64,000 nucleotides of DNA, taken from contig JBGTMH010000032.1 of NCBI GenBank assembly GCA_041743715.1, positions 131 to 64,130 on the forward strand, written 5' to 3'. The stretch is from Patescibacteria group bacterium (lineage in GTDB: Bacteria > Patescibacteriota > Microgenomatia > Levybacterales > UBA12049). This document shows positions 1 through 64,000 of this stretch, piece by piece. Below the pieces are notes generated by a model. That model was not told the DNA's origin, searched no databases, and worked only from the letters and a program-made list of their open reading frames with translations. Position 1 is the first letter of the stretch; every line of letters starts with the position of its first letter. A program made the translations under genes and the position numbers.

Positions 1-12
1 TATGATTAAAAT

Positions 13-966
13 ATGAATCATAGTCGAAATCTTGCTCTTGAATTTGTTCGCGTTACTGAAGCAGCTGCTATTGCAGCCAGCGAGTGGATTGGACGCGGTG
101 ACAAACATGCCGCTGACCAAGCCGCAGTCACAGCCATGCGTTCCCGTTTGAATCAAATAGACTTCTCAGGCAAAGTTGTGATTGGTGAAGGCGAAAAAGA
201 TAAAGCCCCAATGCTCTATACTGGCGAAACCGTCGGAAAAGGCAAAACCCCACAGATGGATCTTGCGATCGATCCTCTTGAATGCACAGATAGTGTCGCT
301 CACGGAAGATATAACGCGCTGACGGTAATTGTGGCGGGAGCAAAAAATTCGCTTCTCCATGCGCCCGATACATACATGGAAAAAATAGCAGTTGGTCCAG
401 AGGCAGCAAAGATGATAGATCTTGATGCACCAATCGCTGACACGATAACACAAGTCGCCAAAGCCCTTGGAAAAGACCAAAGAGAAATAACCGTAATTGT
501 ACTGGATCGGGAAAGACACGAAAAACTCATCGAAGAAATCCGGGCAACAGGTGCCAGAGTACGGTTGATTACTGACGGCGATGTTGCAGGCGCCATAGCC
601 CCATGCATCGGGGAAAGTGGCATCGATATCCTTATGGGAACTGGTGCAAGTACAGAAGCCGTACTGGCAGCAACTGCTATTAAAATAATGGGCGGGGAAA
701 TTTTGTGTCGTTTTGCACCGAGAAACGAACGAGATAAAAATGAGCTCAGAGAAGCAGGTATCCATCTACATAAAGTCTTCCGTGCAGAAGACTTGGCAAA
801 AGGAAAAGAACTGACATTTACCGCGACCGGCGTGATTGATGGACCACTTCTGAATGGAGTCATAATCAAAGACAAAAAAATTATCACCCACTCCATAGTT
901 CTCCGTGGCGTGTCAGAAACACTTCGCTTTATTACTGCCGAGCACAATCTCGTATGGCAAAAATAA
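13..966 (+). CDS. glpX: Class II fructose-1,6-bisphosphatase (GlpX family)
   Basis: 317-aa ORF with GlpX-like N-terminus (LALEFVRVTEAAAIAA..GRGDKHAADQAAV) and DPLECT and ITDGDVAGAI motifs. Its end overlaps the downstream pgk start by 13 nt. Confidence 0.85.
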   Translation: MNHSRNLALEFVRVTEAAAIAASEWIGRGDKHAADQAAVTAMRSRLNQIDFSGKVVIGEGEKDKAPMLYTGETVGKGKTPQMDLAIDPLECTDSVAHGRYNALTVIVAGAKNSLLHAPDTYMEKIAVGPEAAKMIDLDAPIADTITQVAKALGKDQREITVIVLDRERHEKLIEEIRATGARVRLITDGDVAGAIAPCIGESGIDILMGTGASTEAVLAATAIKIMGGEILCRFAPRNERDKNELREAGIHLHKVFRAEDLAKGKELTFTATGVIDGPLLNGVIIKDKKIITHSIVLRGVSETLRFITAEHNLVWQK

Positions 967-2147
967 AATACATCGATGAAGTTGACATTACAAATAAGCG
1001 AGTACTGATGCGCGCTGACTTTGATGTTTCACTGAACGACAACTATACCATCGCGGATGACTTCCGAATAAAACATAATCTCCCAACGATCAATCTCCTT
1101 TTAAAAAACCACAACAAGATAATCTGTGTTGCCAAACTCGACCGGCCAAAAGGACGCGACCCCAAACTTTCACTGAAAGTAGTTGTTCATCGTTTGCGTA
1201 CATATTTACCAGGAGTCCGCGTCAAACTCATTGACGATTTTGTAACAGAAAAACAAGAAACCTTTGACAAACAAAAAGAGCAAGAAATTTTCGTCCTGGA
1301 AAATATCCGCTTTTATCCTGAGGAGAAACAAAATGATATGAAGTTTGCAAAAAAGCTCGCTTCCCTTGCTGATGTCTACGTGAACGATGCCTTTGCAGTA
1401 TCTCATCGAGCTGAGGCATCACTTGTCGAGGTACCGCAACTCCTTCCTGCGTATGGAGGGTTGTTATTAAAACGGGAAATCGAGATGATTAATAAAGCAA
1501 TTCACAAACCCAAAAAGCCACTCGTTGCCATCATAGGAGGCGCAAAAATATCAACCAAAATGTCCCTTATCAACCACCTCATTGAAGTTGCGGATTATGT
1601 TATTCTCGGGGGTGGACTTGCCAATGTCTTTTTCAGAGCCCAACGATATTTTATCGGCAGTAGTATATGCGAATATGAGATGACCTTAAGAGCTCGTCAA
1701 CTCTTATTTCTGGCAGAACAGAAAAAAACAAAAATCATTCTCCCTATAGACGTCATGATTGGTGATCCACAAAATACGCAGAACCGTGGCGAAATAGTCA
1801 AAATCGCTGACAACCGCATCCCCAAAGGTCGGGCAATTCTTGATATCGGCCCGGAAACAAAAGCTCGTATAGGCTCAATAATTGCCAAAGCTGGTACTAT
1901 TATCTGGAACGGCCCTGTCGGTCTTTTTGAGAATCCTGCGTACAGACAAGGAACTGACTTTATCTATTACGCAATCGCGCATAACCCTGACGCCATCTCC
2001 ATTGTGGGAGGAGGAGATACACTGGCTGCGATCTCCAAAAAAGAATATTTAGAAACAATAACCCATGTCTCAACCGGTGGAGGCGCGATGCTTGAATTCA
2101 TTGAAAAAGGGACACTCCCCGCAATCGAAGCGCTCAAACAGCAGTAG
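954..2147 (+). CDS. pgk: Phosphoglycerate kinase (copy 1)
   Basis: 397-aa ORF. RADFDVSL, ENIRFYPEE, YVNDAFAVSHR, IIGGAKISTK, WNGPVGLFE and STGGGAMLEF are classic PGK signatures. Confidence 0.9.
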   Translation: MAKIKYIDEVDITNKRVLMRADFDVSLNDNYTIADDFRIKHNLPTINLLLKNHNKIICVAKLDRPKGRDPKLSLKVVVHRLRTYLPGVRVKLIDDFVTEKQETFDKQKEQEIFVLENIRFYPEEKQNDMKFAKKLASLADVYVNDAFAVSHRAEASLVEVPQLLPAYGGLLLKREIEMINKAIHKPKKPLVAIIGGAKISTKMSLINHLIEVADYVILGGGLANVFFRAQRYFIGSSICEYEMTLRARQLLFLAEQKKTKIILPIDVMIGDPQNTQNRGEIVKIADNRIPKGRAILDIGPETKARIGSIIAKAGTIIWNGPVGLFENPAYRQGTDFIYYAIAHNPDAISIVGGGDTLAAISKKEYLETITHVSTGGGAMLEFIEKGTLPAIEALKQQ

Positions 2148-2186
2148 TTCTATCGCAGCCTTTCGTAAAATGTCAGATTTGTGAGA

Positions 2187-2317
2187 GCGCGGAATACAGT
2201 TTTTTGTAGGAACGAATGCTACCGAAGACTACATATAAAAAATAGTGGTACTCATGAATTACCCCGAATGCGAATAACAACCTACAGGTGGGTGACGAAA
2301 AAAAGTGTATTCCGCGC
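2187..2317. repeat. 131-nt element bounded by a perfect 12-bp inverted repeat (candidate structured RNA or MITE-like element)
   Basis: GCGCGGAATACA at 2187-2198 is the exact reverse complement of TGTATTCCGCGC at 2306-2317. A nested 6-bp pair is TGTAGG 2205-2210 with CCTACA 2281-2286. It lies in the pgk-corA spacer. Confidence 0.35.
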
Positions 2318-2469
2318 GGCAATACAAAGGAGCTTTGACAATTTATTTACAAACTATCCTAACGCTTCCCAGAAACCTGCTTTCTGGTGTATAATACAAA
2401 AGTCTTCCAACACGCAAACTAAGTGATTGACAAGTCTGCCTCAGTTGTAATTCAATAGAAAGGCCTACC

Positions 2470-3486
2470 ATGAATATCCCAACAGTTACCCATAATGGGT
2501 TATCATTTATTAATTTAAATAAACCCACTGCAGAGCAGATCGCTTTTTTGAATAAAAATTTCGGATTCAGCATGCTGAATTTGGAAGATTATCTTTACAA
2601 AACGCAAATTCCAAAAATAGAAATATATAAAGAGTATAGCCTCTTCGTGATGGATGTCCCCCATATCCCCCAAACCACAAAAGCCAGAACTCAAGCTTCT
2701 ACCCAAAAACCCGGTGTCCTCCCCAATCTTCTCACCAATCGCGTTCCCCTCCCTGCATTTTCTAAGGCTGGCCGAAAAAAGCGAATCAATATCGGTGAGG
2801 TAGACTTCTTTATCGGTAAGGACTACCTAGTAGTCCTTCATGATGATCGCACACCGCAAATTGATGAAATTTTTGATATGTGTAAAATCACCTCCAAACA
2901 CCGCGAGGATTTGATGGGGAACGGAGCAGGGTATCTTTTCTACCGCATTGCCGATATATTAGTTGATTCCTCTTTTTCCTACGTTGAAGACATTACCAGT
3001 ACCATTGACTACATTGATCGGGAACTTGAAGAAAAAAGTGGCGCAGGCCTCATTGAAGATATTTCGATAACCAGACGTAACATCGTTGTCTTCGAAACGA
3101 TGATCAAACCGCTCCTACCAATTTTTGGTGATCTTGAAAAAGGAAAATATCCCGAACTCAATGGCAAAATGGCTGATTATTGGAGCAATCTGCTGGACCA
3201 TTTACAGAAAATTTGGGAACGGCTTGAAGATAACAAGGAATTAATCGCCGGTATTTCCAGTAGCAATGAATCGATTCTCTCCAACCGCAATAATGAGCTT
3301 GTAAAATTCCTTACCATCATCACATCAATCTCATTCCCTTTTGCCATCGTCAATTATCTTTATTCTATGAATGTTACCAATCTACCGTACGCTCAAGAAC
3401 CGTGGTTTGTCATTGTCTTATTTTTCATCATCTTTGCAGGAGCACTCGCCATTATCGCCTACTTCAAATACCGTGACTGGCTCTAG
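2470..3486 (+). CDS. corA: CorA-family divalent cation transporter (GMN motif reads SMN)
   Basis: 338-aa ORF with a soluble N-domain and two C-terminal TM helices. The loop motif is YSMNVTNLPY where CorA normally has YGMNF. Confidence 0.7.
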   Translation: MNIPTVTHNGLSFINLNKPTAEQIAFLNKNFGFSMLNLEDYLYKTQIPKIEIYKEYSLFVMDVPHIPQTTKARTQASTQKPGVLPNLLTNRVPLPAFSKAGRKKRINIGEVDFFIGKDYLVVLHDDRTPQIDEIFDMCKITSKHREDLMGNGAGYLFYRIADILVDSSFSYVEDITSTIDYIDRELEEKSGAGLIEDISITRRNIVVFETMIKPLLPIFGDLEKGKYPELNGKMADYWSNLLDHLQKIWERLEDNKELIAGISSSNESILSNRNNELVKFLTIITSISFPFAIVNYLYSMNVTNLPYAQEPWFVIVLFFIIFAGALAIIAYFKYRDWL

Positions 3487-4150
3487 TTTTTTTCTCTAGT
3501 TTTTTCTTCCTGTGTGACATAATTTTCTTCTGATACACAAAAAACAAAATCCCTAGGAGCACAAAAAATCCTATTCCCAAATAAGGACTCTCATCAGCCA
3601 ATTTTGCATAGACTGCTTCACCGGCATAATACGATACTGCGCTGGGCAATAGTGATAGAAGCGTTGCAAAGAAAAACTTTCTAAAACTTAGCTTACTTAA
3701 CCCAGCAAGATAACTAATAAAATCCATTACCGGTCCTGTGGTCAATCGAATCAGGACAAACGTCCATAGTTCTTTTGTACCCGTTAGTTTTCCTTCCCAT
3801 TCTTGCAATTCCTGCAGCGGCACAAACCGTTTGACGAGAGGCTCTCTATAGAACCGTGCTAAATAGAACGCCACTGATGCTCCGATTAATAAGCCCACGG
3901 TGCTGTAAAGAAAAGAAGGAAACCATCCGATAACGGGAATCAGTGCAAACGAGAGCACACCTCCAGAAATCGGCGGAATAACGACGCCAACGATACGCCA
4001 CAGAATAATCATAACCGGCGCAAGCACAGGATGCTCAACAGTAAATCGTGTAATTTCTGCTTGATGAGGTGGAAACCAAAAAATAAAAAAAATGGCTGAT
4101 GCGACAAAAAGAAAAAGTGTCAGCAAGCCAACAACGTGATATTTTTTCAT
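3464..4150 (-). CDS. TVP38/TMEM64 (DedA-related) family membrane protein
   Basis: 228-aa polytopic ORF. The segment LIGASVAFYLARFYREPLVKRF.. followed by further TM helices matches the family pattern. Its 3' end overlaps the convergent corA by 23 nt. Confidence 0.6.
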   Translation of the reverse strand: MKKYHVVGLLTLFLFVASAIFFIFWFPPHQAEITRFTVEHPVLAPVMIILWRIVGVVIPPISGGVLSFALIPVIGWFPSFLYSTVGLLIGASVAFYLARFYREPLVKRFVPLQELQEWEGKLTGTKELWTFVLIRLTTGPVMDFISYLAGLSKLSFRKFFFATLLSLLPSAVSYYAGEAVYAKLADESPYLGIGFFVLLGILFFVYQKKIMSHRKKKLEKKTRASHGI

Positions 4151-4213
4151 GTAGATGAAAATGAGTATAGCATAGGACCCATGCGAGATGACAAAAAGAG
4201 TAATACTACCGTT

Positions 4214-5239
4214 TTAATTCGAGAATTCCTGACTATACATTTTCCCGTAAATTCCTCCATCTATCACCCCAATACCGATTTTATTAAAATTTGGACTTAA
4301 GATATTGGTTCGATGTCCTGGACTATTCATTAGTCCTTGCATAGCCAATGGTGTACTCGGCGCCAGTGCTAGATTCTCTCCCGCATACTCGTATTGGATC
4401 CCCACATCATCCATGCGGTCAAACGGTGTTAATCCTTCAGGCGTCTGGTGTGAGAAATAGCCACGTTTGAACATATCATCGGAGTGCGACCGTGCGACCT
4501 CGCGGAGACTGTTGTCAAAAGCCAGAGGCGGTAAACCTTGCTTTGTCCGCTCAGTATTGACCAATCGGAACATTTCTTGCTCTGCTTTTTCATCAACACC
4601 GCCATTTTTGACAGTGAAGTGAAGCACCACAGTCTTATCGCTTTTAGGCTCAACTGTTAAGAAATTCAATGTTTCATTGAGCGCGCCACCAAAAAGTTCG
4701 TTCAGATGCTTTTCAAAAAGTGAGGTATTGGCCACAAGCCGTGAACCTATACCTGACTCAGCCACAGCGCTTTTAATAAGCGGCGAGGAGGGAAATGTCA
4801 CAATAACACTGAGCAAAAATGACAAAATGATAAACGCAGAAACCATCCCTGGCAAAATGCCAAACCAATGACTGGCTCCTTTCAACCAATTCGTAAATCT
4901 ACTCCGTGGCAATCCAGGCAGATACCGCACAAGTCTCCGAGAAAAAAGTGTCAATATTATTTCACTCAAAAACGCAATAAGAAAAAAACTGGCGGCATTT
5001 GAAATACCGATAGGTAAAGCAAAAAACAGTGTCAATACAAAAGCCACATGTGTATAGAATTTCAGTGCAGCAATAAAAGAAACAATAAAGCTAACCAGAT
5101 CCAAAAAAGCCAATGTAAATCCAAGCGTATACCCTTCGTAAATATAAAAAAGGATAATACATAAGATAACAATATCTAGAAAATTAATCCCTCCCGGAAG
5201 TTGCGAAACAAAACCAGAAATTGCACTGAGTATATCCAT
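4214..5239 (-). CDS. CvpA-like membrane domain fused to a CAP/SCP (YkwD-like) domain
   Basis: 341 aa. The N-terminal four TM helices resemble colicin V production protein CvpA. The C-terminus (VNTERTKQGLPPL..SHSDDMFKRGYFSH..AGENLA..MNSPGHRTNIL) matches the CAP/SCP domain. Confidence 0.6.
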   Translation of the reverse strand: MDILSAISGFVSQLPGGINFLDIVILCIILFYIYEGYTLGFTLAFLDLVSFIVSFIAALKFYTHVAFVLTLFFALPIGISNAASFFLIAFLSEIILTLFSRRLVRYLPGLPRSRFTNWLKGASHWFGILPGMVSAFIILSFLLSVIVTFPSSPLIKSAVAESGIGSRLVANTSLFEKHLNELFGGALNETLNFLTVEPKSDKTVVLHFTVKNGGVDEKAEQEMFRLVNTERTKQGLPPLAFDNSLREVARSHSDDMFKRGYFSHQTPEGLTPFDRMDDVGIQYEYAGENLALAPSTPLAMQGLMNSPGHRTNILSPNFNKIGIGVIDGGIYGKMYSQEFSN

Positions 5240-5330
5240 AAGCTGTTCTATTTGTATTATAACGAATCAAAGCAAGGAAAGGTTAAGAAATACAGCGAGG
5301 TAACAAATTCGCTCTACCACGGTTGACATC

Positions 5331-6161
5331 TTAAGTCGTAATCGGTCGAGATTGGACGATGAATAATGCTTCTTTCTCAAAAGCCCACTCGATGTCTTGA
5401 GGAAAATTATAATGAGCTTCAATGCTCTTTCCCAATTTCGCTAACTCTTTTATTTGCTTCTCACTTAACACTATTCTATTTTGCAAATTCTCAGGAACAG
5501 GCACTTCTACATTTTTGTTATGTTTATAGACCAGCATCTTTTGCTGACTTCCTAAAGACTTATTTTTGCTTTCCAAACTCTGTTTATCGACAATATAATT
5601 ATCAGGTGTAATCATCCCTTGGACAAGTAACTCTCCCAAACCATACCCTGCCTCAATCATTATTTCGTCATTATTATTCGATATCGGATTGGCAGTGAAC
5701 ATGACACCAGCGACTTCACTATTTACCATTTTTTGAATGACGACAGCGACTGCTATTTTGTCGGGTGTTAGTTTTTGTTCTTTTGCATATGCTTTTGCCC
5801 GGTCTGAAGTAATTGAGCGCCAGCATTTTTTGATGGCATTTATGAGATCTTCTTTTGTTACATTCAAATAACTTTCCAACTGCCCTGCCCATGATGCAGT
5901 CAATGAATCTTCAGCAATTGCTGATGATCTGACAGCTACACGTTCTATTTTCAAATCTGTAAAAGCTTGCATAATTTCTGCTTGCAAACGCTGAGGAATG
6001 TCTTTTTGAGAGAAATCATTATATGCTTTTGTAGTAAGAATAAAACCTTGAGGAATAGAAATACCTGCGTGCGTCAGTTCTCCAAGCGAAGCACCTTTCC
6101 CACCAACAAGTGGAGAATCTTGCTTCCAAACATCCCTAAAAGAAACTAAGTAATCATTCAT
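5331..6161 (-). CDS. PEP/pyruvate-binding (PPDK_N, ATP-grasp) domain protein, stand-alone
   Basis: 276 aa. VGGKGASLGELTHAGISIPQGFILTT and VAVRSSAIAEDS..SWAGQ are typical of the N-terminal domain of PEP synthase, PPDK and rifampin phosphotransferase. No TIM-barrel domain is present. Confidence 0.7.
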   Translation of the reverse strand: MNDYLVSFRDVWKQDSPLVGGKGASLGELTHAGISIPQGFILTTKAYNDFSQKDIPQRLQAEIMQAFTDLKIERVAVRSSAIAEDSLTASWAGQLESYLNVTKEDLINAIKKCWRSITSDRAKAYAKEQKLTPDKIAVAVVIQKMVNSEVAGVMFTANPISNNNDEIMIEAGYGLGELLVQGMITPDNYIVDKQSLESKNKSLGSQQKMLVYKHNKNVEVPVPENLQNRIVLSEKQIKELAKLGKSIEAHYNFPQDIEWAFEKEALFIVQSRPITT

Positions 6162-6233
6162 AAATTAATGCTAGAAATATTTTCTTCGACTAATTCAATA
6201 TATACATTCACTGGTATTCTATATCACTCCACT

Positions 6234-6737
6234 TTATTTTTGCAATGCATTCATTTCTCTCCCATTAGAAGTCAGAGGTGGTATTCCTGGAAGTATTCGC
6301 CATCTCCTGTGCATCAATATATTGTTCCGCTCTCTCTCTTCCTCCCACTCTTTTTCACTCATTGACAATGTTCGTGAATCTTTTAACATATTCATGTAAT
6401 CATCAAGTGATAGTATTTCTCCGGTCATTTTTAAAATATTATCTCTGAGTTGATCGCCACCCAAATTGATTGCTCGTTTAAGAGTAGTCGTTCCGTCTGA
6501 TTCTAAAACGCGTTTTACTTCCAAAATATCTGCTTTGAACATGCCTCCGGCTCCAATATCCGTAACTATCGCAGGACCATAGAAAGGAGCATTCCGGTCA
6601 CCAGATAATGATAAAAAAATCGCACCAAATTGTATCTTTACTGGTGTTGCGAATAATTCATTTCGTAGTATCCTGATACTTTCCATTGAAAGTGCAGGTC
6701 CCTGTCTGGGAAATATTATAGGTTGTCTCTCTGACAT
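6234..6737 (-). CDS. Hypothetical protein, possibly a degenerate PEP-utilizer swivel domain
   Basis: 167-aa ORF directly upstream of the PPDK_N gene on the same strand. By eye, GDRNAPFYGPAIVTDIGAGGMFKADIL resembles the swivel motif tdP..p.f..a.aIVTd.GG..SHaAIv, but the phospho-His position is not His. Confidence 0.45.
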   Translation of the reverse strand: MSERQPIIFPRQGPALSMESIRILRNELFATPVKIQFGAIFLSLSGDRNAPFYGPAIVTDIGAGGMFKADILEVKRVLESDGTTTLKRAINLGGDQLRDNILKMTGEILSLDDYMNMLKDSRTLSMSEKEWEEERERNNILMHRRWRILPGIPPLTSNGREMNALQK

Positions 6738-6796
6738 AATGGCTATTCTATCACAAAATAGCTGTCTCTCTTTACAAAAAATCTGGTAAAATAGGA

Positions 6797-8989
6797 ATGC
6801 TGCTCGTTATGTTAAAAGTGAAACGGTATAAAAAGACAGTTAAAAAAGTACGGAAAATCTCCTTCAAACGGAAAACTATATTTTTTGTTTTGATACCATC
6901 TATCTTGGGACTCATTCTTCTCGGCATTTTCTATGTACTCATCTTACGGGATCTCCCCTCTCCTACAAGGTTGAGTAACAATACTGCATCCTATTCAAGC
7001 CAAATCTACGATCGCAATGGCAAGCTCCTCTATACACTTTACTCTGACCGTAATCAAACCTTTGTACCTCTGGCAAAAATTCCCAAAGATTTGCAGGAAG
7101 CTACTATCGCCATTGAAGATAAAGATTTTTACCGCCATGGCGCAGTTGATTTTCGGGGGATTACGAGAGCTGCATACTCAATTTTTGTGCATAAAGAACT
7201 ACAAGGAGGATCCACATTGACACAACAATTGGTAAAGACAAGCCTTTTAACACCTGAACGGACGATTCAGAGAAAAATAAAAGAAGTCGTCCTGGCATTT
7301 GCGACTGAGATAATGTACTCCAAGGATGAAATTATAGAGATGTATCTGAATCAAGTTCCTTATGGTGGTACTTCCTATGGTGTTGGTGCTGCATCTCAGA
7401 CTTTTTTTGGCCGGGATGTCAGTAAATTAACACTTGCTGAGAATGCCTACCTCGCGGCACTTCCCGAAGCACCGAGTACCCTCTCTCCTTTTGGCTCCCA
7501 TCCAGAACTCGGAAAAAAACGGCAAGAAGAAGTATTACGCAAAATGCACGAACAAGGATATATCTCCAGGGCGGAACGAGATAAAGCGCTCAAAGAGCAA
7601 TTAAAATTTCAAAAAATCACGAATCCTATTAAAGCACCACACTTCGTTTTTTATGTCCGTGATCTGCTTATTAAGAAGTATGGACAACAGGCTGTTGAAC
7701 AAGGCGGCTTTAGTATCAGAACAAGCCTTGATTTGAACATGCAAAATTATGTGCAAGATAAAGTTGCGACAGAGGTTGCTGACCTCGTCCAATATAAAGT
7801 CGGTAATGGTGCAGCTTTAGTCACAAATCCTGCGACTGGTGAAGTTTTGGCAATGGTGGGAAGTAAAGACTACTTCGACCCCAAACTCGGAAATGTCAAT
7901 GCGACAATTGCTCTTCTGCAGCCAGGTTCTTCCATAAAACCTATTAACTACGCCATAGGGCTTATGAACGGTTATTCTGCAGCAACACCGTTTGTTGATC
8001 AGCCAATTTGTTATCCACAAATAGGTGAAAAACCCTACTGTCCAAAAAATTATGACGGCAGTTATCATGGTGTTGTTCAAATGCGTTACGCGCTCGCAAA
8101 TTCATATAATATCCCCGCAGTACAAATGCTCAAACTCAATGGCTTGGAAGCAATGGTAGCGACGGCCAGCGCAATGGGAATCAGTACCTACAAAGACCCA
8201 AGTCTGTATGGTTTATCACTCACTTTGGGGGGTGGAGAAGTTATGATGACAGATATGGCTACTGCGTTTGGCGTTTTTGCCAACCAAGGATATCGGATTG
8301 ATCTCCATCCGATTCTTAAGATTACCGACCGGAATGGAAAAGTAATTGAAGAATACAAGCCACCCAAGAGCCCGATTTTTGGCAAGAAAGTTATTCCCTC
8401 TGAAGTAAGTTTTATTGTCTCTGATATACTCGCTGATAATACTGCGCGGACAGCTGCGTTTGGTCCGAACTCTGCTCTAAAAATAGACAAACAACGCGTC
8501 TCCGTCAAAACAGGAACAACTGATAATTACCGCGATAACTGGACGATCGGGTATACACCTTCGTATGTTGTTGCAGTATGGGTAGGGAATAATGACCGCA
8601 AGCCAATGTCTGGGCTTGTCTCCGGTGTGACTGGAGCAGCTCCGATCTGGCATGATATTATGTCGCATCTCTTGGAAGGCAAAAAACCTGAAATCCCTCA
8701 AAAGCCACCCAATGTTTATGGCAAATATGTCTGTAGCGGAACCGGCCAAGTTGCTTTAGGCAACAACTCTGGTTGTGCAACGAGATTTGAATACCTCATC
8801 AAAGGTTCGGAGCAGAAAAAAGTAGCAGTAACCAAACAAAAGGTCTTTATTGATAAGACAACCAATCAGCTTGCAAAACCAGGACAAACAGAAAATGTTG
8901 AAGAACGTGAAGAAACAATGATTACCGATCCGTCTGGTAATAAATTCTGTGCCAGCTGTGCCCGACCAAATCCAACACCAACACCCTAA
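6797..8989 (+). CDS. Class A penicillin-binding protein (glycosyltransferase + transpeptidase)
   Basis: 730 aa with an N-terminal TM helix. GT51 motifs are IAIEDKDFYRHGAVD and GGSTLTQQLVK. Transpeptidase motifs are a SxxK-type SSIK, then KTGTT. The tail is PT-rich. Confidence 0.85.
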   Translation: MLLVMLKVKRYKKTVKKVRKISFKRKTIFFVLIPSILGLILLGIFYVLILRDLPSPTRLSNNTASYSSQIYDRNGKLLYTLYSDRNQTFVPLAKIPKDLQEATIAIEDKDFYRHGAVDFRGITRAAYSIFVHKELQGGSTLTQQLVKTSLLTPERTIQRKIKEVVLAFATEIMYSKDEIIEMYLNQVPYGGTSYGVGAASQTFFGRDVSKLTLAENAYLAALPEAPSTLSPFGSHPELGKKRQEEVLRKMHEQGYISRAERDKALKEQLKFQKITNPIKAPHFVFYVRDLLIKKYGQQAVEQGGFSIRTSLDLNMQNYVQDKVATEVADLVQYKVGNGAALVTNPATGEVLAMVGSKDYFDPKLGNVNATIALLQPGSSIKPINYAIGLMNGYSAATPFVDQPICYPQIGEKPYCPKNYDGSYHGVVQMRYALANSYNIPAVQMLKLNGLEAMVATASAMGISTYKDPSLYGLSLTLGGGEVMMTDMATAFGVFANQGYRIDLHPILKITDRNGKVIEEYKPPKSPIFGKKVIPSEVSFIVSDILADNTARTAAFGPNSALKIDKQRVSVKTGTTDNYRDNWTIGYTPSYVVAVWVGNNDRKPMSGLVSGVTGAAPIWHDIMSHLLEGKKPEIPQKPPNVYGKYVCSGTGQVALGNNSGCATRFEYLIKGSEQKKVAVTKQKVFIDKTTNQLAKPGQTENVEEREETMITDPSGNKFCASCARPNPTPTP

Positions 8990-9144
8990 TGAATACCGAA
9001 GACCAAACATTACAAGTCCCTCCCCAAAAGCTCAGCAAATACAACCGTGAGTCTGGCAAAAAAACACTCGCCTTTGTTGGTGTACTTATTCTGATTGTTG
9101 TTATATTTACGGTGGTAGCACTTTTTATGATGAACGCCGACTAA
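8989..9144 (+). CDS. Small single-TM protein (not in ORF track)
   Basis: 51 codons. The ATG overlaps the PBP stop (TAATG). The sequence is MNTEDQTLQVPPQKLSKYNRESGKKTLAFVGVLILIVVIFTVVALFMMNAD, with one clear TM helix. Confidence 0.35.
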   Translation: MNTEDQTLQVPPQKLSKYNRESGKKTLAFVGVLILIVVIFTVVALFMMNAD

Positions 9145-9163
9145 TCCACTCTTTCAAAAACGT

Positions 9164-9856
9164 TTATACATGGAGCTCTTGGAGTTTTGATTGAAGTAAT
9201 TGGTATTGTTTTTCAGGAGTATCGAGACCAAATAGAAAACTCGTTGCGACGAAACGTGTAGCACCCGCGGCGGCGGCGATGGCAATTGTTTCATCGTTGA
9301 TCCCTCCATCTACCTCAATTGGCAAAAACTCCATTTTTTCTCTGATGGATTTTACTTTCGTAAGTAATCGCTCCTCAAACTTTTGTCCTGAAAATCCTGC
9401 CTGAATTGTCATAACAAGTATGGCGTCTAAATCATCAAGCGGGACTGTAATCGCGTCCACGGGTGTTTGTTTATCAATGGATAAAGCAACTTCTCCGAGT
9501 AGTTGCGCTTGAGCCACGAATTCTTCTTGATCTGACATCTTCTCAATTTGTCCAATAAACCGGCGGAATCCAGCATCAGCCCATTTTTTAAGATGATTGA
9601 TCGGCTCTTCAACCATAAGATGGACTTCAAAAAAGACACCTTTTTCACCTGTCAGTAACCCAGCCTCAACGCCTGGTAACTCTTTTGTATACTTCTTAAA
9701 CGGCTCAGGATCAGCAAATGTTGTATTCTGAGCAAATTTTCCATCAATAACATCAATATGAATTGTTTTTGCAAATGGCTTGACCAGTTCAATCTTTTTC
9801 TCAATTTCTGAAAAATCTTTGTTTTCAGTACCGGGACTGGGGATTATTTCAAACAT
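9164..9856 (-). CDS. rpe: Ribulose-phosphate 3-epimerase-like protein
   Basis: 230 aa. HIDVIDGKFAQNTTF, EVHLMVEEP and VDGGIN match Rpe TIM-barrel motifs. It lies downstream of rpiB on the same strand. Confidence 0.7.
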   Translation of the reverse strand: MFEIIPSPGTENKDFSEIEKKIELVKPFAKTIHIDVIDGKFAQNTTFADPEPFKKYTKELPGVEAGLLTGEKGVFFEVHLMVEEPINHLKKWADAGFRRFIGQIEKMSDQEEFVAQAQLLGEVALSIDKQTPVDAITVPLDDLDAILVMTIQAGFSGQKFEERLLTKVKSIREKMEFLPIEVDGGINDETIAIAAAAGATRFVATSFLFGLDTPEKQYQLLQSKLQELHV

Positions 9857-9860
9857 AATG

Positions 9861-9908
9861 GATTTAAGACTTAAGACTTAAGACTTAGGATTTAAGAATT
9901 CTTAAATC
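9861..9908. repeat. TTAAGAC x3 tandem heptamer followed by a perfect 20-nt palindrome
   Basis: TTAAGAC occurs at 9864-9870, 9871-9877 and 9878-9884. GATTTAAGAATTCTTAAATC at 9889-9908 is self-complementary. All lie in the rpiB-rpe spacer. Confidence 0.7.
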
Positions 9909-9923
9909 TTTACTCTTAAATCA

Positions 9924-10427
9924 TTAATCTTTTTCTATTTCTTTTATTTTCTCAACTCTCCTCTTATGCCTTTCCTCTGTTGGACCTGAAAAATTGAGCC
10001 AAAGCTTGACTGCGGTAAAGATATCTTCTTCTCTCATAAATCTGATACCAATTGAAAGCATATTTGCTCCATTGTGTTCTCTCGTGAGTTTTATGATCTC
10101 ATAGGGATCACTGCTCAATCTTCCCTCTATATTAACTGCTTGTGTCGGAACAGCCGGTGTATAAAATAAAGCGCATCTCACACCCTTAAATTTATTTGCC
10201 ACCATCGCCTCTCCCTGTCCCGACCCACCAAAAATGATTCCCAAAGAATTCTGTGGATCTTTTGAAACTTTTTCCGCGGCTTTACTTATGAGATCGGGAT
10301 AATCATCAAATTTATCGTACTGATATGCGCCACAATCCTCTGCATCATACTCAGTCTCAAGGAGCATTTTATATACTTTATCTTTTAATTGAACCCCTGT
10401 ATGGTCAGCAGCAAGATAGACTTTCAT
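9924..10427 (-). CDS. rpiB: Ribose-5-phosphate isomerase B
   Basis: 167 aa. MKVYLAADHTG and GGSGQGEAMVANKFKGVRCAL match the RpiB/LacAB family. Confidence 0.85.
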   Translation of the reverse strand: MKVYLAADHTGVQLKDKVYKMLLETEYDAEDCGAYQYDKFDDYPDLISKAAEKVSKDPQNSLGIIFGGSGQGEAMVANKFKGVRCALFYTPAVPTQAVNIEGRLSSDPYEIIKLTREHNGANMLSIGIRFMREEDIFTAVKLWLNFSGPTEERHKRRVEKIKEIEKD

Positions 10428-10452
10428 ATAAAACTATGAGAAAATTCCAACG

Positions 10453-13227
10453 TTACGGAGTCACAGTCCATGTCCCAAATGATTTAAAAACACTACACGC
10501 AGCTCCACCTTGCACATCAACAGTTTGCTTCGGGCCACTCCCAACTGTGGTCGAGAGAACAAAGTTATTTCGAAGATAATAGTTGCTCGCGTTTGTCCCT
10601 ATAGTTGCTCCAAACTGACTATTGGCTTGACTATCATTATACCAAAGCCTCGCAGTGCCTAAAGGGTTCAGTGAGCCGGTACAAGCTGTCCGGGCATATA
10701 CTTTAATACTTAGCTGTGATCCTTGGGGAAAATCAACAGGTGCAAAGGCATTAAATGGAATAGTATTCAATTTTGCACTCGTAAATCCACCAAATCCCAA
10801 TCCAGGATCAACACTATTGAGTTGTCCTGTACTGACAAATGATGTATCTTTATACGCTTCTGCTTTCAAGTCAAACTTTGCCCCTGCACCAAAGAAGTTA
10901 GGTAACCCTACCCATACTTTTGCTGGACTCAGTGCAGTAAGTTTATCTGGCGCAGGTGTCGGGGTTGGTGTACTTGTAGGCGTAGGAGTTGCTGTGGGAG
11001 TAGGCGTTGGGATATCTGTTGGAGTCGGTGTTGGCGTTTCTGTAGGGGTGGGTGTAAGAGTATTGGTTGGAGTATTGGTTGGAGTCGGACTATTCGTAGG
11101 AGTCGCTTCAGTTATTTTTGCAACAAAAGCATCGGTGCCACGTAAAACTGATTGAAAGGCATTTGCAATCGGAAAGTTGGTAGAAAGAGTATCTCCCGTT
11201 ATATACACATTATTACCAGCGTCAACTGCGATACCACTGCTTGTGTCTTGATTGCTGCCTCCGAGATATGTGGAATAGTCAAGAGTGGATCCTGTTGAAT
11301 TTAACTTAATCACAAATGCATCTTCATTACCTCCATACGAATTCTGGATTGCATTCATCACGGGGAAATTAGCGGATTGAGTAAATCCCCCTATGTAGAC
11401 ATTACTACTACCGTCAATCGCAATTCCAAAACCTGCCTCATCCCCCCCGCCACCAAGAAATGTGGAATAGATAAATCCAGAACCTGAAGGATTCAATTTA
11501 GCAACAAAAGCATCACTATTACCTGCTAGGATTGGCTGCAACGGATTCACCACTGGAAAATCTGCTGACCTGGTATTCCCAGTTACATAAGCATTACCAG
11601 CGCTATCGGCTGCAATCTCTCTACCTGCATCAAGATTACTACCACCGAGATAGGTTGCAAAAATTGTACTTGAACCTGAGGGATTCAGTTTAATGACAAA
11701 TCCCTCTGAGCCTCCACCGGAGTTAGGCTGCAAAGGATTTACCACTGGAAAATCAGTGGAACCCGTACTACCGGTTACATAAACATTCCCAGTAGTATCT
11801 ACGGCAATGCCTTCGCCATTATCGTTACTGCTTCCACCGAAATAAGTAGAAAAACTCAAGGCACCTCCACTACTATTAAATTTTGTTATAAAAGTATCTC
11901 CTTCTCCCGAATATGCTTGCAGAGAATTCACTGTCGGAAAATTTGTCGATTGCGTGGGGCCTGTTATATATGCATTGCCACTGCTGTCTACAACGAGATC
12001 TTCTCCAATTTCAAAACCACTTCCGCCTAGATATGTAGAATAAACTAACGCTGAACCTGTTGGGCTTAATTTTGTTACAAATACATCTGAGCCACCACCA
12101 AAATTCTGCTGAAACGAATTGATTGTCGGAAAATTAGTAGATTGCGTTCGACCTGTCACATATGCGCTGCCAGCTGAATCCACTGCAATTCCAAAACCCA
12201 CATCTGAATCACTACCTCCAATATACGTAGAATAAATAAGGGCAGATCCTGTAGTATTTAGCTTTGTGACAAAGATATCTCCTCCAGGTCCACCGCTAAA
12301 AGTCGATTGTGCAGGATTTACTGTAGGAAAGTCAGAAGAAAGGGTGGATCCAGCCACATAAGCATTTCCTTGAATGTCTACCGCAATTACATTACCTCTA
12401 TCTGTATTGCTACCACCAAGGTAAGTAGAATAAGCTAAGATAGGATCGATAACAAGTGGTTGTGTCGAATCATACTGACCAACATCGAAGGCGATTTGTT
12501 TATCTTTTACAACATATGAACTAGCAATCGTCTTTCTAACCCCATTTGTTTCTTGATATGTCAGTGGCTTATGAAACTTTAATTCCCCTTCACCAATTTG
12601 TACGACCAGTTCTCCTTTTTTATTTACAGCGACTTTATCGGCTCCTCGTAATCCAAGTTTTACAACCGTTGGATCAGCACCAGGAGCAATGACAAAGTCA
12701 TATTCCAGCTGTTTTTGATTTCCATAATAGATAAGGTCAATTCCAGGATAAATATCACTATATTTTACTTTTGAATAGTGAGCTACATCCCTTTTCCATT
12801 GGGTTTCGTCATTGCCTACGAAATAATTACTTTTACCAGAAAGTTGCCCCATGCCTTCTCCTTCAGAAGAATTTGCACCAAGCACATCCATAAAAAGCGC
12901 TTTAGTTTCTTTCTTTTCACCTTGACCGAGTGAGAGAGCTACTCCTTTTGGAGTTAAAAAAAGACTATAGCCACTCCCACGTGAGAAAAATTCCACTTGT
13001 GAATCCGTTTGCCCGAGATTAGATTCAAAGCTCATAGGAATGTTACCATATATTGCATCAACTTGTGCTTTAATTTTTTGAGTCTCCGTACCTTGAAGAT
13101 GCATCTCTCTCATGGATATTCCCACGGCTGATAAAAGAGTGAGAAACGAAAAAATAAATACCATAAGCCCTATTACATTTTTTTGTGAAGAATTTTTTAT
13201 ATTAAACCGTCGGAAGGCTCGTAACAT
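10453..13227 (-). CDS. Large secreted SBBP (beta-propeller) repeat protein with PT linker and C-terminal domain
   Basis: 924 aa with an N-terminal signal/TM. About nine or more units follow the pattern YSTYLGGS..D.G.GIAVDs.GNAYVTG.T.S.DFP..N. Then a PTPTNTPTNTLTPTPTETPTPTPT linker and a ~190-aa C-terminal domain. Confidence 0.8.
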   Translation of the reverse strand: MLRAFRRFNIKNSSQKNVIGLMVFIFSFLTLLSAVGISMREMHLQGTETQKIKAQVDAIYGNIPMSFESNLGQTDSQVEFFSRGSGYSLFLTPKGVALSLGQGEKKETKALFMDVLGANSSEGEGMGQLSGKSNYFVGNDETQWKRDVAHYSKVKYSDIYPGIDLIYYGNQKQLEYDFVIAPGADPTVVKLGLRGADKVAVNKKGELVVQIGEGELKFHKPLTYQETNGVRKTIASSYVVKDKQIAFDVGQYDSTQPLVIDPILAYSTYLGGSNTDRGNVIAVDIQGNAYVAGSTLSSDFPTVNPAQSTFSGGPGGDIFVTKLNTTGSALIYSTYIGGSDSDVGFGIAVDSAGSAYVTGRTQSTNFPTINSFQQNFGGGSDVFVTKLSPTGSALVYSTYLGGSGFEIGEDLVVDSSGNAYITGPTQSTNFPTVNSLQAYSGEGDTFITKFNSSGGALSFSTYFGGSSNDNGEGIAVDTTGNVYVTGSTGSTDFPVVNPLQPNSGGGSEGFVIKLNPSGSSTIFATYLGGSNLDAGREIAADSAGNAYVTGNTRSADFPVVNPLQPILAGNSDAFVAKLNPSGSGFIYSTFLGGGGDEAGFGIAIDGSSNVYIGGFTQSANFPVMNAIQNSYGGNEDAFVIKLNSTGSTLDYSTYLGGSNQDTSSGIAVDAGNNVYITGDTLSTNFPIANAFQSVLRGTDAFVAKITEATPTNSPTPTNTPTNTLTPTPTETPTPTPTDIPTPTPTATPTPTSTPTPTPAPDKLTALSPAKVWVGLPNFFGAGAKFDLKAEAYKDTSFVSTGQLNSVDPGLGFGGFTSAKLNTIPFNAFAPVDFPQGSQLSIKVYARTACTGSLNPLGTARLWYNDSQANSQFGATIGTNASNYYLRNNFVLSTTVGSGPKQTVDVQGGAACSVFKSFGTWTVTP

Positions 13228-13327
13228 ATACGATATTTATAATAACAGTAAGCACAATGTATGTCAATTTGCCGTTTGCTTTTGCCTCATCACTGCTTTA
13301 TTATAAGTATATAGGTTATTCCCTCTA

Positions 13328-14956
13328 ATGATCACTAGTTTCACCTCATTTATTGAAAGTCTTAATAAAAAACGGATTATTTTGATATTTTCATGTATAG
13401 GCATGCTGATCTATGGAAACTCGCTTTTTAACAACTTTGTTGGTGATGATTTTGGACTGGTTAAAAACAACAAAACAATCCGTTCAGTAATGAATATACC
13501 GAGCTTTTTTGGACAAGGTGCTTTTTATGAAGGCGACGTTATGCAAAGGCAGCAGGTAAATTATTATAGACCAGTCACCCAAACTACATACTCTATCATA
13601 TATTTCTTTTCTAGAGACCATGCTTTTGGATTTCATTTTATACAAGTAATAATACACATCATTAATTCTCTATTGATTTATTTCATAATTAACCGTTTTT
13701 TTGGTAAAAAATCCTCTTTCTTTCTTGCACTGATTTTTCTAACACATCCTTTCAATAATGAAGCGGTAGTATATATATCAGCTTTACAAGAACCTCTGTT
13801 TGTTTTCTTTGGTTTGTTAGCGTTCTCTGTCAGTATGCGAAAAGTAAAAAGTTTACGTAATGCCTCATTTATCACAGCACTCCTTACGGCATCTCTCTTA
13901 TCAAAAGAAGCAGGAGCTGTTTTTTTATTAGTTGTCCCTCTTTTCAGTTACTTTTATAACAAGCAGAGTCTTTTGAGGGCAATTGCACCAAGCATAACGG
14001 CTTTGTTGATTTATATGTTCTTACGATTTGTAGTAGCGCAGATTTATTTTCCTCAAAGTATTATTGTCCCAATCATGACTCTTTCACTTTGGGAAAGATT
14101 GGTTCATATACCTGGAATAATCTTTTTCTACATAAGCACATTTGTATACCCTAACAATTTATTTGTCTTTCAATCATGGACAATTAAGATGTTAACTTTC
14201 AAAGACTTCTATTTACCACTCTTCGTAGATGTTGGATTATTTTCAGGAATATTCATGTTTGGGATAGTGCTCTACAAAAGACATCAGGACCTCTTTAAGG
14301 CTTTTCTGTTCTTTTTTCTATGGTTTTTTATAGGACTTGGGATTCACTTACAAATTATTCCACTTGACCAGACAGTTGCTGACCGCTGGTTTTATTTTCC
14401 CATGATAGGCTTGTTGGGTTTGATAGGCTTAGTAATTAAATACATAAATTTGCATAAGCGCTTAAATCCAAACCTCATTATTCCGATAATTCTTATAATT
14501 ATCATTGCTTTTTCTGTGCGGGTATTTACTCGCAATGCTACCTGGAAGGACCCACTGACTTTATACACCCATGATCTGAAATATGATCAAAATAGTTTCC
14601 AATTGGAAGCAGACTTGGGAAGAGAATATTTTCGTCAAAAAAACTATCGTGACGCGGAAATTCATGATCTTCGCGCAATAGATTTATTTCCAAATGTAAA
14701 TACTTTTGCCTCCTTAGCTGTCCATTATATGGCAGCTAACAGGTATGCTGATGCAGAGAAAGCATTCGAAACCGCGTTAAAACATGACCCGAATCATGTA
14801 AGTTCATGGGTGTATCTAGCAATTTGCAAGCACAAATTAGGAAAAAAAGAGGATGCATTAGCAACAGCCAAAAAAGCTTATTCGCTTTCGCCTAGCAAGA
14901 GTTTACAAAAGCTTATATTGATCATTCAATTCGGCAAACAAATCAATATCCAATAA
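13328..14956 (+). CDS. TMTC/PMT-like GT-C membrane glycosyltransferase with C-terminal TPR repeats
   Basis: 542 aa with about 10 TM helices. It has the FVGDDF..N motif and a HxxN-rich helix (FHFIQVIIHIINSLLIY). The C-terminus has TPR-like repeats (YRDAE..A..L.PN, ADAEKAFETALKHDPNH). Confidence 0.6.
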   Translation: MITSFTSFIESLNKKRIILIFSCIGMLIYGNSLFNNFVGDDFGLVKNNKTIRSVMNIPSFFGQGAFYEGDVMQRQQVNYYRPVTQTTYSIIYFFSRDHAFGFHFIQVIIHIINSLLIYFIINRFFGKKSSFFLALIFLTHPFNNEAVVYISALQEPLFVFFGLLAFSVSMRKVKSLRNASFITALLTASLLSKEAGAVFLLVVPLFSYFYNKQSLLRAIAPSITALLIYMFLRFVVAQIYFPQSIIVPIMTLSLWERLVHIPGIIFFYISTFVYPNNLFVFQSWTIKMLTFKDFYLPLFVDVGLFSGIFMFGIVLYKRHQDLFKAFLFFFLWFFIGLGIHLQIIPLDQTVADRWFYFPMIGLLGLIGLVIKYINLHKRLNPNLIIPIILIIIIAFSVRVFTRNATWKDPLTLYTHDLKYDQNSFQLEADLGREYFRQKNYRDAEIHDLRAIDLFPNVNTFASLAVHYMAANRYADAEKAFETALKHDPNHVSSWVYLAICKHKLGKKEDALATAKKAYSLSPSKSLQKLILIIQFGKQINIQ

Positions 14957-15080
14957 CTGGAGTAAACCTAATACTAATGTGTATGGTTTGAGAATAACGA
15001 CAATATGGAGTTTTATTAAATATGCATTAATCTCTATTGGGAGGGGTATACTTGTTTGGAAACCATGGTATAATGGCGCC

Positions 15081-16805
15081 ATGCCCAAGAAAAAAATTCT
15101 CTTATTGTTTTGTCTTGTTCTCATGTTCCTCTCACCTTTTCTTCCGACACAAGCAGTTTTTTCGCAAGCCGGAACTTCTCAGGGTGATTTAGATAATATT
15201 AACAAACAAATAGCCAACTTAAACGATGAATTGAACAAGTCAGTCGCAGCTACCAAACCGCTGCAGTCAGAGCTTGATAAAATACAAAAACAAATGGTTT
15301 CGATCAAAAATCAGGTCGCTGCGATTGATACCGACTCCAAATTGAAACGAAAACAAATTGATGATGGCTTTAGAGAATTGGCAGAAAAAGAAGCGCTCAT
15401 CACCGCAACTATCAGAAACTTTTACGTCAAAAGCTATCATGATTCACCATTTTTGATCTTTTTCTCCGTGGGAGACGCATTTGAGATCACACAAGCACTT
15501 GCGTACCAACGGGCAAAAACCAGGCAAGACAAAGCGATCATTACCAATATAGCCTTGACCATTACAGATCTGGAAAAGAAAAAAGTTTTGCTTGAACAGC
15601 AAGAAAAGTTTTTAACTGCTGCGCGTGTAAACCTTGATCAACAAAGTAAAAAGCTAGACAAAGTGGTCCAAGAAGCACAAGGCTACCAAAAAGAACTCAC
15701 CGGTAAAATTGCTGCATTAAGCGCCGAACAACAGGCAATTGTCAATGCCAAAAGCGGTAGCTTTACTTTCAGCTTAAATGACGGTGAATCTGCAGACGAG
15801 TACCTCTCTTCCGCGAAAGGTTTTCGCGAATCTGCGCCCGGCGGCTCCTTCGCTCTGTTCTCTTTTGGTGCATATACACACAGAAATGGCATGAGCCAAT
15901 ATGGAGCAAAAGCCCGTGCAGATCAAGGGCAATCAGTTGAAGATATTTTGAAAGCATATTATCCCAACGCAACGCTGAAAAAAGATTATGCCGTAACAGG
16001 GACGATTACCGTCGACGGCCACGGGTCTATGTCGTTTGAAGACCAATATCTGCAAGGCATTTACGAGATGCCTGGTACCTGGCATGTGAATGCGCTGAAA
16101 GCTCAAGCAATCGCTGCAAGAACCTTTGCAATTAAACGTACAAATAACGGACAAAGCTCCATTTGTACAACTGAGGCGTGCCAGGTTTTCAAAAATACGC
16201 CGAAAGGTGGTGCGTGGCAACAAGCTGTTAATGAAACCAAAGGCTGGGTATTGGTTGATAGTGGTGGTAATCCAGTCTCTACTCAATACGCTTCAACCCA
16301 TGGTGGCTTTAGTAATACTGCCGGCTGGGATACAACCGATGGGAGCGGTGGCTCTAACTTTATCGATAAATCGTATGAAAAACTTGGTGGTTCTCCGTGG
16401 CTTTATAAAGCATGGTGGCGAGAACATTACAGTAATGCAGGAGCTACCTGCGGACGATCAAATCCATGGCTCAATGCGACAGAAATGGCAGATATCGTCA
16501 ATGCTGCAGTTGCTCTCAAAACTTCTGGCATCGAAACAAGTAGGATCACACCGATCACAACTGCCTGCTGGGGAGGCAATCCGTACAGTATGGACGAACT
16601 CCGCAACTTAGTGTCTGGCAAAGGTGGAATAAGTGCAGCAACAAGCGTGTCTGTAACTCAGGGAAATGGGTCAACGAATAGTGTGACCATTAATGGGATT
16701 TCGATGAGTGGGTCAGAATTCAAACAAGCTGTCGCTCTTCGTGCTCCCGGCTATGTACGTATCCCACAAAGTGGCTTCGCCTTTTTTAATATCGAGCAAA
16801 AATGA
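15081..16805 (+). CDS. SpoIID/LytB-domain protein with N-terminal coiled coil
   Basis: The ORF track starts at 14979, but the ATG at 15081 gives a signal peptide (MPKKKILLLFCLVLMFLSPFLPTQA). SpoIID motifs are ALKAQAIAARTFAIKR, CTTEACQVFK and STQYASTHGG. Confidence 0.75.
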   Translation: MPKKKILLLFCLVLMFLSPFLPTQAVFSQAGTSQGDLDNINKQIANLNDELNKSVAATKPLQSELDKIQKQMVSIKNQVAAIDTDSKLKRKQIDDGFRELAEKEALITATIRNFYVKSYHDSPFLIFFSVGDAFEITQALAYQRAKTRQDKAIITNIALTITDLEKKKVLLEQQEKFLTAARVNLDQQSKKLDKVVQEAQGYQKELTGKIAALSAEQQAIVNAKSGSFTFSLNDGESADEYLSSAKGFRESAPGGSFALFSFGAYTHRNGMSQYGAKARADQGQSVEDILKAYYPNATLKKDYAVTGTITVDGHGSMSFEDQYLQGIYEMPGTWHVNALKAQAIAARTFAIKRTNNGQSSICTTEACQVFKNTPKGGAWQQAVNETKGWVLVDSGGNPVSTQYASTHGGFSNTAGWDTTDGSGGSNFIDKSYEKLGGSPWLYKAWWREHYSNAGATCGRSNPWLNATEMADIVNAAVALKTSGIETSRITPITTACWGGNPYSMDELRNLVSGKGGISAATSVSVTQGNGSTNSVTINGISMSGSEFKQAVALRAPGYVRIPQSGFAFFNIEQK

Positions 16806-16834
16806 TATAATATTCTCAACTCTCAATTCATACT

Positions 16835-17608
16835 ATGCCTGATATTTTTACATCACACGAACCCAAAAAACCTGAACAGGTACATCATCAACCAAAAGAA
16901 CATCATGTGCAGACACATGAACCCGTACACGATCAAAGACCTGTCCCAACTCCGCAAACAATTACCAGCGAACACCTCGCAACAGCTTCTTCACAATATC
17001 CAGACGGCGGCTCAATAGGATTATTTTCATCATTTCGTATGCATCCGAAAGGGGTAAAATTTGTTAATCAAGAAAAAGGTGAACATATTATTCTCTTTCT
17101 GAGACGGCATTTTATCACCAACGTTCCGTGGATACTGCTTACGATTCTTTTCTCATTATTACCAATTGTCATCATTGCCATCCTTCAGTTCTCAAATCTT
17201 TCTCTTTTTAATCTCTCTCCCCAGCTATCCATTATATTACTCCTCTTTTATTACCTTATTATCTTCAATTACGCGCTAATGCATTTTATTATCTGGTTTT
17301 ATCATGTCGGTATCGTCACTCCCAAAAGGCTTTTAGATCTTGATGTATATAATATCCTCAGTCATCATCTGGCGGAGACCGAAATGGCAGATATCGTTGA
17401 TGTCTCTTTCGCGCAAAATGGTTTTTTCCAAAGCTTTTTCGACTTCGGAAACGTCCCAATACAGACGCAAGCAATCAAAGCAAACTTCGAATTTGAATCT
17501 TCACCAAAACCCGCAATTGTATCAGATATCATAACCGATCTGAGGCCGCACAGAGGGCATACACCTTCCAATGCACATCAAAAAGGGAGGGAGAATAACA
17601 ATGCCTGA
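16835..17608 (+). CDS. Hypothetical membrane protein with His/Pro-rich N-terminus
   Basis: 257-aa ORF with an HHQPKEHHVQTHEPVH region, then two long TM helices and a soluble C-terminal part. No family recognised. Confidence 0.5.
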   Translation: MPDIFTSHEPKKPEQVHHQPKEHHVQTHEPVHDQRPVPTPQTITSEHLATASSQYPDGGSIGLFSSFRMHPKGVKFVNQEKGEHIILFLRRHFITNVPWILLTILFSLLPIVIIAILQFSNLSLFNLSPQLSIILLLFYYLIIFNYALMHFIIWFYHVGIVTPKRLLDLDVYNILSHHLAETEMADIVDVSFAQNGFFQSFFDFGNVPIQTQAIKANFEFESSPKPAIVSDIITDLRPHRGHTPSNAHQKGRENNNA

Positions 17609-17840
17609 ATTCCTCATATTTCTCCAAGAAAATGGTATAGCGTATCTCTTTAAAGGGTTACTCCTTGTACTTATTTTTGTTTATATGATATTTTCATTCA
17701 TTGTATATAATCGTGTACGTGCTCTTAATAGAACACTTTATCTTGCAGCATCAAATGCTTCTTCTACCTTGCAAATACTTACTATTACGTCCTTCCTGCT
17801 TGCGGTCTCGCTTTTTATTGTCACTCTTGTTATAGTATAA
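17601..17840 (+). CDS. Small two-TM membrane protein
   Basis: The ATG at 17601 is preceded by the strong SD-like GGGAGGGAG and overlaps the upstream stop. The 79-aa hydrophobic product starts MPEFLIFLQENGIAYLFKG. Confidence 0.4.
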   Translation: MPEFLIFLQENGIAYLFKGLLLVLIFVYMIFSFIVYNRVRALNRTLYLAASNASSTLQILTITSFLLAVSLFIVTLVIV

Positions 17841-17843
17841 TTA

Positions 17844-19601
17844 ATGCCTGAGTCCCATCATGCCGTCAAACCAAGTCTCTCGTTTGCCAAGCTGGTAGCC
17901 ACCCCGACAGATACTGCCTGGTCACAAGCATATAATGCTGGCAATCTCTTCGCTTGCCTTTCTCTCTCATTGCAAGAAGCATCTGACGAAGTTTCTCTGC
18001 AAGCTGTTGGCAAAGATATATTAAATCTCCTAGAATCGGAATTTTTTACACTTGAAGAAAAAAATACCGCCACAATTAAAGAAGCAATAACAGCAAGTCT
18101 CACAAAGCTTCCGTCCGCTGTCACTGCCAACTTAACTCTGGCGCATTATAAAGATAATACGCTTACCGTCTTCATCGTCGGCCAGGGTAAAGTAGTTATG
18201 AAACGTGGAGAAAAAATTGGAGTTCTCCTTGAAAAACATACTCCTTCTGATCAGACAGTTACTTCTGCATCTGGCATTCTTTCGAATGCCGATACTGTTG
18301 TGCTACAGACGGGAGCATTTGCAGAGGGACTACCAGAACAAACAGTTTCAGGAGCCCTGGAACTTGCCTTGCCCAATGATATAGTCGAAGCGCTTTCTCC
18401 CCCAATGCATGAACAAGATAACGGTGCGCAAGCCGCCATCGTAGTGAGTTACCACGGGACAGCACCACACGTTATAACAGAGGAGGTAATTGAGACAGAA
18501 GAACCAACGATTGCCTCATTGTACGAACAGGAAGCAACAGCGACGGAAGATGATTCAGCAGAAAAAGAAACTGGGAGAAAATTACCCTCATTTCACTTCC
18601 CAAAGCTTCCTTCACTGAACGTAAAACTCAATCATCGAAAAAAACTGTATCTTACCATTGCCGTTATTTTACTTTTTCTTCTTGCAGCGAGCATTTTTTT
18701 TGCAGTGCAAAAACAAAATGCTGACCAACAACAACAATTGTTCCAAACCATTTATACGCCAGCTGAGCAGCTCTATGAAGAAGGTCACGGCCTTGAAAGT
18801 TTAAATAAAAGCCTCAGCCGTGATAGTTATCTCAAAGCACAAAAACTACTTAAAGAGGGTGAAGGAAAAATTACCAAAGGCACTGCGGAATATCAAAAAA
18901 TGCAAGATCTCTTAACAAAAGTAGAAAGCGGTTTGCGAAATGCAACAATTGGTAAGTCATCAAACGCAAAAGAAGCCACAGCTCCTGCTAATTCTTTACT
19001 TGCCATTGAGAAAGAGACACCAGACGGTCTCGCTTTTGGACAAGACGGGACAAGTGTCTATGTTGTAACAGATAGTGCAGTCACGACAGTTACAAAAAGC
19101 AGCGGCAGTAAAAAAGACGTGATCAAAAATAACAACGCTTGGTCAGCACCACGTGCGGTTGTTCCTTACCAAGGCAATATCTATATCCTGGAAAAGCAGG
19201 GAATCCTGAAATACGTAACTGGTACAAAATCCTCATATTTCACAGGGACTGCTCCGGATCTAACTCAGGCAAGCGGAATGGCCATAGATGGATCTGTATG
19301 GATAGTCTTAAAAAACGGCAAAATACTCAAATATACGAGAGGCAAAGAAGATAGTTTCAGCCTAACTGGGCTTGATAAACCGCTGCAGAATGCTACAAAA
19401 ATTGTAACAAATATCGACATGGACAGCGTGTATGTCTTAGATAACGGCAACAGTCGGGTTGTAAAATTTGATAAAAAAGGCGCATACCAAAATGCTTACA
19501 GCTCCGATGTACTAGCAAATGCAAAAGACTTTGAAATATTTGAAAAAGACAAAAAAATCTTCATCCTATCAGATAACAAAATCTGGGAAATCCCCATGTA
19601 G
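17844..19601 (+). CDS. Hypothetical bitopic protein (N-terminal domain, one central TM, C-terminal repeat domain)
   Basis: 585-aa ORF with a central TM helix (LYLTIAVILLFLLAASIFFAV). The C-terminal part has repeated ..VYV.D/IYILE.. strands suggesting a beta-propeller. No confident family call. Confidence 0.5.
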   Translation: MPESHHAVKPSLSFAKLVATPTDTAWSQAYNAGNLFACLSLSLQEASDEVSLQAVGKDILNLLESEFFTLEEKNTATIKEAITASLTKLPSAVTANLTLAHYKDNTLTVFIVGQGKVVMKRGEKIGVLLEKHTPSDQTVTSASGILSNADTVVLQTGAFAEGLPEQTVSGALELALPNDIVEALSPPMHEQDNGAQAAIVVSYHGTAPHVITEEVIETEEPTIASLYEQEATATEDDSAEKETGRKLPSFHFPKLPSLNVKLNHRKKLYLTIAVILLFLLAASIFFAVQKQNADQQQQLFQTIYTPAEQLYEEGHGLESLNKSLSRDSYLKAQKLLKEGEGKITKGTAEYQKMQDLLTKVESGLRNATIGKSSNAKEATAPANSLLAIEKETPDGLAFGQDGTSVYVVTDSAVTTVTKSSGSKKDVIKNNNAWSAPRAVVPYQGNIYILEKQGILKYVTGTKSSYFTGTAPDLTQASGMAIDGSVWIVLKNGKILKYTRGKEDSFSLTGLDKPLQNATKIVTNIDMDSVYVLDNGNSRVVKFDKKGAYQNAYSSDVLANAKDFEIFEKDKKIFILSDNKIWEIPM

Positions 19602-19628
19602 GATTCATTGCAAACATTTCTTAGTAAT

Positions 19629-20387
19629 TTACTTTAACACAAATTTTTCAATAACATCCGCTATTCCGTCTTCATCTACCGATGGGGCAACATAGTCAGC
19701 AATTGCCTTCAAGTCTTCGACAGCATTTCCCATTGCAACTTTTAAACCGCACGCCATAAATAAAGGAAAATCATTGTAATGGTCTCCAACAGCAATTACT
19801 TCTTCTTTTGAAATCCCAAGTATCTCAAAATATTTTAATACCGCATGTTGTTTTGTTGCTTCTGCGTTAGAAACATAAACATCAAGAAATTCTTTGCCTT
19901 CATATGCTCCTGCTCTTACTATAGAAAGATTTTTAAACTTTATCTCAAGTTGTTGTATTAATTTTTCTGCTTCTACTGAAGCTAATCCATGTATAGAAAC
20001 TTTTCTCACTTTTACATTTTTAGGAATTTCTGTGAGATTTTTCAAAATTACAGTATCACACGAAACTCGTGTTAATGGGTATTTATTTGTTATGGAAAGT
20101 ATTTTGTTCGTCTCTTCGTGAGATAATGATGCTTCCCAGAGTACAGCTCCTGTACCAGCATCAACGATAACTGCACCATTGTCTGTAATAATGGGAGATG
20201 TAAGCTTAAGAATTTTTGTAAGGTATTCAACTAAAAAGAAAGGCCTGCCTGTCGCAAGACTAAATGTAATTCCACGTTCTTGAGCCGACTCTACTACTTG
20301 GATAACCTTTGCAGAAAGCAACGCGTGTTCAACAATAGGAGTTAGTGTCCCATCAATATCTGAAATAATAGCTTTATATTTTTGCAT
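19629..20387 (-). CDS. HAD-IIB (Cof-type) phosphatase
   Basis: The internal start MQKYKAIISDIDGTL carries HAD motif I (DxDGT). Also present are LATGRPF and VIAVGDHYNDFPLF (motif IV). The track ORF extends to 20444. Confidence 0.8.
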   Translation of the reverse strand: MQKYKAIISDIDGTLTPIVEHALLSAKVIQVVESAQERGITFSLATGRPFFLVEYLTKILKLTSPIITDNGAVIVDAGTGAVLWEASLSHEETNKILSITNKYPLTRVSCDTVILKNLTEIPKNVKVRKVSIHGLASVEAEKLIQQLEIKFKNLSIVRAGAYEGKEFLDVYVSNAEATKQHAVLKYFEILGISKEEVIAVGDHYNDFPLFMACGLKVAMGNAVEDLKAIADYVAPSVDEDGIADVIEKFVLK

Positions 20388-20471
20388 TAAAGAGAGTATA
20401 TCAAAAAGGTGATAGTAAAATAGGTAGATTTCGTTTGTTGGCAAGTCTAGATTCGAACAGAAACTCTATCC

Positions 20472-21977
20472 TCACTCCCGTTTACGGAAAATAGTAACCG
20501 TGTCATCCCGATATACCTCATTCCAACCCAATTGTTTCAATTGCGGCACGAGGTATGAAAAAGACATTTCTGCTGAGAAGAATTTCTTGAGTAGATTATT
20601 TTTCTCGATATCGATGCCGAGAATTTTTATATTCTCTTTTTCCAACTCGTTGGTGGGAATAAGGACAGTATCAATGCCGTACTTGTCGGCAACCGATGCA
20701 AACGTTACTTTCTTCGTCAGTACTTTTTTATAATCCCCAAATGCGTATTTACTTTCATTGTTAGGAGCATTTTCGTATCGCCAGCTCGGCATTCGGCCAT
20801 CGATAAAGACTTTTTTCTCTGGTAATTGCCAAATCAAATATCCTCCCCAATCATATGGCGCAAAAATCTGGCCAGTAGGGATATGGTTCTTTAGATACGT
20901 AACTGCTGTTTGCGGATAAGGACTTTTTCCTTTCTCATGAATGGAGACACCATAAAAAAAAGCAGCCAGTTGTGGCAGAAAAAGACACAATGAGACAATC
21001 AGAAAACCTGTATAAGCTTTTTTGAACCGCTCCAGACCATACTTGTGCTTGCCCGCTTCCTCAGCAAGATACGAAATCCCTTGTACTGTCAGATAAAAAG
21101 ATGCAATAACAAATAAGGGAAGATTTCTCATACTTGCTAGTCCTGAAATTAAAAGTAAAAAATAGATAACTAATACGGTCGGAGAAAATCTGCGCCAATA
21201 GCGGAGGAGTAAAAAAACCGAAAACATGACATAGACCCAAAAAGAAATATTGGTAAAATAAATCGCAGGATACCACTCCTGAATCTCCGAGCGCAGTGAC
21301 GTATCGGTGAGTGATTTCGTCACCTCGATCCATAATTGATACCCGTATGGATTAAGAAGCGTTGCAACAAGAGAGAAAAAGAAAACCAAAAAATCACTCG
21401 CAATAACTTGACGCTTCTCAATACTCCGTCCCACAACAAAAATTCCTAACACAACAATCCCGATAGCAAAGCCGCCGTGCAGATTTGCCCAGACTAAAAA
21501 CACTAATGGTAAAATAAACCGCCACTTTTTCCACAAATCTTTGTGCAGGAGAACACCCATCAAAAATGCCAGAAAAACCCAAGTAATGATCTGCATTCGA
21601 ATCCCTATGAATTCAAATAATGTACCAGCAACGAGAAATAACGGAATACTTGCCCACTTTTTCTCAACTCCTCTCAGAAGTAACATCAAAGCACTCACAC
21701 CAAGTAACGCAAACCCCACGATCAAAGGCCATATACCAAACGTATTATATGTTCTTGCCAAAACCACATCTGCCAGCCATTCATGATCGACAAATGGATA
21801 ACTCGGCATCGTATACGAATACGGATCAGTCTGCGGAATTCCTTTTTCAGCAATAAGCTCACCTACCCGAAGATGCCACCCAAAATCCGGATCTTGCGTT
21901 GCAAGTCCTCTCAATATAAAACAAATAGCTATGGCAACCAAAAGAAAAACCAAGAACTTGTGGGACCTACGCCTCAT
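20472..21977 (-). CDS. Polytopic membrane protein, GT-C-like (function unknown)
   Basis: About 500 aa with more than 10 TM helices. The N-terminal loop motif DPDFGWHLRVGE..DPYSYT..FVDHEWL is seen in uncharacterised glycosyltransferase-like membrane proteins. I chose the start MRRRSHKF to avoid overlap with smpB. Confidence 0.5.
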   Translation of the reverse strand: MRRRSHKFLVFLLVAIAICFILRGLATQDPDFGWHLRVGELIAEKGIPQTDPYSYTMPSYPFVDHEWLADVVLARTYNTFGIWPLIVGFALLGVSALMLLLRGVEKKWASIPLFLVAGTLFEFIGIRMQIITWVFLAFLMGVLLHKDLWKKWRFILPLVFLVWANLHGGFAIGIVVLGIFVVGRSIEKRQVIASDFLVFFFSLVATLLNPYGYQLWIEVTKSLTDTSLRSEIQEWYPAIYFTNISFWVYVMFSVFLLLRYWRRFSPTVLVIYFLLLISGLASMRNLPLFVIASFYLTVQGISYLAEEAGKHKYGLERFKKAYTGFLIVSLCLFLPQLAAFFYGVSIHEKGKSPYPQTAVTYLKNHIPTGQIFAPYDWGGYLIWQLPEKKVFIDGRMPSWRYENAPNNESKYAFGDYKKVLTKKVTFASVADKYGIDTVLIPTNELEKENIKILGIDIEKNNLLKKFFSAEMSFSYLVPQLKQLGWNEVYRDDTVTIFRKRE

Positions 21978-22011
21978 TGTTTTATTGTATATCAATTCGT
22001 ATAATGAAGAC

Positions 22012-22452
22012 ATGAAAATTGTGAATCGCAAAGCTTTTTATAACTATACGATCCTTGAACGGTTTGAGGCTGGGATAAACCTGCTTGGCGCTGAAGTAAA
22101 AGCAGTGCGGCTGGGTCATGCTGATTTATCAGGAAGCTTTGTCCGAATCATCGGGAGTGAAGCGTATTTAGTGAATGCCAAAATATTCCCTTACGAATTT
22201 GCCCGACTCGATAGTTATGACAGCAACCGTACACGAAAGCTTCTTTTACACAAAAAACAAATCATTTCCACAAAGTCAAAGATGGATGGATCGAGCTTGA
22301 CAATCGTGCCTGTTTCATTGTATACTAAGCAGAATCTCATCAAGCTTGAATTGGCCCTTGCCAAGGCTAAAAAACAGTTTGAGAAGAAAGAAGCAATCAA
22401 AAATCAGGACATTGACCGGGAAATAGAGCAAGAGTTAAAAAATTTCAAGTAA
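22012..22452 (+). CDS. smpB: SsrA-binding protein SmpB
   Basis: The ATG at 22012 gives MKIVNRKAFYNYTILERFEAGINLLGAEVKA..RTRKLLLHKKQI, which is canonical SmpB. The tmRNA gene follows. Confidence 0.9.
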   Translation: MKIVNRKAFYNYTILERFEAGINLLGAEVKAVRLGHADLSGSFVRIIGSEAYLVNAKIFPYEFARLDSYDSNRTRKLLLHKKQIISTKSKMDGSSLTIVPVSLYTKQNLIKLELALAKAKKQFEKKEAIKNQDIDREIEQELKNFK

Positions 22453-22537
22453 GTTATTTGAAATTACTTGCTGAATCGATATTCGCCTTACTTTTTTGAA
22501 TTTGGGGGACCTGTCCCCCGAAGCTCAAAGAGCGAAG

Positions 22538-22962
22538 GGGGATGACTTGATTCGACGAGAAAAGTACCTTAAAACTGCAAGCCGACGATGATCAATAGTC
22601 GTAAAACTGGTCAAAAAATAAATGCTGATTCTAGCATAAAAGCAAAGCTGGAAGCGATGCGTGAGGAAACTCTTGCTGAGCTCCATGCCCTTACCGGCAA
22701 CAGCTTTGTTGGCCAAAAAGCTTTGGCATACGCCTAAGCTCTAAAGCCTGTTTATACACGTCTTCCCTCACTGGGACTGTATAGGCACAAAACAGGTGAG
22801 GAAAATAGTAAAAAGTTTGGTTACGCTTTTACTATTATAAGTAACCTATACTTTGTTACTCCAGCCGACAGGAAACGGCAAAGTGAATTTTAATAATCGG
22901 CTACGCTTGTAGATGTTTTAACTAATTTTACTCGGACTCGGTATCATTCACCGACATCTCCA
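22538..22962 (+). ncRNA. ssrA: tmRNA (SsrA)
   Basis: The 5' end GGGGATGACTTGATTCGACGAG matches the tmRNA consensus. The 3' end has a T-arm (TCGGT ATCATTC ACCGA) and CATCTCC-A, which pairs with the 5' GGGGATG to give a G3:U wobble. An internal frame ends ..GGC AAC AGC TTT GTT GGC CAA AAA GCT TTG GCA TAC GCC TAA, with the stop at 22735-22737. CCA is not encoded. Confidence 0.8.
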
Positions 22963-22970
22963 CAAAAAAA

Positions 22971-22994
22971 ATCCGCTTAATTGCGGATTTTTTA
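22971..22994 (+). terminator. Rho-independent terminator after tmRNA
   Basis: The stem is ATCCGC (22971-22976) with GCGGAT (22983-22988), loop TTAATT, followed by TTTTTT. An A-run precedes it, so it could act in both directions. Confidence 0.6.
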
Positions 22995-23067
22995 TTTGCA
23001 AACTCAAAATTATCTACCATTACAGGCAGAATTGGTGTAACGTTTATTTTTTTGCTACTATTATTAT

Positions 23068-23763
23068 ATGTGTTGGTCGGCATCAGCAAGTATTGCAGCA
23101 ACAGCGCTCGGCGGAGCAGCAACGGTTTATGCTGCAAAAAAAAAGGTGCCAAAGATACGTACGTTCACACTTGCGTTCTTCACGCTCATGGAATTGCTCC
23201 AGGCAGTTTCTTATATCTGGATCAATCAATGTGATGTAAGCGGAAATGTGTTGCTTACACAACTTAGTTATATCCATATAGCATTTCAGATACCTATCGT
23301 GAATGCTTTTATGCTTTCATTTCTTCCCGAGAAGAAGAGAAAAAAATGGTTTAGGCCGGTTATGATCATATCCTTTATCGCAACACTGCTGCTGCTCTTG
23401 AAGTTGTTCGTCCCGGTGGTATGGAACATACCGAAAGAATTGATGTGTAAAATAGGAGAGCCCTTGTGCGGTACCAATGCGTGTTCCTATCAAGGGAACT
23501 GGCATTTGGCATGGAGACTCCCATTATTGGGATTTGATCCGTTTACGCTTGTCTATTTTATACCTGTGTTCATCCTTCCTATTCTCTACGGATGTTGGCG
23601 TTTGTCATTATTTCATTTCATATTCGGACCGATGCTCGCATTTTTATTGACTACTGATCGCAACGAAGCTCCTGCCATCTGGTGTCTTTTTTCGATAGCA
23701 ATCCTTGGTGCAATATTCTTCAAGCCACTTAAAAGGTGGCTCGAAACCCCGATGCGGAGATAG
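23068..23763 (+). CDS. Hypothetical polytopic membrane protein
   Basis: 231-aa ORF starting MCWSASASIAATALGG, with about 6 TM helices and several conserved-looking Cys. No function assigned. Confidence 0.5.
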   Translation: MCWSASASIAATALGGAATVYAAKKKVPKIRTFTLAFFTLMELLQAVSYIWINQCDVSGNVLLTQLSYIHIAFQIPIVNAFMLSFLPEKKRKKWFRPVMIISFIATLLLLLKLFVPVVWNIPKELMCKIGEPLCGTNACSYQGNWHLAWRLPLLGFDPFTLVYFIPVFILPILYGCWRLSLFHFIFGPMLAFLLTTDRNEAPAIWCLFSIAILGAIFFKPLKRWLETPMRR

Positions 23764-23779
23764 ATTTTTTGAAATCAAA

Positions 23780-24109
23780 TTACAACTTTGCAGTAAAGAG
23801 GTTTATTAGTGATACCAAGAAGCTAAAGAGTACCGCCCACCAAAATCCGTCTACTTGAAATCCCGGGACAATAAGGTCTGTTAGAAGAATAAGTAAAGCG
23901 TTTATGACCAAAAGAAAAAGGCCAAATGTTATTAGTGTAATTGGGAGCGTGAGAACGATGAGAAGCGGTTTTACTAAAAGATTTAAAACTCCCAGAACAA
24001 GTGCTACCACAAGAGCTGTTAAGAAATTTTCTATGTGCACTCCCGGTAGTATGTAAGCGACAACGATGATTACCAAGGCATTGACGAGCCAATTAATAAG
24101 CATTCCCAT
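23780..24109 (-). CDS. Phage holin family IV / DUF360-like small membrane protein
   Basis: 109 aa. WLVNALVIIVVAYILPGVHIENF..ALVLGVLNLLVKPLL..LTLPITLITFGLFLLVINA closely follows that family pattern. Confidence 0.65.
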   Translation of the reverse strand: MGMLINWLVNALVIIVVAYILPGVHIENFLTALVVALVLGVLNLLVKPLLIVLTLPITLITFGLFLLVINALLILLTDLIVPGFQVDGFWWAVLFSFLVSLINLFTAKL

Positions 24110-24151
24110 AATCCCAATTATAGCACAGCAATATAAGAATTTTGTAAAAAA

Positions 24152-24841
24152 TTACTCTCCGTGCGCCAGCGTAAGTCCCCATACTTTTTCTACTCCAGCT
24201 TTTTTCAATACCTTTGCAGCTTCGCGGAGTGTCGCGCCAGATGTAGCGACATCATCCACCAAAAATACTTGAGGAAAATTTGATGCATTCTTGCCTTTTA
24301 ACGCAAACGCGTCTTTGATGTTTTCTTGTCTTTTCTCCTTTGTAAGGCCCACTTGTGTCTTCGTTTCCTTTACCCGATCGAGACAATCGACAACAGGCAT
24401 TCCAAACTGCTTTGCCAAACCATCAGCCAAAAGTCGTGCTTGATTATATCCCCGTTTTCGAAATTTTTTCGTATGCAAAGGGATGGGAACAAGTATGGAT
24501 GGTGTCTTAAGTAAGCAATAGAATTGCTCTTTCTGAATAATTCCCTCATAAAAAAGATCCGTCATAAGCGTTTGTAAGTCTGTAAGATACGGCGGATATT
24601 TAAAGGTATATACCATTTTTTTAACAACACCTTTATACACCAAACTCGAGAAAACACCATCAATACCGTATCTCGTCCGGCAAACAGGATGCGTCACGCC
24701 CCCAATCGCCTGCTTCTGACAAACAGCACAGACCATATATTCAAGAAACGTAATATAAGAAAAACACTTCGGACAGACATAAGACCCCATCTTGTTACAC
24801 TGCACACAGCGTTTGGGAAAGAGCAGGTCAAGAAGAGACAT
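24152..24841 (-). CDS. comF: ComF-family phosphoribosyltransferase-domain protein
   Basis: The start MSLLDLLFPKRCVQCNK carries a zinc-finger CxxC...CxxC. The C-terminus has the PRTase motif VFLVDDVATSGATL. The track ORF is extended across a tRNA gene from a GTG, which I consider spurious. Confidence 0.8.
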   Translation of the reverse strand: MSLLDLLFPKRCVQCNKMGSYVCPKCFSYITFLEYMVCAVCQKQAIGGVTHPVCRTRYGIDGVFSSLVYKGVVKKMVYTFKYPPYLTDLQTLMTDLFYEGIIQKEQFYCLLKTPSILVPIPLHTKKFRKRGYNQARLLADGLAKQFGMPVVDCLDRVKETKTQVGLTKEKRQENIKDAFALKGKNASNFPQVFLVDDVATSGATLREAAKVLKKAGVEKVWGLTLAHGE

Positions 24842-24879
24842 ATAAAAAGTGTAGCAAACAAAGAAGCTTTTATGTAGTG

Positions 24880-24967
24880 CGGAGGGAACAGGATTCGAAC
24901 CTGCGGTAGGGTTTACCCCCACGACTCCTTAGCAAGGAGTTACCTTAAACCACTCAGACATCCCTCC
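24880..24967 (-). tRNA. tRNA-Ser (anticodon GCU)
   Basis: The reverse complement is GGAGGGATG..ACTCC TTGCTAA GGAGT.. with a long variable arm, T-arm GCAGG TTCGAAT CCTGT, acceptor TCCCTCC and discriminator G. Confidence 0.85.
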
Positions 24968-24988
24968 TTAGCGATACTGGTATATGGG

Positions 24989-25073
24989 CGGAGAGAGCGA
25001 GATTCGAACTCGCGGAATCTTACGAATCGACGGTTTAGTAAACCGTTACCATAGGCCACTCGGTCATCTCTCC
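24989..25073 (-). tRNA. Class II Ser-type tRNA whose anticodon loop reads UUACUAA (anticodon ACU)
   Basis: The reverse complement is GGAGAGA TG ACC GAGTGGCCTAT GGT A ACGGT TTACTAA ACCGT CGATTCGTAAGATTCC GCGAG TTCGAAT CTCGC TCTCTCC G. All stems are intact, the variable arm is long and the discriminator is G. Confidence 0.6.
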
Positions 25074-25489
25074 AATTGATGCGGACAAATACTACCATAT
25101 CTGGTTGCCCAATTACAATTCATACAAAGAATTCTATACCCTATTGGAAAGCTATTTTTCTTTAACCATCTATACATATGTACCCCACTTATATTATAAC
25201 CGAATAATTCCTTCCTTTGCTTATTACCATTTCCTTTTTCATGATCTATTGTTAGGAACTGCAGTATGCTTATACCACAACAACTGCATTCTTTTCCATA
25301 ATAGCCAAAGCATTCATTTCTTAGTTTTACTATTGCCTTTTTCGAAGTACTTCTGCCCCTAATCCTATCTTTCTCCCTATGGTAGGTACAGTAAGTTGTG
25401 CTCCCCTCAGCCACGGGTAATGGACAAACTCTACATAATCCAAGTGCTTTATGCCGTAATGCATAATCTTTTCTACTCATATTGCACAA
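25064..25489 (-). CDS. HNH / endonuclease VII-like nuclease
   Basis: 141 aa with Cys-rich zinc-ribbon-like motifs (CRVCP..CTYH). The core CSCCG..LTIDHEKGNG...ILCMNCNWA resembles HNH/EndoVII homing-type nucleases. It sits between tRNA genes. Confidence 0.55.
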   Translation of the reverse strand: MCNMSRKDYALRHKALGLCRVCPLPVAEGSTTYCTYHREKDRIRGRSTSKKAIVKLRNECFGYYGKECSCCGISILQFLTIDHEKGNGNKQRKELFGYNISGVHMYRWLKKNSFPIGYRILCMNCNWATRYGSICPHQLER

Positions 25490-25555
25490 ATACTAACTAT
25501 AGAAAAAACTCTACTTAAACTATAGCACATTTGCGACTAAACACCTACTTGGGTG

Positions 25556-25642
25556 CGGAGAGGGTGGGATTCGAACCCACGGAAGTCTTACAACCTCAGT
25601 GCTTTTCAAGAGCACCGCACTCGACCTCTATGCGACCTCTCC
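25556..25642 (-). tRNA. tRNA-Ser (anticodon UGA)
   Basis: The reverse complement is GGAGAGGTCGCATAGAGGTCGAGTGCG GTGCT CTTGAAA AGCAC.. with a long variable arm, T-arm GTGGG TTCGAAT CCCAC, then CCTCTCC G. Confidence 0.85.
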
Positions 25643-25701
25643 ATGTGTTGCCTATTATATCATTTCTTGACTTCCTTTTTCTAATAAGTTAGAGTGAAAT
25701 T

Positions 25702-26286
25702 ATGACCCGTTCTCCAAATCTTTCAGTAGAAAATGGTGACTACCCGCAGTTAGAAGAGGATTATTCTTTCGATGATTTGGATACGAGCCGCGAAGTAAAA
25801 ACGTTTTTATCTTGGCATGCTCCTGGTAGGCCCTATAAAAAGCGTTCAAAAGAATATTACGTTAACTGCTTGCTTATCACCCTCGCTCTTGAAATCATCC
25901 TGTTTCTTTTTACAGAATATGTGCTCATGCTCGTCGTTTTTTCACTTGCGTTTCTCGCCTTTGCGCTAGCAGCGATCCCACCTCATATGTTTTACTATCG
26001 AATCAGTAGTGAGGGAATTCGAGTTGAAGATCATTACTTTATATGGGACGAGCTTTATGATTTTTATTTTATGAAACGTCTTGGACAAGATGTATTGCAT
26101 GTACGCACCAAAGCGTACTTCCCAGGAGAACTGACTATCGTACTTGGTGATATCCCAGTGAATCAAATAAAAACTGTTATGCTCCCCTTCCTGCCTTTCC
26201 GTGAATACGTTAAGCCTCCCTTTCTGGATAAAGCAGGCGACTGGCTGGAAAAAAACTTTCCACTCGAAAAACCCTCAGCTCAATAA
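25702..26286 (+). CDS. Hypothetical membrane protein
   Basis: 194-aa ORF with an acidic N-terminus, two TM helices (LLITLALEIILFLF, MLVVFSLAFLAFALAAI) and a soluble C-terminal domain. Confidence 0.5.
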   Translation: MTRSPNLSVENGDYPQLEEDYSFDDLDTSREVKTFLSWHAPGRPYKKRSKEYYVNCLLITLALEIILFLFTEYVLMLVVFSLAFLAFALAAIPPHMFYYRISSEGIRVEDHYFIWDELYDFYFMKRLGQDVLHVRTKAYFPGELTIVLGDIPVNQIKTVMLPFLPFREYVKPPFLDKAGDWLEKNFPLEKPSAQ

Positions 26287-26395
26287 CTCCCATTCAGTGG
26301 TACGATTGTGATAAAATACACTTTGTATAAACCGTTTAGTGTTTAGTATAAAACTGGGTACAAATCCCTAGAACCTATTCCTAAACCCTAATTTC

Positions 26396-26445
26396 GCTCT
26401 CGTAGCTCAGTTGGATAGAGCGGTCGCCGCGGCGACAGGCCGGAG
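26396..26445 (+). pseudogene. Truncated tRNA-Arg-like 5' fragment
   Basis: GCTCTCG TA GCTCAGTTGGATAGAGC G has an acceptor and D-arm nearly identical to the two Arg tRNAs downstream. It continues into the 14-nt palindrome GTCGCCGCGGCGAC (only a 4-nt loop), then AGGCC GGAG. It stops mid T-stem, with no T-loop or 3' acceptor. Confidence 0.6.
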
Positions 26446-26450
26446 ATATA

Positions 26451-26702
26451 ATGTATTACATCTATATTTTAAGAAGCTTAAAAAATAGTAGGCTTTATAC
26501 TGGTTCAACTGAAGATCTCAACAAGAGATTAAATCAACATAATACGGGGATAAGTAAATATACTCGCTTAACTAGACCGTTCGAATTACTCTATACTGAA
26601 ACTTATAATACAAGATCCGAAGCAGTAAAAAGAGAGACATATTTAAAAACAGGCAAAGGCAGGGAAGAAATAAAAGAAATACTTAAGAATAAATTAACAT
26701 AA
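26451..26702 (+). CDS. Small GIY-YIG nuclease-family protein
   Basis: 83 aa. MYYIYILRSLKNSRLYTGSTEDLNKRLNQHN...R..E..LK matches the GIY-YIG motif, the Arg and the Glu of the family. The GGAG of the tRNA fragment sits 5 nt upstream of the ATG. Confidence 0.85.
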   Translation: MYYIYILRSLKNSRLYTGSTEDLNKRLNQHNTGISKYTRLTRPFELLYTETYNTRSEAVKRETYLKTGKGREEIKEILKNKLT

Positions 26703-26776
26703 GCACCCGTAGCTCAGTTGGATAGAGCGCAACATTGCGGATGTTGAGGCCGGAGGTTCGAATCCTCTCGGGTGTA
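26703..26776 (+). tRNA. tRNA-Arg (anticodon GCG)
   Basis: GCACCCG TA GCTCAGTTGGATAGAGC G CAACA TTGCGGA TGTTG AGGCC GGAGG TTCGAAT CCTCT CGGGTGT A. It starts at the nucleotide immediately after the GIY-YIG stop codon. Confidence 0.85.
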
Positions 26777-26782
26777 CTAAGG

Positions 26783-26869
26783 GGTGGGATGCGAGAGTGG
26801 TTGAATCGGATCGTCTCGAAAACGATTGTAGCTGTAAAGTTACCCCGGGTTCGAATCCCGGTCCCACCG
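26783..26869 (+). tRNA. tRNA-Ser (anticodon CGA)
   Basis: GGTGGGA TG CGA GAGTGGTTGAA TCG G ATCGT CTCGAAA ACGAT, then a long variable arm, CCGGG TTCGAAT CCCGG and TCCCACC G. Confidence 0.85.
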
Positions 26870-26878
26870 CCCCAACCC

Positions 26879-26952
26879 GCTCCCGTAGCTCAGTTGGATA
26901 GAGCACCAGATTCCGGATCTGGGGGTCGGAGGTTCAAATCCTCTCGGGAGTA
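26879..26952 (+). tRNA. tRNA-Arg (anticodon CCG)
   Basis: GCTCCCG TA GCTCAGTTGGATAGAGC A CCAGA TTCCGGA TCTGG GGGTC GGAGG TTCAAAT CCTCT CGGGAGT A. Confidence 0.85.
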
Positions 26953-26957
26953 CTTTT

Positions 26958-27797
26958 TTATCTTTTTCCTCTTCCGGATCCTTTATTGATCGCTGACATC
27001 TCTATAATAATGAGTATGTATAAAGCCGCTGCGATGATACTTCCTACCTTAAGCGTAAAGATGCTTCCGTCTTTTAGATATTCTGTCGCTTGTTTTATTT
27101 TTGTGCGATTTCTCTCGAGGAACCCTATTCGGTCCTTCTTTTCTTCTGATTCTTCCATAGCTTCGACTTTTTGAGCTTCTGTTTCAAGAGCAATATTTGC
27201 CTGCTGTTCAAGCGCCTCTATCTGCTGCTGTGACTGGGCTTGTTCCTGCTCTGGCAATTTTTCTCTTTCAATCTCTTCAGGCAACATTTCGAGAAGCTTC
27301 TTTTTTTCTTCCTCAAAAAGATTTGTGGATTCGAGAAACAAACTCCCCTCTTTTCGCGTAAACCCAACGTCATTTAACTGTTTGGCCAAATTGACTCTCT
27401 CTACATCATTCAGACTATTTTTCTCTCTCATCTGTTCAAGACCTGAAGCTAACTGTAACTGAGCAGGGGTTGCATTAGGGACAGCTTCTTTAACGGCTCC
27501 TGCCAATTTTCCCTCATCAGCAGGTTCCATTGGGCCTTCTGCTTGTCCTGCTGCGTTAAGTTGTGTTGAAACTGCTGCCGCAACTTCTGTAGGGTTACCT
27601 AACATACGACCATCAAATATTGGAGGGTCCGCACTAGTAGTCGCTGTATCCGGCAAAGTTCCTTCACCTTCAGTAAAAGCCGGTCTTTCTAACGGGCTTC
27701 TCTCTGTTGGATGTGGCTCGGTAGTAACCCTGGGTGTTGGTGTTGTATCTCTGTCAGGAGAAGAAGTTAGTTCCTCCGTTGATCTTCCATCATTCAT
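26958..27797 (-). CDS. Hypothetical tail-anchored coiled-coil protein
   Basis: 279-aa ORF with a disordered T/P/E-rich N-terminus and a Glu/Gln-rich coiled coil (QQQIEALEQQANIALETEAQKVEAMEE). There is a single C-terminal TM (IFTLKVGSIIAAALYILIIIEM). Confidence 0.5.
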   Translation of the reverse strand: MNDGRSTEELTSSPDRDTTPTPRVTTEPHPTERSPLERPAFTEGEGTLPDTATTSADPPIFDGRMLGNPTEVAAAVSTQLNAAGQAEGPMEPADEGKLAGAVKEAVPNATPAQLQLASGLEQMREKNSLNDVERVNLAKQLNDVGFTRKEGSLFLESTNLFEEEKKKLLEMLPEEIEREKLPEQEQAQSQQQIEALEQQANIALETEAQKVEAMEESEEKKDRIGFLERNRTKIKQATEYLKDGSIFTLKVGSIIAAALYILIIIEMSAINKGSGRGKR

Positions 27798-27915
27798 AAT
27801 TCTTATCCTCCCTTAAAATACTGCAATTGTCAAGAGAATACGTTATAATTACCACATGATTATAGGAAAAACTCATGCAATGCACTTGATATTTTCCTTA
27901 TAAAATACTCTCAAA

Positions 27916-28002
27916 GGAGGGATCGCATAGTGGTCGAGTGCGCGGGCTTGGAAAGCTCGTATGGCCGTAAGGTCATCGGGGGTTCGAATCCCCCTCTCTC
28001 CG
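27916..28002 (+). tRNA. tRNA-Ser (anticodon GGA)
   Basis: GGAGGGA TC GCA TAGTGGTCGAG TGC G CGGGC TTGGAAA GCTCG, then a long variable arm, GGGGG TTCGAAT CCCCC and TCTCTCC G. Confidence 0.85.
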
Positions 28003-28072
28003 CACATCAATCGTGGCTGTCGCGTTAACGTGAGCGCTTGACATCCTCTGCTAAATCCCTCACACTGAAATT

Positions 28073-30013
28073 ATGCGTTTTTCTGCCCACGTTGGATTAT
28101 GTGCACGGCTTTTTTACTCACTGCTCCTCTTTGCAATGGTAGGTGTTGTCTTCCTTATCAATTTTTCCTCACCAGCGCTAGCTCAATATCCATCGGTAAC
28201 TCCACAAGCGCAACAAACATCAAACTCGTACCGTGATTTTCGCACACCAGATGTTGATGCAAATGTCCCCCGCAATCATCATACGTATACACAAGTAGTA
28301 GTCATTGATGTGTTATCAGCATTTATTTGTCAGCTGACTGGCATTGATCCCGCAAATCCCCGACAACCATGTCTAGACCTTAATCCCCAAACAGGCAAGC
28401 TGGGTTTTGCGCAACAACCCCCAAATCAGTTCGGGCAAATACAAGATGACAAACCGCAAGTAGGCGGCGCTCTTGGGACAATGACACACCTCGTCGCGGC
28501 CCTCTATACACCGACCGTCAGCTCAAGTCAATATTTCACCTACCTTGCAGGCAACTTTGGGATTGTCAAACCCGCAATCGCCCAACAACCGCAAATTCCT
28601 GCAGGACAACCTGGCTCCAACGCACAAGTTGCTGAAAATTGTTCTCTCTCGCAGTTTGGTTATGGTTTTTGTGGTCTACAACCTATCTTTCAACTATGGA
28701 AAACTTCAAGAGATTTTGCATATGCACTCTTGGTTATCGCTTTTATCGTACTCGGCGTTGGCGTAATGACACGGTTTCGTGTCGATCCACGTACTGTTAT
28801 GACTCTCCAAAATCAAATCCCTCGGGTGATTATAGCCATTCTGCTCATTACCTTTTCTTACGCCATTGCTGGCATTATGATTGATCTGATGTGGACCGTG
28901 ACCTATGCGGGAATTAACGCTATTACCACCGGTTCAAAATCGCAAGTGGCACTTGATTGTGATCCAGAAACCATAAAACCGCTCGCTGATTCAGCTTCTC
29001 TGCAACTTTTAAATCAACCATTCAGTTTTGTAAATACTATTTTCCTCAGAGACTGTGAGGGAAATGTTAATAGTGGAATCGTTAATCTTTCTGGCCGCGT
29101 TAGTGATGCATTCGGCGATTTAATCACCAATATTATCTATAACGTCTTCGGTTGGAACTTTGAGAACATAGATTGCGGGATAGGACCATGGGGCAAACTG
29201 CAAGATTGTTTAATAGGATTTGGTGTGTGGGTCACGAAATTGATTGTTGCCGCAATCATTATTATTGCTCTTCTTATCGCGCTTTTTAGGTTATGGTTCG
29301 AACTCATAAAAATGTATATTTCGACTTTGATTTTTGTTATCCTCGGGCCTATCTGGATCGTATTTGGGCTTATTCCCGGACGGCCCTTAGGGTGGGAGAA
29401 ATGGCTTCGTATCATATTTTCCAACCTTGCTGCATTTCCTCTCGTTGCGTTTCTTCTTGTATTCGCGCGTGTTATGGTTGATGCTATTCCTGAAACACCT
29501 TCCCCTCACAGCATTTTCATACCTCCGCTGATAGGAAATCCTAATGTATCGGCATTTAGTGTTCTGATAGGCTTTGGCGCAATTATGATGGCACCTACTA
29601 TTCCAAATATGATCCGCGAAAAGATGAAAGCACCACCGAGCAAAACCGGCACAGCTATTGCTGCAGGTATTGGAGCCGCAGCCGGAGCAGTTACTGCACC
29701 AGCAGCAAAACAATGGAAGAAAATGAATAGAGTCAATCCGACGACTGGTCAAGCTGAAGGTTCACTGGCAATCTGGAGAAAGCGAGCAGCTAATAGCGTA
29801 ATACCTAAGAAAATCCAAGACGTTAGAGCCAGAAGAAAGAAAGCTTGGAAAGCGAGTCTGGACGATCCTGGATCATTCAGAGCAAGAAACAAAGAAATGA
29901 AAAATCCACCACCCCCGCCGGCACCAACCCCAACGCCTACACCGGCGCCAGGAACTGGTACTGGTACTGGTACTGGTACTGGTACTGGTACTGGTACTGG
30001 TGGAACACCTTAG
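28073..30013 (+). CDS. Large polytopic membrane protein, candidate VirB6/TrbL-like channel component
   Basis: 646 aa with a signal peptide ending ALAQ, a ~200-aa periplasmic-type region, at least 6 TM helices, and a basic/PT/GT-rich C-terminal tail. The call rests on topology and position at the head of the T4SS-like locus, not on a recognised motif. Confidence 0.4.
   Translation: MRFSAHVGLCARLFYSLLLFAMVGVVFLINFSSPALAQYPSVTPQAQQTSNSYRDFRTPDVDANVPRNHHTYTQVVVIDVLSAFICQLTGIDPANPRQPCLDLNPQTGKLGFAQQPPNQFGQIQDDKPQVGGALGTMTHLVAALYTPTVSSSQYFTYLAGNFGIVKPAIAQQPQIPAGQPGSNAQVAENCSLSQFGYGFCGLQPIFQLWKTSRDFAYALLVIAFIVLGVGVMTRFRVDPRTVMTLQNQIPRVIIAILLITFSYAIAGIMIDLMWTVTYAGINAITTGSKSQVALDCDPETIKPLADSASLQLLNQPFSFVNTIFLRDCEGNVNSGIVNLSGRVSDAFGDLITNIIYNVFGWNFENIDCGIGPWGKLQDCLIGFGVWVTKLIVAAIIIIALLIALFRLWFELIKMYISTLIFVILGPIWIVFGLIPGRPLGWEKWLRIIFSNLAAFPLVAFLLVFARVMVDAIPETPSPHSIFIPPLIGNPNVSAFSVLIGFGAIMMAPTIPNMIREKMKAPPSKTGTAIAAGIGAAAGAVTAPAAKQWKKMNRVNPTTGQAEGSLAIWRKRAANSVIPKKIQDVRARRKKAWKASLDDPGSFRARNKEMKNPPPPPAPTPTPTPAPGTGTGTGTGTGTGTGTGGTP
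29951..29998 (+). repeat. In-frame hexanucleotide repeat GGAACT + (GGTACT)x7 encoding (Gly-Thr)8
   Basis: A perfect GGTACT tandem array spans 29957-29998, inside the 3' end of the VirB6-like gene, just after a PT-rich tract. Confidence 0.9.
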
Positions 30014-30019
30014 TTCTCT

Positions 30020-33019
30020 CTACTTTTCATATCCTCTAAATATCGAGCTGATGATGAGGGAGAATGATTGGCTGAGGCCGGGTTCGTCGACGTGGCGTCC
30101 GAAATCATCGAGCATAGCCTTCCAGAACAGACGATAATTTGTGGTTCCGGACATCTGGCGTAGCCAGCGTATTTGCTTCTTACTGAAATATGATTTTGCG
30201 ACTAAAACATTTCTCATCTTCTCATCGTCTCCATATACTTCACCAGGAATCGTTGCGAGTGCATCTAAGACATTGAAGTAGTAACTGACATTATATGACG
30301 GATCAGTACTATGCCTATCGATGTGTGTCCACAGATCTGCCCCCAATTTCATCAACACCCATTGCTTGTAGAGAGTCGATTTGTCATTTTGCACTTTATT
30401 ATAATCAATAACATACCTGCCAGTCGATGGATCTTTTTCATATCTCCCTTTGATGTCTTTTCCATTTTTGTCTTTTTTATTCATACGAAATTCTGGGATG
30501 TTGAGAAGTTCATACCCAAACATCGCTTCTCCCAACGGCATAGTCTCAAATTCGTACTTATCTTCGTCCCCTTCCCTCCCTTTAAACTTATTGTAACGAA
30601 CAGGCATATTATAATTAAGATCTCCATAGTTCTGAAATAAATACCTGATCGGATGCAGGAGTCCTGCCTGTAATTCCTTTTGAAATTCTGATCGATCAAA
30701 CGTTATACCACGGAACGTATCGTATTTGGTAAATTTTTCAAAATTAATTTCTTTGGCGCTCATTATCTGCTCATAAATCAGATACGACTTGCTGACGTGA
30801 TTGATTGCATAATCACGCATGGCATTTTCCTTAAAGACTAACTGACCGGCTATCTGACTGGACACTTTGGCCATCCGCACGTCATAATCATCAAGTGCCT
30901 TTTGTCTTTTACGTTTTTCGTTTTCGGGAGCTTGCTCAAACGCTTGCTCAAGCTCTCTTCGTCCTTCTTTTTGTCTCGCTTTTTCGGTATTAATTTCTTG
31001 AAAGATCTCAAGCGGTGTCTTTTTACGCGTTACGGCCTTGCGCTTACCGTCTTTATCTTGCTTATAGACTGTATTGCCGAGTTGGTCTTTGACTTCAGCG
31101 TAAGCTTCAGTCACGTTCATAGCTCTCATCAGATCAACCATCACTGATTTGAACATCGGTACGGTGTGGAAATTGCCAGCACCATTGCCCCGTTTTACCG
31201 ATGCCATTTTTCGCCGATATGCTTCAGTGTCCATCCATTTTTTGGCATAGTCATACCCCTGTGCCTTTGTGTCGTTTTTGGCTGCGCCGCCAGTAAAACG
31301 CATCATCGAATGCGCAACTAACCACACCATCTCCCAGCTGGCCTTATCTACTATGTCTTCTCCTTCATTTTTATCTTTGGCTTTATTGTTTTGCTCTTTG
31401 GATTTGAACTCATAGCGTTCCCTAAGCGCATCTTTCAGCCCTTGCTTGACAACATCCTGAAGAATGTGCGAAGTACTCATTGCTACCGAGTAATAGTTAA
31501 CAAGATTGGTAAAAGCTTTACTATCCTTAATCTTTCCGTCTGCACCAAATGCTTTATCAAAATGTCCACTTGCATCTTCTCCCAAAAAAGTAATCATGTC
31601 GTGACTTTTAAAAGTTCCACTATTTTTTTCTTTATACACTTCTGTTATTGCTTCAAGCATGCCTTCTCTCGTAAAGAATTTAGAATTTGGACCGAGTGTC
31701 TTTTGGAGTTCTTTAAAGTCTCCCAGGTTATAATAGGCAAGATACAGTGTGGCAACAGCTCCTCCGAACGTGTCATCACTCTTCTCTCCGTTATAATCAA
31801 GCGGTATGGTCGTCAGAACGTTAAAATAACTTTTTTCAAATGACTTTTTGGTGAGCTTACTTTTAAAGTAGAGTTCGTTGAGCTTTTCCGAAAGCTCCTT
31901 CCCTGTTCCCATAGCCTTCTCATATTCAAGATCATGATTCCGAAGATGAAATAACGCTATGACTTCTGACAACATTTCTGCATACAGTCCATTATATTCA
32001 TTCCCTTCCTCGTCAGTAAAATACCGTGCCTTTTCATCCACAAGCTCGTTAAGGTCAACAGGACGCATTGTTTTGGGTAACTTAACAGCTGAGAGATAAT
32101 TTGTCAGCTCGTCCTCATCTTTATCCTGATAGTACATCATTCGTGACCGTATCCATCGTATAAAATTTGCTTGATTGACAACATATCTCCCCTTAACCTC
32201 ACCATCTTTATTTTTTGTCACTTCCATCTGTAGCACAGGATATCGTCCTTGTACACCAAATTGCTCGGGATCATTATAATTAATTTGCCAAGCAAGCTCA
32301 AAGATGTTCGCAGGCAGATCTCCGTCATAATCCCTCTGCAAATCATAATGATAGTCTTCATCTAAAATAAACCGCTGTATATATTTTTCATTTTTTATTC
32401 CCATCGTTTCATAGAGAAAGTAGGTCTTTCGTCTCGTCATCTCTTGATCCGGATTCATTGTACCCAACTTTTCTATATATGGGTTCGTTTCCTCCTCAAA
32501 CACATTCTTAAAGTCTTCCCTTTGAAACAGATTTCGAATCTGTTCAGCAGTTTTTCCAGTTGCGATAAAATTATCGACAGCATTGATTGCTGATATTTCA
32601 TTTAATTTGAAAACCTCGTTCTTCTGTAGCAATTCGATCATTACTTCTTTATCCTCTTTCGTCCATTCCAATCCAAATTCGGTCAAATCATCTTCTTTTC
32701 GCAAAACAATCGGTGGAGTACCTTCATCTCTTTTTTTAATTTCTTTTCTCTTTGATTCTAGTTCCAATATATCCTCATATCGACGTATGGTCTCCTGCAT
32801 TGACCCTTTCGACTTTGATTGCTCATACGCGCTTTTTCGTTCTTGTTCTGCTACAACGAACTGCCTCTTTGCCTCAGCAAGCTCGGCATCACTTTGAATC
32901 GAGGAAATATCTTTTTCAAAAAGATCGCTTTCCTTATCAAGAGTCCCGTTGGTACCTTCGGTCATACCTCTATTATATCGGCTTTGTGAAAAGCCAGTCA
33001 ATCGTTCCTGTTCGTCCAT
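30020..33019 (-). CDS. 999-aa soluble orphan protein (no recognisable domain)
   Basis: A long uninterrupted ORF, convergent with the VirB6-like gene with 6 nt between stops. It is charged and coiled-coil-rich at the N-terminus. I found no TM helix, Walker A or nuclease/relaxase motif. Confidence 0.6.
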   Translation of the reverse strand: MDEQERLTGFSQSRYNRGMTEGTNGTLDKESDLFEKDISSIQSDAELAEAKRQFVVAEQERKSAYEQSKSKGSMQETIRRYEDILELESKRKEIKKRDEGTPPIVLRKEDDLTEFGLEWTKEDKEVMIELLQKNEVFKLNEISAINAVDNFIATGKTAEQIRNLFQREDFKNVFEEETNPYIEKLGTMNPDQEMTRRKTYFLYETMGIKNEKYIQRFILDEDYHYDLQRDYDGDLPANIFELAWQINYNDPEQFGVQGRYPVLQMEVTKNKDGEVKGRYVVNQANFIRWIRSRMMYYQDKDEDELTNYLSAVKLPKTMRPVDLNELVDEKARYFTDEEGNEYNGLYAEMLSEVIALFHLRNHDLEYEKAMGTGKELSEKLNELYFKSKLTKKSFEKSYFNVLTTIPLDYNGEKSDDTFGGAVATLYLAYYNLGDFKELQKTLGPNSKFFTREGMLEAITEVYKEKNSGTFKSHDMITFLGEDASGHFDKAFGADGKIKDSKAFTNLVNYYSVAMSTSHILQDVVKQGLKDALRERYEFKSKEQNNKAKDKNEGEDIVDKASWEMVWLVAHSMMRFTGGAAKNDTKAQGYDYAKKWMDTEAYRRKMASVKRGNGAGNFHTVPMFKSVMVDLMRAMNVTEAYAEVKDQLGNTVYKQDKDGKRKAVTRKKTPLEIFQEINTEKARQKEGRRELEQAFEQAPENEKRKRQKALDDYDVRMAKVSSQIAGQLVFKENAMRDYAINHVSKSYLIYEQIMSAKEINFEKFTKYDTFRGITFDRSEFQKELQAGLLHPIRYLFQNYGDLNYNMPVRYNKFKGREGDEDKYEFETMPLGEAMFGYELLNIPEFRMNKKDKNGKDIKGRYEKDPSTGRYVIDYNKVQNDKSTLYKQWVLMKLGADLWTHIDRHSTDPSYNVSYYFNVLDALATIPGEVYGDDEKMRNVLVAKSYFSKKQIRWLRQMSGTTNYRLFWKAMLDDFGRHVDEPGLSQSFSLIISSIFRGYEK

Positions 33020-33203
33020 GCTTGCAGTGTAGGGTAACTATGCGAAGGGTGCTTTATATTGAGGTAACAGAAGGATTACAGAAGCGTTATAATTTTCAAT
33101 TTCTAATTTACAATTTTTAATCAAATCACAATATTGCAATTTTCAAACGCTTAAAATATTGAGTCATTGAAAATTCATTGTAAATTGAAAACTGAAAATT
33201 AAT

Positions 33204-34532
33204 TTACGCAGCAAACCTGAATCCTCTTCCTTTAATCGTTTGCAGATGCACGGGATGATTGGCATCTTCTTCAATTTTACGACGGACTCGAAAGACGAGT
33301 TGATCAACAGCTTGATCTGTGATACCTGCTGTTGATTTAACTCCTTGCCAGACGATAGTAATCAGTTCGTCACGCTCCACAATTCGCGCCGATTGCTGCA
33401 ACAAATAACGAAGCAATCTGAATTCTGACGAGGTTAGTTGATCTGAGAGCACAACTGCACCTTTGCGAATTGTATTGGTATTTTCATCATAGACAATTTT
33501 CTGAATACTCTTCGCCGCTTCTTGGTACTCTGCGGTGATGAACTGGGCAAACAAAGGAATTTGAATTTTGTTCCCATGAATTAAGCCAACCTTTTCCAAA
33601 TAATCATTGACATCACGGTCAGCAAATGTACCCTCGAGCAAATCTGATTGCTCAGCAGGCGAGAGCGAAAACCAAATCTCATTTAATGCTCCTCTTACAA
33701 TCGTTTGTGTCAACAAAAATTCGCTGAGGTTTCCCGGTGTACTACCATGAGCAAGCAGTGTTTCAACACAAAATTTTGTTACCTTTCCGTGACCGCCGGT
33801 CAATGTCAGTACTTCTTTGAGAATCTGTGCAGACAGCTTCTTCCCAGTTAGCTTTTCAATAAACGAAAGTCGGAATGTACTAAATACCTCCTCATGCATG
33901 GCTACATACACGATATGACCTGCTACAAATTCGTAATATTCTGCAAGCAATGTCGGTTCAAGCATATTCTCCAAAGGTCTATTAACTGAAAAAACAATCG
34001 AGAAACGGTATTTTGCTCTATTGCGAAGAACACGAAGATTGGTAAAAAATTGACTTGTAACAGTTGGGACATACTCCTCAAAACGATCAAACAAAAACAC
34101 AATTGTTATTTTTTTCTCAAGAGCCATATAGTCAACTGCTTCTTTAAAGCCCTGAAATAACACCAACTCATCATTGAATTGGAGATGTTCCTGGAATTTA
34201 CCAACTACTACTTTATGTTCTTCAGTCATACCTCGTTCTCGGAGTGACTCGGTGAGATTAAGGAATAAATATTTCATCACATCAAAGAGATCACGATTGC
34301 GGATCTCTGAAAAATCAATCGCAACAAAATGTGTCTTTTTTTCGGCTGTACCGAGATGTTTTTGTCGGATATGTTTGTTATAGGCAAAAAGCCCAAGGAG
34401 TGTCGACCGACTCACGCCTGGGATGCCGACAACCTGACATGACCTGCCATCTTTTATATAGCTGACTATCTTTGCCATTTCCTCAAATCTCGTAGTATCA
34501 GGAAATTCTGCTTCAAAATGTTCGTCGTGCAT
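33204..34532 (-). CDS. AAA-like NTPase domain fused to C-terminal OmpR/PhoB-type winged-helix DNA-binding domain
   Basis: 442 aa. The P-loop-like VVGIPGVSRSTLL has Arg where Lys is expected, and the Walker-B-like segment is ITIVFLFDRFEE. The C-terminus LTSSEFRLLRYLL...VDQLVFRVRRKIE...IKGRGFRF matches the Trans_reg_C pattern. Confidence 0.7.
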   Translation of the reverse strand: MHDEHFEAEFPDTTRFEEMAKIVSYIKDGRSCQVVGIPGVSRSTLLGLFAYNKHIRQKHLGTAEKKTHFVAIDFSEIRNRDLFDVMKYLFLNLTESLRERGMTEEHKVVVGKFQEHLQFNDELVLFQGFKEAVDYMALEKKITIVFLFDRFEEYVPTVTSQFFTNLRVLRNRAKYRFSIVFSVNRPLENMLEPTLLAEYYEFVAGHIVYVAMHEEVFSTFRLSFIEKLTGKKLSAQILKEVLTLTGGHGKVTKFCVETLLAHGSTPGNLSEFLLTQTIVRGALNEIWFSLSPAEQSDLLEGTFADRDVNDYLEKVGLIHGNKIQIPLFAQFITAEYQEAAKSIQKIVYDENTNTIRKGAVVLSDQLTSSEFRLLRYLLQQSARIVERDELITIVWQGVKSTAGITDQAVDQLVFRVRRKIEEDANHPVHLQTIKGRGFRFAA

Positions 34533-34654
34533 AAACCTATTCTACCGACTTACTTATCAATTTACAATTTTTAATTTTGCTCTTGCTTTTCTTCTTACAA
34601 CTTTGTTATTGTGAATATATGGACTATCTAGCACTTACCCTACCAGGTGGAAAG

Positions 34655-34939
34655 ATGATTGACGCACCGGCTAGCGTTCCCACAGGAGGAACTGACGTAC
34701 TCGCAAAAGTGATCGGCAACGCAATCAACATCATGCTTATTATTGCTGTATTCGCAGCACTCGTATTTCTCATCCTTGGTGGCATCCAATGGATTAGATC
34801 AGGAGGAGATAAAAGCCAAATCGCCTCAGCCCGTTCAAAAATAACCATGGCAATTGTCGGTCTGGCCATCGCGCTCTTTGCTTTCCTTATCGTTAACCTC
34901 TTCGGTGTCTTCTTCAATGTCAAACTTTTTGGAAGATAA
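34655..34939 (+). CDS. T4SS pilin-like protein (VirB2/TrbC-like), copy 1, no obvious signal peptide
   Basis: Two-TM hairpin with the conserved loop ILGGIQWIRSGGDKSQIASARSKI. The ATG at 34655 follows AGGTGG. The track ORF starts at the TTG at 34577, and the ATG at 34619 is an alternative start. Confidence 0.55.
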   Translation: MIDAPASVPTGGTDVLAKVIGNAINIMLIIAVFAALVFLILGGIQWIRSGGDKSQIASARSKITMAIVGLAIALFAFLIVNLFGVFFNVKLFGR

Positions 34940-34991
34940 AGTTGATCTATTGACAAAGGTCAAAAAATTGTTTTATCATGGATACAGAGAT

Positions 34992-35393
34992 ATGAAAAAG
35001 ATTTTAGGAACACTCATAACAGCAGGCGCGTACTTAGGATTTGCAGTTTCAGCATTTGCGACAGGAGGTCAAGTTAATCCTTGTCCAGGTGCCGGTCAAT
35101 TTAGTAAACTGTGTAACTTAAATGCAAATAATATCGGTCCCCTCGTTGGAGCTGCAGTAACTTTCATTTTAATAATCGCAGTTTTGATCGCTCTCTTCTT
35201 CCTCATTTTTGGTGGTATCCGATGGATTACATCAGGTGGAGACAAAGCAAAGGTAGAAAGCGCCCGTGGAACAATCATTGCCGCAATCATTGGTTTGGTT
35301 ATCGCATTCTTAGCATTCTTTATCCTATCACTAGCACTGAGCTTCTTCGGACTCAGCTTGAACAACCTGCAATTGCCTACAGCTATTAAGTAA
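34992..35393 (+). CDS. T4SS pilin-like protein (VirB2/TrbC-like), copy 2
   Basis: Signal peptide MKKILGTLITAGAYLGFAVSAFA, then two TM helices flanking IFGGIRWITSGGDKAKVESARGTI. This is the pattern of the monoderm/CPR T4SS pilin family. Confidence 0.7.
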   Translation: MKKILGTLITAGAYLGFAVSAFATGGQVNPCPGAGQFSKLCNLNANNIGPLVGAAVTFILIIAVLIALFFLIFGGIRWITSGGDKAKVESARGTIIAAIIGLVIAFLAFFILSLALSFFGLSLNNLQLPTAIK

Positions 35394-35571
35394 GGCACTT
35401 ATCACAAAGAACTCATCCGCACTGACTTGTCACATTTATATACTTGAGCGCGTTCTTTGCATTCTACTGAAAAAATACTTGATGAGTAAGTGAAGATTCA
35501 CTCTAGCCTCGTATGATCTTCATTTTTCTTCTTGCTTTTTTATACTATTATTTGTTAGGCTTAAAAGAGAT

Positions 35572-35955
35572 ATGAAAAAACTTATTGCTTTAACCCTTCT
35601 TGTTGTCACCTTACTTGTTGCTGTCCCGCCTGCGTATGCACAAGGCAAAGAATGGGGAGATTGTGTCGATCCCCAAACAAAAATTGCTACTTTGAGATGC
35701 ATTCCAATTGTTTTCGGCAATATCGTTAGTGCCGCACTAGCGTTTGTCGGAGCAGTCTCGGTCATTCTTATCGTATACGCAGGTATCAGATTTATTACAT
35801 CAGGAGGAGATCCCAAACAAGTCGCTGCAGCTCAAAAAATTATTACTTACGCCCTCATTGGACTCGTCATTGTGCTCTGTTCGTTTGCAATTATCTACTT
35901 TATCAGTTACGCGACTGGTGTCAAGTGTATCACCAAATTTGGCTTTGGCTGCTGA
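35572..35955 (+). CDS. T4SS pilin-like protein (VirB2/TrbC-like), copy 3
   Basis: Signal peptide MKKLIALTLLVVTLLVAVPPAYA, then two TM helices flanking VYAGIRFITSGGDPKQVAAAQKII. The C-terminus is Cys-containing. Confidence 0.7.
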   Translation: MKKLIALTLLVVTLLVAVPPAYAQGKEWGDCVDPQTKIATLRCIPIVFGNIVSAALAFVGAVSVILIVYAGIRFITSGGDPKQVAAAQKIITYALIGLVIVLCSFAIIYFISYATGVKCITKFGFGC

Positions 35956-36079
35956 CGCTCCATAAATTAGTTTTCACAAAATAGCTTGAATTCCTATCCT
36001 GTTTGACACACTTTGTAGGGGTTGCAATCAAATTTTTCACGTTATACACTTTTAGCAACAGTAGACTCTAGTGCGAAGT

Positions 36080-36162
36080 GTATCAAAAGTATCAAGAGTA
36101 TCAAAAGCTTTTCAGTTTTTGGTTCCCTTGATACACTTGATACCCCTTGGTACTCTTGATAC
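36080..36162. promoter_or_regulatory. Array of seven GTATCAA/TTGATAC heptamers with ~9-nt phasing
   Basis: GTATCAA occurs at 36080, 36089 and 36098 (plus strand). The complement TTGATAC occurs at 36128, 36137 and 36156, with TTGGTAC at 36147. The array ends 13 nt before the PrgI-like start codon. Confidence 0.6.
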
Positions 36163-36174
36163 TCTTTAGAACTT

Positions 36175-37575
36175 ATGGATCAACACCCAATACCACAAGA
36201 CGTTACCGGATTTCAATTTAAATTGATCGGCACCATGACAGTCAAACAATTTGGCTATGTCGCAGCAGGCGCGATCATGGCGGTTGCACTCTACTATTTG
36301 CCTCTTCCTCCCCTTTGGCTCCTTTTCAAACTTATATTCGTTCCGATTTTTGGCGCAAGTGGCGTAGTCATCGCTTTTGTACCCATCGAAGGCCGTCCGA
36401 TAGATGTTATGACAACAAACTTTGCGAAAGCGCTTTTTTCTCCCAATCAATATATTTACCGCCGTGCCGGAAGAAAATTAAGTTTTTCATCTGTCGCAGC
36501 TTTTAAGCCGCCAGCTGTATCTAAAACAGATCCAAAGAAAATTGAACATATAACACCTGCAAAAAAACAAATGAATCTGAAAGAAGAACAACTCCGTGCG
36601 TTTCTCCAAAGCTCCCAAGGGGTAGGCAAAACTGAGGCTGACAAAAAAGAGGCAGCCTTTCTCAAAACACTTACCATTACTGCACCTCAACTTGCGGCAC
36701 CAACAATTGCCAAGCCGTCCCCTACTAAAATTATCCCCACTGTTCACCTAACAGTTAGCACTCCTCAAGCCAAACCAGCTCTTATAGCTAAACCCATAAG
36801 TCCTCTTCAACCCAAACCTACAGCACCTGTCTTACCACTTCAAATGCCACCGCCTGCACCGGTCATACAATCGACCAGCCCAACACCAACACCAACACCA
36901 ACACCAGAAACGCCGGACATACTCGCAAAAAAAGAAAGTCAACTAGAGCAAGAACTGATACAAGCCAAGCAGGAAGAAACAAAACCTCTTGCTCCTTCTG
37001 CGCATGCAGCAGCTCATCAAAAAGTTGAAGAACTCGATAAACAAATTCAAGAAATACATTCCCAAAAGCAAAAACTTGAAGAAGAACTCACCCGTTTACA
37101 AACTCAGTTGACTTTACAAAAAAATCCAACTCCTCCCACAGTTCCTCAATCACCAGCACCAGTTCAAGTTCTAGCCCCATCAAAACCTGCCATCCCCATA
37201 CAAGATCCAAAATTTGTTAAGATCGTACAAAAAACAGTAACGAGCCAGACAGATATTCCGCAGGTTTCCGATTCGCCAAACGTCGTAGTAGGTATTGTAA
37301 AAGATCCGCGAGGTAATGTCCTATCAAATATCTTAGTTGAGGTAAAAGATAAAGACGGTAATCCTGTCAGAGCGTTTAAGACCAATCCTCTTGGCCAATT
37401 TGCCTCTGCAACACCGCTTAGTCCCGGCGTTTATACCATGGAGCTTGAGGATCCCAAAAAGATGCATAACTTCGATGTCATCCAAATTACAGCCAACAAC
37501 CAAATTATGAGACCGATAGAAATCATCTCACATGATGCAAGAGAAGCCCTACGACAACAGCTATTTGCAAATTAA
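36175..37575 (+). CDS. PrgI/VirB3-like membrane protein with Pro-rich linker, coiled coil and C-terminal carboxypeptidase-regulatory-like domain
   Basis: 466 aa. The N-terminus FQFKLIGTMTVKQFGYVAAGAIMAVALYYLP plus a second TM fits the PrgI-family pattern. The C-terminus VVGIVKDPRGNVLSNILVEVKDKDGNPV..TNPLGQF resembles a CarboxypepD_reg-type beta-sandwich. Confidence 0.5.
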   Translation: MDQHPIPQDVTGFQFKLIGTMTVKQFGYVAAGAIMAVALYYLPLPPLWLLFKLIFVPIFGASGVVIAFVPIEGRPIDVMTTNFAKALFSPNQYIYRRAGRKLSFSSVAAFKPPAVSKTDPKKIEHITPAKKQMNLKEEQLRAFLQSSQGVGKTEADKKEAAFLKTLTITAPQLAAPTIAKPSPTKIIPTVHLTVSTPQAKPALIAKPISPLQPKPTAPVLPLQMPPPAPVIQSTSPTPTPTPTPETPDILAKKESQLEQELIQAKQEETKPLAPSAHAAAHQKVEELDKQIQEIHSQKQKLEEELTRLQTQLTLQKNPTPPTVPQSPAPVQVLAPSKPAIPIQDPKFVKIVQKTVTSQTDIPQVSDSPNVVVGIVKDPRGNVLSNILVEVKDKDGNPVRAFKTNPLGQFASATPLSPGVYTMELEDPKKMHNFDVIQITANNQIMRPIEIISHDAREALRQQLFAN

Positions 37576-37578
37576 TAT

Positions 37579-38244
37579 ATGTCTGCCCAAAAAATACATG
37601 CAACCACACAAAAATTTACTGAGATTGTCGATTTCGCAGATGATATTGTCATCTTAGAAGGCGGCAACGCTTGTATGATTATTGAAATCACAGCAAGTAA
37701 TTTCGCTTTGCTCTCAAAACGGGAACAAGATAGCCGTATTTTCTCATACGCAGGACTGCTTAATTCACTGTCGTTTCCTATCCAAATTTTGATCCGTAAT
37801 CGGCGGATGGATATTTCCCAATATATAAAAGAGCTTGAAGGAATAATTACAACCACAAAAAACCCACAGCTTGCAACCTATGTCGAATACTACGCCGCAT
37901 TTGTCAAAGAAATGGTTACCGTTAACGTCGTATTGAATAAATCATTCTATATCGTTGTCCCCTTTTCTTCACTTGAGTTGGGGGTTACCGGTGCTACGCA
38001 AGGTCAACAAAAAGGACAAGTCAAAGCTGAAGCATTTACTCAGTCGGCTCGAAAAGCACTTCAAAACAAAGCTAATTCCCTTTTAGGTCAGTTGCAAAAG
38101 TTTGCAACCTCAGCGAAAGTACTAGAAAAAGAGGATTTGATTAAGCTTTTTTATGAAATTTACAATGAAGAAACAGAAGTTGATATTGGTCAGATGCAAG
38201 AAGGCGCAGGTGCTACAATGATTAAAGGAGAGACGAAACAATGA
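37579..38244 (+). CDS. Hypothetical T4SS-associated protein (weakly resembles a VirB4/TraC N-terminal region)
   Basis: 221-aa soluble ORF. The stretch IVDFADDIVILEGGNACMIIEITASNFALLSKREQD..F..LLNSLSFPIQILIR resembles the start of VirB4-type proteins by eye. Its stop overlaps the VirB4 start (ATGA). Confidence 0.4.
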   Translation: MSAQKIHATTQKFTEIVDFADDIVILEGGNACMIIEITASNFALLSKREQDSRIFSYAGLLNSLSFPIQILIRNRRMDISQYIKELEGIITTTKNPQLATYVEYYAAFVKEMVTVNVVLNKSFYIVVPFSSLELGVTGATQGQQKGQVKAEAFTQSARKALQNKANSLLGQLQKFATSAKVLEKEDLIKLFYEIYNEETEVDIGQMQEGAGATMIKGETKQ

Positions 38245-40313
38245 ATTTACCATTCGGAAAAAAACCACCAGCACCAGCGCCAGCTGCACCGAGTGCAGCA
38301 CCAGCCAAAACGGCACAACCTGCCAAAGGAGTACCCGGCAAAGGTCCCGTTGCAAAAGGAAAGGCAAAAGCACCCCCGCCACCTCCTGTTTCTAAAAATA
38401 TACAGAATCTTGAAAAAGGACTATCCTCTGTCGTGGATATTATCGCTCCTTCATCTGTAGAGGTTGACTTTCGCTATATCCGTGTCGGTGATTTCTTTTA
38501 TACGACACTCTTCATTGCAGGATACCCACGTTACGTTTCTTCTGCCTGGCTTGAAGCTATTATTGATTATGATCACACGATGGACATCGCTATGTTCTGT
38601 TATCCAACTTCATCATCCGACGTACTCGCTGATCTAAAACGAAAAATTGGGGAAATGCAGGCAACGCTCGCATCAGACGCAGAGCAAGGAAAAGTAGCCG
38701 ATCCAACAGTAGAAGCAGCACTTGAGGATGCGCTTGGTTTGCAAGAAGAGTTAGCTAAAGGTGTTGAACGATTCTTTCAATTTGGCTTTTATATTACCGT
38801 TTCTGATGCTGATTTGGTCAAATTGCAAGACACTATTAAAAACCTTCAGACAGCTCTTGGTTCTTTGCTTCTGACAGGAAAACTTGCAACCCTTCAAATG
38901 GAAGAAGGATTTAAATCCACGCTTCCTCTGGGACAAGACCGACTGTACATTACCCGCAATATGGATACTTCATCGCTTGCCTCCACATTTCCTTTCACCT
39001 CCGCAATTCTGACGCAAAACAAAGGTGTTATGTATGGCGTCAATCAACAGAATGGCTCACTTATTATTTTTGACAGATTCTCTTTGGAAAATGCCAATGA
39101 GGTCGTGCTTGGAAAATCCGGTGCGGGAAAATCATATACGATTAAGCTCGAGATTATGCGTCAGTTTATGCTTGGCTCTGAGGTTATTGTGATTGATCCT
39201 GATGGAGAGTATGAAACCATGACGCCAGCCCTTGGTGGAGAAGTTGTTGAATTTTCATCCGGCTCACAAATCAAAATAAATCCGTTTGACCTTTCAGATG
39301 TGTATGAAGAAGGTGAGAATGAGTTGGGCCTAAAAATCATGTCTTTGCATGGATTACTCAAGATCATAACTGGACAACTTGACGCTGAGCACGATGCTAT
39401 TTTGGACCGTGCCTTGATTGCGACCTATCTATCAAAAGGCATAACCACAGATCCTGCTACCCAAAAAAAATTACCCCCTCTCATGGAAGATTTGTATAAA
39501 ACACTCCTTGGTATGGAAGATAAGACCGCACGGGAAATTGCTTACACGCTTGAAAAGTTTATTAAAGGAAGTGCTTCAGGTATTTTCAACCAGCAATCAA
39601 ATTTTGAGATCAATAATCCCTTGACTGTTTTTTCTATCCGCAACCTTGAAGAAACGCTTCGTCCGGTTGCTATGCATATTATTCTTGACTTTGTCTGGAC
39701 AAAAGTAAAACGGTCACTGAAAAAACGCACATTAATTCTTGATGAGGGGTGGTATATGATGAAATATCAAGATTCCGCCTCATTTGTGTACTCAATTGCC
39801 AAACGTGCGAGAAAATACTACTTAGGGTTGACTACTGCCACGCAGGATGTGGAAGATTTTCTTAAAAATGAATACGGGAAGGCCGTTCTTACCAATTCGT
39901 CCATTCAAGTGCTACTCAAACAAGGAACTGCTGAAGTAGATATGATAGCCGAAACATTTTATCTTTCAGAGGGAGAAAAAGCACTTCTTTTATCTGCAGA
40001 TGTCGGCGAAGGATTATTCTTTGCCGGACAAAATCATGTGGCCATGAAAGTTTTTGCCGCGCCATTTGAACATGAACTTATTACCTCAAACCCAATGGAA
40101 CTTCTCAAACGCCAGCAGGAAAAAGAACGAGCCAATCAAGCAGAAGCCAACTCAACCGGTGAGACACAAACAGCCGCCGCGATGACGAACCCTACTGCCT
40201 CACCCACTCCAGCTGCTCCAACACCATCTGTTGAGAATACGGATATCTCCACTCCGACACCATCACCAAGTACACCTCCTGCTCCCCCAACACCGACTGG
40301 AACACCTACATAA
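38241..40313 (+). CDS. virB4: VirB4/TraE-type T4SS ATPase
   Basis: 690 aa. Walker A is LGKSGAGKSYT and Walker B is RTLILDEGWYMM. Also present are the N-domain motif APSSVEVDF.YIRVGD.FYTTLFIAGYPRYV and TTATQDVEDF. Both termini have Pro/Ala/Thr-rich low-complexity tails. Confidence 0.85.
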   Translation: MNLPFGKKPPAPAPAAPSAAPAKTAQPAKGVPGKGPVAKGKAKAPPPPPVSKNIQNLEKGLSSVVDIIAPSSVEVDFRYIRVGDFFYTTLFIAGYPRYVSSAWLEAIIDYDHTMDIAMFCYPTSSSDVLADLKRKIGEMQATLASDAEQGKVADPTVEAALEDALGLQEELAKGVERFFQFGFYITVSDADLVKLQDTIKNLQTALGSLLLTGKLATLQMEEGFKSTLPLGQDRLYITRNMDTSSLASTFPFTSAILTQNKGVMYGVNQQNGSLIIFDRFSLENANEVVLGKSGAGKSYTIKLEIMRQFMLGSEVIVIDPDGEYETMTPALGGEVVEFSSGSQIKINPFDLSDVYEEGENELGLKIMSLHGLLKIITGQLDAEHDAILDRALIATYLSKGITTDPATQKKLPPLMEDLYKTLLGMEDKTAREIAYTLEKFIKGSASGIFNQQSNFEINNPLTVFSIRNLEETLRPVAMHIILDFVWTKVKRSLKKRTLILDEGWYMMKYQDSASFVYSIAKRARKYYLGLTTATQDVEDFLKNEYGKAVLTNSSIQVLLKQGTAEVDMIAETFYLSEGEKALLLSADVGEGLFFAGQNHVAMKVFAAPFEHELITSNPMELLKRQQEKERANQAEANSTGETQTAAAMTNPTASPTPAAPTPSVENTDISTPTPSPSTPPAPPTPTGTPT

Positions 40314-40360
40314 AAACTTTATCATTTTACCTCTATCTTCAATTTTGCTACTATTAGAGT

Positions 40361-41530
40361 ATGGACGATGAAAATGAACAAGGCGGCGGTGGCGATGATG
40401 GCGGTGGGGGTGCCGGAGGTAGCTCTGGTGATAAAAAACACGGCGGGCATTTTGACATAAGCAACCCGCTAAAAAATGCAGCAAGACGCGGGATGCCTAA
40501 CCCTGCAAATATGCGGGCAAACAATCCCTTATCAGGACGCGGAGGTCCAAAAGGTACGAAGAGAAGTATCGTAAGCGTAGGACGAGTAACCGCTCAAGCC
40601 TCAGCAGCCGCATTTAGAGGTATACTAGCTTTCTTTGCAACTCCCCCTGGCATAGTTACACTCGTATTAATTGCTGCTACTATATTTATTTTCTATATGC
40701 TTTTTGCAGACGAGGTAGCAAATCAACCACCTACGGAACCAGACCCTGCTGTTAGAGTACGTACCACCTGCCCCCCTCAAGCTGTTGTGGGACAAGAGTT
40801 TACATGTGCGATTTCAGCTACCTACCCGGGAATCGCAAAGGATTTCATTATCATTGACACCTATTTCGATGGACTTGAATACGTCTCTTCAATTCCAGAA
40901 GGAAAACATGACGCTACCGGTCGTAAGGTTACCTGGAGCATGAGCGATGCTGGTATACTTCTCACAAGCCCGCTTATCTTCGGAGTCACTGTCACCTTCC
41001 GAGTGCTCGGATCCGCACCTGATAAGCTCTACCAAAAAATACAAGCATACCCTGTCGAAGGATCTGTTTCAGCAGGAGCAGCAGCAAATTATGTACCAGC
41101 CAACAGAGACAACTGTGGAGGCAAAGCAAATCTCGGCAAAAACCCTCTCGGAAATTTTGGTGATCCGGCTTGCGACTATACCAACGACGAACTCTATACA
41201 TTTCTTAAATTAGAAGATCCACTCTATGCAGAACTATGGTATCTGACAATTGTTGTTGGTGAAAGCTCGTATAATCCCAACGCGTGGGCGGCACCAGTGG
41301 GCCAACAAGCAAGTCTGGATGCTGGCGGTGCATGGGGGAATTTTCAAATGGGAAGTAGTACACCACCTGGTACCGCGCCCCCTGCTCCTGGCAAAAATGG
41401 AGAATTCGATCGCGGAGATGTCAACTGGAAAATGCAAGCAAAAAGCGCAATTCAATATAATAGAAATCAGAATTGTAGTTTTCGGTATTGGGCAACTGCC
41501 AGGTCAAAATGGGGTGCTTACAAATGTTAA
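40361..41530 (+). CDS. Membrane-anchored protein with C-terminal lytic-transglycosylase-like (SLT) motif, VirB1-like candidate
   Basis: 389 aa with a Gly/Asp-rich N-terminus and one TM (GIVTLVLIAATIFIFYMLF). The C-terminus VVGESSYNPNAWA...GAWGNFQMG resembles the SLT catalytic E-S...GxxQ pattern. Confidence 0.5.
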   Translation: MDDENEQGGGGDDGGGGAGGSSGDKKHGGHFDISNPLKNAARRGMPNPANMRANNPLSGRGGPKGTKRSIVSVGRVTAQASAAAFRGILAFFATPPGIVTLVLIAATIFIFYMLFADEVANQPPTEPDPAVRVRTTCPPQAVVGQEFTCAISATYPGIAKDFIIIDTYFDGLEYVSSIPEGKHDATGRKVTWSMSDAGILLTSPLIFGVTVTFRVLGSAPDKLYQKIQAYPVEGSVSAGAAANYVPANRDNCGGKANLGKNPLGNFGDPACDYTNDELYTFLKLEDPLYAELWYLTIVVGESSYNPNAWAAPVGQQASLDAGGAWGNFQMGSSTPPGTAPPAPGKNGEFDRGDVNWKMQAKSAIQYNRNQNCSFRYWATARSKWGAYKC

Positions 41531-41555
41531 GCATAAAAAGGAAAGGATACTAGAC

Positions 41556-42113
41556 ATGAAACAAAAGCAAAAAGAAAATATTTTTATCATAGCGCTAGCG
41601 GGACTCCTTCTTATCATCGTTTTCTGGATTGCGATCCTCGCTTTTTCCGCAGAACCTACTTTGCAGCCGGAACAACAAATTCAACCAACAATTACAATTA
41701 CACTTACTCCAACTCCCACACATGAAACAACGTCTCCCCCCGTCAAATATGATACCGCGGCACAGGATAAGCTCTTAGATAAATTTAATAACAGACAGGC
41801 ACTCTCTTCAAATGATACATTTGCCAAGGCTAAGATACTTGCATCACTTCCGCCGGGTCAACAATCAGGAATTGTCTATAAAACCTCAAATATAAGCATC
41901 GAGTACGTTCATTCTCCAGACCTTTTCCAAATAGAAATTCTAACAACTGACATCGCTCAGGCCAAGGCAGCAGCAAATGTATGGTTCCGGGCACAAGGAA
42001 TGAGCCAACGGGGAATTTGTGACCTTCCGCTACTATTCTATTTAAATTGGGAAATTGCAAATCAAATGCGGGGACAAAACATCCAGTTTAGCCCGCTTGG
42101 GAACGGTTGTTAA
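41556..42113 (+). CDS. Bitopic protein, paralog family P, copy 1
   Basis: The ATG at 41556 follows AAGGAAAGGA. It has an N-terminal TM, a T/P linker and a ~115-aa domain ending GICDLPLLFYLNWEIA...FSPLGNGC. The track ORF is extended upstream. Confidence 0.6.
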   Translation: MKQKQKENIFIIALAGLLLIIVFWIAILAFSAEPTLQPEQQIQPTITITLTPTPTHETTSPPVKYDTAAQDKLLDKFNNRQALSSNDTFAKAKILASLPPGQQSGIVYKTSNISIEYVHSPDLFQIEILTTDIAQAKAAANVWFRAQGMSQRGICDLPLLFYLNWEIANQMRGQNIQFSPLGNGC

Positions 42114-42114
42114 T

Positions 42115-42687
42115 ATGAAACTTTACGATTACTTATTACAAAATAAAAAGCTCGTCATTCTTGTCACACTGTTTTTCATACTTTTGCCTCTTGGTTTTAG
42201 CAGAATACCCTACCCTACTAATAACTTCATTGAAAAAACTTCCCTTTCCCCTACTGTCTCTCAATTACAAAATACCACCCAAGAGACAACACCTACGATG
42301 CTTATACCGACAACACAGATAGTAGATGATGATCCACATAGTAAACTTCTTGACTTAATACAAAATAGACGACAACTTTCAGATGCTGACAGTACTGCAA
42401 AAAAGAATCTACTTCTACAATTACCAAACGGTGAAAGTTCTGGAAATATATATCTTTCTTCTACCATCAGAGTTGAGTATGTTCGAGGGCCCGATTTATT
42501 CCAAGTAGAAATATTAACCACAAATGTTGCGCTTGCAAAAGTCGAAGCTGCGGCCTGGTTTCAACAAAATGGTATCAGCCAAGAGGGTATTTGCAATCTT
42601 CCGGTAAGTTTTTATCTTAACTGGGATATTGCACAAAAACTCAGAAATAGTGATACTGTATTTAACCCCTTACCAAATGACTGTTAA
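42115..42687 (+). CDS. Bitopic protein, paralog family P, copy 2
   Basis: The start is 1 nt after the P1 stop (TAAtATG). The architecture is the same, and the domain ends GICNLPVSFYLNWDIA...FNPLPNDC. Confidence 0.6.
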   Translation: MKLYDYLLQNKKLVILVTLFFILLPLGFSRIPYPTNNFIEKTSLSPTVSQLQNTTQETTPTMLIPTTQIVDDDPHSKLLDLIQNRRQLSDADSTAKKNLLLQLPNGESSGNIYLSSTIRVEYVRGPDLFQVEILTTNVALAKVEAAAWFQQNGISQEGICNLPVSFYLNWDIAQKLRNSDTVFNPLPNDC

Positions 42688-42688
42688 T

Positions 42689-43210
42689 ATGAAAACATTA
42701 TTAAAAAAATTGCGATTTGATTCTTGGGCACTGTCGTTTTTAGCATTTATCATCGTTTTTCCACTCATTTTACTCGCGGCAAAAAACACACTTAATGTTA
42801 CTCCCGCCCAACAAACACATTTTCAGGAAACAACCAGTTCTGAAACAAACAATCCTCCTTCCGGAGGAACTCTTGAAAAGGTGGAGAACAGACAACCACT
42901 TTCCGCCACTGATGCAAAGGTCAAAGCAAAACTCCTTGCGCTTCTTCCTGACGGACAAAAGGCTGGTATTATTCACCAATCACCAAATATCAGAGTAGAA
43001 TATATTCTTTCTCTTGATCAATTTAATGTGGAAATTGTTAACACCAATATTGCAAATGCAAAAAAAGAAGGCAACGCATGGTTTCTAGAACAAGGCCTGA
43101 GCCAGAAAGGATTATGTGATCTTCCTCTTCGTTTTTACCTCAATAATGCCGTTTTCGAACAAATGCCTGATATACAAGACACATTCAACCCCTTGCCTGA
43201 TGGCTGTTAA
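42689..43210 (+). CDS. Bitopic protein, paralog family P, copy 3
   Basis: The start is 1 nt after the P2 stop, with the same TGTTAATATGAAA junction. The domain ends GLCDLPLRFYLNNAV...FNPLPDGC. Confidence 0.6.
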   Translation: MKTLLKKLRFDSWALSFLAFIIVFPLILLAAKNTLNVTPAQQTHFQETTSSETNNPPSGGTLEKVENRQPLSATDAKVKAKLLALLPDGQKAGIIHQSPNIRVEYILSLDQFNVEIVNTNIANAKKEGNAWFLEQGLSQKGLCDLPLRFYLNNAVFEQMPDIQDTFNPLPDGC

Positions 43211-43230
43211 TCTGTGTATGATAAAAGTGT

Positions 43231-43866
43231 ATGAATAAACTACTAAAAAGTGCCATTACTTTTTCGTTTATTGTTGGCTTATTCCTCATTACCCCATCAT
43301 TTACCATTGCCCAAGCCCCAAATCCCGAAGCACCTAAAAAGGATGGTGAATGTGTGGTAATAAACATTCCTGGCGCAATAATAAAGTCTACTCCTCCTCC
43401 AGGTTGTGAAAGTGTGGGAGGTGGCGGAGCACCTAAGGTCGTAGAATTAGCAAGACAGCAGGTTGGTAAGCCATATGTTTGGGGAGCACCTTCAGGTAGA
43501 AATTGGGCAGCATTAGATCCTGAAGCAGGAAAAACACCAGGATCGTTTGATTGTTCAGGGTTAGTCGGCTGGGCGTGGTATTGGGGTACTGGTGGTAATG
43601 TTAGTATGGCTGGACAAACATCAGCAGACTGGGGTAGTGGTAAATTTGAGAAACATCAACCGGGAGAACCTATGATACCTGGAGATCTGGTCTATTACTC
43701 GACTCCTAGTAACATTCATCATGTAGCTCTCTTTGCAGGGACGGGAAACTGTGGAACAAGTGATTGTATAATCGAAACCTATACAAGTAGTAAACCTGCG
43801 AGAGAAATTAGCTTAGCTCAAAAGGGAGGAACAGTGGTAGGGTTCTTACGACCTACTACTCAATAA
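43231..43866 (+). CDS. Secreted NlpC/P60-family cell-wall peptidase
   Basis: 211 aa with a signal peptide ending TIAQA. The catalytic Cys context is FDCSGLVGWAWYW and the His context is IHHVALFAG. An N-terminal module ECVVINIPGAIIKSTPPPGC is present. Confidence 0.8.
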   Translation: MNKLLKSAITFSFIVGLFLITPSFTIAQAPNPEAPKKDGECVVINIPGAIIKSTPPPGCESVGGGGAPKVVELARQQVGKPYVWGAPSGRNWAALDPEAGKTPGSFDCSGLVGWAWYWGTGGNVSMAGQTSADWGSGKFEKHQPGEPMIPGDLVYYSTPSNIHHVALFAGTGNCGTSDCIIETYTSSKPAREISLAQKGGTVVGFLRPTTQ

Positions 43867-43869
43867 GAT

Positions 43870-44397
43870 ATGGAAGAAAATATTAACATTAATCAGAATA
43901 TACAAAGTAACAAATATCTCAATTTTATTAAGAAAAATAAATACATTATTTTTGCATTTTCAATGCTCATTATTCTCATTAGTGTCTTTATTTCACTCAT
44001 GGTTGTTTCCTCAAATAGTTCATCGAAGATCGCTGTAACTCCCACTCCTACGCGGGATGGAACAATAACACCCCAACCTACCGTAACTTTTCCCTTAGTT
44101 CAACCCACAAAAGATACCAAGTCACAAGAACAAAAAATCATTGAAAACCAAACGAAACAACAACTTGATCAGCGAATCCAAATATCATACACAATAGAAA
44201 AAGTAAAAATCTATGAAGGAAATTGGGCAATCATGGTAGTGAATAACCCTACTACTGACCCCGCAAGGGTCGTAATTAAAAAAGAAAAAGGTAGTTGGAA
44301 CGTAATACTTGGCCCAGGAACATATTTTGATGATGCTGATTTACAAGCAATTGGAGCACCGTTGAACTTAATTAACGAAATCAACGGAATTCTTTAA
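43870..44397 (+). CDS. Hypothetical bitopic protein (paralog pair Q, copy 1)
   Basis: 175 aa with one TM and a T/P linker. The C-terminal domain is ..KIYEGNWAIMVVNNP..ARVVIKKEKGSWNVILGPGTYFDDADLQAIGAP. Confidence 0.5.
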   Translation: MEENININQNIQSNKYLNFIKKNKYIIFAFSMLIILISVFISLMVVSSNSSSKIAVTPTPTRDGTITPQPTVTFPLVQPTKDTKSQEQKIIENQTKQQLDQRIQISYTIEKVKIYEGNWAIMVVNNPTTDPARVVIKKEKGSWNVILGPGTYFDDADLQAIGAPLNLINEINGIL

Positions 44398-44457
44398 TAA
44401 TTTTGATACCATTTCCAACTTGAACTAATAAAACTCTAATTCAAGTGACATTTTTTT

Positions 44458-45048
44458 ATGATTGAAGGTGGAGAATCGTTTCCTAGTGGACATCATCCCT
44501 CTGAAATAATTAATAACACAACTGAAACTACTCCCGTTGTCACACCAATAAATAGGGGTGGACCTTTGAGAAGAAGATTGATTGGTGGAACAATGGCGGC
44601 AGCCACAGTAATCAGTGCACTAGGGATGTTTGGAATAAATAGAGGAATGGATTCAGAGCAATCGGATAAGAAACCCCTAGCAATTTCACAAATAACTGAT
44701 ATTCGTACTCCTCTTTTAGTATCATCATCCACCGAGTCACCACCACCAGTTGAGTCCCCAGAAATTAAACGCATTAAAGAACAAATTAAAAATAAAGTAA
44801 GTACAAGTGATAATGCTGAGGTTAGGGTTGAAGCACCTTATGATTTTTCTGATGTAGATATTTATAATGACTCTTGGGCAATAGCTCAAATAACTGGAAC
44901 CAACATTGACAACGCAAACATAGTCGTCAAGAAAGAGAAAAATGGACAATGGAAAATTGTAGAAGGACCCTTTACTTTTTCTGATGATGAACTATTACGA
45001 GCAAAAGGTGTACCTGAAGATGTAATAGAAGCTAGCGGTAAATTCTAA
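44458..45048 (+). CDS. Hypothetical bitopic protein (paralog pair Q, copy 2)
   Basis: 196 aa with one TM. The C-terminal domain ..DIYNDSWAIAQITG..ANIVVKKEKNGQWKIVEGPFTFSDDELLRAKGVP aligns with the preceding ORF. Confidence 0.5.
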   Translation: MIEGGESFPSGHHPSEIINNTTETTPVVTPINRGGPLRRRLIGGTMAAATVISALGMFGINRGMDSEQSDKKPLAISQITDIRTPLLVSSSTESPPPVESPEIKRIKEQIKNKVSTSDNAEVRVEAPYDFSDVDIYNDSWAIAQITGTNIDNANIVVKKEKNGQWKIVEGPFTFSDDELLRAKGVPEDVIEASGKF

Positions 45049-45049
45049 A

Positions 45050-45154
45050 CTACCCCTGTACCCGAATAGGCATGATCATGTGGAGGAAGGAGATGTCTCC
45101 TTGGATATTAAAAACCCCAGAAACGTCCTCCTCATCATTCTCCAAATTTAAAGC
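45050..45154 (-). pseudogene. Duplicated fragment of the dnaN 3' end
   Basis: The minus-strand translation is ..LNLENDEEDVSGVFNIQGDISFLHMIMPIRVQG*. The real DnaN C-terminus is ..GIFKIQGDTSFLHMIMPIRVQG*. By my manual alignment about 53 of the first 60 nt match 46601-46660. Confidence 0.7.
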
Positions 45155-45184
45155 ACATTCAACCACTTGCCTGATGGCTTTTAA
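45155..45184 (+). pseudogene. Remnant of a family-P gene 3' end (TFNHLPDGF*)
   Basis: ACATTCAACCACTTGCCTGATGGCTTTTAA plus the next ~30 nt of spacer align at roughly 85% with 43181-43240, which is the P3 3' end plus the spacer before the NlpC/P60 gene. Confidence 0.55.
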
Positions 45185-45205
45185 TCTGTGTATTATGAAA
45201 AGAGT

Positions 45206-45940
45206 ATGAATATACAATTAGAACGCTACATTATATATTTCATTGTTATGGGAATATTTCTCTTAACTCCTTTATTTCACAACGCTCAAGCCCAAAACAC
45301 AGGCGACGAGTGTGTTGTAATAGAAATCCCCGGCTCCTTAATTAAATCTTCTCCTCCCCCAGGATGTAACGCTGTAGGGCAAGATGGTATCACCTATCCT
45401 ACCAATATGACTTGTAAGCCTGATGGCTACTGTCAACTTCAACACCCTCAGCCTCCGAACGGTTCGTATCGAGCACTCAATTGTCAAAGTAAATATTTTG
45501 GTCATAAAGATCTTGTCGGTGTCCTTTACACAGTCTCGGAACGATGGAAGCAAAAATATCCAAGTGGTTTTCTTAGAATTGGCGATCTCAATGGTGCTGG
45601 TCATAAAACTCATAATAAAGGCTATGCTGTTGATCTGGATGCAACGACAAACGGTACCGATTGTGTTGCTGATTATGTAGCAGGTGGATTAGCACGCAAT
45701 TGCGGGGGGGGGAATTATAACCGGGAAGCAACGGTTGAATTAGGGAAAATGTTTGTTGATACGAATTCTATCCGACAAATTCTCTATATGGACCAATCAG
45801 TCAACAGTGCTGTTATGGAATATGCACGACAGACAAATAAATCACCAGGTATGAATATGTTTCCTGTTGCCCGCCATGACAACCACTTTCACGTAGATGT
45901 AAGAATTGAAAATCTTCCTTTCTGGGAACCTGGTTGTTAA
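45206..45940 (+). CDS. Secreted LAS-superfamily zinc murein peptidase (M15/M74-like)
   Basis: The ATG at 45206 gives a signal peptide ending NAQAQ. GHKTHNKGYAVDLD and RHDNHFHVDVRI fit the H-x6-D...HxH zinc site of LAS peptidases. An N-terminal module ECVVIEIPGSLIKSSPPPGC is present. Confidence 0.6.
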   Translation: MNIQLERYIIYFIVMGIFLLTPLFHNAQAQNTGDECVVIEIPGSLIKSSPPPGCNAVGQDGITYPTNMTCKPDGYCQLQHPQPPNGSYRALNCQSKYFGHKDLVGVLYTVSERWKQKYPSGFLRIGDLNGAGHKTHNKGYAVDLDATTNGTDCVADYVAGGLARNCGGGNYNREATVELGKMFVDTNSIRQILYMDQSVNSAVMEYARQTNKSPGMNMFPVARHDNHFHVDVRIENLPFWEPGC

Positions 45941-45955
45941 ATAATTTTCTTAACT

Positions 45956-46597
45956 ATGAATACATTTGTTACTAACATTATCGCTTTTGCCTTAAGATAC
46001 AAATTATATTTTTTTCTTTCAATACCATTGGTATTGATACTTTTTTCAGTAATTCTTATTTCTTTTTTTCAATCCCCCGTTTCGCAAACACCTCGCACTT
46101 CTGTTATTCCTACAGTTGTATCTCATACGAATTCCCCTCCTATCCCAACTACAAAACCTACAGGATTAAATAGAACCATAGAACCAGTTGAATCTGTCGA
46201 AGGAGAAGGTATTGAAGACAGATCAGGGCTTTTGAAAAAAGAGCAACTTTCGGACGGAACAACACAATATACTTATACTTCTCCCAATCCTGAACGACCA
46301 AATATTATTATAGCAAGAGACGAACAAGATATCTTATTTGAAAGAGCTGTCAGTCTACCTGATTATCCTGTTAAAATTTCAGAATATACACAACCATATG
46401 GTCAGCCCGAAAGAATCATTCGAGGTTCTTTGTTTTATGGTTCAAGCGCTGAAACTTATATTTATGCTCAGCGAGGATTTGCTTTTATCGCAAATCCTGA
46501 AACCACCTTAGTACTGGAACAGCATCTTTTTTCTCCTGTATCTGTTAACGAGTACATCAAAAAATACGGCGACGATATACCATCAAATACTCGATAA
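45956..46597 (+). CDS. Hypothetical bitopic protein
   Basis: 213-aa ORF with one N-terminal TM, a P/T-rich linker and a ~130-aa C-terminal domain. No family recognised. Confidence 0.5.
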   Translation: MNTFVTNIIAFALRYKLYFFLSIPLVLILFSVILISFFQSPVSQTPRTSVIPTVVSHTNSPPIPTTKPTGLNRTIEPVESVEGEGIEDRSGLLKKEQLSDGTTQYTYTSPNPERPNIIIARDEQDILFERAVSLPDYPVKISEYTQPYGQPERIIRGSLFYGSSAETYIYAQRGFAFIANPETTLVLEQHLFSPVSVNEYIKKYGDDIPSNTR

Positions 46598-46600
46598 CAC

Positions 46601-47710
46601 TTACCCCTGTACTCGAATAGGCATAATCATATGGAGGAAGGATGTGTCTCCTTGGATCTTGAATATTCCTGGATTGAGTGGGCCGATCATATCGAATGCT
46701 AAATCTTTCTCTTCAACATTTCCTAAGACATCAAGCAAATACCTCGCATTAAAAGCAATTTCATTTTCTTCACCTGTTAGCTTTGCATCTACACGTACGG
46801 TATTTTCACCGATAGCAGATGATCCAGATGATACGGTTATGTTATCTGCGGCTAAGGCAAATTTGATAATATTTGCTGAATCTCTTGCAAAGACTGAGCA
46901 AATCTTTACCGCCTTGAGTAATTCTTCTCTATCAAATGACACGCTGACTGAAAAATCAGAGGGGATAATTTTTGCGAAATTTGGAAATTCTGCTTCTATC
47001 AGTCTCCCAATTAGAACCGTATCTTCTTGTTCAAAAAGTACTTGATTATTTTGCTGAGAAACGTAGATCGAAATGTCTTTATTCTCATCCTTCAAAGAAA
47101 GCAATTCCCGGAAAACTCTGGCTGGAATGATATAAGATGCACTTTCTCCAGCTCTATTCTCTGTTGTTTTATAATGTCTTAAAGACAAACGATAACCATC
47201 AGTTGCGACAAGTAAAAATCCTTCAGGCTCTTTGCGTACCAAAACACCCGAAAGCGCTGGCCGCGCTGTATCTTGACTTGCTGCAAAGACGACAGATGAA
47301 AATTCATGTTTGATGTCTTTTCCTGACAAAACTGCGAGCTTTTCTCCCCTTTCTTCATACAACTTGGGGAATTCTTCACTATTTATAGTTTGAAAAATAC
47401 TTTTTGTTCGTTTCGTGTGGACTTCAAGCGTTTTCTCTTTTGTCTCAAGTGTCAGCATATCATCGGTCAGAGAATTTATCAGTTCAGTAAAAAGTTTTGC
47501 TGGAACAGTGATTTCACCGTGTTCTTCAATTTTTGCTGGACAAAAAATCTCTATTCCTATTTCCAAATCTGTACTGCTGAGCTTTATTTTCCCTTCAACT
47601 GATTCAATCAAAAAATTCTGTAGTACTGGTAATTGGCTTTTGGGAGAGACTGCTCTGTTGAGAAACGAAAGTTTACTTACGAGGTTTGGGGTTAATATCT
47701 GTACTTTCAT
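46601..47710 (-). CDS. dnaN: DNA polymerase III beta sliding clamp
   Basis: 369 aa. MKVQILTPNLVSKLSFLNRAVSPKSQLPVLQNFLIE.., ..ATDGYRLS.. and C-terminal ..LHMIMPIRV are canonical DnaN. It lies immediately downstream of dnaA. Confidence 0.9.
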   Translation of the reverse strand: MKVQILTPNLVSKLSFLNRAVSPKSQLPVLQNFLIESVEGKIKLSSTDLEIGIEIFCPAKIEEHGEITVPAKLFTELINSLTDDMLTLETKEKTLEVHTKRTKSIFQTINSEEFPKLYEERGEKLAVLSGKDIKHEFSSVVFAASQDTARPALSGVLVRKEPEGFLLVATDGYRLSLRHYKTTENRAGESASYIIPARVFRELLSLKDENKDISIYVSQQNNQVLFEQEDTVLIGRLIEAEFPNFAKIIPSDFSVSVSFDREELLKAVKICSVFARDSANIIKFALAADNITVSSGSSAIGENTVRVDAKLTGEENEIAFNARYLLDVLGNVEEKDLAFDMIGPLNPGIFKIQGDTSFLHMIMPIRVQG

Positions 47711-47929
47711 ATATCTATATTTGTTGTTGTTGTAGTGTATATGGAAATGTGGAAAAAATCAAGGCCTGTCAAGCTTATAAGAAGAGGTTTGCAGCGAAAA
47801 GTTTGCTTTTTGAAATGCAATAATACTTGACTTACGAAGGGTGAGTTACACAGAGAGAATTGTGGACAACTTGTTGATAATTTTGGGTATAAGTTGTGTA
47901 TAAGAAAATATCGAGCGTTATCCCCAAAT
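47711..47929. other. Candidate oriC segment (dnaA-dnaN spacer with DnaA-box-like 9-mers)
   Basis: An AT-rich 219-nt spacer containing TGTGGAAAA (47748-47756), TGTGGACAA (47861-47869), TGTGTATAA (47895-47903) and TTATCCCCA (47918-47926). Each is within one or two mismatches of TTATCCACA or its complement. Confidence 0.45.
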
Positions 47930-49297
47930 TTATTCAAGAAATGCACGTTTTATCCCCAGAATATCCTCAGAGACTTTTTCCTTATTTTCCACAAGAAATC
48001 GAATTTTATCCACACCATGCATGATCGTTGTATGATCACGTCCTCCTAAGAGATTACCAATCTCAACATGCGTAATTCCCATTTCAACATAGAGGAGATA
48101 CATACAGACATGCCGGGCCTTAACAAGTCCTGCATCCCGTTTTGGTCCTTTCAACTGAGTTGTTTTAATGTGATAAAAATCACAAACTGCTTTAATCACA
48201 TCATCAGTATGCAGATGTCCCCTTTTTTCTTCAACCATAGACCCAAGTGCTTTTTCAGCCAACTCCAAAGTAATACTTGAATCATTTGCTGTTATTTGAG
48301 AAATAATCCTCAAAAGTAAACCCTCTAAGCTTCTGGTGTCCTCGGCATTTTCTGCCATAAAGAGCGCAACATCAATTGGCAATTCTTGGCCGAATTTTTC
48401 AGCCTTCTTTCGGACAATAGCAGTTTTCAGTTCCAAATCGGGTTTTCCTATATCAACTGTTAATCCGCCCGCAAACCGGGAAGACAAACGTTTCTCTAGT
48501 TTTTTAATCTCTTGCGGTGGACGGTCTGAAGTTAAACATATCTGTGATCCATTATCTATCAAAATATTAAAGGTATGAAATAGCTCTTCTTGCACTTTTT
48601 CTTTCCCTTCAATAAATTGAATGTCATCGATGAGGAGTACAAAGGCTGAACGAAATCTTTTTTTCATTCTCGCCGTGTCGTTGTTGCGTATCGCTTCAAC
48701 GACTTCATTGGTAAATTCCTCACTGGTGATGTAGATTATTTTTTTCTCAGGTTGTTGTTGATAGGCGCTGTTTGCAATGGCGTGCATTAAATGTGTTTTC
48801 CCCACACCGACCGGTCCATACAGAAAAAGTGGATTGTATGACTGACCAATTTTTTCAGCGACACGTTGTGCTGAAACAAATGCAAGCTGATTGGTACTTG
48901 AGACAGCAAAATTGCTAAAAGTAAAATCAGAACGGACACGGGTTAAATGTCCGATAAACGGCTGAATTGGTTTTTGATTTGGTTCTCCATTCGCTGGCGG
49001 GTCAAAAAGTGGCGTGGTTTTTTCCGGTTCTTTCGGCTGGAGTGGGTTACTTTTTACAATAAAGACAATATCGATTTCGTGTCCGGTTTGCTTTTGCAAT
49101 AATTCTTTTATCTGTCCTGAAAAACGTTTTTGTAAAAGATCAACAATCATTGAAGAAGGCGCACCTATTGTTGCTATATCGTCTTCCAGGGACAACAGAA
49201 AGGTTGGATTGAGAAAGGTTCCAAAATTGCCTTTAGAAACAGTTAATTTTAATTCTGTCAGTATCGTAGTCCATAATAGTATGAGGTTTGTCTCCAT
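47930..49297 (-). CDS. dnaA: Chromosomal replication initiator DnaA
   Basis: 455 aa. Walker A is LYGPVGVGKTHL. Also present are LLIDDIQF, SDRPP, and the C-terminal DNA-binding helix region VCMYL...IGNLLGGRDHTTIMHG. Confidence 0.95.
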   Translation of the reverse strand: METNLILLWTTILTELKLTVSKGNFGTFLNPTFLLSLEDDIATIGAPSSMIVDLLQKRFSGQIKELLQKQTGHEIDIVFIVKSNPLQPKEPEKTTPLFDPPANGEPNQKPIQPFIGHLTRVRSDFTFSNFAVSSTNQLAFVSAQRVAEKIGQSYNPLFLYGPVGVGKTHLMHAIANSAYQQQPEKKIIYITSEEFTNEVVEAIRNNDTARMKKRFRSAFVLLIDDIQFIEGKEKVQEELFHTFNILIDNGSQICLTSDRPPQEIKKLEKRLSSRFAGGLTVDIGKPDLELKTAIVRKKAEKFGQELPIDVALFMAENAEDTRSLEGLLLRIISQITANDSSITLELAEKALGSMVEEKRGHLHTDDVIKAVCDFYHIKTTQLKGPKRDAGLVKARHVCMYLLYVEMGITHVEIGNLLGGRDHTTIMHGVDKIRFLVENKEKVSEDILGIKRAFLE

Positions 49298-49320
49298 ATG
49301 CTGTAACTGACATTAAATAA

Positions 49321-49329
49321 TGTGGATAA
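49321..49329. promoter_or_regulatory. Perfect DnaA box
   Basis: TGTGGATAA is the exact complement of the consensus TTATCCACA. It lies 24 nt upstream of the dnaA start, in the dnaA-rpmH divergent spacer. Confidence 0.6.
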
Positions 49330-49370
49330 CTTTTTGTCAAGGACCAATAAGAAAGAATTCTCAATTTCCC

Positions 49371-49399
49371 TTGGTACTTTTCTAAAACTATGGTATACT
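49371..49399 (+). promoter_or_regulatory. Candidate sigma70-type promoter for rpmH-rnpA-yidD-yidC
   Basis: TTGGTA (49371-49376), a 17-nt spacer, then TATACT (49394-49399). It ends 7 nt before the rpmH ATG. Confidence 0.4.
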
Positions 49400-49406
49400 T
49401 AGGCTC

Positions 49407-49541
49407 ATGGAAAGACTTACTAAGCCTAATAAAATCAAAAGAAGCAGAAAACATGGATTTTTGACTCGAATGAAAAGCAATGATGGTAAGAAGATCCTCA
49501 AACGCAGACGAGACCAAGGACGAGAAAAACTTTCTGCATAA
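49407..49541 (+). CDS. rpmH: 50S ribosomal protein L34 (not in ORF track)
   Basis: 44 codons: MERLTKPNKIKRSRKHGFLTRMKSNDGKKILKRRRDQGREKLSA. This is the L34 pattern, in the conserved position before rnpA. Confidence 0.85.
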   Translation: MERLTKPNKIKRSRKHGFLTRMKSNDGKKILKRRRDQGREKLSA

Positions 49542-49552
49542 CACTTGTCACC

Positions 49553-49882
49553 ATGTTACCACAACAGAATCGTTTACCTGCTGTAACACGACTGAGGCAA
49601 CCAAGATTTCGTAAAACACTGCTCTTTAGTGTTAAATTTAGCCAAAATAATCTACCTCTCAACCGTTTTGGTTTTGTCGTGAGAAAGACTGTTGATAAAC
49701 GTGCTGTCATTCGTAATCGCATTCGAAGAGTGTTCCGGTCTTGTCTTGAAGAACAGCTTGGAAATATTGTCGTTGGTCAGGACATGCTTTTTTTTCTTGA
49801 AAAAGGTATAATAGAAACATCTCGCGCGCAGCTATGTCAAAAAGTGAACCAGTTCTTAACAGAGGAAAAACTATTGAAATGA
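49553..49882 (+). CDS. rnpA: RNase P protein component
   Basis: 109 aa. LP..NRL...F..V......F....F.V.K...KRAV.RNRIRR matches the RnpA signature. Confidence 0.85.
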   Translation: MLPQQNRLPAVTRLRQPRFRKTLLFSVKFSQNNLPLNRFGFVVRKTVDKRAVIRNRIRRVFRSCLEEQLGNIVVGQDMLFFLEKGIIETSRAQLCQKVNQFLTEEKLLK

Positions 49883-50088
49883 AAAACATCATACTTGCCG
49901 GTATAAAAGGCTACGCTACTTTTATTGCTCCCCCACTCCATCAGTTGCTTGGTGTAAAGACCGTTTGCCGGAACACACCGTCTTGCAAAGCATATGCGCA
50001 ACAAGTTGTAACACAATACGGGGCCGGCAAAGGCATCGTATTATCACTCAGGCGAATTGTGAATTGCCAACCCTACTTTACCCTATGA
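49879..50088 (+). CDS. yidD: Membrane protein insertion efficiency factor YidD
   Basis: The ATG at 49879 overlaps the rnpA stop (ATGA). IKGYATFIAPPLHQLLG...CRNTPSCKAYAQQ....G..KG..L...RI..C.P fits YidD. Confidence 0.8.
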   Translation: MKNIILAGIKGYATFIAPPLHQLLGVKTVCRNTPSCKAYAQQVVTQYGAGKGIVLSLRRIVNCQPYFTL

Positions 50089-50909
50089 ACATATTCGATA
50101 TTCTTTTTTTACAGCCATTTCTGAATGTAATGGTAGCCATTTATCATCTGCTCATTGCAGCACATATTCCGTATGCTCTCGGATTTTCAATAATCATCTT
50201 AACGACTATTATTAAGATTTTTCTCTATCCCCTCATGCATCAGAGTCTTAAGCAGCAAAAAAAGATGCAGGCGTTAACCCCACAAATGAATAAATTGAAA
50301 GAAAAATATAAAGGTGACGCCAAAAGAATGCAGATGGAACAAATGGCGCTTTTTAAAGCAGAAGGCGTAAATCCTGCATCAGGGTGTTTCATACTATTGC
50401 TGCAGTTACCTGTTTTTATTGCCCTCTATAATGTTTTGTTAAAAGTTGTGAGTGTAAAATCTGCCAACGACATCAATCAGTTCTTATATACTGACTCACT
50501 CAATCTTACTAAAATGTGGGATACCAGCTTTTTTGGTCTTCCGTTGGGGAAAACACCTGCGGAATTATTGCCAGTCGTTGGACTGGGTATTTTTTGGGTT
50601 GCCGTTATCACGGGAGGGCTTCAGCTTATTCAATCTAAAATGATGGCTACGCCGGCTGCTGATAAACCAGTGCTACCGAAGAAAACCGAGCCTGACTTTG
50701 CCACAACACTGCAAACCCAAATGCTCTATATGCTCCCGATTTTTGTCGGCTTTTTCGCTCATACCCTACCTTTCGGTTTATCTCTCTACTGGAATACTTT
50801 TACGATTTTTGGTATCATACAGCAGTACATGGTAGCCGGCTGGGGAGGTTTGGTTGATTGGCTGCCATTCCTAGGAGAAAAGAAATCCCTAGAAAGTAAA
50901 TATAAATAA
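50085..50909 (+). CDS. yidC: YidC/Oxa1-family membrane insertase (short form)
   Basis: The ATG at 50085 overlaps the yidD stop (ATGA). IIILTTIIKIFLYPL..KQQKKMQALTPQMNKLKEKYKGD...M..MALFKAEGVNP..GC.ILLLQLPVFIALY is a canonical YidC core. Confidence 0.85.
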   Translation: MNIFDILFLQPFLNVMVAIYHLLIAAHIPYALGFSIIILTTIIKIFLYPLMHQSLKQQKKMQALTPQMNKLKEKYKGDAKRMQMEQMALFKAEGVNPASGCFILLLQLPVFIALYNVLLKVVSVKSANDINQFLYTDSLNLTKMWDTSFFGLPLGKTPAELLPVVGLGIFWVAVITGGLQLIQSKMMATPAADKPVLPKKTEPDFATTLQTQMLYMLPIFVGFFAHTLPFGLSLYWNTFTIFGIIQQYMVAGWGGLVDWLPFLGEKKSLESKYK

Positions 50910-50911
50910 CT

Positions 50912-51382
50912 ATGGAACAAAAAGCATTAACAGCGAAAGAGAGAAAAGAAGTAGAACAAGTCGTTGAGAAGTTATTTGTGCTTCTTGAGATTGAAGGCAC
51001 CTTTACGCTTGAACAACAGGATGAAGTTTTGGATATCATGATGGAAACCAAAGATACCGGTATGGTCATCGGTTATCACGGTGAAGTTCTTGAGTCACTC
51101 CAACTTATCCTTTCACTCGCAATTGCGAAAAAGCTTGGCCGGTTTGTCCGTGTTTCAATTGAAGTTGACGGCTACAAAAAGAATAGGACAGAATATCTTC
51201 ATAATCTGGCTTTGCAGGTAAAAGAAAAGGCACTCGCGGAAAACAAAGAACAAGTGTTATCTTCTCTCAAATCTTGGGAGCGCCGCATCATTCATCTCTA
51301 TCTCCAAAATGATGAACAAGTTTCCTCCGAGTCCAGTGGAGAAGGAAAAGAGCGGGTTTTGGTTATTAAACCCCGCGAGTAA
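50912..51382 (+). CDS. jag: Jag/KhpB-like RNA-binding protein (KH + R3H)
   Basis: 156 aa. The KH-like segment is GMVIGYHGEVLESLQLIL and the R3H-like segment is SLKSWERRIIHLYL...SESSGEGKERVLVIKP. It is in the conserved position after yidC. Confidence 0.75.
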   Translation: MEQKALTAKERKEVEQVVEKLFVLLEIEGTFTLEQQDEVLDIMMETKDTGMVIGYHGEVLESLQLILSLAIAKKLGRFVRVSIEVDGYKKNRTEYLHNLALQVKEKALAENKEQVLSSLKSWERRIIHLYLQNDEQVSSESSGEGKERVLVIKPRE

Positions 51383-52730
51383 AAGCGAATCTGTCCTTCT
51401 CACCTTTTTATTTCTCCTCCTCCCGACACAGCTTGGTAAACATTTCTGGCCATCATTCTCACTGGTCTCTGGTATCAGAGTGGACTATCTATCCCCCACA
51501 TTGTATGTAACGGATATCGTAATTGTTTTGTTATTTGGATTTGCTCTCGTGCGATGGATTAAAGAATGGAGAGAGAGATCAAAAATACATCCACCAGCGG
51601 GCGGAAAAAATCAAAAATATTTTATTTTTTTAATCTGTGTTTTTACTTTTCTATTTCTCATTTTTAATATCGTAAACTCCAGTCGTCCGTTGCTCAGCAT
51701 CTATTTTAGTATAAAACTATTCGAATACACATTTCTTGCATTGTATTTAGCGAAAACATTCCGCTCAGTTATACAATTAGCGTTTATGGCACTCCTCTTT
51801 GCTGTCGGTACTTTTTTTGAGTCCTTCCTAGCGATCCTCCAATACATAAGTCAAGGATCACTCAATGGTTGGTTGTATTTTTTGGGAGAGCGGAGTTTTA
51901 ATGGTTCGACACCTGGTATTGCCAATGCTTCAGTAGACGGAATCTTAGTACTCCGTCCGTATGGCACCTTCTCTCATCCAAATGTTCTGGCCGGTTATCT
52001 GCTTATCTCGTTGTTCTTCATAACATTTTTCTTCTTTGGAAAATTCCGGGGTGTATCACGGTCTTTGGGTATACTCGTTCTTTTGCTCGCAAGCATTGCA
52101 CTTTTTCTCACGTTAAGTCGGGTCGCGATTGGACTTTGGTTCTTAGCGACGTGCGGTGCATTACTCGTGTTGTTATCAAAAAAAAATTTATCCTATCGTA
52201 AAAGCATAATCTTTGCAGCGGTAGTGGGGTGTTTGATAAGCCTTGTTCTGTTGCCTTTTTCCCAAACCGTGTTTACGCGTTTTGCGCAAACATCGCTCTT
52301 AGAGGAAGCACTTTCGCAGCGAACTGGGTTAATTGTCAGCACAGTTACCATGATTCAAACACATCCATTTACCGGATTGGGCTTGGGGCAATTCATCCCC
52401 TCGCTTGCACCCTTGCAAAAACCACTGTCTCTTGGCTTGTATCTTCAACCGGTACACAATATTTTTCTTCTTGTTGCAGCAGAGACAGGATTGATAGGTT
52501 TGGGGTTATTTATTTCATTTCTGTTTCTCACCTATAGACGACTCGTGTTGCAAATAATGAAGTTCCCCAACCAACGAAAAGCATATACGGCATTTGGTTT
52601 GCTCCTTTCAATCATTCTTGTTCTTGGATTTTTTGATCACTATTTTCTGACGCTTCAGCAGGGACAGTTATTGTTTGCAACGGTTTTAGGGTTATGTTGG
52701 GTGAAGAAAATGGAGAGTCAAAGTTCGTAA
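51309..52730 (+). CDS. O-antigen ligase/polymerase (Wzy_C)-family membrane protein
   Basis: 473 aa with about 11 TM helices. It has a large loop with the LSRVAIGLW-type motif and HNIFLLVAAETGLIGL. The start is uncertain, and the ORF overlaps jag by 74 nt. Confidence 0.6.
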   Translation: MMNKFPPSPVEKEKSGFWLLNPASKSESVLLTFLFLLLPTQLGKHFWPSFSLVSGIRVDYLSPTLYVTDIVIVLLFGFALVRWIKEWRERSKIHPPAGGKNQKYFIFLICVFTFLFLIFNIVNSSRPLLSIYFSIKLFEYTFLALYLAKTFRSVIQLAFMALLFAVGTFFESFLAILQYISQGSLNGWLYFLGERSFNGSTPGIANASVDGILVLRPYGTFSHPNVLAGYLLISLFFITFFFFGKFRGVSRSLGILVLLLASIALFLTLSRVAIGLWFLATCGALLVLLSKKNLSYRKSIIFAAVVGCLISLVLLPFSQTVFTRFAQTSLLEEALSQRTGLIVSTVTMIQTHPFTGLGLGQFIPSLAPLQKPLSLGLYLQPVHNIFLLVAAETGLIGLGLFISFLFLTYRRLVLQIMKFPNQRKAYTAFGLLLSIILVLGFFDHYFLTLQQGQLLFATVLGLCWVKKMESQSS

Positions 52731-52746
52731 GCAATGATCGATTCAT

Positions 52747-53211
52747 TTATGCTTTCAGATATCCAAGTTTGGTAAAAAGCTTAACAGAAGGTGGTGTCAG
52801 TTTTACTTTCGATAATTCATCAAACCGAACCCATTGATATTCTGCTAAGTCATCGTTCAATGCCACATTAATTTCATCACTATTTTTATCTACAAGCAAA
52901 ACTCTATAGACAAAAAAATGCATTGTAACGATGACTTTTTCTCCTGTGTCTTTGAGTGTTTTTTCAGCTGTCCCCGTGCCGCTGTCATCGATAAGAGTAC
53001 TGGTGTATGGGACAATATCAATACCGACTTCTTCCAGTATTTCTCTTTTTAGCGCGTCACTCTTTGTCTCATGCAGATTGACACCACCACCAGGTATGTG
53101 CCAACAATCGACATAAACACCGCCGCTTTTAGAGTCTTTTTTCCCGAGTAAAAGTTTATTATCTTTTGAAACCAACATCGCGGCAACAATAAGACGTTTT
53201 ATCTTTCTCAC
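52747..53211 (-). CDS. NUDIX hydrolase
   Basis: The Nudix box is GGGVNLHETKSDALKREILEEVGI. I prefer the GTG start at 53211 (MRKIKRLIVAAMLV); the longer track ORF overlaps the divergent EEP gene. Confidence 0.7.
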   Translation of the reverse strand: MRKIKRLIVAAMLVSKDNKLLLGKKDSKSGGVYVDCWHIPGGGVNLHETKSDALKREILEEVGIDIVPYTSTLIDDSGTGTAEKTLKDTGEKVIVTMHFFVYRVLLVDKNSDEINVALNDDLAEYQWVRFDELSKVKLTPPSVKLFTKLGYLKA

Positions 53212-53259
53212 AATAAGATAATAATACCATATGGTTAAAGAAAGTTGGTATACTTGAAG

Positions 53260-54027
53260 ATGATGTTTCAAGAAGAAAAACCGAAAAATCCAAAGACAAT
53301 TACCATCCTCCAGTGGAATATTTTGTTTACTGTGCCTTTTGAAAAAACGCTTACGTACCTCAAAACAATCAATGCTGACATTCTTTGTCTTCAGGAAGTA
53401 ACGAGTGACTCGAGTTTTAACCCTGGCGTAAATATCCCGGATCAACTCGCCCAGGCGCTTAGTATGAAATACTATTATGAACCCTGCAGATATCTTAAGG
53501 CAGGACGATGGTTTATTCGCGATGGGAATGGTATTTTTAGCAAGTTCCCTATTCTTCTCAAACAAAGTCAAATATTAAGTCAGGAAGGGTTTGAGTTTGC
53601 ACTAGAGCGGAAAGTTTTGAGGAAATACGTGGAGGCAGAAATTGCTATAAGCGACAATCAAACATTGACAGTCGCTACCACACATCTCTCATGGTTTTTC
53701 CCGACTCGTAGTCATATACAAATGCGCGAAAAGGAAGCTGTACGACTCGGGGAAATCGTCGCGACCAAGCGTGAACGTTTCGTGATTACCGGTGACTTTA
53801 ATGCCAGCCCAGGGTTTTCTTCGGTAAAAAATGTGTCGGCTTTTCTGCGGGCAAGTGAATTGGATTACCGCAAACCGACATGGGTTTTAAAACATTTTGA
53901 AAAATTAGGGATTCGCAGAAGACTTGATTATGCTTTTACGACTCAGGATCTGCGAGTGATACGGACCGAAATTTTACCTCCCGGTCCTTCTGATCACTGT
54001 CCTGTGCTTGTGAAAATAGCGTGTTAA
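53260..54027 (+). CDS. Endonuclease/exonuclease/phosphatase (EEP) family protein
   Basis: ILQWNIL, ADILCLQEV, GDFNASP and SDHCPVLVKI are the EEP catalytic motifs. I prefer the ATG at 53260 over the TTG at 53245. Confidence 0.75.
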   Translation: MMFQEEKPKNPKTITILQWNILFTVPFEKTLTYLKTINADILCLQEVTSDSSFNPGVNIPDQLAQALSMKYYYEPCRYLKAGRWFIRDGNGIFSKFPILLKQSQILSQEGFEFALERKVLRKYVEAEIAISDNQTLTVATTHLSWFFPTRSHIQMREKEAVRLGEIVATKRERFVITGDFNASPGFSSVKNVSAFLRASELDYRKPTWVLKHFEKLGIRRRLDYAFTTQDLRVIRTEILPPGPSDHCPVLVKIAC

Positions 54028-54282
54028 ACAACCTTTGACTTGCATGGCCAGAAAATTCAGCGAACCCCCTACTTTACCTTGCATGTTCTTATTTTTTTCA
54101 AAACGGTTCAGATTGTCGTGTCAATCCAAATCTACGAAATTTATGCGAGTCCAGAGTTCAAAAATACTTTCAGTATACCATAAATCCTTGAATTTTGCTT
54201 TAAGAGCAACCGCCGCTTATTCTTTTCAAAGCCAGAGAATTTTGCAAAGACAAAGGGGTGTAGTATATGATAATAACTATAT

Positions 54283-56970
54283 ATGGAAGATCGTCCCCTA
54301 CTTGTTACAACTGAAGAGACATCACGTCTTCCCATTCTCATCGTTGATAAAAAAGGACTTATTGGCAGAGGACTAGCGAGAACTTTACGAAACGAGTTTC
54401 TCGTCGTCTTGGCAACCGCAGAAGACGTGGAGTCGCATGATAATGTTATCCATATCCCCTACTTTAAAAAAATTCCACTCATTCCCGATAATACCTATTC
54501 CCATATCTTCGTCGTTTATAACGGTGAAAAAGAAATTCTCGATATGATTTCAAGTTTTATAGAAAAAGCCCAAGTCTCTGAAGCAAAATTTCTTTTCATC
54601 ACTTCCTTGGTACACAGTACTCAGAGGTTATTCGCCCTGCTGGATAACTATAGCTATCCGCACATGCATATCGTGGTATATGGTGAAACATTTGCCAATC
54701 GGAACACTGAGGATAATGAAATAAACTTTTTCATTCATCAAGCAAGGGTATACGGACGGATTGATGTACCCAATCCTGGACTTGGAAGAATGTACCCTGT
54801 GCTTTTTGATGATGTGCTGAATGCGATCGTTTCTCTGTCTTTTGCTGAAGAACAACAACCACGTCTCATTTTGGCTTTTCCCCGATATGATTTTACTGAA
54901 ATATCTATTGCTCATATGCTTCAGAAAATAGATCCGATGTTAAAGATTGATTATAATAAACAGAGAAGTAGAACAAAGGATTATTATATTCCACCGGGAG
55001 GAATGTATGTTTTTGCCGATTATGATCTTTTGGTACGCTTTAAGCAGCTTGATTTTACGAGGGTAGGGGAAATCAAGCAGATTTCTCAGAAGAAAGTGAA
55101 GAGTTCATTCCCTGATCCGCAAGCAAGGAAGCGGCGGCTTGTGATTTTTGCCACCTTACTTTTTTCACTTTTTATCGCACCCATACTCTTTACCTTTCTC
55201 TTCGCGGTTTGTGGAGCAGGATTTTTAGCGTTCTCGTTCAGGGAGGCAGAAAAGGGGAATTTTGGGTCAGCGCAGCAGGCAGCATCCGCAGCACATGCTT
55301 CATTTGTTGCATCAGAGACACTTATCCCAAGTTTGCTACTGCCGACATTTATCGCTCCTCAGCAAAAAAACGAATTCCTGCAAAATATTCAGACAGGTCG
55401 TGAAGTGGTTGAGACTGAGCAGGATGGGTTACAGGCCTTGCAACTTTTACAGAATATTTATGAAGAAAAAAGTGATGATCCAAAGAATGATTTTTTCCGC
55501 GCTTTGGCAACGCTCAAAAATTCGTTGCTGACCTTTCAAAAACTGAAAGCAGAAAACAAACTGCCAAAGGAAGTGGTCAAAAAAATGGAAAACTATACAG
55601 GTGTATTGCGGCTTATGGAAGGGACGATCGATACATGGCCTGTGCTCTTTGGTTTTGAAACAAAAAAGACATATCTCGTGTTATTTCAAAATAATATGGA
55701 GCTGCGCCCTGGCGGGGGATTCATTGGTTCCTACGGCATACTGCCAGTTCAAAACGGCAAGATGGATAAATTGCAAATCTATGACGTCTATGATGCGGAT
55801 GGCAAACTCAAGATCCACGTAGAGCCGCCGTATGGATTACGGCGATATTTGGGGGCAAGTCATTGGTATTTGCGTGATAGCAATTATGATGTTGACTTTA
55901 CCCGTAATGCAGTGCAAGCAGCGCATTTTTTAGAACTTGAAACTGGACGGAGCGTCGATGGCGTTATTGCTATTGATACCACATTTCTTAAAAATTTGTT
56001 GACAGTCTTGGGGCAGGTGGAAGTTCCTGAGTACAAGGAAATTGTCACGGCCGATACTTTTTACCTGCAGACCCAAACGCATTCCGAAAAGAATTTCTTT
56101 CCAGGGTCAACACAGAAAAAGGATTTTTTAAGAAGTCTTACCAATGCCATGATGGTGCGGTTATTTGAAGAAAAAGATTTCTCGGCTGAAAAATTGTTGC
56201 AGCAAGTAGAAGCTTCTATTCGGCAAAAGCATATGATATTTGCATTTTCAGACGCGGGAATACAAAATGTCTTTTCGGTTACTGGACTTTCGTCAGCACT
56301 TCTTGATGGACGTGCAAAGAGAAAAAATACGTATCTGGATTTTTTTAGTGTTATCGATGCCAATGTAGGGACAAATAAAGGCAATTATTATGTAAAACGA
56401 TCAATAGGGCAAGATGTGCGTTTTGATAGTACTGGAGCGCTTCAGGCGACCGCAGAAGTGGTCTATACAAATACTAGTGGAAAGGATAGTCCCTTTGGTG
56501 GTGATTATAAAAATTATCTACGCTTTCTTTTACCGGAAGACGCGGTGTTGCAAAATGTCTTTTTTGATAATATCGAGCAAAATATAACACCTGCTATCAC
56601 TGATCCAGGCGTCTTTACTGCCCCTGGGTTTGTTCCACCTGCAGGGTTGGAGGTAGAAGAGACAGAAGAACTGGGCAAAAAAATAGTAGGATTTATGGTA
56701 TTCGTACCGACGTTGTCGACAAAAAAAGTGACGATTTCATATCGTGTTCCAAAAGCAATTAATCTCAGTGAATCAGCATTCATCTATAATCTACGATTGT
56801 TTAAACAACCCGGAGCACTCGAAGATCCCTATACCTTATCGTTCTCTTATCCCAATACTTTTAAGATCTTTAAGACAGAAAGTGCAGTTACTGATCTCGG
56901 AGGGAAATTTACCTACGAAACAAAATTTTCAGAAGATAAAGATTTTAAGGTGGAGTTTTCAAAAAAATAA
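54283..56970 (+). CDS. DUF4012-domain membrane protein with degenerate Rossmann-like N-domain
   Basis: 895 aa with the N-terminus ILIVDKKGLIGRGLA, a central TM pair, and then YLVLFQNNMELRPGGGFIGSYG, which is characteristic of DUF4012. Confidence 0.6.
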   Translation: MEDRPLLVTTEETSRLPILIVDKKGLIGRGLARTLRNEFLVVLATAEDVESHDNVIHIPYFKKIPLIPDNTYSHIFVVYNGEKEILDMISSFIEKAQVSEAKFLFITSLVHSTQRLFALLDNYSYPHMHIVVYGETFANRNTEDNEINFFIHQARVYGRIDVPNPGLGRMYPVLFDDVLNAIVSLSFAEEQQPRLILAFPRYDFTEISIAHMLQKIDPMLKIDYNKQRSRTKDYYIPPGGMYVFADYDLLVRFKQLDFTRVGEIKQISQKKVKSSFPDPQARKRRLVIFATLLFSLFIAPILFTFLFAVCGAGFLAFSFREAEKGNFGSAQQAASAAHASFVASETLIPSLLLPTFIAPQQKNEFLQNIQTGREVVETEQDGLQALQLLQNIYEEKSDDPKNDFFRALATLKNSLLTFQKLKAENKLPKEVVKKMENYTGVLRLMEGTIDTWPVLFGFETKKTYLVLFQNNMELRPGGGFIGSYGILPVQNGKMDKLQIYDVYDADGKLKIHVEPPYGLRRYLGASHWYLRDSNYDVDFTRNAVQAAHFLELETGRSVDGVIAIDTTFLKNLLTVLGQVEVPEYKEIVTADTFYLQTQTHSEKNFFPGSTQKKDFLRSLTNAMMVRLFEEKDFSAEKLLQQVEASIRQKHMIFAFSDAGIQNVFSVTGLSSALLDGRAKRKNTYLDFFSVIDANVGTNKGNYYVKRSIGQDVRFDSTGALQATAEVVYTNTSGKDSPFGGDYKNYLRFLLPEDAVLQNVFFDNIEQNITPAITDPGVFTAPGFVPPAGLEVEETEELGKKIVGFMVFVPTLSTKKVTISYRVPKAINLSESAFIYNLRLFKQPGALEDPYTLSFSYPNTFKIFKTESAVTDLGGKFTYETKFSEDKDFKVEFSKK

Positions 56971-56976
56971 TCTATG

Positions 56977-57987
56977 TTATCGTTTTGAAAGTTCATCAAG
57001 TAAGACTGGTTCTACTTGTCTTCTAATATCCTCATTTGCATAGCCTACCCAGCTGCAGTTGGTTTCGGTATCTAAAGGATATTTTAAAGGGTTTCCTATC
57101 GCGTCTGTAATTATCGCTCCTGCTTCTTGTGCGATCAAAGTCGTAGATAAATCATAAGGATGTGAAGCAAGTCCAAGTTTTTTTCCTTCTCTGAGTACTC
57201 CTTTTTCCATTTCAGGTCGTAGGTCTGCTACAAATCTATATCTTCCAGTGGCGAGCAGATATATCTGGCCCGCATTACTTATATATTGGTCATTGAATAT
57301 AAGAGCTTTGCCTTCTTGTACGGGGCCAACCACTCGTTCAAAGACATTATCAGAAAGTTTCCCAATAGCTTCTTTTGATCCAGGGAAAAAATCTACGAAG
57401 CTAGCATATCCATGTTCCAAGCCAGTTGCTTGTGATGTAAGAAGTCTTCTGGCAGACGAATGGGTGTTCGTTTTTAAATCCCATATCTCCTCAAAAGCTC
57501 CTTGTCCTTTTACCGCCCAAAGAACACTTGCTTTATCTTGTTTGGATGTAGGAATCTCTGTCATGACTGCAACCTGAATATCAGAGAGCGTTGCGCCATC
57601 AGGCATTACCAGAGCGAATCCTGTCAGAACCCAAGCGCTACGAAAGTCATACATTATGTTTCTGCTTCCATCAATTGGATCTATGATAACTTCAATTTCA
57701 GGAGCACCATTACCATAAATTTTTCTTCCTATACCTTCAGCAGTTAGGGAAACAGGCGCTAGATGAGACAAACTTCGACCAAAGGAGCCAATGTGTCGCT
57801 CAGCATGAGCATCTATTCTGTACGTGACATCTCCAGCTCCTACGGCTACAACTTCTGATAATTCTCTCGATGAACTGAGTAGTAATTGACGTCTGACATC
57901 ATCACGGATACCAGCTTGAAAAGTTTTTGTCACTGCAATTAAGCCTTCCGAGTTAGGAAGAATTTCAACTTGTCGTGGTCGTTCCAT
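56977..57987 (-). CDS. Inositol monophosphatase / FBPase (FIG) superfamily phosphatase
   Basis: 336 aa. The IIDPIDGSRN metal-binding motif and the late HPYDLSTTLIAQEAGAIITD motif fit the IMPase-family fold. It lies downstream of pgk copy 2. Confidence 0.7.
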   Translation of the reverse strand: MERPRQVEILPNSEGLIAVTKTFQAGIRDDVRRQLLLSSSRELSEVVAVGAGDVTYRIDAHAERHIGSFGRSLSHLAPVSLTAEGIGRKIYGNGAPEIEVIIDPIDGSRNIMYDFRSAWVLTGFALVMPDGATLSDIQVAVMTEIPTSKQDKASVLWAVKGQGAFEEIWDLKTNTHSSARRLLTSQATGLEHGYASFVDFFPGSKEAIGKLSDNVFERVVGPVQEGKALIFNDQYISNAGQIYLLATGRYRFVADLRPEMEKGVLREGKKLGLASHPYDLSTTLIAQEAGAIITDAIGNPLKYPLDTETNCSWVGYANEDIRRQVEPVLLDELSKR

Positions 57988-58103
57988 GAGGATATTGTAT
58001 CATGAAGAGGGATTTTTTTGATCTTGTACCAGATATCGCCAGCATGATGATAGATTGAAATTTTACATAAACCTGATTATACCAATAACTATTTGGAAGT
58101 GGA

Positions 58104-59270
58104 TTATTTCAACGCCTCAATACCCGGCAGGGTGCCATTCTCTATGAATTCCAGCATCGCGCCGCCGCCGGTTGAGATGTGGGTGATTTTGTCCAGGTAT
58201 TCTTTTTTGGAAATTGCTGCCAGGGTATCGCCGCCACCGACCACGGAGACTGCTTCTTCGTTGAGGGTGATGGCGTAGTAGAGAAAGTCTGTCCCGCGTT
58301 TGAATTCTTGATTTTCCATATAGCCAACGGGGCCATTCCAGACGATTGTTCCAGCATCGGCAATCACAGCGCCAAATGCCGCCTGTGTTTCCGGACCAAT
58401 ATCGAGCGCTTCATCATGAGGACTAATCGAAGTTATCTTTTTTACTTCGCTTTCTTTACTGTGCAGGTTTTTTCCAACGACCACATCTGTTGGTAATATA
58501 AGATGAGTGTTTTGTTTTTTTGCATGATCTAAAAGCTGTTTGGCAAGAGAGATATCCTCTTGGGAAATCAGACTTTTACCAACAGGAAGTCCTTCTGCTG
58601 CAAAGAACGTATTCGCGAGTCCTCCTCCTAACAACACATAATCAGCTACTGCTGTCAATTTTTGGATAAACTTAATTTTGGTACCTATTTTTTTTCCACC
58701 GATAATTGCTACAAGGGGCTTGTTTGGATGTTTCATGAGATTGTCCAGAACAGTTACTTCTTTTTTGAGAAGCAATCCGCCGTACGATGGAAGAAGGGAG
58801 GGGAGCCCAACAATTGATGCTGCCTTGCGGTGGGAAACGCTGAAGGCGTCGTTGACATAGATTTGTCCCAGACTTGCTAGTTGTTTTGCAAATGCTGGAT
58901 CATTCTTCTGTTCCCCCGGATAGAAACGGATGTTCTCAAGCAAAATAATTTCATCAGGTTGTTGTTTGGTAAGCCGATGAGGATCTGCTATGAAATCATC
59001 GACAAGTACAATTTTGTAATGGGGGAGATATTGATGTAATCGTTTGGCAACTCTGGTCAAGGAGTCAGCAGGATTACGTTTTTCCGGCTCACCTAAGTGA
59101 GCGATGAGGACAAGTTTGTTCTGATGTTTGAGCAAGTATTCAATACTGGGAATGGATTGTTTAATCCGTGCGTCATCAGAAATGGAGTGATTCGGATTCA
59201 GAGAAACGTTAAAATCAACGCGGATGAGAATTGTTTTATGTGCGAGTTCAACTTCGTCAATATATTTCAT
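58104..59270 (-). CDS. pgk: Phosphoglycerate kinase (copy 2)
   Basis: 388 aa with the full set of PGK motifs (RVDFNVSL, ENIRFYPGE, YVNDAFSVSHR, IIGGKKIGTK, WNGPVGYME, STGGGAMLEF). It is clearly paralogous to 954-2147, with roughly half the residues identical by eye. Confidence 0.9.
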   Translation of the reverse strand: MKYIDEVELAHKTILIRVDFNVSLNPNHSISDDARIKQSIPSIEYLLKHQNKLVLIAHLGEPEKRNPADSLTRVAKRLHQYLPHYKIVLVDDFIADPHRLTKQQPDEIILLENIRFYPGEQKNDPAFAKQLASLGQIYVNDAFSVSHRKAASIVGLPSLLPSYGGLLLKKEVTVLDNLMKHPNKPLVAIIGGKKIGTKIKFIQKLTAVADYVLLGGGLANTFFAAEGLPVGKSLISQEDISLAKQLLDHAKKQNTHLILPTDVVVGKNLHSKESEVKKITSISPHDEALDIGPETQAAFGAVIADAGTIVWNGPVGYMENQEFKRGTDFLYYAITLNEEAVSVVGGGDTLAAISKKEYLDKITHISTGGGAMLEFIENGTLPGIEALK

Positions 59271-59365
59271 GGCAGGATTTGATTCTTTTCCAGTATAGCA
59301 TATCTTACTTGTTGTGCATAAGATTTCTCATTGCCAAAAGTGCAAAAAGGATTTACAATACTTCC

Positions 59366-60670
59366 ATGAACGCATCGGTACTCGAGGCATCATATCCAAT
59401 TACGTTTCAACAAAAGGAAGCTGAGAAGTTGGGCGAGTATTTACGCCAGCGGCAGTCCGTAAATATCGTCGGTATGAAACGGGTCGGCATCAGTAATTTC
59501 CTTCGTTTTTTTCTGAGACATGACGATATTATTTCTACCTACATAAGTGACAAGGAGAAACATTTATTTATTCCTGTTGATCTCAATGATCTTGTAGAAC
59601 AGGAAATCTATCCTTTCTGGACCCTCACGCTCAAGAGGATTGTTGATGCATCTGACCAATCGACACTGCCGCCTGAAATAAAAGTTAAAATCAGCGATTT
59701 ATTTGTCAAAAGTATTCAATTTCAGGACCTGTTTTTGGTTATTGATAATATCAGACGTGCGCTGGTATTAATCGTTGAAAATGGGTATATGCCCACTATT
59801 TTTTTCCTCCGTTTTGATCGGTTAAAAGACAGCTTTAACCCATCGTTCTTTGATAATCTCGAAGGCTTGCGGGACGCGGCACATGGCAATCTTTCCTATG
59901 TCTTTACGAGCTATCGGAGTTTGGTGAGTATTTTCCCAGGCGCCAGATCTGCTCTCTCGGTTTTTGCCCAAACCATGTGTGTGAGGCGTATAGGCGATGC
60001 GGATATGAAGGTTGTTTACGAAACCTACAGAAAACGGTATAAAATGACGCTTACGCCACCCATGGAAAAGTCGTTGTTTGCGGTAATAGGCGGTTATTTG
60101 CAGTATTTACAATTAGGATTAATTTATTTAAATGAGATTACGAAGTCACTTATTACGGAAAAAGAAATTATCAATGCATTATTATCAGATGAACGTATAG
60201 TCTTGCAGTCTGAGGAACTTTGGGAAAGCTTAATTCCTGACGAGCAAAAGGTTCTCATGCAAGTCGCGAAAAAACAAAAAGTTGAGCAAGCAGATCAGGA
60301 ACGGAGTAAATATTTGTGGGACACAGGATTTATTTGTGAAGTAGATGGCAAATCACAGGTTTTTAGTTCGCTCTTCGCGCAGTACATTTTGCATATAGAG
60401 CAAGAAGAAAGTAAAAAGAAAAAAACAGCACATCTGACACGTAAAGAAAATTTATTGTTTAATTTGTTGAAAGAACAATTGGGAGAAATTTGCGAACGGG
60501 AGAAAATAGTAGAAGTCGTCTGGCCAGAATCCCAAGAATTCGGCGTCTCAGACTGGGCAATCGACCGCCTGGTAGCCCGAGTCCGGCTCAAGCTCAGAGA
60601 ACAGGACACCCCTTATGAAATTCAAACCGTTCGTACCCGCGGTTACAAGTTGACTCCGGTAAAAACTTGA
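59366..60670 (+). CDS. AAA-like domain + C-terminal OmpR/PhoB-type winged helix (paralog of 33204-34532)
   Basis: The ATG at 59366 gives MNASVLEASYP. The P-loop region is degenerate (IVGMKRVGISNFL), with TIFFLRFDRLKD. The C-terminus is LTRKENLLFNLL...IDRLVARVRLKL...VRTRGYKL. Confidence 0.65.
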   Translation: MNASVLEASYPITFQQKEAEKLGEYLRQRQSVNIVGMKRVGISNFLRFFLRHDDIISTYISDKEKHLFIPVDLNDLVEQEIYPFWTLTLKRIVDASDQSTLPPEIKVKISDLFVKSIQFQDLFLVIDNIRRALVLIVENGYMPTIFFLRFDRLKDSFNPSFFDNLEGLRDAAHGNLSYVFTSYRSLVSIFPGARSALSVFAQTMCVRRIGDADMKVVYETYRKRYKMTLTPPMEKSLFAVIGGYLQYLQLGLIYLNEITKSLITEKEIINALLSDERIVLQSEELWESLIPDEQKVLMQVAKKQKVEQADQERSKYLWDTGFICEVDGKSQVFSSLFAQYILHIEQEESKKKKTAHLTRKENLLFNLLKEQLGEICEREKIVEVVWPESQEFGVSDWAIDRLVARVRLKLREQDTPYEIQTVRTRGYKLTPVKT

Positions 60671-60700
60671 CCAAGCCTATAACTATGCTATAATGCCGCT

Positions 60701-61477
60701 ATGACGGTTGAGCGGGCAGAGACGCTGTTTATCGAAACAGAACAAAAAGCATTATCGTTACAAAGAGATATTATCCAATTTGCTGAAGAAGAGAATGTGC
60801 GAGAACGAGAAAAAAAACTTCTTGCCATTGCAACCCATTTAGTCGATCATGTAGATAGTGATATCTTAGATAGATTAGTATCCCCAGATTCTTCATTCCA
60901 ACCAATATTGCGAGAAGCGGTAGGAGATACATTTGATACTCCTATAAAAACCCATTCTGCAGATCCTGAACCAGAACATGCCTGGAAAAGGCATGGTTCT
61001 GTTATTGCTTTGGCTTCTGATGGAATGGTGATAGGTGCATATAGCAAACCAACCGGACTGGAGGGGGAAGGATATGGTGATTTACGTCGGTATGCGCTTA
61101 TAAAAGCAATGTGTAGGTTGCATTTGGCTAAAAGTGGGAAAAAAGGAGGGATTCTCGAAAATTATGATTATCTTTCTGAAGAAGTAGGACTACCACCATA
61201 TAAACTTCTTTTTACAGGAGATGCAGACGAGCCGGTAAAACATGAAAAAAAAGATGTTTTTATTGCTGCGAGCGGATGTGAAGCAAAGACAGATTTTATA
61301 GCAAGATATTTAAAACATGCCTTGTTATTGGAAGAAATGCCAAAACCTGGACGTGAAACGCAAGCGGGCTTTATTGATGGGGTTTTCAGCAGCGAAGTGG
61401 TAAAGAACGTCGGTAATGATGGCGTACGAAGGAGATACACAGTGATGCCTCGTACGCAAATGGGCAAAGGTAACTAA
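60701..61477 (+). CDS. Hypothetical soluble protein
   Basis: 258-aa ORF directly after the second regulator paralog. No recognisable motif. Confidence 0.5.
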   Translation: MTVERAETLFIETEQKALSLQRDIIQFAEEENVREREKKLLAIATHLVDHVDSDILDRLVSPDSSFQPILREAVGDTFDTPIKTHSADPEPEHAWKRHGSVIALASDGMVIGAYSKPTGLEGEGYGDLRRYALIKAMCRLHLAKSGKKGGILENYDYLSEEVGLPPYKLLFTGDADEPVKHEKKDVFIAASGCEAKTDFIARYLKHALLLEEMPKPGRETQAGFIDGVFSSEVVKNVGNDGVRRRYTVMPRTQMGKGN

Positions 61478-61536
61478 ATAACGTTTTTCTCATAATTCCT
61501 TGAATACATTAATCATGCTGTGCTACAATCAGCTTC

Positions 61537-63846
61537 ATGGAGAAAGCGTATAATTCGAAAATCGCAGAGGAGACATTTTATAAAAAATGGGAAGATGCAG
61601 GCTATTTTACTGCGAAAGTTGATAAAAAGAAAAAGCCTTATACCATAATTCTCCCCCCACCAAATGCAAGCGGGAAAATGCATACTGGTAATGTGCTGAT
61701 GATCGCAATTGAAGACTTACTCATACGCTGGCATCGGATGAAAGGGGACGCGACGTTATGGCTTCCAGGGACAGATCACGCTGGAACTGAGACGCAGATT
61801 ACTTTTGAAAAAGAATTAAAAAAACAAGGGAAGTCACGCTTTAGTTATAGTAGGGAAGAACTGTATAACGAGATTTGGAAATTCGTTGAAAAAAATAAAG
61901 GACAGATCGAAAGTCAAATTCGCCAAATGGGAGCAAGTGTGGATTGGAGTAGATATACTTTTACATTGGATGAGAAAGTAATTAAAACAGTCCATGCGAC
62001 ATTTAAAAAACTTGCCGAGGATAATCTCCTGTATCGAGGGGATTATATCGTCAACTACTGCACAAAATGCGGAACCACGTACTCAGATGTTGAGATCAAA
62101 CATGAAGAGCGGAAAGATCCCCTTTATTATTTAAAATATGGTCCTTTTGTTCTTGCAACAGTTCGGCCCGAAACAAAATTTGGTGATACTGCAGTTGCCG
62201 TTAATCCAAAAGACAAACGGTATAAAAAATGGATTGGCAAGGAAGTTGCAGTAGAAGGGTTGATTGGTACATTTAATTTAAAGGTGATAGGAGATACGTA
62301 TGTTGATCCGAAATTTGGAACCGGTGTCGTGAAAGTGACTCCTGCACATGATAAAAATGATTTTGAAGCCGGATTGCGGCATAATTTAGAGGTCAAACCT
62401 GTTATTGATATCACTGGTAAGCTAAACGAAAGAGCAGGGAAGTATGCAGGGTTAAGTGTCGTCGAAGCCCGAAAGCAAGTTGTTCACGATCTTCAGGAAA
62501 ATAATCTAATTGACCACATTGATGAGAATTACATCCACTCTGTTGCTCTTTGTAAAGCAGGACATGGCATTGAGCCTTTGGTTATGCCGAACTGGTTTAT
62601 TAATGTGGATGCCGAACATAAATCACTGAAGAAGCCTGCATATGAAGCGGTAAAAGATGGAGATATTAAAATTTATCCAAAGTGGCGGGAGATTACATAC
62701 CTTCGCTGGATGGAAGAAATGCGGGATTGGCCAGTGTCTCGGCAGAATGTGTGGGGTATTAGGATTCCTGTTTGGTATGATGTCGATGTAAATCCCACGC
62801 TGAGAGTGTCATTTAAATATAAAGATGTCATTGTCGGGGGCGCAGTTGGTCAATTAATGCATCCTCCTGGAAAATATAGAGATCAGAGAACATTCAATGG
62901 AGATAAAGAGCAAGTAGTGAAGTATAAACTCAGTGAGAAACAGTTTGCCTTAAAAGAAATAAAAAAAGGTTTACAAAGAGTTTTTCCACCTGTCGATTCA
63001 ACATATATTATTTCCTCTGATTCTCCTGGTGAGAATTATCTTCCTGAGACAGACACCTTTGATACATGGTTTTCATCAGGTCAATGGCCACTGGTCACGC
63101 TGGGATATCCTGACTCAGAAGACTTTACGTATTTCTATCCGACTGCTGTTATGGAAACCGGGTGGGAGATTATTCGACTGTGGGTATCACGAATGGTGAT
63201 GTTTGGGTATTATCTCACTGGCAAACCTCCCTTTAAAGATGTGTATCTCCATGGCATTGTCAGGGCACTCGATGGAAGAAAGATGAGTAAGAGTTTGGGA
63301 AATGTCATTAATCCTGATGAATACATTGAACAATACGGCGTGGATGCACTTCGCATGGGACTTATTTCAGGAACAGCAAATGGGAAGGATTTTAATTTTC
63401 CAAAAGACCGCGTGGTTGCCTTTAAACATTTTGCGAATAAAATTTGGAATATGGGAAGGTTTTTGCTTATGATGCGTGAGCAGTATGGAAAAGAAATTCC
63501 AGAATACGTTGGAAGTATGCAGTCGCAACTTACCAAAGAGGATAAAGCGATTCTGAAAGGATTACAGCAGCTTATTAAAATAATAGATGTTTCTCTTAAA
63601 AAATTCCGGTTTGCCGATGCAGCTGATGCTATTTATCATTTTATGTGGCATGAAATGGCAGATAAATATATCGAGCAGGTTAAACTACGTGAAGATAAAG
63701 ATATTGCTTTATCAGTGTTAACCTATGTATATGTTGCATGTCTCAAATTGCTTCATCCCTTCATGCCATTCGTTACCGAAGCAATTTATCAACAAATGCC
63801 TGGACATGGCGAATCAATTATGATAGAGTCATATCCAAAGGCTTAA
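61537..63846 (+). CDS. valS: Valyl-tRNA synthetase (short form)
   Basis: PPPNASGKMHTGNV (the HIGH region reads HTGN), LWLPGTDHAGTETQ, and KMSKS (GRKMSKSLGN). At 769 aa it appears to lack the long C-terminal coiled coil. Confidence 0.85.
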   Translation: MEKAYNSKIAEETFYKKWEDAGYFTAKVDKKKKPYTIILPPPNASGKMHTGNVLMIAIEDLLIRWHRMKGDATLWLPGTDHAGTETQITFEKELKKQGKSRFSYSREELYNEIWKFVEKNKGQIESQIRQMGASVDWSRYTFTLDEKVIKTVHATFKKLAEDNLLYRGDYIVNYCTKCGTTYSDVEIKHEERKDPLYYLKYGPFVLATVRPETKFGDTAVAVNPKDKRYKKWIGKEVAVEGLIGTFNLKVIGDTYVDPKFGTGVVKVTPAHDKNDFEAGLRHNLEVKPVIDITGKLNERAGKYAGLSVVEARKQVVHDLQENNLIDHIDENYIHSVALCKAGHGIEPLVMPNWFINVDAEHKSLKKPAYEAVKDGDIKIYPKWREITYLRWMEEMRDWPVSRQNVWGIRIPVWYDVDVNPTLRVSFKYKDVIVGGAVGQLMHPPGKYRDQRTFNGDKEQVVKYKLSEKQFALKEIKKGLQRVFPPVDSTYIISSDSPGENYLPETDTFDTWFSSGQWPLVTLGYPDSEDFTYFYPTAVMETGWEIIRLWVSRMVMFGYYLTGKPPFKDVYLHGIVRALDGRKMSKSLGNVINPDEYIEQYGVDALRMGLISGTANGKDFNFPKDRVVAFKHFANKIWNMGRFLLMMREQYGKEIPEYVGSMQSQLTKEDKAILKGLQQLIKIIDVSLKKFRFADAADAIYHFMWHEMADKYIEQVKLREDKDIALSVLTYVYVACLKLLHPFMPFVTEAIYQQMPGHGESIMIESYPKA

Positions 63847-63886
63847 GCTTGTCCGCTCGTCTCAATTCCTCTATACTTTCATCACC

Positions 63887-64000
63887 ATGTGGCTCTTCTT
63901 TGCATTTCTTGCAGGAGTATTTTTTACCATCCAAGGATTAGTAACCCGGCATGTTTTGAAAGGGGAGAAAGATGCTTGGGCATTTTCGTTTTATTTCAGT
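63887..64000 (+). CDS. 5' end of a membrane protein (possibly EamA/DMT-like), truncated by the window edge
   Basis: The ATG at 63887 gives MWLFFAFLAGVFFTIQGLVTRHVLKGEKDAWAFSFYFS. The product is hydrophobic and the frame is open to the window end. Confidence 0.3.
   Translation, partial: MWLFFAFLAGVFFTIQGLVTRHVLKGEKDAWAFSFYFS

Follow-up and report, generated by a model that had tools for sequence, protein, structure and literature searches.

The locus described here lies in a 64,000-nt stretch of DNA (hereafter the window, positions counted from its first letter) belonging to the metagenome-assembled genome of a Levyibacteriota (CPR) bacterium. Based on gene content and synteny it forms the end of an origin-proximal, chromosomal T4SS cluster of the monoderm type, which is identified by two T4SS_pilin genes, a PrgI-like gene and a split VirB4 of the CD1110 type, all located upstream on the same strand. 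An SLT-like gene (40361-41530) already fills the usual VirB1 place. Related Levyibacteriota loci were fetched via dnaN and ~160 of these were compared for slot content; in ~100 loci with readable downstream sequence the synteny is kept as dnaA-dnaN, followed by a convergent slot, P, the SLT-like gene and VirB4. The features of the window considered in the present study are the following:

41556-42113, plus strand: P1, first of three tandem P-family paralogues (ORF, start checked)
42115-42687, plus strand: P2, P-family paralogue (ORF)
42689-43210, plus strand: P3, intact P-family gene (ORF), the last ~30 nt of which form the left repeat
43193-43222, plus strand: promoter-like site 1 (TTGCCT, 18 nt, TATGAT), with its end 8 nt upstream of the H1 ATG
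43231-43866, plus strand: H1, secreted NlpC/P60 hydrolase with signal peptide, Cys-loop ECVVINIPGAIIKSTPPPGC and catalytic domain (Pfam PF00877)
43870-44397, plus strand: Q1, membrane-anchored partner of the Q family (ORF)
44458-45048, plus strand: Q2, the second of the two Q-family paralogues, with 1 nt between its stop and that of the dnaN fragment; exact product on Logan contig L162
45050-45124, minus strand: dnaN 3'-end fragment, a pseudogene scrap with the last 21 codons and stop clear and 4 further codons weak
45125-45153, no strand assigned: 29-nt filler at the novel joint, without significant identity to dnaN
45154-45184, plus strand: P 3'-end remnant (..TFNHLPDGF*), 29/31 identical to 43180-43210
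45167-45196, plus strand: promoter-like site 2 (TTGCCT, 18 nt, TATTAT), with its end 9 nt upstream of the H2 ATG
45206-45940, plus strand: H2, secreted zinc peptidase of the LAS type (M74/MepA-like), its signal-peptide and Cys-loop module shared with H1
45956-46597, plus strand: R213, membrane-anchored partner of the R213 family, its stop 3 nt from the dnaN stop
46601-47710, minus strand: intact dnaN (369 aa), all three beta-clamp Pfam domains complete

A three-way alignment of P1-P3 gives an N-terminal TM helix, a linker and a conserved C-terminal domain ending F[NS]PL..GC*. The family has no Pfam or NCBIfam match, and the C-terminal domain of the P3 AF2 model (pLDDT 85-94) has no fold match in the PDB. 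From P3 onwards the order is P-end, cassette 1, dnaN-end, P-end, cassette 2, dnaN-end. A single novel joint lies at 45050-45184 and is composed of the dnaN fragment, the filler and the P fragment. The original prediction held that the flanks of the two cassettes are genuinely conserved above background, and self-BLASTN bears this out, recovering both repeats at the predicted places and far above chance. On the left, where ~85% identity had been estimated, 43180-43226 and 45154-45200 are identical at 43 of 47 positions (91%), and the P3 end, spacer and hydrolase start together (43180-43245 versus 45154-45220) are 88% identical over 67 nt (E 1e-15). Left homology extends further at 69.6% over 240 nt (43180-43418 versus 45154-45378, E 3e-31). 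In the P remnant a TAA two codons (6 nt) before the ACA (Thr) codon closes the frame, and the conserved Pro and Cys have been lost. On the right, 45051-45112 matches 46602-46663 at 55 of 62 positions (88.7%; self-BLASTN gives E 6e-15 on 4 kb and 3.6e-15 when run against the entire window), in agreement with the ~53/60 counted by eye; the repeat corresponds to the last 63-75 nt of the intact gene (46601-46675). No further copies of either repeat occur in the 64-kb window.

In translation the fragment reads GVFNIQGDISFLHMIMPIRVQG, which matches the C-termini of DnaN proteins (tblastn E 2.5e-9); nucleotide identity is 55/63 over the last 63 nt of dnaN and a weak 5/12 over the next 12 nt. The remaining 30 nt up to 45154 are identical to dnaN at 12/30 positions (P ~0.07 versus random 30-mers) and have no GPLNPGVFK, a motif nearly invariant in the DnaN C-termini of ~75 relatives and kept as GPLNP in ~65. 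For these reasons the recognisable dnaN fragment is ~63-75 nt, not 105 nt, and the earlier assignment of all of 45050-45154 to dnaN stands for that portion and lapses for the rest. The fragment is 85% identical to dnaN of its own genome, ~67-76% to those of the nearest species and 83% to that of a distant locus (L057). Eight of its 10 differences fall on third codon positions (binomial P 0.003 against equal thirds; ~0.03 against a rough 45% expectation for in-situ decay), a bias which hints that it diverged mostly while part of a working dnaN.

As the scars have diverged by 11-13% and share no exact run above 14 nt (longest runs 13-14 nt), the stacking event is, judged from this divergence, not recent, contrary to the recent cassette replacement originally considered. 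The source being metagenome-assembled, and the slot being polymorphic between species, one might suspect that two co-existing strains with alternative cassettes were chained in one contig. Such an artefact is highly improbable, since exact runs of at most 14 nt between flank copies this divergent are too short for k-mer collapse, the joint holds 29 nt seen nowhere else (no filler source was found in the window or the fetched loci), and Logan contig L162, built separately from SRR28170470, is identical to window 44144-45267 at 100% and crosses the joint. A second contig, L161, corresponds to window 45708-46643. The joint could also be read as a functional small gene under selection, namely a 55-codon minus-strand ORF (45050-45217) ending in the DnaN tail, whose frame is open and in which most dnaN differences are at third codon positions. 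We consider this barely credible: upstream of the last 22-25 codons there is no similarity to DnaN or anything else, the start would be a TTG inside the H2 start region, on the opposite strand the ORF runs across the H2 promoter-like site, and no such ORF is present at any other locus compared.

The cargo proved to be as first described, that is, NlpC/P60 plus two Q-family ORFs in cassette 1 and a LAS-type zinc peptidase plus a different ORF in cassette 2. H1 scores 41.7 bits against PF00877 (cut-off 23) and has Rip-like NCBIfam matches. In H2 the motifs HxxxxxxD (HNKGYAVD) and HxH (HFH) are invariant in the family alignment, and both are aligned with E. coli MepA (1TZP) by the family profile (E 1.3e-3). 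H2 alone scores 19.5 bits against Pfam M74, under the cut-off of 25, and its orthologue in related locus L011 passes the gathering score with 35 bits. The two Q genes are paralogous (36% over 92 aa), and R213 is unrelated to them; the R213 AF2 model (pLDDT 58) has no fold match, and the partner models are uninformative on fold. The interiors had been called unrelated, which is correct for catalytic domains and partners but not for the first ~60 aa of the hydrolases (50% identity, E 7e-18), which lie in the left homology tract described above; this tract ends just past the Cys-loop. The H1 and H2 N-terminal modules are reciprocal best matches (Cys-loop 67% versus ≤48% for 58 others) and share a derived ECVVIxIPGxxIKSxPPPGC found in no other lineage compared. 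Unlike these modules, the catalytic domains group with domains of other species (46-50%). Since neither the catalytic domains nor the partner genes of the two cassettes come from related families, a simple duplication with later divergence is excluded.

Comparison of the ~160 related loci indicates that the P-to-dnaN stretch is a variable slot, either empty (11-31 nt; L016, L018 and L079) or holding one cassette (~1.3-2.1 kb), with the 3391 nt of the source genome the largest seen. H1 with Q is the only hydrolase cassette in L006, L008 and L084, among others, and adjoins dnaN in ~13 loci, some of which (L002, L089) also have an R213-family gene; H2 with R213 is the only one in L011, L019, L021 and L114. 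One Cys-loop hydrolase is present in 52 loci, and two are found only in the source window and L013. The slot hydrolases have a common signal peptide and Cys-loop followed by an NlpC/P60, M74-like, C39-like, CHAP, Amidase_2/3, M23 or HExxH domain. In relatives the Q family adjoins NlpC/P60-type hydrolases only; the R213 family accompanies most other catalytic types and also occurs as orphans. Cassette presence and absence as well as alternative cargo, which had been proposed as a check, are thus both seen. The suggestion of recurrent recombination at these flanks fails for dnaN, as the fragment is confined to the source genome (0/143 related loci).

The two promoter-like sites occupy homologous positions, with the -35-like hexamer of site 1 inside the last ~30 nt of P3, and both have sigma-70-type hexamers at a spacing within 16-18 nt. 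TTGCC(T/A)-18 nt-TAT(G/T)AT recurs in the P-end remnants that precede hydrolase genes in four other species (L006, L084, L087, L089), and the same geometry accompanies intact P ends in L004, L081 and L094; the -35 lies inside intact P ends in these three and in L017. Site 1 matches the consensus at 9/12 positions in a scan, and such matches are no more frequent across the whole region than expected (23 versus 18.5 ± 3.9), so it is conservation, not the scan, that supports the promoter-like call. The P-end fragment probably has promoter activity, and the left flank, which had been described as non-functional, comprises a promoter-like element, a start codon and the shared signal-peptide and Cys-loop module. 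P-end remnants of other species could stem from deletion of a P paralogue instead of cassette import.

From the observed repeats, junction, slot polymorphism and domain identities we infer, with a probability of roughly 0.65, that two alternative slot alleles (NlpC/P60 with Q and Q; LAS peptidase with R213) were stacked via one illegitimate joint. A cassette would consist of a P-tail promoter with its -35 in the last P codons, a Sec-exported hydrolase built of signal peptide, short Cys-loop and exchangeable catalytic domain, and one or two membrane-anchored partners, the partner stop abutting that of dnaN. We favour insertion in one step of an allelic segment from a related strain, with a homology anchor on one side and an illegitimate join on the other, running from ~75 nt within dnaN across the 29-nt filler to ~30 nt within P; alternatively, the same segment may have been circularised and integrated in a Campbell-type manner. 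As partner and dnaN abut, a segment with a complete cassette would drag in the dnaN tail, and as the promoter is predicted in the P tail, only segments containing that tail would be expressed; both flank copies would therefore be explained, the P fragment being retained by selection and the dnaN fragment being an inert scar. The parental single-cassette state and the donor are both unobserved because the search yielded no strain of the same species (dnaN identity at most 85% in genomes and 81% in metagenomes).

The original prediction envisaged a tandem duplication from inside P3 to inside dnaN, and its topology is upheld (or that of a Campbell-type junction), as each unit end has two copies, their order and orientation are preserved and a single joint is new. 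Plain duplication with divergence did not survive, only the first ~240 nt and last ~63-75 nt being homologous rather than the whole length. In a fuller form of this model, a tandem duplication within the lineage came first and covered the stretch between P codon -10 and dnaN codon -25; homologous recombination with foreign DNA later gave one copy a new catalytic domain and new partner(s), the Cys-loop module serving as left arm and dnaN as right arm. Besides the topology, this would account for the lineage-restricted derived features and reciprocal best matches of the H1 and H2 N-terminal modules and for a homology tract that stops right after the Cys-loop, and the wide variation between species of catalytic domains behind a conserved Cys-loop indicates that swaps do occur. 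Nevertheless, we regard it as rather unlikely. Identity by part is 29/31 for the P-end, 18/21 for the spacer, 55/63 for dnaN and only 59/90 for the adjacent signal-peptide DNA, so that the last has 66% identity against 87-89% for a supposedly coeval neutral scar, the reverse of what one event plus drift would leave; the third-position bias of the dnaN differences points against it as well, and two events are required where one suffices.

Two observations sit less comfortably with, or are neutral to, the favoured insertion. Synonymous differences are absent between the P remnant and P3 but numerous in the dnaN piece, a contrast that fits a single donor poorly, the numbers being small. An internal duplication with a later domain swap would account equally well for the derived Cys-loop that H1 and H2 have in common.

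Genomic islands integrate at tRNA or tmRNA genes in such a way that the target is restored by the element's own copy and the old tail displaced. A site-specific mobile cassette acting likewise at the dnaN 3' end would produce the direct repeats that bracket cassette 2 (45051-45112 and 46602-46663), and, as in islands in gene 3' ends, a truncated gene-end copy stands one cassette-length from the intact end in direct orientation. It is nonetheless very unlikely: all ORFs between 40361 and 47710 are accounted for and include no integrase, recombinase or transposase, the target is not reused in 143 relatives, the dnaN repeat has no significant structure (z 0.1-0.6), the cassettes were not found in phage or IMG/VR, and the element would also start with a fragment of the other flanking gene (P), which an att model does not explain. 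Homology-facilitated illegitimate recombination and Campbell-type integration of a circularised segment are candidate routes, and the present locus resembles their products in having one novel non-homologous joint with short filler and short duplicated stretches of flanking resident genes around foreign or allelic DNA.

Stacked or orphan cassettes are a feature of polymorphic toxin loci such as CDI cdiA-CT/cdiI and Rhs-CT/immunity arrays. These share with the slot a conserved N-terminal part with an exchangeable C-terminal enzymatic domain (the pattern found across the relatives), a small partner gene directly downstream, and alternative cassettes that pile up side by side via recombination at the conserved part. 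In contrast to their promoterless orphans, each copy here is a complete gene that has a predicted promoter, a start codon and a Sec signal peptide of its own, and the R213 partner family goes with many catalytic types where theirs are specific immunity proteins. Wall hydrolases resembling VirB1 are known from conjugative monoderm (MPF-FATA) T4SS, including PrgK (pCF10), TraG (pIP501) and the CD419/TrsG type (PMC12102498). Like these, the slot hydrolases are encoded inside a VirB4-containing T4SS cluster and have NlpC/P60, CHAP, SLT or peptidase domains, of the kinds that cleave peptidoglycan. They differ in being small, single-domain and Sec-secreted, with a Cys-loop module and partner gene, in varying between species in presence and domain, and in that a separate SLT-like gene holds the usual VirB1 place.

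Patescibacteria (CPR) are dependent on host cells. In the one species tested, the origin-proximal T4SS is reported to be indispensable for epibiotic growth, and peptidase and lysozyme homologues beside virB4 are essential in a Saccharimonadia epibiont (PMC12102498). By sequence, we infer that the hydrolases are T4SS-associated wall-cutting enzymes, possibly acting on the host wall. Tentatively, the slot adjoining dnaN may be a polymorphic effector locus of the Patescibacterial T4SS, perhaps for host range or effector-immunity, in which domains are swapped behind the Cys-loop. If so, the swapped catalytic domains would attack the wall of the partner cell and the Cys-loop would be a lineage-specific targeting module; every cassette would be expressed as an independent unit from a promoter inside the tail of the upstream gene, and the double cassette would be a preserved intermediate of allele switching, in which new specificities are added before old ones are lost. 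A duplication by itself is ordinary genome evolution, and the case is modest but instructive. The last position of the Levyibacteriota T4SS cluster is a slot that changes fast and takes up secreted wall hydrolases sharing one N-terminal module, and this locus preserves a rare molecular scar of cassette addition, a clean natural example of how a promoter in the end of an upstream gene would force that gene's tail to travel with the cassette. Should the host wall be the target of the hydrolases, the slot would provide a candidate marker of host specificity and an experimental handle.

The coding sequence from 41.5 to 46.6 kb lies on the plus strand in the ORF listing of the window, and between the P-family genes and the convergent dnaN it comprises two cassettes, each a secreted wall hydrolase (H1 or H2) with membrane-anchored partners (Q1 and Q2, or R213).

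Genes from P1 to dnaN
41556-42113, plus strand, P1, tandem P-family paralogue
42115-42687, plus strand, P2, tandem P-family paralogue
42689-43210, plus strand, P3, tandem P-family paralogue
43231-43866, plus strand, H1, NlpC/P60
43870-44397, plus strand, Q1, Q-family
44458-45048, plus strand, Q2, Q-family
157-nt gap between Q2 and H2
45206-45940, plus strand, H2, LAS motifs
45956-46597, plus strand, R213, unrelated to Q1/Q2
46601-47710, minus strand, dnaN, convergent, with dnaA beyond

Both repeats named in the original prediction were recovered by a repeat finder and self-BLASTN, namely 45051-45112 against 46602-46663 (88.7% over 62 nt, E 6e-15) and 43180-43226 against 45154-45200 (91% over 47 nt). 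When the two halves of the joint between the cassettes were searched against the whole 64-kb window, their sole matches were these partners (88.1% over 67 nt and 88.7% over 62 nt). With its boundaries corrected, the observation is confirmed, and its first interpretation, a tandem duplication from inside P3 to inside dnaN, is partly supported. The dnaN-derived piece is indeed homologous to dnaN, but not over the 105 nt first assigned to it. Identity falls stepwise from 55/63 to 5/12 and 12/30, the last 30 nt being indistinguishable from random 30-mers (P about 0.07), and the translation resembles DnaN from GVF onward only. The motif GPLNPGVFK, near-invariant at the C-terminus of DnaN in about 75 relatives (about 65 keep GPLNP), is missing upstream of the DnaN-like part; because of this loss and the fading of identity to chance, we place the fragment at about 63-75 nt. 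No source was detected for the 29-nt filler at 45125-45153. On the left, homology runs past the start codon (69.6% over 240 nt, E 3e-31), and over their first 60 residues H1 and H2 are 50% identical (E 7e-18). Identical positions between the copies number 29/31 in the P end, 18/21 in the spacer, 59/90 in the signal peptide, 11/30 in the linker and 45/60 in the Cys-loop.

An assembly artefact that chained strains is contradicted by Logan contigs built separately from SRR28170470, which reproduce 44144-45267, the joint included, and 45708-46643 with 100% identity, and repeats so diverged would escape k-mer collapse. Carriage by a mobile element is opposed by the absence of a recombinase and by the lack of any detected phage carriage; IMG/VR held no H2 relative and only distant catalytic-domain matches to H1, and composition revealed neither a foreign-looking block nor a shift. 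Matches to H1 in PHROGs were NlpC/P60 tail lysins only. Among exact products, those of R213 and Q2 are present on short Logan contigs only, and no record was found for those of dnaN, H1 or H2.

The same slot was compared across 160 related loci; scans of genomes and metagenomes yielded no strain of the same species. Relatives keep the order dnaA-dnaN, convergent slot, P, SLT-like gene and VirB4, and this comparison, a check proposed in the original prediction, shows alternating cargo, with slots that are empty or hold, among others, H1+Q or H2+R213. dnaN and the first P gene are separated by 11-31 nt in the empty slots (L016, L018, L079), by about 1.3-2.1 kb in most loci, by 2.9 kb in L022 and by 3391 nt in the window, the maximum. 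H1+Q is the sole hydrolase cassette in many loci (including L004, L006, L008, L009, L010, L083, L084, L086, L088 and L100) and is accompanied by an R213-family gene in L002 and L089, while H2+R213 occurs alone in L011, L019, L021 and L114. The slot hydrolases have their signal peptide and their Cys-loop (typically SNCVITKVGNP...PPxC) in common, and the catalytic domains vary widely (NlpC/P60, M74-like, C39-like, CHAP, Amidase_2/3, M23, HExxH). One Cys-loop hydrolase occupies the slot in 52 loci and two in the window and L013 only. The two in L013 (6890-10679), one of them C39-like, lie in a slot without a P gene or recognisable scars. In larger multi-domain slot hydrolases (L042, L032, L022, L004) the Cys-loop, e.g. 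SPCVITKVGNPSVSPVLPPNC, does not follow the signal peptide but separates two catalytic domains, and we therefore view it as a portable linker or module.

The neighbour on the dnaN side of the hydrolase belongs to the R213 family in 30 cases, to the Q family in 12 (always with NlpC/P60) and to neither in 13. R213-family genes may also flank a hydrolase on both sides or occur as orphans next to an H1+Q cassette (L001 11119-13085; L026 11118-13092; L022 11101-14032; L002 8916-9572; L089 10562-11269), which suggests that partner genes outlast their hydrolases. In L102 (3932-5076) a pair of the H2+R213 type is placed beyond the SLT-like gene, on its VirB4 side, and not beside dnaN, so a second site in the cluster is open to cassettes.

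The unrelated cargo excludes a plain duplication that then drifted, which leaves two routes. In the first, a related strain would have supplied an allelic segment that was stacked onto the resident one in a single step, perhaps with an illegitimate joint at one end and homologous anchoring at the other, or through integration of a circularised segment. Within the general model of stacked cassettes, we give this route a probability of roughly two in three. It is favoured because the flanks are about 88-94% identical against 66% for the adjoining signal-peptide DNA, because 8/10 dnaN differences fall at third codon positions (binomial P 0.003 if the three positions are equally likely and about 0.03 under a rough expectation for decay in situ), and because a single event suffices. 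The second route, a tandem duplication in which the stretch between the Cys-loop and dnaN, with catalytic domain and partner, was later replaced, appears considerably less probable; in its favour, H1 and H2 have N-terminal modules with derived features in common that are reciprocal best matches, but a same-species donor would explain this too. By either route the event is not recent, since the repeats are 11-13% diverged and share no exact run longer than 14 nt. Given the minimal homology lengths that RecA-type recombination requires, such divergence and short runs make collapse of the stack unlikely now. Q1 and Q2, paralogues with 36% identity, occupy 43870-45048 where relatives have one Q-family gene, and the pair is an older duplication internal to cassette 1.

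The dnaN scar is peculiar to this locus: blastn and tblastn searches of 143 related loci found no further dnaN fragment, which speaks against recurrent recombination at this flank. The fragment is closest to the dnaN of its own genome (85% over 66 nt), compared with about 67-76% for the nearest species and a maximum of 83% among all loci compared. The Q2 stop lies 1 nt from the fragment stop and the R213 stop 3 nt from that of dnaN, with similar partner-dnaN spacing in relatives; because the partner abuts dnaN, any segment with a whole cassette carries part of the dnaN tail. Folding of both right-flank copies on both strands gave z of 0.1-0.6 with no terminator-like or att-like structure, a terminator scan found nothing there and Rfam had no match. 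Lacking a significant fold or Rfam match, the right flank is regarded as inert.

The left flank was also called non-functional, a view at odds with other species, in which P remnants with promoter-like geometry are conserved upstream of hydrolases. A short dead tail copy, FNPLPDGC-stop, immediately precedes the hydrolase gene in L006, L084, L087 and L089, and all P-end copies retain TTGCC(T/A), 18 nt, TAT(G/T)AT and then 6-12 nt to the hydrolase ATG; in L004, L081, L094 and L017 the -35 lies within an intact P tail. A promoter scan of the window picks both homologous sites (43193-43222 and 45167-45196), although with 23 matches against 18.5 expected the scan alone is weak evidence. As dead copies are conserved across species at only 76% DnaN identity, the P fragment is probably kept as the putative promoter of the cassette. 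The -10-like TATGAT/TATTAT stands only 6-12 nt before the ATG without a Shine-Dalgarno sequence, both in the window (43217-43233 and 45191-45208) and upstream of the hydrolase genes of L004, L006, L081, L087 and L094, which gives these genes a leaderless or almost leaderless look. At 43214-43221 and 43227-43234, with period 13, stands an exact 8-nt direct repeat, GTGTATGA, that extends over the -10 box and the start codon of H1. Copy 2 and the remnants of L006, L084 and L089 have degenerate versions of it, and it may be a site for a regulator or a chance occurrence.

A family profile of H2 reaches Escherichia coli MepA (1TZP) with zinc motifs aligned, whereas the single sequence matched no PDB sequence, and an H2 orthologue clears the Pfam M74 cut-off. 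Q, R213 and P have no family match, and a search of 5.8 billion proteins gave only 5 homologues for R213. The AF2 model of R213 (pLDDT 58) has a TM helix, a disordered linker and a beta-rich domain, and that of P3 a confident C-terminal alpha/beta domain (pLDDT 85-94). Neither model has a significant PDB neighbour (Foldseek for R213), leaving P or R213 as a VirB8-like NTF2 protein unsupported.

By its dnaN relatives (best identity 85%) the window belongs to Candidatus Levyibacteriota. Many ENA records with a Levyibacteriota-type dnaA-dnaN-T4SS locus, among them L001 (OZ246394.1), L003, L006, L007 and L026, are titled 'uncultured Gammaproteobacteria bacterium', titles that look wrong. Upstream on the same strand are two T4SS_pilin genes, a PrgI-like gene, a split CD1110-type VirB4 and the SLT-like gene, together the monoderm-type T4SS of Patescibacteria, whose location near dnaA/dnaN in Microgenomatia is known (PMC12102498). 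On its upstream side are the two T4SS_pilin (PF18895) genes (34854-35393, 35572-35955), the PrgI-like protein with a CarboxypepD_reg domain (36175-37575) and a divergently oriented 442-aa protein (33204-34532) with an OmpR/PhoB-type winged-helix C-terminus. VirB4 is split into a 221-aa product (37579-38244) matching VirB4 N-terminal/TrsD-like models and a 690-aa CD1110-type ATPase (38241-40313) overlapping it by 4 nt; the halves are separate matches in relatives also.

As a duplication, the event is ordinary. PMC12102498 does not describe the variable slot for hydrolases, the Cys-loop module that they share or the putative promoter embedded in the tail of the upstream gene, which are of moderate interest. 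Judged from their sequences, the hydrolases would be Sec-exported enzymes at the end of the T4SS cluster, with partners that may either inhibit or assist them. Their role is most likely local peptidoglycan cutting in service of that machine, and the wall that they cut may be that of their own cell or, given their variability and an epibiotic lifestyle, that of the host.
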